IMG/VR virus record: IMGVR_UViG_3300010334_000190
Span: 1-30,213 of that record
Direction: 5' to 3' (one strand)
Origin: a virus
Lineage: Duplodnaviria; Caudoviricetes
Length of the DNA stretch: 30,213 bases
Shown here: positions 1 to 30,213 of the stretch, one piece after another
Layout of the letters: each line of letters starts with the position of its first letter
Numbering within the stretch: the stretch's first letter is position 1
Program-made: the position numbers and the translations under genes
Notes under the pieces: model-generated
The model's database searches: none
Told to the model about the DNA's origin: nothing
What the model saw: the letters and a program-made list of their open reading frames with translations, nothing else

Positions 1-1
1 A

Positions 2-91
2 GACAGCAAGTACCACTGCGACAAGGAATGGATTGCAGGCTGGCGTCGCACGGCAAGAAGGCTGTTGGCAATTGCCAAACGAATGGAGTAG
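2..91 (+). CDS. 3' end of a possible plus-strand gene running in from the window edge
   Basis: Open frame 2..91 (DSKYHCDKEWIAGWRRTARRLLAIAKRME*) ends in TAG 5 bp from the stop of the convergent 97..483 ORF. Confidence 0.35.
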   Translation, partial: DSKYHCDKEWIAGWRRTARRLLAIAKRME

Positions 92-96
92 TGGCG

Positions 97-483
97 TCAA
101 TCAAACAGATGCTGTCTCGCCGCCTGCCGCCGGGCCATTGCGTCCACTCGTGACGGATGGCCCGGCTCGGCTGGCAGTTTGTCGGGTGGCGTCATGAACG
201 CCTCAATGTCGTCGCCCAGCTGCGAGGCCCGGTATTCAACCTCTCGCACCGTGTCGAGCACAAGCGTGTGGTCGCCGGCCTTGGCTCTGTCGGTCAACTC
301 GCCCTGGCCGCCCTTGCTCGGATCGTAGATGAGCTCAATCGTCCACGTGACGCGAGCACCGATGCGGGCCAGCTTGGTCAGGAACTTTCGCATTGGTGGC
401 GAAAGTCGCTCGGGCATGCGGCGCCGCTTGCCCTTTGCTGGCGGCAGATCGTCATCGACGAATGAACGCTGAACCTCGCTCAT
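97..483 (-). CDS. hypothetical phage protein, 128 aa
   Basis: ORF overlaps the upstream gene's spacer compactly and is preceded by the CTTGAC-N8-AACACT-N6-ATG motif. Confidence 0.7.
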   Translation of the reverse strand: MSEVQRSFVDDDLPPAKGKRRRMPERLSPPMRKFLTKLARIGARVTWTIELIYDPSKGGQGELTDRAKAGDHTLVLDTVREVEYRASQLGDDIEAFMTPPDKLPAEPGHPSRVDAMARRQAARQHLFD

Positions 484-509
484 GCTGTGAGTGTTGCAGA
501 AGAGTCAAG
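484..509 (-). promoter_or_regulatory. class II promoter-like motif (leaderless)
   Basis: Minus strand CTTGAC tcttctgc AACACT cacagc ATG; same geometry at 5920, 28399 and 28980. Confidence 0.6.
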
Positions 510-888
510 TCCGCCTGGCTTCTCGGCACGCTTGACGCATCCACGTCCGGTTCGACATTGACTCAAACCAGAGCCTCGCAAACACCGCGACGGTATGCTC
601 GCCGACGCTTGAGTAGAGCGACCGCAGTTGCTCGCTGTCGCCCCACATCGCCTCAACATCCTCTCGCACTTTGGCAATCAGAACCTTGGCGTCTTGGATC
701 GCTGCCGACTGCGACTCCGGCTGCGTGCGTGCAAGCTTCGTCCAGTGCTCGGCGTTCCAGCAACGGCAGATCGCGTCCACAAACTCGTCAAACGCACGGC
801 CGGCGTTGACCGCTCGAGGTCCGATCTCCTGCCTCAGTCGGCTGCGCAGGTGCGGCAGCATTCCGCCCGGCGCGTCGCCCACCGTCAC
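505..888 (-). CDS. hypothetical protein, 127 aa
   Basis: GTG start overlaps the stop of the upstream ORF (GTGA); GGAG upstream. Confidence 0.7.
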   Translation of the reverse strand: MTVGDAPGGMLPHLRSRLRQEIGPRAVNAGRAFDEFVDAICRCWNAEHWTKLARTQPESQSAAIQDAKVLIAKVREDVEAMWGDSEQLRSLYSSVGEHTVAVFARLWFESMSNRTWMRQACREARRT

Positions 889-1187
889 CTCCCGCCCGCA
901 GGCCGTGGTGGTGCATCAGGCGTGGACGACGCGCCGGCCGCCTTTCCGCCACAAGCAGGACAGGTAGTCCTGTGGCCGTCGCCGTGGACGATATAGCCTC
1001 GCCCACCGCAGTCAGCACAGACGGCAGGCTTGGGTTTGGGAGGCTCTGGCGTGGGCTCTGGCGCCTTCTCTGGTGCCGTGGTGGAATACGCAGCCGAGAC
1101 AGCCGCCGAGGCCCGTGGAGCCTCACGGTCAATCTGTGATGGATCTGCGGAAAGAGCCGCCAGAACGGAGAGGATGTATTGCCACAT
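885..1187 (-). CDS. exported/membrane protein with DnaJ-type zinc-finger motifs
   Basis: Hydrophobic N-terminus MWQYILSVLAALS, Pro-rich linker, CADCGGRG...CPACGG. Confidence 0.7.
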   Translation of the reverse strand: MWQYILSVLAALSADPSQIDREAPRASAAVSAAYSTTAPEKAPEPTPEPPKPKPAVCADCGGRGYIVHGDGHRTTCPACGGKAAGASSTPDAPPRPAGGR

Positions 1188-1190
1188 GCG

Positions 1191-1451
1191 TCACCACCCT
1201 TGTCCGTGGTTGACGATCTTGTGACCGTCAGCGTCAACGCGAGCGTGAACGACGTACGCCTGATCTGACGGCGGCTGCTCCGCGAACATCATTGCCCACA
1301 GCCCGAGTCGGGCAAGCCTCTGGATGAGCCGCAGCACGGGCCGCTGTGGCTCGGGCTTCACCGGCGAGTAGTCGGATGTCGCCGCCCACCAGGTGATGAG
1401 CACAGCCACCAGGCCAACGACGACGGTGGATTGAATTTCCTTCTTGGTCAT
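1191..1451 (-). CDS. small membrane protein (86 aa from ATG 1451)
   Basis: TM segment TVVVGLVAVLITWWAA; ATGA overlap with the upstream stop. Confidence 0.7.
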   Translation of the reverse strand: MTKKEIQSTVVVGLVAVLITWWAATSDYSPVKPEPQRPVLRLIQRLARLGLWAMMFAEQPPSDQAYVVHARVDADGHKIVNHGQGW

Positions 1452-1675
1452 CGGTCGTCGCTCCATAGCGAGTAGAGGAACATGACAACGCAGGCACCGA
1501 TCACGCTACCGATCAGCCCGGCAGGAGCGTCTCCAAATGGCAAGCCGCCGGCGAGCGAGCCGATGATGCCGAGTCCGATAGTCGGCACCCAACCGTCAGG
1601 ACACTTGCCCGGCATAATCCACTTTGCGGCGCCGCCGACGATCGCACCGAATACGAGCCAGATGACAAGACCCAT
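1448..1675 (-). CDS. GlsB/YeaQ/YmgE (transglycosylase-associated) family membrane protein
   Basis: IWLVFGAIVGGAAKWIMPG...TIGLGIIGSLAGG...LIGSVIGACVVMFLY matches the family pattern; AGGAG SD. Confidence 0.85.
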   Translation of the reverse strand: MGLVIWLVFGAIVGGAAKWIMPGKCPDGWVPTIGLGIIGSLAGGLPFGDAPAGLIGSVIGACVVMFLYSLWSDDR

Positions 1676-1684
1676 GCGTGTCTC

Positions 1685-2761
1685 CTAGTTGGGTGATGGC
1701 GTGAGCCAGTTGCCGTGGTCGAGGTCGCGGTAGCGGAAGTTGATACCGCTGATTGAGAACGAGTCGTTTCCAGAGAGCATCGCGTCAACGGTCTCGCGGC
1801 TCACCCAGAACGAGCCGTCAGGCTGGTCTGCCGGCCACTTCGGGCCGGAGTTCCATACCGCCCACGAGTTCATACAGAGCAAGCCGTCACGCTTTCCTTC
1901 GTTCTTGGCGTAACGCACGGCGATGAAGCACATGCAATGAGCCCACGAGCCAGACCTGGCAGCAAACCCATCGGCATCACGTTGCGAGGAAAAGCCAACG
2001 CCGCTGCACACTGGAACGCAGTAGCCGCTTTCAATGCTTGCAGCCGCTTCGTCAAAGTTCCGAACCAGCGCCACGTTCTTGGCAGTGTTCTTGTTGGCCA
2101 GCTTTGCAAGCGAGATCCCGGCCTGCCCGCCACCGCAGAGCAGGTTGCCCCATTCCTTCGCCCTGGTGGGGCTGTAGTTCGTGAGATCAGCACCTGGATA
2201 CTGCTGGCGAAAGAGTATGCCGCCAAGTGTCGGGTCTTTGCATTTTCCAGCCACCCAGCGAGCACATGCACCTCCGTAAGAGCCATCGCTGTACCCGGCC
2301 TGACTGACAGGAGGGAGACGCCCAGCGGTGCGACTTCCTGAATACAGTGGTTCAGTTGCGACAAGCTTCGGAGGCTCTGGCAATTCGCCTTCGGCCCAAT
2401 CCACACATTGGCCAACATAGCTTCCCATAGCCCAACCAAAGCTTGTGCAATCGCCTATCCCCTGCTTCCAAGGCCCAAACGGAGTGCCATAGACCTGGCG
2501 GTGAGCACGGTCTGCGAATCGGTAAAGGAACGAATCCTTCTGCTTGGCGTTCTTGATCACGTCTTTGGCTGCGTCTGAGAACAGCGGCTGATCAAGTTCC
2601 GCTAAGAATCTTGCCGTGCCTGCAGGATCTGGCGTATATCCGAACCGGGCATCAATAGCGTCCGCCGTGCGGCGCGTGGCACGTTCAACGAGCGCGCCGA
2701 GGATCGCCATGACGACCACAAACGTGACGGCGCCGACAGACCAGCGATTACTACGTGACAT
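1685..2761 (-). CDS. membrane-anchored papain-like (C1-type) cysteine peptidase
   Basis: N-terminal TM helix; QGIGDCTSFG (oxyanion Q and catalytic C), WAHCMCFIA (His), CMNSW (Asn), GSFWV; start at ATG 2761 preferred. Confidence 0.8.
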   Translation of the reverse strand: MSRSNRWSVGAVTFVVVMAILGALVERATRRTADAIDARFGYTPDPAGTARFLAELDQPLFSDAAKDVIKNAKQKDSFLYRFADRAHRQVYGTPFGPWKQGIGDCTSFGWAMGSYVGQCVDWAEGELPEPPKLVATEPLYSGSRTAGRLPPVSQAGYSDGSYGGACARWVAGKCKDPTLGGILFRQQYPGADLTNYSPTRAKEWGNLLCGGGQAGISLAKLANKNTAKNVALVRNFDEAAASIESGYCVPVCSGVGFSSQRDADGFAARSGSWAHCMCFIAVRYAKNEGKRDGLLCMNSWAVWNSGPKWPADQPDGSFWVSRETVDAMLSGNDSFSISGINFRYRDLDHGNWLTPSPN

Positions 2762-3305
2762 CGGCGGCTGCCCTCGACAGGTCACGGAATGCTGAGACCC
2801 ACGCCGACCGGCTCTCGGGCGTCACAGGACCACCAGACGAACCCACGGCGTCGTCAAGGAACCGATGGACGGCTTCCCGCACCTGTGGCTGGCGAGCACC
2901 AATGCTTTCGCCTTTGCACCGCATCTCGCGGGCGGCGATCCGCAAGTCGTCAAACGCCACGCCAGTCTTGAGCCGTTGATCGTGGGAGCCGTCGTATTCA
3001 ATGCAGTCGGCGAGCTCACCACACAGTGCGGACATCGTCGCCGCATCTTCAGCAGCAGTCGGGCCGATGAACTTGCCACGCAACGAGAACGCATCAGGCG
3101 GTACAGGAGCCGGCTCAGGCTTTGGAGTGCTCGAGCTGCGAGGCATGAACGAGATGGCAGCAGCGACGACCAGGGCTAGCACAGCAACGTGCTTGCCGTC
3201 GAGCGTGGGCATCTTGGCTGTGGCATACCACGCTTTCACCCTCTCGGTGATCTGCTGGCCCGCAAGCACGTAGACGGCAAACGCCACAAGGAGAGCAGTG
3301 ATCAC
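2751..3305 (-). CDS. membrane protein with two N-terminal hydrophobic segments and a helical soluble domain
   Basis: MITALLVAFAVYVLAG and HVAVLALVVAAAISFM, then Pro-rich linker; coupled to neighbours. Confidence 0.75.
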   Translation of the reverse strand: MITALLVAFAVYVLAGQQITERVKAWYATAKMPTLDGKHVAVLALVVAAAISFMPRSSSTPKPEPAPVPPDAFSLRGKFIGPTAAEDAATMSALCGELADCIEYDGSHDQRLKTGVAFDDLRIAAREMRCKGESIGARQPQVREAVHRFLDDAVGSSGGPVTPESRSAWVSAFRDLSRAAADVT

Positions 3306-3664
3306 GTTGACGACCTCACCATTGGGAGCATGGATTCAACGGCACCGGCCGCGAGAGCCAGAACAAACGCACGCAAAGCCGGACGCAGGATTGCCCACGC
3401 TGGATACGCCACGAGCGGCACGCACCGGCTGGCTGTCGTGTCAAAGAGCGCAGCCACGGCGGCCACGGCGATCGCCTTCTTCTCAGGGCCGGACAACGAC
3501 TTGACGCGGTCAAGCGTCTCCACGGCGAGCCGGAGCAGGGCGACCATGAGCTCGCCAAACTCCTGCCAAGTCAGACCGTCAGCCGCCGTACGCCGAGCGT
3601 CGGACAGGAATGACATAACTTTTGCGTCGAGGCCGGCGACGGCGGATGGATGGTCTGATGCCAT
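3302..3664 (-). CDS. hypothetical hydrophobic protein, holin candidate
   Basis: 120 aa with amphipathic/hydrophobic helices; first gene after the class I promoter motif. Confidence 0.6.
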   Translation of the reverse strand: MASDHPSAVAGLDAKVMSFLSDARRTAADGLTWQEFGELMVALLRLAVETLDRVKSLSGPEKKAIAVAAVAALFDTTASRCVPLVAYPAWAILRPALRAFVLALAAGAVESMLPMVRSST

Positions 3665-3710
3665 GCCGCCAGACTAGGCCGGTAGAGTCAAAACTAGACC
3701 GGCTCTGCCG
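3665..3710 (-). promoter_or_regulatory. class I late promoter-like motif
   Basis: CGGCAGAGCCGGTCT-N19-TAGTCT-N6-ATG; the spacer also contains TTGAC. Confidence 0.65.
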
Positions 3711-4446
3711 CTTCACACTCTGCGAGACAAGCTGCGTAGCCAGCCAAGTCAATCGGCCCGTCTGCAGTCTTGTTTGGCCCGAGGAATCGTGCCACCTTGT
3801 CAAACGTCATGAAGATCGCCCAGTCGCTCTCCGTGAGCGGACGTTTCAGCACGTCGGCGAAAGCGGCGTTGATCATGCCGATGGTGCGCCGGAAATGATG
3901 TTTCGGGCCGCCGTATTTTGGGCGTCGGTCACGAACGACATCTATGGCATCCATCAGCAATCTTTCGGCAGGCGATACGTCGTCGTGATCCTTGGCGATG
4001 ATGCTGTCACCAGTCCAGCGGATGTCGTCCGGTGCGACTTCCATCTCCTTCTGTCCCTGCAGAATCCAGTCAACAGGCACCGTCTCCTCTGGCTCTGTCC
4101 GGTCGGCGTGATACTTTGCAGAACTCGCCTGTGTGATTTCTTTCCAGCCAGCCTCTAGCTCTTGCGGCGTGGGCTGGCACTTACCACCGTCGCAGCATCC
4201 GCCGGAAAACAACTGGTCAGGCGTCGGCATGGAAGCGTTGCCGGCCAAGCGAGTCTCCACGGCCTCCCGCAGCTGCGTGTTGGTGTTCTGGAGATCCGTA
4301 ATAAATCCTTGCATCTTTTTCCTTTCAAGTAGAAGTCGTGCAACGTCTGCGGCAAGAGAGCCTGCCGTGCCGGTCCACTGCCCCTGGTAGCGGTACGCTC
4401 GCTGGCGTGCGTCGGCAAGATAGTCGTCTGTCAATTCGTAATCCAT
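3694..4446 (-). CDS. protein with C-terminal DUF6378-like (alpha-helical NTP-pyrophosphatase-related) domain
   Basis: DRRPKYGGPKHHF...FMTFDKVAR...DGPIDLAGYAAC matches the DR..YG.P..F / K..R / D..GYAA pattern. Confidence 0.75.
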   Translation of the reverse strand: MDYELTDDYLADARQRAYRYQGQWTGTAGSLAADVARLLLERKKMQGFITDLQNTNTQLREAVETRLAGNASMPTPDQLFSGGCCDGGKCQPTPQELEAGWKEITQASSAKYHADRTEPEETVPVDWILQGQKEMEVAPDDIRWTGDSIIAKDHDDVSPAERLLMDAIDVVRDRRPKYGGPKHHFRRTIGMINAAFADVLKRPLTESDWAIFMTFDKVARFLGPNKTADGPIDLAGYAACLAECEAAEPV

Positions 4447-4449
4447 GCG

Positions 4450-5523
4450 TCAACGCTTTGCTCTGAGGTCTCTGTCGCAGTAGATCGGCATCGCCTTCGT
4501 CACCTCATTCCGGCCGTGGTCAATGACGATGCACGCCTGACACGGAGGCTCATACGCAGCCTTGATTCGTGTGGCGTATGCCGAATGCCCGATGACGCTA
4601 CCGTTTGCTACGTAGCGTCCGGCTCGCAACCACTGGAACTGATGCCAATGGCCAAAGCAGGTGAGGTCTGCTCGAGTGACGGCATCCCAAGCGGCAATAG
4701 CCTTGTTGGTCGGGATCGTGATTCCACCGACGCCTCCTCCGTATCGGATGGCGTGGCCGTGATGAAAGCGAATACGGAAGCCGTCTAAGTCAACGTAATT
4801 GAGGTAGCCTGTGCCAACCTGCCACTGCACATTCTTTCGCTTTTCCTCGCTGGCGAGCGTCAGGTAGAGGTGCTGCTCAAAGCTGTGCTCCATCTCTGTG
4901 CCGATTCTGAGCTTCTCAGTGGATCGCCCGTGGTTTCCGCTGTTCGTGGCGACGATGATAGAGCTTGCCCTATCAGACACAGCGTCAATGAAAGCCCGCA
5001 GCCTTTCGCCTATCCAGCGTGTTGCGGCAAGCGGCGCCAGTTGGGCCAGCTCTGCCGTGTCGTCGTGAATGTGGCCACTAAGCAGGTCACCTCCAAGCCA
5101 GACGACTACTCTGTCAATGCGGGCCAGCTGCCGCTCATGGTCAAGAAGGCGAAAGAATCGTTCGTGAAGCTCATCAAGACGCTTTTGACATACGTCAAGG
5201 CTGTAGTCGTTGAGTCCGTTCACAGTCCGAGGATCAACACGCTCCTCGCAGTGAATGTCTGACAGCAGCACGACCATAGTCGCGTCATGCTTTTTGTGCT
5301 TGCCGACGCTGGCCGACACACTGCCAGAAGGCTTGATTCCTTTGAGTTGCACCAGGGCGTCACCACGCTCCCTCTCCCGGTCGATCTGAGCCAGGGCGGA
5401 CTTGTACCGTCCCTTCAGCGTGGCCACCTCAGAACGCAGCCTGGCGAGCTCTGCGTCGGTCGCCAGGTGCTGCGAGGCGTCGATCGTTTCGGCCACCTCG
5501 GCGATCAGGCTTTTCCTAGCCAT
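4450..5523 (-). CDS. calcineurin-like metallophosphoesterase with N-terminal coiled coil
   Basis: Motifs SDIH, GGD, GNHGR, HHGH, GHWH; start ATG 5523 follows AAGGAG. Confidence 0.88.
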   Translation of the reverse strand: MARKSLIAEVAETIDASQHLATDAELARLRSEVATLKGRYKSALAQIDRERERGDALVQLKGIKPSGSVSASVGKHKKHDATMVVLLSDIHCEERVDPRTVNGLNDYSLDVCQKRLDELHERFFRLLDHERQLARIDRVVVWLGGDLLSGHIHDDTAELAQLAPLAATRWIGERLRAFIDAVSDRASSIIVATNSGNHGRSTEKLRIGTEMEHSFEQHLYLTLASEEKRKNVQWQVGTGYLNYVDLDGFRIRFHHGHAIRYGGGVGGITIPTNKAIAAWDAVTRADLTCFGHWHQFQWLRAGRYVANGSVIGHSAYATRIKAAYEPPCQACIVIDHGRNEVTKAMPIYCDRDLRAKR

Positions 5524-5768
5524 TCGCATACTCCTTGAGTGCCTACCGTTGCGATGCCACGCTCGTGCAGATGAGCGGCGATGATCCTTGCGGCGGTGTT
5601 CCGCCTTACCTTCAGCTTGCCGGACTTCCACGCGGCCCTGAGCTCCTCGAGCTCGGCTTGGTGCTCTGGTGCGACACGCTCATACCACGGCGTGTTCCCG
5701 TGAACCCTAGTCGGCAGCGATTCAATCACGGCGGCAACGAGGCTTCCGCTGTGGCGTTTTCGTGCCAT
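5505..5768 (-). CDS. small helical protein, possibly DNA binding (87 aa from ATG 5768)
   Basis: Compact ORF coupled to the phosphoesterase; AAGGA upstream. Confidence 0.7.
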   Translation of the reverse strand: MARKRHSGSLVAAVIESLPTRVHGNTPWYERVAPEHQAELEELRAAWKSGKLKVRRNTAARIIAAHLHERGIATVGTQGVCEWLGKA

Positions 5769-5919
5769 CGGCCTGATCCTTTCGCTTGAGGTGAATCCAC
5801 CCGTCATCGTCTGGGATTCCACCGCCGGCCACGTCGTCTTCTTCGTCGTCAGAGTCAAACGGCGACAGGTCCGCAGGCGGCTGCGTCTTGGGCTTCGGCT
5901 GTGATCGCTGGCGTCCCAT
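5722..5919 (-). CDS. small basic/acidic hypothetical protein, 65 aa
   Basis: ATG lies exactly 6 nt after the class II motif. Confidence 0.6.
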   Translation of the reverse strand: MGRQRSQPKPKTQPPADLSPFDSDDEEDDVAGGGIPDDDGWIHLKRKDQADGTKTPQRKPRCRRD

Positions 5920-5945
5920 GCCGATAGGGTGGCAGGCGTGTCAAG
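5920..5945 (-). promoter_or_regulatory. class II promoter-like motif (leaderless)
   Basis: CTTGAC acgcctgc CACCCT atcggc ATG. Confidence 0.6.
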
Positions 5946-6411
5946 CGGATGGGCCTTTCTTTAGGCCCTCGTTTGTCAATGGGCTGGCGTACAGCGTATT
6001 AGCTATAGCCGCCACATCCTCTGGCTCGACGTGTGCAGGAAGAACCACTTGCAGCGCCGCATTGGCGGCCCTTTCTACCACGGCTGACACGGCGGCACCG
6101 GCGGCGTCAAGCTTGTTTGCTCGCTCTTTACAGCCGCAGTCTTTGCCAGTGATTTTCTTCACGGCTAGCGGAGTTATCCCAAAGCGTGCAAACGTCTTTG
6201 ACATTGCGGTGCCGACGAGTAGTGGCGGCACGGTGATCCGTTTTGCTGCCATGCCATGAGCAATAGTCTCGGCCTTTTCCATAAGCGTCTGGCAATACCG
6301 ATAGTGAGGAACCTTCTTGGCGACGTATCCGCACCGAGAGCAGGCAAGCGTCTCGGCGTCAAACTCGCACAAGCCGTCTAGACGTTTGCCAGTTTTATCG
6401 TTACCGACCAC
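5941..6411 (-). CDS. Cys-rich tail-associated hypothetical protein (start uncertain)
   Basis: CSRCG and KDCGCKERANKLD motifs; last gene of the tail operon. Confidence 0.7.
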   Translation of the reverse strand: MVGNDKTGKRLDGLCEFDAETLACSRCGYVAKKVPHYRYCQTLMEKAETIAHGMAAKRITVPPLLVGTAMSKTFARFGITPLAVKKITGKDCGCKERANKLDAAGAAVSAVVERAANAALQVVLPAHVEPEDVAAIANTLYASPLTNEGLKKGPSA

Positions 6412-8981
6412 ACTGAATCCTCCAGTGGTGTTGAGACAGTGACAGTTGCATCAACCACTTTGATTGGCCGACCACCACTGTAAATCTGCCTGCTCGCAGC
6501 CATTGCCCCAGGCCCGACAGTGACATTGATCAGATCATCCTTTTTGACGGCTAGAACGTGCTCATTGTCAGAAGACACGGTCCACTCGCATGTTGTTCCT
6601 TCCACAACAGACGGTTGGCCAACAAGACAAGACACTTTTGTGAAGTCACTCGTCACGTACTGACCAAGAGGCTTTCCAATATCGGAAGCCTCTCCAATTA
6701 GAACTCTCGGCATCGCGACTGACTGCACTCCGCCGATCCACACAACTGCAATGTGGCACTTCGTGTCGTCATCGCCGCCGTAACCTTGTTGCGTCACCTG
6801 CACAAACGGGGCCTGCAGCGTGTGCGACAGCGCAGGATCAAGCTCATAGGACGGGTTTTCAATTCGCGAGCCATTTACTCGTTTTGAGCCGTTTGGCTGA
6901 AGGAATACGGTTCTAGGAAACCTCATTAGGTTCTTGCCAAGCGTAAACGTTGACGAAGTGTCTCCAAGGCCATTGCCTGACATTTGAACCGTAACCACAC
7001 CACCATCAGCAGGCACTGGATCGCCGCTAACAGACTGCACGCTTGAAGCTACAGGTGGTGGGCCGTTGGCAGCCAGTGTGACTGAATAGCTTGATGCAGG
7101 AAGTACACCGTTGTACACCCTAGCGTCAGCGTGCTGGGCGAGCGATGGCTCATAGATTGACCTCCTAAAACCACTCGGCGCAATTGGAATGCTGGTTATG
7201 TAGTACGTTCCATCGCATTGCCTTGCCACTCGAACGCGAACCTGAGACCAATTGCCGAGGTGTCGCGACTCATACATAGCCTCTTCGCAGCTGGCGGTGA
7301 CAAGCTGGATTGAAAACTCAGAGAAAACACGCCACCCTCCTTCGCCCTCGGTTGAGTACCAATAGTTTCGGTTCTCTTCAAATGCTGATAACACTTGAAT
7401 TAGGCTGCCAAGCAACGACGTAACGTGGTCTTTTGGATACCATGCCTCTGGGAAATGAAGCGTTCCAGTCAGAGGCCAACACGTCCCGTCAAACCTCGGG
7501 CGATAGTCGTACACAACGTAGACATTGGATTGATGCTCGGTCTCGTTCTGATCCATGCACCATTTGCGAGTCGCGTCGTCTGCTTCTGAAGCTCCACCTG
7601 TATTGAGTGTGTAGACGGTCGTTCGTCCTCCACGGTCAGTCAGCGTGACGGTGTCATAGCAGGGGCCGTTCTCCATAACCCAAAGAAGATCGCCGCAAAA
7701 GAAAGCTTCAGACGGAATGCTTTCGATTGCTGGCACTGAGCACCCAGTCTGTTCTTGTCGAAACAAACACACACTCGACTGAGAGTACGCTTGCTCTGGA
7801 TGCTCAGGAACTTCCTTCATATACGGAAATCCGTAGCCATTCGTGCGGACAAGCTCTTCGTTGCGAATCTGGTTTCCAGTGAGAAAGTTTGCTCCGTAGG
7901 ACTTCGCATTGGTTCGATAGATCGCTGAGTGAGTGGCATTTTTTGGCACAAGCCACTCGCCTAGACGATCGGCGCAACCAAGCATGTCAAACTTCCTCTT
8001 CCTGCTCGGGCAATCCGACGCTGGAACTTTGGCCGTCAGCAAGTACGGAACGTCTACATCTGCAAGTGACTGCGAATAGTGAATTCCACAGAGTGGAGTG
8101 TCGCCCTGTATCGTCACGTCCCACTCATTCCCGTATGGATCAACGTACCTCTGCTGACTTTCGCCGTTCAAGAACGACATGACTGCGTCTTTGTCCCAGA
8201 CGTACTCGCTTTGAGCGTAGAAAGGCTCAGTGCTGGAGGCGTACTGAAAGTCGTCAATCTTGCAGGCATACGCAAACGTCTTGTCTAGGACTTCAACGGC
8301 GCCTGCGTTCTCGGTGAACGGTGCGTATTGCAAATAAACCCACGATGTCCAGTCGTTGTTTTGCAGCCACCCCTCGTACTGGCCACGGTAATCACGAAAC
8401 ACAGTCCTGCCGACTGGGTCAGGTGTCATCAGGATGAGCGTGACCTCATTATTGATCAGCGCGCTTTGAGGAACGACAACGGTAGACGCACGGTCGCTTG
8501 TCTTTGTTTGCGTTCTAGTTTCAGCCTGCTCGTCAAACTGAATTGTGAACGTGTAGATCGGTTCAAGATTCTCTGCGGTGAACCGATCGCGCAGTGTAAA
8601 TCGCACCTCAACTTCGTCTGACTGCGCAAAGCTAACTCGCGCTGTGGCGCGAAACCTTGCCTCGTCAGTTACACGAAACACTCCGATGTCTTCTGGCCGA
8701 GCAATTGAGCGAGAGAAGCCATGCGTCGGCGTTGGTATTGCTGGCCAGCCATTTCTGAACAAAGGCTGAGAAGGATTGTCCTGAATGAACGAGTTTCCTC
8801 GAGTTCCCTTCGTGACAGCCTCAAAGCGAGCACATCGCTTAAACTCGAAAAGGTCTTCGCATGGAGGCTTGCAGCATTTGCTGCATGGTGTCGGAAACAT
8901 GAACCCAAGCGGATACATCCCTGCTGCAAACGCAAACACAGCCCACAGAATGACCGACAGAGGCTCAGTCGCATCAACCAT
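6378..8981 (-). CDS. large tail tip / receptor-binding protein candidate
   Basis: Third gene after the tape measure; beta-rich, Cys-rich; N-terminal hydrophobic helix then CSKCCKPPC; start ATG 8981 follows GGAG. Confidence 0.7.
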   Translation of the reverse strand: MVDATEPLSVILWAVFAFAAGMYPLGFMFPTPCSKCCKPPCEDLFEFKRCARFEAVTKGTRGNSFIQDNPSQPLFRNGWPAIPTPTHGFSRSIARPEDIGVFRVTDEARFRATARVSFAQSDEVEVRFTLRDRFTAENLEPIYTFTIQFDEQAETRTQTKTSDRASTVVVPQSALINNEVTLILMTPDPVGRTVFRDYRGQYEGWLQNNDWTSWVYLQYAPFTENAGAVEVLDKTFAYACKIDDFQYASSTEPFYAQSEYVWDKDAVMSFLNGESQQRYVDPYGNEWDVTIQGDTPLCGIHYSQSLADVDVPYLLTAKVPASDCPSRKRKFDMLGCADRLGEWLVPKNATHSAIYRTNAKSYGANFLTGNQIRNEELVRTNGYGFPYMKEVPEHPEQAYSQSSVCLFRQEQTGCSVPAIESIPSEAFFCGDLLWVMENGPCYDTVTLTDRGGRTTVYTLNTGGASEADDATRKWCMDQNETEHQSNVYVVYDYRPRFDGTCWPLTGTLHFPEAWYPKDHVTSLLGSLIQVLSAFEENRNYWYSTEGEGGWRVFSEFSIQLVTASCEEAMYESRHLGNWSQVRVRVARQCDGTYYITSIPIAPSGFRRSIYEPSLAQHADARVYNGVLPASSYSVTLAANGPPPVASSVQSVSGDPVPADGGVVTVQMSGNGLGDTSSTFTLGKNLMRFPRTVFLQPNGSKRVNGSRIENPSYELDPALSHTLQAPFVQVTQQGYGGDDDTKCHIAVVWIGGVQSVAMPRVLIGEASDIGKPLGQYVTSDFTKVSCLVGQPSVVEGTTCEWTVSSDNEHVLAVKKDDLINVTVGPGAMAASRQIYSGGRPIKVVDATVTVSTPLEDSVWSVTIKLANV

Positions 8982-8982
8982 T

Positions 8983-9711
8983 TCAGCACTCCACGGCAAT
9001 CAGTATGTATTCATCTCCTACCATCGTTAGTGCACAGTTTTTCGTGCCAGTGCCTGTGATGTTGGCAAAATAATTCATGGCCGGAACTGGCGTGCCAGGC
9101 TCAAAGCCGGTTACGTTTGTGACAGAAGCGTAGCTACCCTTTGGAAGTGCGCCTGTGAACGTACCGCGAAGAACTGCTCCGCCACCTGATTCAGCACTGC
9201 TGGAAGCAAGGCGAATGATTGCCCACTTTCCAGATCCTGTTCCTGACTCATTCCATAGAATCAAGCCTTCGCCCTTTGAACCAGACTTGAGTTCTGCTGA
9301 AGATGCTTTGCACGCAGCGAACTTGTCGCCAGCGGACGACACTTCAATTTTGCACAATACAGCACCACCAACAGCCACCCTGCCAATCTTGCCGCCGGCA
9401 ATCGGCTCAACAGCCACGCACCATGCAGTTGTCGTGTCTGTTGGAGTTCCGCCCGTCAGAACAGGCATCTCCTTATACGAAGTCGTTGAAACGCCCGTGA
9501 TGGCAAGGATGCCCCATTGTGGGACAGTGACTGTCGCTTGGCAGTAGCACCACGTATACGGCTTCAGTACCGGCGAGCCTTGAACGCCTTCGGTTCCGGC
9601 ATACGCTCCGAGGACGACATCCGCAGCATCCTGCGCACGGTTCCATGCTCGAGCAGAGATCGCACCGCGCAGGGGCTGGCCTGGCTCAATGCGTCCGTCT
9701 GGGCGTGCCAT
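8983..9711 (-). CDS. minor tail protein
   Basis: Position after tape measure+1; Gly/beta-rich; translationally coupled. Confidence 0.7.
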   Translation of the reverse strand: MARPDGRIEPGQPLRGAISARAWNRAQDAADVVLGAYAGTEGVQGSPVLKPYTWCYCQATVTVPQWGILAITGVSTTSYKEMPVLTGGTPTDTTTAWCVAVEPIAGGKIGRVAVGGAVLCKIEVSSAGDKFAACKASSAELKSGSKGEGLILWNESGTGSGKWAIIRLASSSAESGGGAVLRGTFTGALPKGSYASVTNVTGFEPGTPVPAMNYFANITGTGTKNCALTMVGDEYILIAVEC

Positions 9712-10556
9712 TACGAGGTTCCTATGCCGAGCACCGAGAAATCAGTCTCACGGTAGACCTGATTGACGTAGACAGTCTTTGGCCGCTTCAGCAGGTCATT
9801 GCCATCCACTGCGTCCTCGTACCGCACCCAGAGGTACTGGTGGCCTCCTTTTGTGATTCCGCCAATACTCCCGACAGATAGCCCTGTCTGGTTCTGCGAA
9901 GCTACAAAACGGAAAGCAAGGCTCCACGGGCCTTTTCCTTTTTCTTCGTCCCACTCCTGCGATCCAGTGCAGCCAACGAACAGCACCTCGCCACGCTGAA
10001 AGCCACGAAACGCCGAGAGGTTGGTTGTGCCAGTGACTCCAGCAACGCCGCGAATCCAGCCGCTTGTGATGTATGCGTTTGGCACGTCGTACGTCTCCTG
10101 CCACTGCAGGGCAGGCACGACAATGTCAACTCCGTTGACGCCGTTAGAGTCCACGCCTATGGCACCCTGCTGTGCCGGGCCAGTGCCGTACTTGAGCTCA
10201 CCATACGCCTGCGTGATGTGCTGCGTACCGCCAGACGTGTCAAACGACCGAGACCGCTTCAGAGGATCGTTACCATCATCGGCGCCATTCTTCTCGTACT
10301 GGATCGTGACCTGCCAAGCGTTGTCGCCAAGAAACGAGACGCTGTATTGCTCGGCCTTCAGCCTCATCGTCGGCAGGCCAGGGTATTCCCAGTAGCCGTC
10401 AGCGATGATCTTGGCGCTTGCGGCTGTATGAAGCTCAACGTCGTCGGTCGTGCCGAACACCTTGAACGACCTGACGTACGAGCTTGTCGCCTTCTTGCCC
10501 TTGCGGACAATCGTGGCCTGGCGAGAATCGCCGTCCTCAATCCATGTGAGTGCCAT
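9711..10556 (-). CDS. distal tail/hub-like protein
   Basis: Immediately downstream of the tape measure (TAATG overlap). Confidence 0.7.
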   Translation of the reverse strand: MALTWIEDGDSRQATIVRKGKKATSSYVRSFKVFGTTDDVELHTAASAKIIADGYWEYPGLPTMRLKAEQYSVSFLGDNAWQVTIQYEKNGADDGNDPLKRSRSFDTSGGTQHITQAYGELKYGTGPAQQGAIGVDSNGVNGVDIVVPALQWQETYDVPNAYITSGWIRGVAGVTGTTNLSAFRGFQRGEVLFVGCTGSQEWDEEKGKGPWSLAFRFVASQNQTGLSVGSIGGITKGGHQYLWVRYEDAVDGNDLLKRPKTVYVNQVYRETDFSVLGIGTS

Positions 10557-13500
10557 TACGCTGCGACCTTTCCTTCTTCGCCACTTCCTCTGGTGTTCTT
10601 TTCAATGCTTTCAAGCGTCTTGAGCTGCCGCTCGGCAAGCGAAGAACCGAACCCCATGCCGTTGACGTTTGCTGAGAACGTGCCGGCCACCTCGGCCTTG
10701 CTGGTAGCAGAGTCTGAACCTGCACCTTTTGCACCGCCCTCCGCAGCCTTCTGCGACGCAGACGCAGAGTCAATGTTCACGCGAGAGAACGCAGCGTAGT
10801 AGGCGTCAAGGAGCTTTGATTCCATCTCTCCGCTGACGTTGCCCCTCTGCATCAGAGCGTCAATGCTAGCGCCGATGTTCGTGATCTGTTCCAGCGAGGA
10901 CGCAGTCTCAAGGGACTTGAGGAGCTCGGCCGCTGTGGCTGCATCTTTCCGGCCTTCGCTCGCGCCTGTGGTGATGCTTGCAAGGTTGCCCTCTGCGGCA
11001 ACAGTTGCTGCTCGCCTATCGGCTGCCCTCTGATTGTTGGTGGCCTGCCTGCCCTCCTTTGTCGCCTGTGCGTCGTCCAGGGCGGCCTGCTTCCTGTCCA
11101 TCCTTGCGGCCTCGGCCTGGACGTTCTGTTCAGCTGCCTTGTTTAATCGAGCAGCGATGCCTGGCCGCTCCTGCATCCGCTGCTCGGCACGTGCTGCGTT
11201 CTCGTCTTTGATCGCCTGCACACGCTCTTCCGTGTCCTTAGCTCCCGTGATGAATCCCTGCACGCGAGTCCACGCGATCTGAATGGCAGCCACTAGGTTG
11301 TCAAACGTCGCCATCACACCGTTGGCGATGTTGTCAAAGAAGCCAAGGATGAACGCGCCCATCGCGTTCAGGACTGCAGCCGAGTCGGTGTAGATCTTGT
11401 CCCACGCGATGTAGATGCCCGTGCCGATGTCCGTGAATACATCTTGGAAGGCGGCAGTCCACGGGTCCACGTAGCTCATCAGAGCCTCGACGCCACGCAG
11501 CCATCCGGCGACAAGCCCGGCCCAAAGTATGTCCATCGCAGTGCCAAGGTCGCCAGCCGCGACGGCCTCGTAGATTCCGGTGAAGGTAGTGGTGGCTGTC
11601 TTTGACAAGTCGCCGAGGACGACCATGCCGTCAGAGACGGCAGTAGAGAAGCCGCCAGAGATAGCACCGCCGGCCTCTGAGACGTATCCCGAGACGCTTG
11701 AGAAAGCACCAGAAATCTGTGGGGCTAATTGTTTAACTGCCGCACCAACACCAACAGCAGCAGCAGCCAGCAAAGCAAATGGTGCCAACGGCGCCAGCCA
11801 CGCAGCTGCCACCGCTGCTGCAGACGCAACAGAACCTGCCACAGCCATTGCAGCCGCGCCGAGGTATGACGCAATTCCAGCCACGGCCCCACCTACAAAT
11901 GCCAACACGCCTGGCAGCGCCGAAGCTACCCATGCAGCACCAGACCTGACAGCGTTTGTGACGCTGGCAACTGCAGCCATAACAGTTGAGCCCACATATT
12001 TCGTAAGCAAACCTGCTGCTGCCGTTGCGAATGCCGCAAGTCCTGGCAACGCGGAGGCTACCCACGACGCACCCATCCGGGCAGCATTTGCGACTGTTGC
12101 TGCCGCAGCCATGTAGACATTGACCGCGTACTGAGCCAGCCTGGCGGACGCACCAGTAGCCCACCAGACGAACGACTTATACGTGAGCGTCAATCCGCCA
12201 ACGATGTCGCCAACAAAACGAGCCATGCCGGAGCCAGACACGGCAAACAACGCACCACGCAAAGCGCTCGACGCCATCACGACGCCGTTGAGACCTCGAA
12301 GTGTCGCAGAAAAGAATCCGGCACCGGCTGCGATTCCGCGATTGAATCCAGTGAAGAACACTGGAAACATTGCTGCAGCCGCAGTTGATGCCGCACTGCT
12401 GATCCGAACAAAACCAGCAACTCCAGACGTAGCGAATCCTGCCAGTGCAGTTGCTGATGAAGCGGCAAAGCCAGCCATTGCGCTAACGCCAGTTGCCGCA
12501 AATCCGGCCAACGCAGAGGCAGCAGTAGATGCAAACGATGCGACAGACGTAGATGCCGCTAGCATTGAACCAGCAACAGATTTCCCTAGAGCCATCGTCG
12601 CCGGCAATGCCAACGTGAAACTCTTGCCAACGCCCGTGACCGTTCCGAGCAGCATCGTCAATGGCGACAGGGCGAACATCGCCGCCTTACCTATTCCTGC
12701 AAAGCCAAACGATGTCACCTGAAGCGAGACACCTAGCCCGACCATTGCACTGCCAACCGCGACGGCAGCAACGGCGAACTTTGCAAAACCAGCAACAGCC
12801 TCTTTGTTCTTGTTGGCAAAGTCAGTCAGTCCGTCAATGAATCCAGTGATGAACGGCACCACGCTAGCGAGAGCAGGCGACACAGCGTCAGAGACTGTGA
12901 TCGCCATGCGCTGCAAGGCTGCGATCACGCTGCCTGCCGAGCCCGCCAAGCCGCTCATCAGGAGCTTGTATTTTTCGCCGACAGGCAGAGCGGATGACAT
13001 TGCATCCTTCATGCTGTTGAACCCGTCAACGCCGACTTGCGTGAAGATTGTTACGGCACGGATGGCATCTGACCCAAACACTTTGCCAAGCACTGCATCT
13101 TTAGTTTGTGCGTCAACGCCTTTGAGCGCCTTTTCAAGCACTCCGATCACACCAGCAGTATCAAGAAGCTGCTTGTCGGCGCCACGAAAACTGTCAAACG
13201 TCAGTCCGATTTTTGCAAGCGCACCAACGGCTTCGTCTGTCGGAACCTTCAGTTTCTGCATCATCGTTTTGACGCTTGTGCCTGCGTCACTTCCGACGAT
13301 GCCCTTATTGGCAAGCACCGCCAACGATGCAGACAAATCGTCAATCGACATGTTTGAAGTGGCGGCAACGGCACTGGCTTGAGAGAACGCCTGTGCCATC
13401 TCTTCAATGCTCGTTGCCGAAGCATCAGCAGCAGAACTCATTGAGTTTGCAGCAACGACAGAATCAACACCGAAAGCGTTCATCGCCTTGCTCATCACCG

Positions 13501-13942
13501 TGGCTGCAGTGGCTCCGTCCAGCCCTGCAACCTTTGCAAATTGTAGAGCAGCATTTCCGGCGCCATTGAGAACAGTCTCCAGCGGAACGCCTGCCTTGAG
13601 CAGCTCGAGCATTCCCTGTGCAGCTTCAGTCGGCCCGACGCCAAGGGCCTGGCTCATCTGCATTGCAGACGCTCTGATCTGGTCAAGCGTTCCAGCAGTG
13701 GCCCCAGTGCTGGCCTTGATGTTGAGCAGCGTTGACTCAAACGCAGCACCCTGCTGAACGGCAGCGGCAATCGGTGCCGCCATGCCAATGCCAGCAGCTG
13801 CGAGCCGGCCGCCACCCGAGGAAAGCGAGCGGCCCATATTGCCGAGAGACTTATTGACCCGGTTCAGTGCCGAGAAAAACTTCCTCGGATCGGCACCGAT
13901 CTCAACAAATACGCCGCCGGCTCTGACTGCTCCTGCGCTCAT
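10556..13942 (-). CDS. tail tape measure protein (TP901-family core)
   Basis: 1128 aa Ala/Gly-rich; LANKGIVGSDAGTS..., KVFGSDA; 11-residue periodic repeats; follows the chaperone gene. Confidence 0.95.
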   Translation of the reverse strand: MSAGAVRAGGVFVEIGADPRKFFSALNRVNKSLGNMGRSLSSGGGRLAAAGIGMAAPIAAAVQQGAAFESTLLNIKASTGATAGTLDQIRASAMQMSQALGVGPTEAAQGMLELLKAGVPLETVLNGAGNAALQFAKVAGLDGATAATVMSKAMNAFGVDSVVAANSMSSAADASATSIEEMAQAFSQASAVAATSNMSIDDLSASLAVLANKGIVGSDAGTSVKTMMQKLKVPTDEAVGALAKIGLTFDSFRGADKQLLDTAGVIGVLEKALKGVDAQTKDAVLGKVFGSDAIRAVTIFTQVGVDGFNSMKDAMSSALPVGEKYKLLMSGLAGSAGSVIAALQRMAITVSDAVSPALASVVPFITGFIDGLTDFANKNKEAVAGFAKFAVAAVAVGSAMVGLGVSLQVTSFGFAGIGKAAMFALSPLTMLLGTVTGVGKSFTLALPATMALGKSVAGSMLAASTSVASFASTAASALAGFAATGVSAMAGFAASSATALAGFATSGVAGFVRISSAASTAAAAMFPVFFTGFNRGIAAGAGFFSATLRGLNGVVMASSALRGALFAVSGSGMARFVGDIVGGLTLTYKSFVWWATGASARLAQYAVNVYMAAAATVANAARMGASWVASALPGLAAFATAAAGLLTKYVGSTVMAAVASVTNAVRSGAAWVASALPGVLAFVGGAVAGIASYLGAAAMAVAGSVASAAAVAAAWLAPLAPFALLAAAAVGVGAAVKQLAPQISGAFSSVSGYVSEAGGAISGGFSTAVSDGMVVLGDLSKTATTTFTGIYEAVAAGDLGTAMDILWAGLVAGWLRGVEALMSYVDPWTAAFQDVFTDIGTGIYIAWDKIYTDSAAVLNAMGAFILGFFDNIANGVMATFDNLVAAIQIAWTRVQGFITGAKDTEERVQAIKDENAARAEQRMQERPGIAARLNKAAEQNVQAEAARMDRKQAALDDAQATKEGRQATNNQRAADRRAATVAAEGNLASITTGASEGRKDAATAAELLKSLETASSLEQITNIGASIDALMQRGNVSGEMESKLLDAYYAAFSRVNIDSASASQKAAEGGAKGAGSDSATSKAEVAGTFSANVNGMGFGSSLAERQLKTLESIEKNTRGSGEEGKVAA

Positions 13943-14340
13943 ACGTGTTTCTGCCAGTCCTTGCCGAACAGCCGCTCAATGTCCTGCGGCGTGGCCTGTC
14001 GTGGCTTTTCCTTCTTTGCGTAGGGATTCAGTTTTCTCGGGTCAGACTTAGGCGTTCCCTTGTCTCTGTTGATGTTCGCCTGTTGTGCAAGGATGTTGGC
14101 CGTGTGCCACCACTGGTGCTCTAGGCGGCTGTCGCGAGCGGCGAAGAGTTGTCTGCAAGTCCACTCTCCTGGGTAGACTCCGAGGATTCCGGCGGCTTCC
14201 CAGATGGCGTCCCAGATGCTCCTGCCAGGCTCTCGATCGTCGCCTTCTCCAGACCCGCCTCCGCTCTGCCGAGCATCTCGTTTTGAACCTCGTCCATCTT
14301 GGACGCGAGAAGCCCGATCATCTTGCGGAGGCGCTGGGGG
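13939..14340 (-). CDS. frameshift extension (T part) of tail assembly chaperone G-T
   Basis: The -1 frame is open from the slippery site to a TGA overlapping the tape-measure ATG; encodes ...IWEAAGILGVYPGEWTCRQLFAARDSRLEHQWWHTANILAQQANINRDK...; absent from the ORF track. Confidence 0.8.
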   Translation of the reverse strand, partial: PPAPPQDDRASRVQDGRGSKRDARQSGGGSGEGDDREPGRSIWDAIWEAAGILGVYPGEWTCRQLFAARDSRLEHQWWHTANILAQQANINRDKGTPKSDPRKLNPYAKKEKPRQATPQDIERLFGKDWQKHV

Positions 14341-14678
14341 AAAAAATCGACAAGCTCTTGCTCAAGGGCCTTGGTTGCGGCGTCCAGAGAATCGCCACGC
14401 AGGCCGTCAAGGAAATCTTCCTTGCTTAGTCCCTTGGTCTCCACCTGCTTCGTGAGAAGTGCGTAGAGGATTTCGCCGATCTTGGCGTACTGGCTGCGGA
14501 GCACCTGGAACGTCTGCGAGATGTTCGCAGCATCCACCAGGTCAAACGGCACAGCCTTCCGGTCGCCAGTCTGCTCGTCCACTACGTCCACCGTGACGTT
14601 GTCGCGGACACGCAGCGCTGACGCGACGGTCAACGCCACCTGCCACGGCCTGCCCTGGTCGTCTCGAAACTCACGCAT
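14121..14678 (-). CDS. tail assembly chaperone (gpG-like)
   Basis: Between tube genes and tape measure; contains T TTT TTC slippery heptamer at VDFFP. Confidence 0.85.
   Translation of the reverse strand: MREFRDDQGRPWQVALTVASALRVRDNVTVDVVDEQTGDRKAVPFDLVDAANISQTFQVLRSQYAKIGEILYALLTKQVETKGLSKEDFLDGLRGDSLDAATKALEQELVDFFPQRLRKMIGLLASKMDEVQNEMLGRAEAGLEKATIESLAGASGTPSGKPPESSESTQESGLADNSSPLATAA
14340..14346 (-). other. -1 programmed ribosomal frameshift heptamer T TTT TTC
   Basis: In-frame X XXY YYZ; the -1 frame has a TGA a few codons upstream and no stop for 133 codons downstream. Confidence 0.8.
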
Positions 14679-15046
14679 CAGGCACCACCTCTAGTCAAAG
14701 ACCGATCAGTCATCTTTGCGTCAATCGTGAACGTCGCCACGCCGTCGATTGGGTCGTTTTCCGATATGCCGGTGATCACAGCGAGAAAATTAAAACCTCC
14801 TGCGCCGCCACTTACTTGCACGGGTGTGCCGGTGTGCATGTTGGAGAACGCATCGCCGAGTGCCTCGGAGTCGTTGAGCTCAACCGACACAGAGCAGTCG
14901 TAGCCTGTCTGATAAACCGAGGCTTCCCTGCTGCCGAAAGGATTGATGTCAATGGTGCGAGCGGTCTCTGTCAGCGTCACATTGCGAGCGCCTGAGACAT
15001 TCCCACCAATTGAGATCCTGCAATCCTTCCCCAGCGTAATTGCCAT
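14678..15046 (-). CDS. tail tube-like protein, paralog 3
   Basis: MAITLGKD...ETARTIDI...PIDGVATFTIDAK. Confidence 0.75.
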   Translation of the reverse strand: MAITLGKDCRISIGGNVSGARNVTLTETARTIDINPFGSREASVYQTGYDCSVSVELNDSEALGDAFSNMHTGTPVQVSGGAGGFNFLAVITGISENDPIDGVATFTIDAKMTDRSLTRGGA

Positions 15047-15367
15047 TTAGAATTCCTTGGCAGTCACGTTGTATGTCACGGCACCGTCAACGCTGATGTT
15101 CTCAGTCACGCTCATGACAGAGAATGAGCCGCTGGTTCCTGCGGCTTCCAGACTTGTGATCAGCCCGGTCGGATCGTGGCACTCAATCTCCCACGTCTTT
15201 GTCACAAAGCCCGCCTTAAAAGCCTTCTTACCTGGAGCACCTGACGAGCCGCCGATGTTGGTGCGGTTCGAGATGTCGATCGTTTCGCATTCCTGCGTAA
15301 ACGTGGCCGAGATGATTCCGGCCCCAAATGGAGCTCCTGTCGCGTCTTTTCCAAGAGTGATTGCCAT
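15047..15367 (-). CDS. tail tube-like protein, paralog 2
   Basis: MAITLGKD...QECETIDIS...SVDGAVTYNVTAK. Confidence 0.75.
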   Translation of the reverse strand: MAITLGKDATGAPFGAGIISATFTQECETIDISNRTNIGGSSGAPGKKAFKAGFVTKTWEIECHDPTGLITSLEAAGTSGSFSVMSVTENISVDGAVTYNVTAKEF

Positions 15368-15393
15368 TGTTTTTAGTTCCTGTGCTAGGTGAG

Positions 15394-15720
15394 TTAGGCG
15401 CTGCGGCTACCAGACACGGTGTAGGTGACAATTCCGTCGAGCGGTTCGCTCTTGCCGAGGCTTGTGCAGATGTAAGATGCGTTGCCTGTCGTCGTGCCGG
15501 AGACTGTGAACGTCCCGCCGATGCTGACGTTAGGTACGTCAACGCACTCAACCTCGATGGTCTGCTCAATCAGAGCCTTGCGGAACTTCCGCGACGTGTC
15601 GCCCAGCTTGGTCACGTCAATGTCGGATGCCGAGTTGGTGACGGTTGCAGACCGAGCGTTTGAAACGCCCGTGATCGTCACTTCCTTGCCGAGCTGTACG
15701 GTCGTAGTAACTTCTGGCAT
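15394..15720 (-). CDS. tail tube-like (major tail) protein, paralog 1
   Basis: VQLGKE...SASDIDVTKLGD...PLDGIVTYTVSG; the IDVT motif is typical of siphophage tube proteins. Confidence 0.8.
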   Translation of the reverse strand: MPEVTTTVQLGKEVTITGVSNARSATVTNSASDIDVTKLGDTSRKFRKALIEQTIEVECVDVPNVSIGGTFTVSGTTTGNASYICTSLGKSEPLDGIVTYTVSGSRSA

Positions 15721-15765
15721 GTGTTGCCCTCGTGTGCGAGTGCCAGCGGTGCGGCTGGTTCGCTC

Positions 15766-15808
15766 ACGGTATGGGCAGCAAGGCCGAAATTAGACCGGGT
15801 GTGCCGTC
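15766..15808 (-). promoter_or_regulatory. class I late promoter-like motif
   Basis: GACGGCACACCCGGTCT-N20-TACCGT; 17-mer identical to 25185..25201. Confidence 0.7.
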
Positions 15809-15810
15809 GC

Positions 15811-16629
15811 CTAGTTTCTGCCGAGCATGTTCCGCCACTTCTCGTTTGCCTTGCGGACTTCAGCATCCACTCGCTTTGATCCTGCCATAAACGGACGGGC
15901 CGGATATCGGGCCATACGGGTGATGCTTGTCTTCTCCCAGTTGCGGCTAAACCGGAATCCACCCTTGTTAGTGACCCATTGCAGAGCACCGTATTGGTAC
16001 TGGTTCTTCTGTGGACCGCCGCTGCCTTTTTTGAACCGCCCCTTACTGTCTCTTCCGCCTCCTCCTGACTGATTCCGCAAATACGCATTTCGGGCAGCAC
16101 CGACCCCAATGCGATACGCCGTCTCTTTGACCACGCCGCCGAACTGGTGCAGCTGCGTCAGCCAAGGCTTCGTCTTTAGTGTTCCGATCACGGCAGTCAC
16201 GCGAGCCTGATCGTAGAAATACATGATGTCCTTGTAGAACCACCTCTTCGGCGACCAAGACCTGATCGGTTGGCCTGCCGGGCGAGGTGTGCCAGATCCA
16301 TATGCCGTGATGTCGAGGTAGAGTCCACCTGCGAACTCCACAGGCTTTCCGCGTCCCGCTCGCCGCTTTGCAGCACCGCTGATCTTCCCTTTGCCTCGGC
16401 CGATCCCTTCTTTTGCGGCTTGCCGAACGTCCCTTCCAAGCAGAGACAACGCCTTTGCGTTCATTTTGCCGATCATGCGACTGACGCGAGGCTTATCAAA
16501 GAAACTGCCCTTGATGCTCGCCCGCAGCTTGAGCCGCCCAAGCGTGTCTGCAGACATCTCACGGCGATTGCCACCTATCATGCCTGGGCGGATAAATGCC
16601 CGGCTAATGCCAGAGAGCATTGACGGCAT
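15811..16629 (-). CDS. basic neck/tail completion protein
   Basis: Very basic, C-terminal YPARPFM motif typical of HK97 gp10/Mu G-like proteins; position before tube genes. Confidence 0.7.
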   Translation of the reverse strand: MPSMLSGISRAFIRPGMIGGNRREMSADTLGRLKLRASIKGSFFDKPRVSRMIGKMNAKALSLLGRDVRQAAKEGIGRGKGKISGAAKRRAGRGKPVEFAGGLYLDITAYGSGTPRPAGQPIRSWSPKRWFYKDIMYFYDQARVTAVIGTLKTKPWLTQLHQFGGVVKETAYRIGVGAARNAYLRNQSGGGGRDSKGRFKKGSGGPQKNQYQYGALQWVTNKGGFRFSRNWEKTSITRMARYPARPFMAGSKRVDAEVRKANEKWRNMLGRN

Positions 16630-16638
16630 AACAGCCTC

Positions 16639-17100
16639 CTAGGCGGTCGGCAGCACGTTTGACTCAAACACCCGATACGTTGCCGTGATCACGGCCCGCC
16701 AGACGTTCCGCTCAGTCAGTGCGTCGTCAGGATTCAAGTCAATGCTCACGGTCTGCGGACTTGTCACTCCTGCGGGCCAGACGACTGCCTGGCCAAAAGA
16801 GTGAGCTCGCACTTGGAGCATGACGCTGTCCGCCAGGTCAAGCATCGCGTCAACGTCCGAGTCAGTCTGGACGTGCCTGCCAACGAACACTGTGACCGTG
16901 TAGTCGATCTGCATCATCTGCCGGCTGATGCGTGTAACGTCGGCATTGCCTGGCACTACGAACACACGAGGCGATGTCATTGACTCAACGTCTAGGTCAG
17001 TCCAGTTTCTACGCTGGACGACCGTAGACGGAATTGCCCACGTCACGGAGTTGAGCCCAGTGGCAAGTCTGTCGGCGATTGTGCGTAGGGTGTTGCTCAT
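16639..17100 (-). CDS. tail terminator/completion protein
   Basis: 153 aa, position and pattern (P.VFVVP...YTVTVFV...AVITATY). Confidence 0.7.
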   Translation of the reverse strand: MSNTLRTIADRLATGLNSVTWAIPSTVVQRRNWTDLDVESMTSPRVFVVPGNADVTRISRQMMQIDYTVTVFVGRHVQTDSDVDAMLDLADSVMLQVRAHSFGQAVVWPAGVTSPQTVSIDLNPDDALTERNVWRAVITATYRVFESNVLPTA

Positions 17101-17606
17101 GCTGCGGAGATCCTGACGTTTGAGAAAAACTGCGAGTAAGACACCTCGCTTGTAAACCGCAGAACGTCGCCAGTTGTCGCTGAAAAACTTCCAGTAATGT
17201 TGAGCTGCGTTCTGTATACGCCAGTCGTGACTGTGCTCTGATTTGCATTGAACCCGATGGCTTGCCTGACACCGTTCTTCAAAATTGACGAGCCGTATCC
17301 GTTGTCGTCGTCGTCAGAGAAATCCCACTTCACAGATACTGTGCATGAACCGCCAACAGTCCATGTGTAGTGCGAAAGGCCGTTAGCGTCGTCCAGATAG
17401 ACGCCAGTTGACCGCACGAACGGGCTAGCTGTTGTTCCGCTGCCTGAGAATGAGGACGCGTCTCCTGATCCGTTGTCACGTGAAATTGTCAGCAACGCGC
17501 CAGAAGCAACAGGCCACACTTGCGTTGAGCCAAGGTAAATCTTGCTCACGGCACTGCTGCCGAGCTTGTAGTCCGATGGCGTTGCTGTTCCGAGATAAAT
17601 CGGCAC
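17097..17606 (-). CDS. fibre-associated protein
   Basis: N-terminal IYLG...KLGSSAVSKIYLGSTQVW motif typical of the partner gene following fibre proteins. Confidence 0.75.
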   Translation of the reverse strand: MPIYLGTATPSDYKLGSSAVSKIYLGSTQVWPVASGALLTISRDNGSGDASSFSGSGTTASPFVRSTGVYLDDANGLSHYTWTVGGSCTVSVKWDFSDDDDNGYGSSILKNGVRQAIGFNANQSTVTTGVYRTQLNITGSFSATTGDVLRFTSEVSYSQFFSNVRISAA

Positions 17607-17609
17607 GGC

Positions 17610-19997
17610 TCACCCCGAGACTATGTAGAGCGTCGTGGAGGACTTCGTGCCAAGTGCCGTGTATTGGGCCGCAGTCAGCGAGACGATGTTTGTGATCGCG
17701 GCGGCGCCTGTTATTCCAGACGTATTGCTGCGAAGGTCAGTCGAGATCGTGCCAGACGACACAGATAGGCCGCCGCCAACGATTACGCCACCGATCGTGC
17801 TAGATGTTGCAGATGGGAGGCGCGCCGCTGGCAGCGTTCCAGATGTCAACGCGCTGGCGTCCGTTGTCGGTGCTGCAACGCTCAACGTGCCATCTGCCGC
17901 GATGGTGACGTTTGACCCCTGCTTGCAACCACCGAGAACGCTGGCTGTCGCGACAGGCAACGTGTAGCTGCCTCCGCCACCTCCGCTTGCAGAAAGGACG
18001 CCAGACGCAATCGACAAGCCAGATCCGACGATGATCGCTCCAGCAGTGCTTGACGTTGCGATAGGAAGACGAGCCGCCGGCAACGTGCCGGACGAAATGT
18101 TGGCTGCGTTTGTTGCGTCTGTCGTGGCGCTGGCCGAGAGGCCAGAGACAGCCGATGATGCGATGGAGATGGCCGTTGAAGAGGCTGCCGTGAGCCGGCC
18201 AGCCGCGTCTACCGTGAGACTGGCGACTGAAGATGCCGATCCATAACTGCCAGCCGTAACCGCTGTTGCAGGCAGCCGAGCCGCTGGCAACGTCCCAGAT
18301 GTGATATTGCTGGCACTTGTAGTGTCTGTCGTAGCGCTGGCAGCAAGACCCGTGATTGTGCTTGCCGCCTGGCTGCCTGTGTGGTTCGCACGCTGAATCG
18401 CGTAAGCCTTGACAGCTGCGTCAGCAGCTGTCTGCAACGCTGAGACAGGCTTAGAGTCGTCCGAGGTGTTATTGACGGCGGACAGGCCAACGTCGCTTGA
18501 CGTGAGCGTCACGGCACCTGTGCGGCCCGCCACGCTGGTCACTCCAGACGAGCCGGCACTCACGGACAGCGTGCCATCGGTTGTCGTGAAACCGCTTCCA
18601 ATTGTCAGGTTCTTGGCCTCAGTCTGCGGCGTCAGCCCAGACTGGTAGCCCCACGTGCCGTAAAGGCCGGCGGCGTTCTTGGCACGTACTCGAAACTTTC
18701 TCGAAGAATCAAAGTTTCCAGTGCTTGTGCCAGTGACGCCGGATACGAAAGTGGTGTAAGTCGCGCCGCTGTCATACGTCTGCTGCACGTCGTATGCGGC
18801 CGAAGTGCCGGTTGAGCTCGCAGTCCACGACAGCGTGCCGCCGCCGTCCGTGATGCTTGTTGGAGCACCAGGTGCAACCTCAACAGACAACGCGCCTGCA
18901 CCAGTGACAGAAAGGCCGCCACCAACAGACACGCCGCCAACGACGCTTTTCGTAGCCACCGGAACGGTGACGCCAACGGCAGAAACGGCGCTGGCGAAGT
19001 CAGTGATTTGGCTCGCGGTATGGGTGTGCGAGGTGCTGGCCTTGCCAGAGAGTGCCGACGACAGAGCGGCCTGAGCTCGAGCATCCGTGAAATAGAGGTT
19101 TGTGCTGCCTTCTGTGACGCTGTCCGTTGAGCCTGGCGAGGGCGAAATCTCAACATATCCAGAGCCGCTCCACCGCCACAGCTTCTTTGTGTCGAGTGCC
19201 ACGTAGAGCTTGCCGCTCTCGCCAGTTGCAGGCAGCGACGAATAGCCGGCCACCTCAACAACGTCGTCAACGTAGCTCGGCAGCTGGCTGGAAGGCACGG
19301 TGCCGCCGACCAGCGTGGCATACGTGCCACTAGCCTGCTTTGAATCAAGCGCGGTCTGTAGCCCAGTCACGTCGGCAACTGCGTGCGAATGGGCAGCCGG
19401 GCTGAAGGTGGACGGAACGCCGGAGAGGCTGCTGTAGGCGATTGTCGGCGTGGCGTGGACATGGTCAGCACGCGCCGCCGTTGTCGCCGAACCGGCCGAT
19501 GCTGTGCCAAGCGGCCGAGGAGTCTCGTCTGCAAGCGGAACAGATCCCGCCGGGCCAGTCGCGCCGGTGGCGCCAGTGGCACCAGTAGCGCCTGTGTCGC
19601 CCTTCTGCAAAACCAGATTCAGCACTTGGTTGGGAGACGTTCCGGTGATCGTTGCACCAGCCGTGCCGCTCGTCACCGTCCCGATCGTGAGCGTGTTCGC
19701 AGGGCCAGCAGAACCGGTCGGACCAGTCGCTCCGGTCGCGCCAGTGCTGCCCGTGCTTCCCGTGTCGCCTTTTGGCAGCACAAGGCTCAGAGTCTGCGTC
19801 GGCGCCGTTCCGGTAATCGTTGCTGACGCTGTTGTGCCAGCAGCGACAGTACCGATTGAAAGCGTATTCGCAGGCCCAGTTGCGCCGGTCGGACCTCGAG
19901 CACCCGTCTCGGAGATTGTGACGTTGACAACGTCGCCGTTACCGACTGTTGGATTGATCGTGCTGCCGCCAACTACGCTGACAGAGATTTCACTCAT
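17610..19997 (-). CDS. collagen-repeat fibre protein, 795 aa
   Basis: G-X-T triplet runs, VPSSQLPSYVDDVVE module, FN3-like segment, SGTLPAARLP x3, C-terminal LTAAQYTALGTKSSTTLYIV. Confidence 0.85.
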   Translation of the reverse strand: MSEISVSVVGGSTINPTVGNGDVVNVTISETGARGPTGATGPANTLSIGTVAAGTTASATITGTAPTQTLSLVLPKGDTGSTGSTGATGATGPTGSAGPANTLTIGTVTSGTAGATITGTSPNQVLNLVLQKGDTGATGATGATGATGPAGSVPLADETPRPLGTASAGSATTAARADHVHATPTIAYSSLSGVPSTFSPAAHSHAVADVTGLQTALDSKQASGTYATLVGGTVPSSQLPSYVDDVVEVAGYSSLPATGESGKLYVALDTKKLWRWSGSGYVEISPSPGSTDSVTEGSTNLYFTDARAQAALSSALSGKASTSHTHTASQITDFASAVSAVGVTVPVATKSVVGGVSVGGGLSVTGAGALSVEVAPGAPTSITDGGGTLSWTASSTGTSAAYDVQQTYDSGATYTTFVSGVTGTSTGNFDSSRKFRVRAKNAAGLYGTWGYQSGLTPQTEAKNLTIGSGFTTTDGTLSVSAGSSGVTSVAGRTGAVTLTSSDVGLSAVNNTSDDSKPVSALQTAADAAVKAYAIQRANHTGSQAASTITGLAASATTDTTSASNITSGTLPAARLPATAVTAGSYGSASSVASLTVDAAGRLTAASSTAISIASSAVSGLSASATTDATNAANISSGTLPAARLPIATSSTAGAIIVGSGLSIASGVLSASGGGGGSYTLPVATASVLGGCKQGSNVTIAADGTLSVAAPTTDASALTSGTLPAARLPSATSSTIGGVIVGGGLSVSSGTISTDLRSNTSGITGAAAITNIVSLTAAQYTALGTKSSTTLYIVSG

Positions 19998-20374
19998 GCG
20001 CCTGGAGCCCTCGGGATGCAGCTTCCAGCCAAGATCGTCCGAGTCATTGACGTGCTAGGCGTGATCCAGCGGAGATACCAGTAGTATTTGATTCCAGGTG
20101 ACAGCGCAGCCGTTTGCGTTTCCGTGAGTGACCAGATGATTGCGCCTGTGCTTGCAGTCACAACTTGAATCGTGGGGATTGCAGCAGTAGCACCAACAGT
20201 TGTCGTTGTGCCGCCACCACCTCCAGTAAACCCTGCCGAGGACGCGACGTAGACAGACGACTGAAGCGTGTATCCGGTGACGTTGACGCCCAGGTTGATC
20301 GCGACGTTGACCTCGTCGCCAACCACAAAAGTCACGTCAAGCTGGCCGGGCAGTAAGGAGAATGTGTTTGCCAT
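19994..20374 (-). CDS. fibre adaptor (BppU N-terminal-like) protein
   Basis: GD...VTGYTL...GAIIWSLTETQTAAL...YYWYLRW...TRTILAG pattern. Confidence 0.7.
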   Translation of the reverse strand: MANTFSLLPGQLDVTFVVGDEVNVAINLGVNVTGYTLQSSVYVASSAGFTGGGGGTTTTVGATAAIPTIQVVTASTGAIIWSLTETQTAALSPGIKYYWYLRWITPSTSMTRTILAGSCIPRAPGA

Positions 20375-20395
20375 CGGTCGTCACCTCGGCTGGCG

Positions 20396-20435
20396 ATTGT
20401 CGCTGCCAAAAGGCTCAATCAGACCGGCTATGCCC
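20396..20435 (-). promoter_or_regulatory. class I late promoter-like motif
   Basis: GGGCATAGCCGGTCT-N19-GACAAT upstream of the fibre cassette. Confidence 0.6.
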
Positions 20436-20446
20436 GGGCTGGGCTG

Positions 20447-20506
20447 TTATTCATGCCGCTTATACGAACGCTGCGCCAGTACGTTAGTGCCTCGGATTTG
20501 CGTCAT
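20447..20506 (-). pseudogene. 19-aa mini-ORF, possible remnant of a deleted structural gene
   Basis: ATGA-coupled to the upstream stop, with GGTGG SD; MTQIRGTNVLAQRSYKRHE*. Confidence 0.35.
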
Positions 20507-21192
20507 GCCACCACCAGATTGACGGTGCCAGTGATCGGATACGTGGTGCGGTAGATGCCGTAGCTTGCGGCTGCCTGTCCCGAGAACGTGATAATCCGCT
20601 GCGTCGTCTCCCAGGCCGACAATGTCAGGCCGTTGACAGCAAACGTCGGCGTGCCGAAAGACGTAGGCAGGACGACGTACAGATACGCTGTAGCAGCTGC
20701 CACCGTGCGAGACTGTGCCAGAGAGCCTCCAAGGTCGCTGGAGAGGCTGGCGACGATCTGGGCGTCTGTAATCGTTGCCGACGCAAACGAGCCCCAGAAG
20801 CGAGCCCTGAGCGTCGGAGCGACCTGCGAGGACTCCGTTGTGGCAATGGTGTGCACTCGCACGGTCTGCCGGAAGGCGTCGCCGTAATGGAACACAGGCA
20901 CACCACGCGGGGTCGTCACCTCGTAGGTCACGTCCACGCCGTTCACCGTCTCCACGATCTTGTCGTGTCGCAGAGGCTCTCCGAAAGGCAGCGTGCCGGC
21001 CTTGATGACAAAGTCCCGAGACTCCCACATCTCAAGGACTCCGCTTGTGCCTTGCGACTCAAAGCGGCTTGTGCCGACTGTTGCGGTGATCGCGCCGTAG
21101 TTGGTGCCTCGGTAGTAGCGGACAGACCGCGACGCACTCGCCGACAACTGGCCGGCGAGCCATGACGCACCGCTGGCGAGTAGGTCGGACAT
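20503..21192 (-). CDS. head-tail joining protein with extra C-terminal beta domain
   Basis: N-terminal ~115 aa gpFII-like pattern (ESRDF...PLRHDKIVE...TYEV...RVHT); position after DUF2190; GAGGTG SD. Confidence 0.7.
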   Translation of the reverse strand: MSDLLASGASWLAGQLSASASRSVRYYRGTNYGAITATVGTSRFESQGTSGVLEMWESRDFVIKAGTLPFGEPLRHDKIVETVNGVDVTYEVTTPRGVPVFHYGDAFRQTVRVHTIATTESSQVAPTLRARFWGSFASATITDAQIVASLSSDLGGSLAQSRTVAAATAYLYVVLPTSFGTPTFAVNGLTLSAWETTQRIITFSGQAAASYGIYRTTYPITGTVNLVVA

Positions 21193-21207
21193 AGGCACCT
21201 CGAGCTA

Positions 21208-21255
21208 CAAGACCGCCGGCGGCGCGGAAAGGATGACGCGGCCGCCGGCGGCTTG
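21208..21255 (-). terminator. GC-rich intergenic hairpin after DUF2190
   Basis: ccgccggcggc (21213-21223) pairs with gccgccggcgg (21241-21251), extended by caag/cttg; no long U tract. Confidence 0.55.
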
Positions 21256-21269
21256 CAGGTGGGATTGAA

Positions 21270-21593
21270 TCAGCCGATGTTGAGCAGAACCGGCACCACA
21301 GAGTCGCCCGACAAAGCAGCCTCGGCGGCCTTGCCAGCCCGCTTGTTGCCGCTGCTGGTCGTCGTCACGTTGCTGTTGGTGGAGTCCCAGTAAACGATGG
21401 CGCCCTGGCCGATCGCACCGGAAGCCTTCGGCAGCTTAAACACGCCCTCAACAGCCACAGCGCCAAGAGCATTGGCGGCAATGGGGCGAGGAGCCACGGT
21501 CACAAGGTCATTGAGAACAACGACGGCACCGGCAGCCACAGCCGAGCTCGGCGTGTAGTTGACGAGATCGCCGTCCTGGTAGTAATCAGCCAT
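21270..21593 (-). CDS. DUF2190 family capsid cement/decoration protein
   Basis: YYQDGD.VNYTP.SAVAAG.VV...GAVAVEGVFKLPK...G..VYWD; directly after the capsid gene. Confidence 0.88.
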   Translation of the reverse strand: MADYYQDGDLVNYTPSSAVAAGAVVVLNDLVTVAPRPIAANALGAVAVEGVFKLPKASGAIGQGAIVYWDSTNSNVTTTSSGNKRAGKAAEAALSGDSVVPVLLNIG

Positions 21594-21639
21594 GAGGATC
21601 ACCTCTTTCTTTGGAAGTTAGTTTTCGTTTGTGGTCATG

Positions 21640-21671
21640 CCGCCGGGCGGGCTTTGGCTCCCGCCCGGCGG
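21640..21671 (-). terminator. perfect 12-bp GC hairpin after the capsid gene
   Basis: ccgccgggcggg-ctttggct-cccgcccggcgg; followed by A-rich, not U-rich, sequence on the coding strand. Confidence 0.6.
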
Positions 21672-21693
21672 ACACGGTTTGCAGTTGTCAGGC

Positions 21694-23514
21694 TCAGGCA
21701 GTCGCCATTCGGTAGCACGACAGGCTCTCGGACTTGGTCACGCCAAAGTCGAAGAAGCCACGGATCGCCACGCCGAGCAGCTCGTAGTCCGGGGCGACCT
21801 GTTCGATCGTCGGAGCCTGCTGGCCGTTGAGGAAGACCACGTCGAGCGCCGGGAGGTCAACCGAGTCGGCGGCGAGCCACCACGTCGAGGCCGACGTGAG
21901 GTAGTTCGACACGACGACGCGATACCGACCCTGGAGCACGTTCGCGTTGGGCTCCTTGGTCGTGTTGCCCGAGATGAGCAACGCCGAGGTCATGAGCTCC
22001 GCAGCGGTGATCTCCAGTTCCGGCGGAACGAGCAGCACGCGGGGCGCGATGCCCAGCGGATTGCCGTCCGGGTCGTTCAACTTGCGGAAGGCGGTGGTCG
22101 CCGTCTTCAGCGAGGACAACGACAGAGCGTTGCCAGCGGCAGCGGTCGCCGACTGGTAGTAGCTGCTGTTGCTGCTCTGGAACTCGGACCAGATCGCCTC
22201 GTTCATGGCGAGAGCCGCACCACGACCCATGCGCTGCGGGATCCGCGACAACGCGTTGAGGTCGTCGTTGATCATGTCCTGACGGGTCAGCTGGGTGCTG
22301 ATGCCGTAGGTGTCAGCAGCGACCGACCGCCTCGTATCGGAAGCCTGAGCCACCTTGAGCTCGCCGGCGTTGCCGATCTTGCGGAACTTCATGTCTCCGT
22401 TCAGACGCAGCAGGTTGATCGCCTTGAAGTCGTTGACCGACCGGATCGCAGAGACTTCCTGCCACGACGACTCGACGGCGTTGAAACCGTTGAGCAGGAA
22501 CTTGTTCACAAGCGCCGACAGCAGGTTGCTGATGTCGTGCGTCGCAAACGCGGCCTTGATCACCGGCTCGGCATTGCCAGCGGAGATCCGGCTGCTGCCG
22601 GTGTATCCGTTGGCACGAGCGGCCTCAATCAGAACTTCGCCGATCGAGGTCGTCCGCTTCAGCTTGTCGGCGGCTTCCAGCGTGCGAGCGTCGAACGCCT
22701 TGTCAGCATTCGGCAGACCGCCCTGGAGGCAAAGGGCCGCTTCAATGACCTTGTCGTTCTTGACTTCCTCGACCACGTGAACAGCCGGAGCGCGGCTTTC
22801 GCGGGTGGCAATGACCTGCTTCATGTTGTCCATTTCCTTTTGCATGGCTTCGATCTTGGCCTCAAACGCGGACACGTCCGCGCTGGCTTCGACCTTGGGC
22901 TCCACGACGACATTCGCCGTGGCTTCCACCTTGGTCTCAGTGACCTCGGCGGGCGTTTCGTTGGCGGATTCCGCCATGAGTAGCTCCTCTGCCTCTTCGG
23001 CAGCGATGCGGGCCGACGTTGCGTCATCGGCACCCAAGGTCACAAAGGAAACCTCCCGCAACTTGGAGGCTTTGACGATGCGGACTGGACCCATGAAGGT
23101 CTGTCCGTTGACGGCTACGGATTCGCCGGCGGCAACCTTCTGATGCCGCATCACGTCGGCACCAACAGACGCCTGCCACGCGAACCCCTTCTCAGCCAGT
23201 GCAGTCACCTGCCGGGCGAGCTCAGACTCAGCGAGGATCTCGCCCTCAACGTAGAGGCGACCGTTCTCGGCACGGACGCTCGTTGCCTGCCCGAGGATTG
23301 AGCCAAGCGTGTACTCGTGGCCCATGACGATCGGGATGCGCTGGTTGTATTTCATGCCAGCCAGGTCGATGACGATCGGCTCGGCAGACCAGCCCTGCCG
23401 GATCGCAGCGCCGGTATATGCCTCAATGGTGAACTTGCGAGGGGCAGCAGGCATGCCATCGGCAGCAGCTGCGGACACAAATTCAACAGGCGTTTCTAGG
23501 TTCAGCTTGTTCAT
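21694..23514 (-). CDS. prohead protease - major capsid protein fusion
   Basis: N-terminal protease motifs (IPIVMGH, WQASVG, LREVSFV..GAD), acidic linker/scaffold, then capsid (SVNDFK, TYG..LTRQDMINDDLNAL, P..LLVPPELE). Confidence 0.93.
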   Translation of the reverse strand: MNKLNLETPVEFVSAAAADGMPAAPRKFTIEAYTGAAIRQGWSAEPIVIDLAGMKYNQRIPIVMGHEYTLGSILGQATSVRAENGRLYVEGEILAESELARQVTALAEKGFAWQASVGADVMRHQKVAAGESVAVNGQTFMGPVRIVKASKLREVSFVTLGADDATSARIAAEEAEELLMAESANETPAEVTETKVEATANVVVEPKVEASADVSAFEAKIEAMQKEMDNMKQVIATRESRAPAVHVVEEVKNDKVIEAALCLQGGLPNADKAFDARTLEAADKLKRTTSIGEVLIEAARANGYTGSSRISAGNAEPVIKAAFATHDISNLLSALVNKFLLNGFNAVESSWQEVSAIRSVNDFKAINLLRLNGDMKFRKIGNAGELKVAQASDTRRSVAADTYGISTQLTRQDMINDDLNALSRIPQRMGRGAALAMNEAIWSEFQSSNSSYYQSATAAAGNALSLSSLKTATTAFRKLNDPDGNPLGIAPRVLLVPPELEITAAELMTSALLISGNTTKEPNANVLQGRYRVVVSNYLTSASTWWLAADSVDLPALDVVFLNGQQAPTIEQVAPDYELLGVAIRGFFDFGVTKSESLSCYRMATA

Positions 23515-24953
23515 TAGTCTGCTGCGTCCTCTGGTGTTGCGCCGCCGTAGTTGCCATCAGGCTCAAGGTCGATGAACAGGCCGAGCTCCTGCATCAACGC
23601 AATCTCTGCTGCCCGCTGACGTAGCTCGGCTTCCCAGTTCTTGCCTTGCTTGGCGTATTCGTGCGCCAGCGTCGTCGTGTGCGTTCGCAGCCTGGTCTCG
23701 GCAGCGTTGGCTTCCTTGGATGGGTCAACGTGCTCTCTGCCGTCCCAGACCCATACCCAGTTCCACTCGTTGATCGGCGGTAGACCTCGAGGAACGAGGC
23801 CCAGCGGCACGGCTTCGTCAAGCCACATGCGGAGCGTGCGGTCAAGCATTTGCCGCTCTAGCTCATCGCGCAGAACACGCTGATTGGACGCATAGACCTG
23901 GTGGTCCATGCGGCCCGAGGCGTAGTTGTAGGAACTGGAATCTAATGCGGCGACGTTGTATGGAATCTGGAGGCAACGCGCGATCTCGTTGAGGATCTCC
24001 CTCTTGAACATCGCGTAGGTACTGGTCGGCTGCTCGGCCTTCAGCTGCGAGACGTTCCAGCCCTCTGGAAGCGTGACCATCGTTCTCTTCTCAATCGGCA
24101 TCTCTGCGAAGGCATCAACGTCGTCTACTTCTGCGGCAGGCGAGTTGCTGTGCAGGAAAGCCGCAAAGTCAGCAGCGGTCTCTGCTGCAGCCAGGACGGC
24201 ATCGGTGTACCGACGCAGCTGGCCGAAGAGCCGGATTGCGGGAGCCACTTCAGAAACGCCGCGATGCTGCGCAGGTCTCTGGCGAGAGAACCAATGCACA
24301 ACCATCTCGGCTGGGATACGGTTGTACTCAAAGTTGCTCACCTGCCAATTACTGCCAGGGTGGTACTTGAGCACCTTGTACGCGATGACGTTGCCGACAT
24401 CATCAAACTCAAGACCGTCAACGATGGAGCCTTCCGGCGTCGTGTCTGGGATGTAGAGACCGACAGGCGTTGCGACCTGCTCGGCCTCAATGAGCCGGAT
24501 GTCAAGCTGGACGCCATCCAGCTTCGGATTGGTGAAATACATCGCGAACGACTCGCCGTCGATGAGCTTCGACTGACGCATCGTCCGCAGCTTCTCAGCC
24601 AGGTTGACGTGCCACGACCAGTCAAAGAACGCTTGCTCAACAATGCGGTCTGCGTCTTGATCACCCGTGTTGAGTTGCAGTCGCGGCCCGGTGCCGACCA
24701 AGTCGGTTGCCAGCGTCTCGCAGATGCCGGCGAGGTACGAGTTGTTATTTCGCTCATAACGAGCACGGTTCCGCATCGTCCGCCGCACCACAGGCGTCAG
24801 CGCACCGTCAAGAGAGAACCAGTCGGCGTTGGCCCAGTGCCGCCTGTCGTCAATGCTTTCGGCTGCGTCAAACCGTGCGCGGACAAACTTTGACGACGTA
24901 GGCATCTGCCTCGTCGGCTGCGTTCGACCAAACCAGTTTGAAAACAGTCCCAT
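23514..24953 (-). CDS. portal protein, lambda family
   Basis: RNRARYERNNNSY, VGTGP, DGESF, RGVSE.AP, NYASGR, VDPSKE. Confidence 0.95.
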   Translation of the reverse strand: MGLFSNWFGRTQPTRQMPTSSKFVRARFDAAESIDDRRHWANADWFSLDGALTPVVRRTMRNRARYERNNNSYLAGICETLATDLVGTGPRLQLNTGDQDADRIVEQAFFDWSWHVNLAEKLRTMRQSKLIDGESFAMYFTNPKLDGVQLDIRLIEAEQVATPVGLYIPDTTPEGSIVDGLEFDDVGNVIAYKVLKYHPGSNWQVSNFEYNRIPAEMVVHWFSRQRPAQHRGVSEVAPAIRLFGQLRRYTDAVLAAAETAADFAAFLHSNSPAAEVDDVDAFAEMPIEKRTMVTLPEGWNVSQLKAEQPTSTYAMFKREILNEIARCLQIPYNVAALDSSSYNYASGRMDHQVYASNQRVLRDELERQMLDRTLRMWLDEAVPLGLVPRGLPPINEWNWVWVWDGREHVDPSKEANAAETRLRTHTTTLAHEYAKQGKNWEAELRQRAAEIALMQELGLFIDLEPDGNYGGATPEDAAD

Positions 24954-25150
24954 CAGAATGTCCCAGGAGGGAGCAGCTTGTTGAACCGCAAGCCACGAGT
25001 CTTGGACTGCACGGCCGCCTTTGCCGACAGGTACTTGTCGGCCTCAATGATTGAGGCGACATCCTGAGCCTCGACCTCGCCCGCGTCCGTGCGGACACGC
25101 TTCGGGCTTGATGCTGTCTCGGCGATCTTGTCGCGCAGTTCGTCGCTCAT
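24953..25150 (-). CDS. gpW-like head completion protein, 65 aa
   Basis: Small ORF just before the portal (TGATG overlap); start ATG 25150. Confidence 0.7.
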   Translation of the reverse strand: MSDELRDKIAETASSPKRVRTDAGEVEAQDVASIIEADKYLSAKAAVQSKTRGLRFNKLLPPGTF

Positions 25151-25158
25151 AGAGCGTG

Positions 25159-25201
25159 ACGCTACGGCAGAACACCACGGAATCAGACCGGGTGTGCCGT
25201 C
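25159..25201 (-). promoter_or_regulatory. class I late promoter-like motif
   Basis: GACGGCACACCCGGTCT-N20-TAGCGT, 8 nt before the ATG of the head operon. Confidence 0.7.
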
Positions 25202-25610
25202 AGACCTTGACCCAGTCGTTGCCAGATCGCTCGTACTCAACGACGTTGAGCACGCCGAGCTTCCGAGCGATCGCACCAGTGGCAGGAGCAAAAACCGCCA
25301 GAGACTTGTTGCGGTCAATTACGCCGTGAATTACCAAGGCCGCAGACAACGCAAGTGCCATGCACGACGCCCGGTGGCGAGGATCTACAAACATCTCAAG
25401 CGTCTGCGTGTCGTTCCATACGTGTGAGCATGCCCACCCGACAAGAGCGCCGTCCATGTGACAGACCGCGATCGGCGTGCAGCTGGAAAGCTCGCCCTCG
25501 AGCACGCCAGAGACCTCACGCTGGAACTCGCTCTCTGGCTTTGTCAGACGCGAGCGAATGGCAAACAGATCACGAGGCTCCAGGCCGTCAACGCTCACTA
25601 CGGAAATCAT
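25200..25610 (-). CDS. GNAT-fold acetyltransferase-like protein, 136 aa
   Basis: DGALVGWA...LEMFVDPRHRASCMALALS resembles GNAT motif A; ATGA overlap with the terminase stop. Confidence 0.65.
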   Translation of the reverse strand: MISVVSVDGLEPRDLFAIRSRLTKPESEFQREVSGVLEGELSSCTPIAVCHMDGALVGWACSHVWNDTQTLEMFVDPRHRASCMALALSAALVIHGVIDRNKSLAVFAPATGAIARKLGVLNVVEYERSGNDWVKV

Positions 25611-27706
25611 TTGCCGAGCCTCTTGAGTTGGATGACTTTCTTTCCGCCTGGGCCGGATGGGATTGTCACCTTCCGACGCTGCCGGCCACCCGCCTCTGTC
25701 GCCACGGGATGCACTCCAGCAATTGACGCCGCCACGGCAGATCCAACAAGGCAGTCCCACCAGTGATTCTCTCGCCGGTTGTCTAGCTTCCACTCGTCCA
25801 CGACTCGCCCGCGTGCCTCTGTGCGAACCGGGTATTCGCTGGTCAGATGCTCCACAAGCATGTCGTGATCACCAGCGTGGAGCGTGATCGCCTCGGGATC
25901 TCCCAGCGTCAGTCGCAGGCGAGCAGCCGCGAACGTCTTCCAGAAGTTCGTCTCGTAGACGCCGTATCGCTGGTTTGTGGCAGTCTGCCGCATCACCCAG
26001 TTGAGTCCGAGCTTTTCGCCCCTGCCCTTCTTCTCGGTAAGCGACCCGCCGGACGCACCGATACCTTTGCCGTGTGTCGGCAGCAGAGAACCAGTGAACG
26101 TGGACCGCCGGCAGAACGTCCGCACCACCTCGGTTGACTGCCCCCAGTTGGCGTCAATGCACACCTGACGCACTCGCATAGGCACGTCGTCCTCACGCAG
26201 CCAATCCCGTCCGAGCAGGATCTGCGTCAACGACTCAAGGCCAGCTGACAACGCACCTTCAAACCCGGCGCCACGGGCTGCGAGTGCCAACGTCTTCTTT
26301 GCGTTCTTCGCCTCAAAGAACGTGCTGGCTTGGTCAGGATAGGTGCCGTAGGCCACGACGTGACCTCCGAACGATTCGCCCCACGAAGCGACGAGCCAGT
26401 AGAGCAACTTGTCCTGCACGTCAATGAACGCCGTGAGCGTCTGGTGGGAAAGTGGCACGACGCCGCGCGGCAGCGTCAGAGCTCGAGCAACGAGCGACCG
26501 CTTGTCGAGCTTTTCTGACGATATGTCGTCCGCGAGCGGAGCGTTTTGATACTCGGCCATGAACGCAGACTCACCACGGTCTATGCGCAGATTCCAAGCA
26601 TGCTGGATTGCCGTGAGCTCGTCGTCGTGCTTTCGCTCCGGCCACGCCACCCGAGATCCGGCATTCATCACCGCTTGGTTGGCAACGTAGAAAGCGTCAG
26701 CAGCTGCAGTGCCTTCGCCGCTGCGTTGCCCCTCGCGCCGCATCTCGGCGTACTGGCCCCAGAGCTCGTCAGCGGTTGGCCACTCGTAGACAAGCTTTGT
26801 CCGCTCTCCCTGCCACGACGGATGCCGCATCCTGTCGAGAAGCCGGTCAGCCAGGTCGTCAGGCCGAATCACCGTGATCGTTGCCAAGCCGGCAATCTTT
26901 TTGCCCGGCCCGGAGAGCCCGAGGATTGCACCTGAGAGAATGCGTTCACGGGTAGCCACCTGCGAAGGCGACGCTGACGACTCGTCAGTCTGTGGGTCGT
27001 CGATTAGGCACAAGTCGGGACGTATGGTCTTGCCGTCCGGTCGAGTGTGACTGACGCCACGGATGCGGCCCGTGATACCGGCGACACGCACAGCGGCTCC
27101 AGCAGACGCAGCCTTGCCGATCCACGGCAGCGTCACCTTGTCTGCCGTCCATCCCATGTGCGTAGGCTCGCCCTCGCACGTCTGGCCACGCACGCGAGCC
27201 GTGATGCCTTCCAGTGCACGCACCGGGAAGCATGCCGCCGGAAAGTCATCGGCGAGCAGGTCGTTCTGCTCTAGGTGACTCTTGAGCGTGTCGAGCATCT
27301 GGCAAGCGATGCCCTGGTCAGAGCCGATGAGCATGACGAACGAGCGATGTCCGTAGAGCATTGACCAGAGACAGGCCCAGATCGACAGCGTTGACTTTCC
27401 AGAGCCGCGAGGCATTGCAAAGGCGAAGAGCTCGCCACGCAGCACGGCGGCCTCAATCTTGGCGATGGCCGTCAGGTGGTCCGCAGACCACGCGAGTGGA
27501 AAAGACTCGGCACCGTAGACCTCGCAGAACTGGCGGAAGGAAGACCGGCATGAGTCGCGTCGCTTGGCGTTCTTCACCGGCGGAATGCTGCCGATGTCGC
27601 GGCCAGCTGCACCGACCTTGCGTGACCGTTCGCCAGTCCGACGCTTGATGTCGTCGTAGCGTCGCTTGGCGGCATCCTGTCGGTCTTTTTGGTCAGAGCG
27701 AACCAA
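25607..27706 (-). CDS. terL: terminase large subunit, gpA-like
   Basis: Walker A AMPRGSGKST, Walker B LCLIDDPQ, nuclease FIDVQ, CIDAN, ENHWWDCLV; TTG start. Confidence 0.93.
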   Translation of the reverse strand: MVRSDQKDRQDAAKRRYDDIKRRTGERSRKVGAAGRDIGSIPPVKNAKRRDSCRSSFRQFCEVYGAESFPLAWSADHLTAIAKIEAAVLRGELFAFAMPRGSGKSTLSIWACLWSMLYGHRSFVMLIGSDQGIACQMLDTLKSHLEQNDLLADDFPAACFPVRALEGITARVRGQTCEGEPTHMGWTADKVTLPWIGKAASAGAAVRVAGITGRIRGVSHTRPDGKTIRPDLCLIDDPQTDESSASPSQVATRERILSGAILGLSGPGKKIAGLATITVIRPDDLADRLLDRMRHPSWQGERTKLVYEWPTADELWGQYAEMRREGQRSGEGTAAADAFYVANQAVMNAGSRVAWPERKHDDELTAIQHAWNLRIDRGESAFMAEYQNAPLADDISSEKLDKRSLVARALTLPRGVVPLSHQTLTAFIDVQDKLLYWLVASWGESFGGHVVAYGTYPDQASTFFEAKNAKKTLALAARGAGFEGALSAGLESLTQILLGRDWLREDDVPMRVRQVCIDANWGQSTEVVRTFCRRSTFTGSLLPTHGKGIGASGGSLTEKKGRGEKLGLNWVMRQTATNQRYGVYETNFWKTFAAARLRLTLGDPEAITLHAGDHDMLVEHLTSEYPVRTEARGRVVDEWKLDNRRENHWWDCLVGSAVAASIAGVHPVATEAGGRQRRKVTIPSGPGGKKVIQLKRLGK

Positions 27707-27774
27707 GCGGCCCCCGATGGCTAAAAAACATCACAAATATTGCAAGCTCGCGTATGAGGCTTCCGTGTAAAACC

Positions 27775-27815
27775 GCCGGGAGAACCTACCCAAGACCCCC
27801 CCCTGTCAGGGGTAG
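27775..27815. other. candidate packaging (cos/pac) site with dyad symmetry
   Basis: C8 run, palindrome CCCCTG-T-CAGGGG (27800-27812), CTACCC/GGGTAG inverted pair; just upstream of terL. Confidence 0.4.
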
Positions 27816-27991
27816 TGTAGCATTTTGCAAAAACCACTGTTTTTCCCGTGAAAAACGCATGTTTTTGGTGTTTTTGTGCGTTTTTCTCTGGAAATACGCA
27901 TGTTTTTCGTTGCGTTTGTTTTTGGCTTGTTTTCTTGTGTTTTTTGCGTTTCGCGTGCGTTTCGTGCTTGTTTTCTAGGCTTTTTTGTCAT
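27806..27991 (-). CDS. Lys-rich 61-aa ORF, coding status doubtful
   Basis: ATGA-coupled to rusA, but the composition is dictated by phased A-tracts. Confidence 0.35.
   Translation of the reverse strand: MTKKPRKQARNARETQKTQENKPKTNATKNMRISREKRTKTPKTCVFHGKNSGFCKMLHYP
27823..27986. repeat. helically phased T/A-tract array (intrinsically curved DNA)
   Basis: Tracts start at 27840, 27851, 27862, 27871, 27881, 27892, 27903, 27919, 27930, 27940, 27949, 27960, 27971 and 27981. Confidence 0.8.
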
Positions 27992-28398
27992 TGCACTCGC
28001 ACAGTCGTTCTTGCCTCATCGCCATACGATTTTTCAACCACAAGTCGCTGCACAAGCGTGTCGTCGAGCCACACAATCAACGCCAACGCATCAAGCACGC
28101 CTTTTGCGATGTTGTCGCAGTCAGGTCGTGGAAGTTTCGGCGCCGTTAGTTTCACGCCACGCTTTGTCATGTGCGACTTTGGGCGAGCGAATACAGCGTC
28201 AATGACAACGCTCACAGGTTCGCTTGCTGGCTCTGCGTCTCCCATTGCGACAATCGCAGCAGCTGAAATCTCTTCGCGGTAATTGTTGATCGGATGCTTC
28301 TTGGGCGTGTAAGCGTGTGCGAACTTTCCACGAGTCGTGATGCGAGCTCGAGGCTGTGGCACCGGATCGCCTGCAACGCTGAACGTGATCGGCTTCAT
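27988..28398 (-). CDS. rusA: RusA-family Holliday junction resolvase
   Basis: G.PVPQPRAR...RPDCDNIAKGVLDAL...WLDDTLV...EKSY. Confidence 0.92.
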   Translation of the reverse strand: MKPITFSVAGDPVPQPRARITTRGKFAHAYTPKKHPINNYREEISAAAIVAMGDAEPASEPVSVVIDAVFARPKSHMTKRGVKLTAPKLPRPDCDNIAKGVLDALALIVWLDDTLVQRLVVEKSYGDEARTTVRVQ

Positions 28399-28424
28399 GC
28401 ACCAAGCATCGCAGCAGAGTCAAG
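28399..28424 (-). promoter_or_regulatory. class II promoter-like motif (leaderless)
   Basis: CTTGAC tctgctgc GATGCT tggtgc ATG. Confidence 0.6.
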
Positions 28425-28626
28425 CGTTCCAGTTCGACACGTTCAACACCTCATTGTGACTCATCACTGGACGGACGCTGTTGCCTTCGTGGATCTCGTC
28501 CGCAGCGTAAGCGTGGATCACGGCGCCGTTGGCTAGGTAGTAAATGGCGACGCCCACTTGGACGGGCCTGAGAGCGCCGTCCAGTGGGCCGCCTAAGAAC
28601 TCGACTGTAATCCACTCCGTCTTCAT
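28420..28626 (-). CDS. hypothetical protein, 68 aa
   Basis: EFLGGPLDG motif common in small phage proteins; ATGA coupling. Confidence 0.7.
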   Translation of the reverse strand: MKTEWITVEFLGGPLDGALRPVQVGVAIYYLANGAVIHAYAADEIHEGNSVRPVMSHNEVLNVSNWNA

Positions 28627-28937
28627 TCGTAGCGGATAACAGCGAACCAGCCACGCGGGCCGCGAGCGACGCCCTTTTCAACGATGCGGTAGCGGCCACG
28701 CATCGCGTCGTTGTAGAAGCAACACGCACGCTCTGCCGCCTCTGGCGTCTGCCCGTAACCTATGCCCTCTCGCATTCCGTGCAGCACTCGGCAGTGAGTG
28801 AGCCGTCCTGTGCGTGCGTTTTCTTCGGCCTGCTGCTGCGCCGAAGTAATGGTCACCCGCCTGGCGTTGATGATCACGTCATCCGCCTGGGCAACACCGC
28901 AGAACGCCAACGCCATTAGCAAAACAATCCGTTGCAT
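28623..28937 (-). CDS. secreted protein, reduced CAP/SCP-like domain
   Basis: Signal peptide ending AQA; AQQQAEENA..G.LTH...EGIGYG...GVARG..GWFAV; AAGGAG SD. Confidence 0.7.
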   Translation of the reverse strand: MQRIVLLMALAFCGVAQADDVIINARRVTITSAQQQAEENARTGRLTHCRVLHGMREGIGYGQTPEAAERACCFYNDAMRGRYRIVEKGVARGPRGWFAVIRYE

Positions 28938-28960
28938 ACCTTTCGCTCCTTCAAAGCTAT

Positions 28961-29005
28961 GGACGCTCCTGCGTCCGATGAAGTCACGGTATGCGAGGCG
29001 TCAAG
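28961..29005 (-). promoter_or_regulatory. class II promoter-like motif followed by a 5' leader hairpin
   Basis: CTTGAC gcctcgca TACCGT gacttc A, then GGACGC-AGGA-GCGTCC. Confidence 0.6.
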
Positions 29006-29077
29006 CGAGACGGCTACACGCTTGGCACTTGTAGCACCGTTTCCAATGCCCGCCGCAACGATGGCACACGCCGCGAT

Positions 29078-29242
29078 TCATTTCAGTCTCTCCAGTAGGT
29101 TGCGGAGCGTGGCGAAATCGGCCAACTCTAATCGACCAACTATCGCAGCCTCAATCGCCTCCCGCTCCGCGTCGGTGAGCGTTGCCCGAGCCGTATCGGC
29201 AATGCCATGCTTTTCGTGGTTGTTTGCATATGAGTCGCTCAT
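29078..29242 (-). CDS. hypothetical protein, 54 aa (below the ORF-track cut-off)
   Basis: MSDSYANNHEKHGIADTARATLTDAEREAIEAAIVGRLELADFATLRNLLERLK; ATGA-coupled to phoH. Confidence 0.7.
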   Translation of the reverse strand: MSDSYANNHEKHGIADTARATLTDAEREAIEAAIVGRLELADFATLRNLLERLK

Positions 29243-29922
29243 CGTTCCAACTCCTTCAGCACATTCTCAATGATCGGATGCCGCACGATGTCGCTGGCCT
29301 TGAACTCCACAACGCCGACCCCCTTGATGGCGGCCAGGCGTTGCATCACGTCAATCAGGCGTCGCTCGCTGCGTGGCAAGTCGCTCTGGTCAGCGTCTCC
29401 AGTGACGATGACCTTGGAGCCGTCGCCGATTCTAGTCAGGAACAGTTTCAACTGAGAGAATGTTGCGTTCTGTGCCTCGTCAAAGATCATGACGGCATTC
29501 CGAAACGTCCTGCCACGCAGATACGCCAGCGGCGCAATCTTGACGGCTGCACCTACTCGCTCGCGGTCCTTCGTGTGGCCACGCTTCCCGGCGATCCGCT
29601 CAATGGCGTCAAAGAACGGCACCAGGTACGGACCCACTTTCTCCTCGGCGCTGCCGGGCAGGTAGCCGAGTTGTTCCGTGGCAACGCTCGGCCTGGTGAT
29701 CACGATGTGCTCAACGGTGCCAGCCAGCAGCTGCTGCACCGCGTAGCCGCTCGCCAGATGCGTTTTCCCGGTGCCAGCCGGCCCAAGGATGAACGTGATT
29801 GAGTTCCGCCGGATCGTGTCTAGGGCGGCCTCCTGCGTCTTCGTGCGAGGCGTGTAGCCCTCGCCAGGATGTGCAACCGGGGGGGGCCGTTTTTGACGCC
29901 TAGGCTTTTTCTCTTTTCGCAT
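29239..29922 (-). CDS. phoH: PhoH-family ATPase
   Basis: GPAGTGKT, LGYLPG, PLAYLRGRTF, DEAQN, LTRIG, GDADQSD, DIVRHP; start ATG 29922. Confidence 0.96.
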   Translation of the reverse strand: MRKEKKPRRQKRPPPVAHPGEGYTPRTKTQEAALDTIRRNSITFILGPAGTGKTHLASGYAVQQLLAGTVEHIVITRPSVATEQLGYLPGSAEEKVGPYLVPFFDAIERIAGKRGHTKDRERVGAAVKIAPLAYLRGRTFRNAVMIFDEAQNATFSQLKLFLTRIGDGSKVIVTGDADQSDLPRSERRLIDVMQRLAAIKGVGVVEFKASDIVRHPIIENVLKELER

Positions 29923-29927
29923 TGTGC

Positions 29928-30212
29928 TCACGTTAGTCCACGGAAGCCAGTCCCAGTCCACGTATACCGAGGCACGCTGTATCTCTGTTCCTTCGGTTCT
30001 GCCGGTCCTGGCCGTCGTGCTCGACACTCAGCGGCACGCTCGGCAATCTGCTCAGGCGTAGGATCAAACTCCTGCGGCCCGTGCTGCACCTGGCGACGCC
30101 TAGGAAGCTTGTGTATTTCACGCAACTGCGAGACGTACATCTCCGAGCAGCCCAAGGCGGCAGCAATCTCTGGATGAGTCTTGCCTTCCGCCCAGAGCCG
30201 CTTCAGAGTTGT
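29928..30212 (-). CDS. GcrA-like/HTH DNA-binding protein, 5'-truncated by the window
   Basis: Frame is open to the edge: TTLKRLWAEGKTHPEIAAALGCSEMYVSQLR. Confidence 0.7.
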   Translation of the reverse strand, partial: TTLKRLWAEGKTHPEIAAALGCSEMYVSQLREIHKLPRRRQVQHGPQEFDPTPEQIAERAAECRARRPGPAEPKEQRYSVPRYTWTGTGFRGLT

Positions 30213-30213
30213 G

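Follow-up and report, generated by a model that had tools for sequence, protein, structure and literature searches.

What is the role of a compact block of phage genes that is centred on a papain-like protease, surrounded by small membrane proteins, and contains no recognisable endolysin? The question is raised by a 30,213-nucleotide stretch of viral DNA (Duplodnaviria; Caudoviricetes; positions 1 to 30,213 of IMG/VR record IMGVR_UViG_3300010334_000190), the whole of which is referred to here as the window. Our results suggest that the block is a likely lysis system of planctomycete phages, predicted to proteolyse a protein wall and not peptidoglycan. No description of this block was found in the searchable literature.

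Organization and distribution of the block

All seven open reading frames (ORFs) of the block were confirmed on the minus strand, between positions 505 and 3664 of the window. Together with two elements upstream of the first gene, the features are:

3696..3710, minus strand: near-palindromic late promoter-like motif, a probable activator site by presumed function, overlapping the end of the upstream gene
3671..3676, minus strand: -10-like hexamer read from the sequence, 6 nt before the g7 start codon
3302..3664, minus strand: g7, 120-aa amphipathic helical protein, core gene
2751..3305, minus strand: g6, 184-aa protein with two N-terminal hydrophobic helices, a Pro linker and a helical bundle
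1685..2761, minus strand: g5, 358-aa putative papain-family (C1A-fold) cysteine peptidase
1448..1675, minus strand: g4, 75-aa GlsB/YeaQ/YmgE-like small membrane protein, optional and variable in position
1191..1451, minus strand: g3, 86-aa protein with one hydrophobic helix, an amphipathic helix and an HxxGW tail, core gene
885..1187, minus strand: g2, 100-aa protein with an RAxAAVxxAY motif, a Pro linker and a four-cysteine Zn-finger-like domain
505..888, minus strand: g1, 127-aa soluble helical protein, optional

The genes are joined, from g7 to g1, by gaps of -4, -11, +9, -4, +3 and -4 nt; g0, the eighth gene, lies downstream of g1 at +21. An earlier note on this DNA had described a translationally coupled unit of seven genes; the seven ORFs and their coupling (gaps of -11 to +9 nt) were confirmed, while a fixed complement of seven does not hold across loci. 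Around the peptidase, g7 is kept in 61/61 near and 31/36 far loci, g6 in 61/61 and 35/36, g3 in 52/52 and 43/44, and g2 in 52/52 and 38/44, compared with 50/52 and 22/44 for g4 and 38/52 and 22/44 for g1. The block is a five-gene core, to which the GlsB-like g4 and g1 are optional additions; the order of g4 relative to g3 and g2 also changes between loci. An alternative start for g3, an upstream ATG at 1466, is possible.

The promoter-like motif, which we take to be the undefined 'class I motif' of the earlier note, recurs five times in the window against 0.42 matches expected. Four of the five sit just upstream of late genes, with other copies at 15792, 20421 and 25185, upstream of tail and head genes, and of the 79 distinct regions upstream of g7, 28 carry the motif. 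This motif, common to the block and the structural genes, supports the late co-regulation that had been proposed. Late expression, a feature of lysis cassettes, is likewise suggested by the sharing of the motif with structural units and by the post-tail/pre-terminase position, as judged from sequence. A sigma-70 consensus scan of the g7 upstream region found no promoter; the -10-like hexamer recurs upstream of g7 in many close relatives, and its closeness to the start codon points to a possible leaderless transcript.

The previously guessed planctomycete host is supported by a Planctomycetota label on 18/27 and 67/80 genome loci. Against it stands the closest genome-collection match (87%), which is in a Limnocylindrus metagenome-assembled genome. 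The block also occurs in prophages of two cultured strains, Blastopirellula marina DSM 3645 and Bremerella cremea JCM 17758.

The putative peptidase and its partner proteins

Sequence searches of solved structures found nothing, and the enzyme class of g5 is placed solely by fold search. The structure model (pLDDT 91.6) superimposes on xylellain with Z 22.1 (rmsd 3.0, 242 residues aligned), the top 17 rows of the fold search are all papain-family proteins, and Foldseek matches the model to C1A peptidases with an E value of 9e-9; identity to xylellain and C1A peptidases is 15-18%. Searches of the GenBank phage collection returned no match, and Pfam Peptidase_C1 matched neither g5 nor any of 92 close relatives; among 71 distant relatives it matched 8, of which 5 score over cut-off. 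Residues Q100, C105, H275 and N298 are invariant across 92 aligned sequences, with catalytic roles assigned by motif and fold rather than by residue-level superposition. By its model, then, g5 is a putative peptidase of papain (C1A) fold with the Gln/Cys/His/Asn set in order. A single N-terminal hydrophobic helix (residues 7-25, window score 2.33) is a predicted membrane anchor, and a short pro-region is probable. The C1-type peptidase with intact Q/C/H/N residues and an N-terminal hydrophobic segment proposed by the earlier note is thus borne out by the fold model and the 92-sequence alignment. Xylellain (family C1A, PDB 3OIS) shares the fold, the four-residue set and the probable short N-terminal pro-region; g5 differs in its hydrophobic N-terminal anchor, a Gln-to-Cys spacing of 5 and not 6, and a location in a phage late block. 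The five-residue spacing was considered as a mark of a defective enzyme, an idea dropped because 90 of 217 motif matches in the family have the same spacing.

Of 150 peptidase representatives, 32 have an intein next to the catalytic Cys or His, which suggests that activity is conserved and needed. The long relatives carry inteins, and the reading of these relatives as tandem proteases or carriers of wall-binding domains was rejected. The family includes anchored, Tat-like and signal-less forms, a variety that parallels that of endolysins, and one peptidase-thioredoxin fusion (P0156).

Each partner is short and offers few database matches. The earlier note had called the 120-residue g7 hydrophobic; its size stands, and its hydrophobicity is moderate (best 19-residue window, 1.71). 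We regard g7 as a candidate holin or timer. Its members share no Pfam or PHROG family and no holin family; one of 32 weakly matches Hol_Tox (E 0.02). Assignment of g7 as an LL-H holin, whose motif it may resemble, gained no support from Pfam, PHROGs or the Atlas. A distant form of g7 lies beside distant peptidases (hhalign 90%), and a holin PHROG was matched by 1 of 85 selected neighbours of these. No holin or spanin family matched, and a simple pattern search found no lipobox in the first 45 residues of any of the seven proteins.

Upstream of the peptidase, g6 is a constant partner, split into two genes in many relatives. Its model (pLDDT 90) retrieved generic helical bundles only (best Z 7.3, no specific match), one close homologue from an uncultured phage was found, and the predicted complex of g5 with the g6 domain scored 0.00, which speaks neither for nor against contact. 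The GlsB/YeaQ/YmgE label given to g4 survives as a resemblance, the match to PF04226 (E 0.019, 15.7 bits) falling below the 25.3-bit cut-off. The HxxGW C-terminal tail of g3 is conserved in alignment, and g1 has no hydrophobic segment.

For g2, described earlier as an exported Zn-finger protein, the four-cysteine finger was confirmed; its export is no more than a prediction, as the signal is weak (best hydrophobic window 0.8), although the Blastopirellula and Bremerella homologues begin with longer hydrophobic stretches. The g2 of the window has the finger alone and no thioredoxin fold, which, like its weak export signal, counts against the lysis reading. In the Blastopirellula and Bremerella prophages a thioredoxin replaces the finger on the same N-terminal motif, Thioredoxin_7 being found in the positional homologues of B. 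marina and B. cremea (2 of 3 partners over cut-off), and in Alienimonas finger and thioredoxin occur in one protein. An alignment of the second CxxC of g2 to the thioredoxin WCxxC was treated as an artefact.

Canonical lysins

No lysis family was detected among the 40 window proteins, 51 further proteins of a complete sister genome (G001, 91-97% identical), 70 non-cassette proteins of another complete genome (G005) or 59 proteins encoded in the prophage regions of B. marina and B. cremea; for CHAP, NlpC/P60, M15_3 and the DUF3380 muramidase, this result covers the window, G001 and these prophage regions, all scanned with Pfam. The earlier note had recognised no muramidase, amidase or spanin lipobox in the window and called for a search of the rest of the genome; the 40 proteins and the seven lipobox scans agree, and the complete sisters G001 and G005 likewise revealed no endolysin. 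None of 26 virus records with the peptidase scored over cut-off for any of ten Pfam peptidoglycan-hydrolase or -binding families, versus 8 of 23 controls (Fisher p 0.001), a comparison of related records with a poorly matched and mostly incomplete control set (completeness of at least 90% in 17/26 and 6/23, respectively). It covered 26 of the 40 cassette and 23 of the 39 control records first listed, with L227 left out, and two cassette records gave weak sub-cut-off matches. Missing canonical lysins do not single out the block, since they are expected for any phage of a peptidoglycan-less host.

Phages of diderm hosts, such as lambda, P1 and phage 21, carry cassettes of holin, SAR endolysin and spanin. 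The present block resembles these in being a tightly coupled late unit in a post-tail/pre-terminase position that combines a putative hydrolase, with a predicted N-terminal anchor, with small membrane proteins. Unlike them, it has no muralytic enzyme, holin family match or lipobox, includes a cysteine-rich or thioredoxin partner, and occurs in hosts without detectable penicillin-binding proteins (PBPs).

Alternative roles and a proposed mechanism

The lysis position assigned by the earlier note holds for some phages. In G001 the cassette sits between the tail genes and the integrase; in G005 it precedes HNH and terminase, and in the B. marina prophage it precedes the terminase. The same cassette is thus found in different virion types, and both classic lysis positions are represented. 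Placement is not constant, and 10 loci have the block inside the head module. Cassette-like copies that come with no evident phage genes are present in Alienimonas, which possesses PBPs, and on other planctomycete contigs, and lone peptidases are encoded in Mucilaginibacter and Balneolaceae chromosomes. Such copies are consistent with a block that remodels the envelope without bursting the cell, cleaving receptors or surface proteins late in infection for progeny escape or superinfection exclusion while an unrecognised gene performs lysis. The likeness of g4 to a host stress membrane protein points the same way, as does the fold neighbour Cwp84 of Clostridioides difficile (PDB 4CI7, Z 17.3), a C1A-fold, surface-layer-associated protease. 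Cwp84 cleaves the S-layer precursor; unlike g5, it is a cellular maturation enzyme with extra domains and not a phage lysis protein. We consider remodelling unlikely, given that neither G001 nor G005 revealed a further module recognisable as a candidate for lysis, that the five-gene core is very tightly kept and that the peptidase, matched in only 7 of 401 planctomycete genomes, is therefore not a core host gene.

A second alternative retains lysis and changes the target, with the peptidase cutting what peptidoglycan remains, or some other polymer linked by peptides, as CHAP or PeiR enzymes do. Viral proteins that carry the labels muramidase, peptidoglycan-binding and Lysin A are indeed among the fold neighbours of g5, which also speaks for a lysis role in general; Mur-ligase domains occur in 2 of 5 hosts; and one study reports peptidoglycan components in some planctomycetes (PMC12673574). 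Like the CHAP-type lysins, PeiR (PDB 8Z4H), a pseudomurein endoisopeptidase, is a papain-fold cysteine hydrolase, by its PDB title active on a non-murein wall, whereas its target is a glycan-peptide polymer and that of g5 is probably protein. It aligns with g5 over 146 residues only (Z 11.0; C39, 10.3), far below xylellain and the cathepsins (Z 17-22), and a scan of 71 relatives found no wall-binding domain. Among five peptidase-bearing cultured planctomycetes, PBP transpeptidase and transglycosylase were each detected in 0/5 and cysteine-rich YTV wall-protein domains in 5/5, and transpeptidase was undetected in 8 of 9 planctomycete genomes tested. The cleavage of peptide cross-links in peptidoglycan, entertained in the earlier note, is disfavoured because neither PBP activity was detected in the cultured hosts, and we give this alternative little credence. 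In favour of a protein wall, PMC8567305 describes most Planctomycetales species as being without peptidoglycan genes, and PMC8567305 and PMC12673574 report cysteine-rich YTV proteins in wall preparations.

A role in virion assembly, maturation or genome entry, compatible with the motif shared by head and tail units, with a major capsid gene directly following the block in 10 loci and with a block between prohead protease and capsid in L070, is just as improbable, given that these phages already encode prohead proteases, that 5 of 7 cassette proteins have hydrophobic helices, and that a peptidase of 82% identity turns up with head and tail modules that are unrelated, its family extending to records of 128-226 kb.

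For the favoured role, lysis through a protein wall, a scheme can be drawn. The N-terminal anchor would place the peptidase in the periplasm, where the short pro-region would keep it a zymogen; g7, alone or with g6 and g3, would act on the inner membrane and so time lysis. The cysteine-rich or thioredoxin partner g2 may keep the catalytic Cys reduced or loosen disulfide links in the wall; the peptidase would then cut structural wall proteins, while g6, g3 and g4 may help to breach or link both membranes. In its full form, this is redox-assisted proteolytic lysis, in which a papain zymogen of the periplasm, together with a thiol-active partner, would take apart a sacculus of disulfide-linked YTV proteins, timed by a new holin family; we offer it tentatively, as a possibility more speculative than the lysis role itself.

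The enzyme by which a phage lyses its host indicates which part of the wall bears the load. What the planctomycete sacculus is composed of is listed as an open question in a 2026 Planctopirus profile (PMC13450696), and the presence of the cassette in prophages of two cultured strains makes it directly testable. If the redox-proteolytic reading is true, the natural substrates of the peptidase would identify the polymer that bears the load in planctomycete walls. If the proposed lysis role is right, phage lysis would extend to bacteria with protein walls, and the cassette would mark planctomycete phages in metagenomic data and may offer a means to open planctomycete cells.

Organization of the gene block

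An earlier note had described a translationally coupled unit of seven genes and had recognized no spanin lipobox in the window. All seven open reading frames, on the minus strand, were confirmed, with successive junction gaps of -4, -11, +9, -4, +3 and -4 nt, and a simple pattern finds no lipobox in the first 45 residues of any of their products. The block runs from g7 to g1, with these landmarks:

3302-3664, minus strand: g7, first gene of the block
1685-2761, minus strand: g5, papain-fold peptidase, 358 aa
505-888, minus strand: g1, last gene of the block

With a 19-residue window, hydrophobic helices are clear in g5, g3, g6 and the GlsB/YeaQ/YmgE-like g4 and weak in g7, and none is seen in g1 or the Zn-finger-like g2. 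A near-palindromic, promoter-like 15-mer upstream of g7 has five copies in the window, against an expectation of 0.42; of the remaining four, three lie ahead of head or tail units and one is within the capsid gene. The same 15-mer turns up in 28 of 79 distinct sequences upstream of g7. A second repeated motif (family D9; 480-509, 5916-5945 and 28395-28424) contains a TTGAC hexamer about 20 nt upstream of three start codons, those of g0, of RusA and of a small gene.

The peptidase and its partners

Pfam, PHROGs and PDB sequence searches did not recognize g5. An AlphaFold2 model built from 92 sequences (pLDDT 91.6) matched xylellain best, with Z 22.1 and an rmsd of 3.0 over 242 residues; procathepsins and Cwp84 came next, and PeiR (Z 11.0) and C39 (Z 10.3) scored far lower. 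Residues Q100, C105, H275 and N298 are invariant. The enzyme probably works as C1A peptidases do. Its neighbours among predicted viral structures are phage C1 peptidases, and the labels on some of them read muramidase, peptidoglycan-binding or Lysin A. The family is large, with 1,105 representatives when E is limited to 0.001. By hydropathy, 54 of 141 representatives with a full start are anchored, and there are also Tat-like and signal-less forms. It is also an intein hot spot: inteins, called by motif, occur in 32 of 150 representatives (P0125, P0128, P0133, P0177, P0263 and others), just before the catalytic Cys in 22 and just after the catalytic His in 12. Some peptidases carry two or more, and P0177 has a further intein after the catalytic Asn motif.

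Scored on loci with enough flank, many of them related, and with profiles built from those same loci, g7 and g6 each accompany the peptidase at 61/61 closer loci and g3 and g2 each at 52/52; at farther loci the counts are 31/36 (g7), 35/36 (g6), 43/44 (g3), 38/44 (g2) and 22/44 for both g4 and g1. The N-terminal motif and Pro linker of g2 are constant and its C-terminal domain is variable, being a Cys-rich finger in the window, a thioredoxin in Blastopirellula marina and Bremerella cremea, and both in Alienimonas. One relative, P0156, is a peptidase-thioredoxin fusion, and a crude pattern finds a finger or thioredoxin-like partner downstream at 51 of 80 distant viral loci.

Lysin content, hosts and walls

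The earlier note had recognized no endolysin in the window. Screening of 40 window proteins, a further 51 from the complete sister genome G001, 70 from a second complete genome, G005, and 59 from prophage regions gave no canonical lysin. With no endolysin or lipobox recognized, the block differs from the holin-endolysin-spanin system; its organization is like that of a SAR-type lysis cassette. The cassette is undescribed in the literature searched, whose coverage excluded most subscription journals. Searches for ten Pfam families (PF01510, PF00959, PF01464, PF01471, PF13539, PF05838, PF01520, PF01551, PF00182, PF01183) covered 26 virus records that bear the peptidase and, as controls, 23 records chosen by tRNA motif. 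Matches over the cut-off occurred in 0/26 versus 8/23 (Fisher p 0.001) and any match in 2/26 versus 11/23 (p 0.003). The controls are much less complete (completeness of at least 90% in 6/23 versus 17/26 peptidase-bearing records), an imbalance that would make such a contrast smaller, but the p-values exaggerate it because the peptidase-bearing records are not independent.

A planctomycete host, suggested earlier as plausible, is supported by genome loci labelled Planctomycetota (18/27 in one set, 67/80 in another); all three isolate genomes in the 27-locus set are planctomycetes. The closest genome match (peptidase 87% identical) is L080, a 36-kb phage contig with the whole cassette in a Limnocylindrus MAG, likely a mis-binned phage in a non-planctomycete bin. 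The peptidase is matched in only 7 of 401 planctomycete genomes and is therefore not a core host gene. Lone signal-less peptidases lie among unrelated genes on Mucilaginibacter and Balneolaceae chromosomes (L233:8001-8915, L237, L234:7998-8933). Cassette-like sets, with phage genes not evident nearby, lie on planctomycete chromosomes (L278, L281, L273, L274, and Alienimonas L298:7145-9567 and L293:4639-7110, where the partner has both Zn finger and thioredoxin-like motif) and are possibly domesticated. Non-lytic remodelling of the envelope by the block is rather unlikely.

Five cultured planctomycetes with the peptidase yielded no transpeptidase (0/5) or transglycosylase (0/5), control genomes being positive in 10/14; Mur-ligase domains occur in 2/5, and the cysteine-rich YTV wall-protein domains in 5/5 versus 0/14 controls. 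In a second genome set, Alienimonas and Mucilaginibacter had transpeptidases, and three other planctomycetes yielded none. PMC8567305 reports that wall preparations contain YTV proteins rich in cysteine and that most Planctomycetales species lack peptidoglycan genes. PMC12673574 recounts protein-dominated walls in early analyses and peptidoglycan components detected later in some species, PMC10632474 has the peptidoglycan genes of P. limnophila mostly non-essential, and PMC13450696 treats sacculus composition as an open question. Our own reading, based on cysteine richness, is that the wall may be disulfide-linked. A peptide-linked polymer as the protease substrate is quite improbable.

Placement of the block and its proposed role

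The window is a tailed-phage fragment whose late genes, all on the minus strand, run terminase, lambda-type portal, fused protease-capsid, tail genes, tape measure, metallophosphoesterase, DUF6378 and block. G001 is 42,155 bp long with direct terminal repeats and shares 91-97% identity with the window over the stretches common to both. It reveals 11 kb absent from the window, with a beta clamp, replication and recombination genes, an excisionase-like gene and an integrase. On this gene content the phage is likely temperate, and the block is the last unit of the late region, directly before the integrase.

Three other genes deserve mention. A low-GC gene (6378-8999, minus strand; 873 aa, no family match) is replaced in G001 by a 213-aa gene, likely an exchanged receptor-binding or tail-tip region. 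The gene upstream of the cassette (3694-4446, compared with L001:8145-8921) keeps its N-terminus and the promoter-like motif at its end and has its C-terminal domain swapped, DUF6378 in the window and phrog_1485 in G001. A small protein (28623-28937, minus strand) that begins like a signal peptide and has no Pfam match is retained between PhoH and RusA in both G001 and G005; its C-terminal motif presumably resembles CAP/SCP domains.

The block follows the tail in G001. The terminase, portal and capsid of G005 are from other families; there the copy, with a peptidase 82% identical, comes behind RusA and precedes HNH and terminase, five accessory genes being in between. It precedes the terminase in B. 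marina, and one copy follows an HK97-type tail in B. cremea. At 10 loci the major capsid gene comes directly after the block, and at L070 the block sits between prohead protease and capsid; these capsid-adjoining loci count against a simple positional argument for the block. A virion role is quite improbable.

The simplest account of the block, which we hold with moderate confidence, is a lysis cassette for protein-walled hosts. We infer every mechanistic step: g5 would be a papain zymogen held on an anchor and assisted by a thiol-active helper, and the membrane proteins would time release and breach the membranes.
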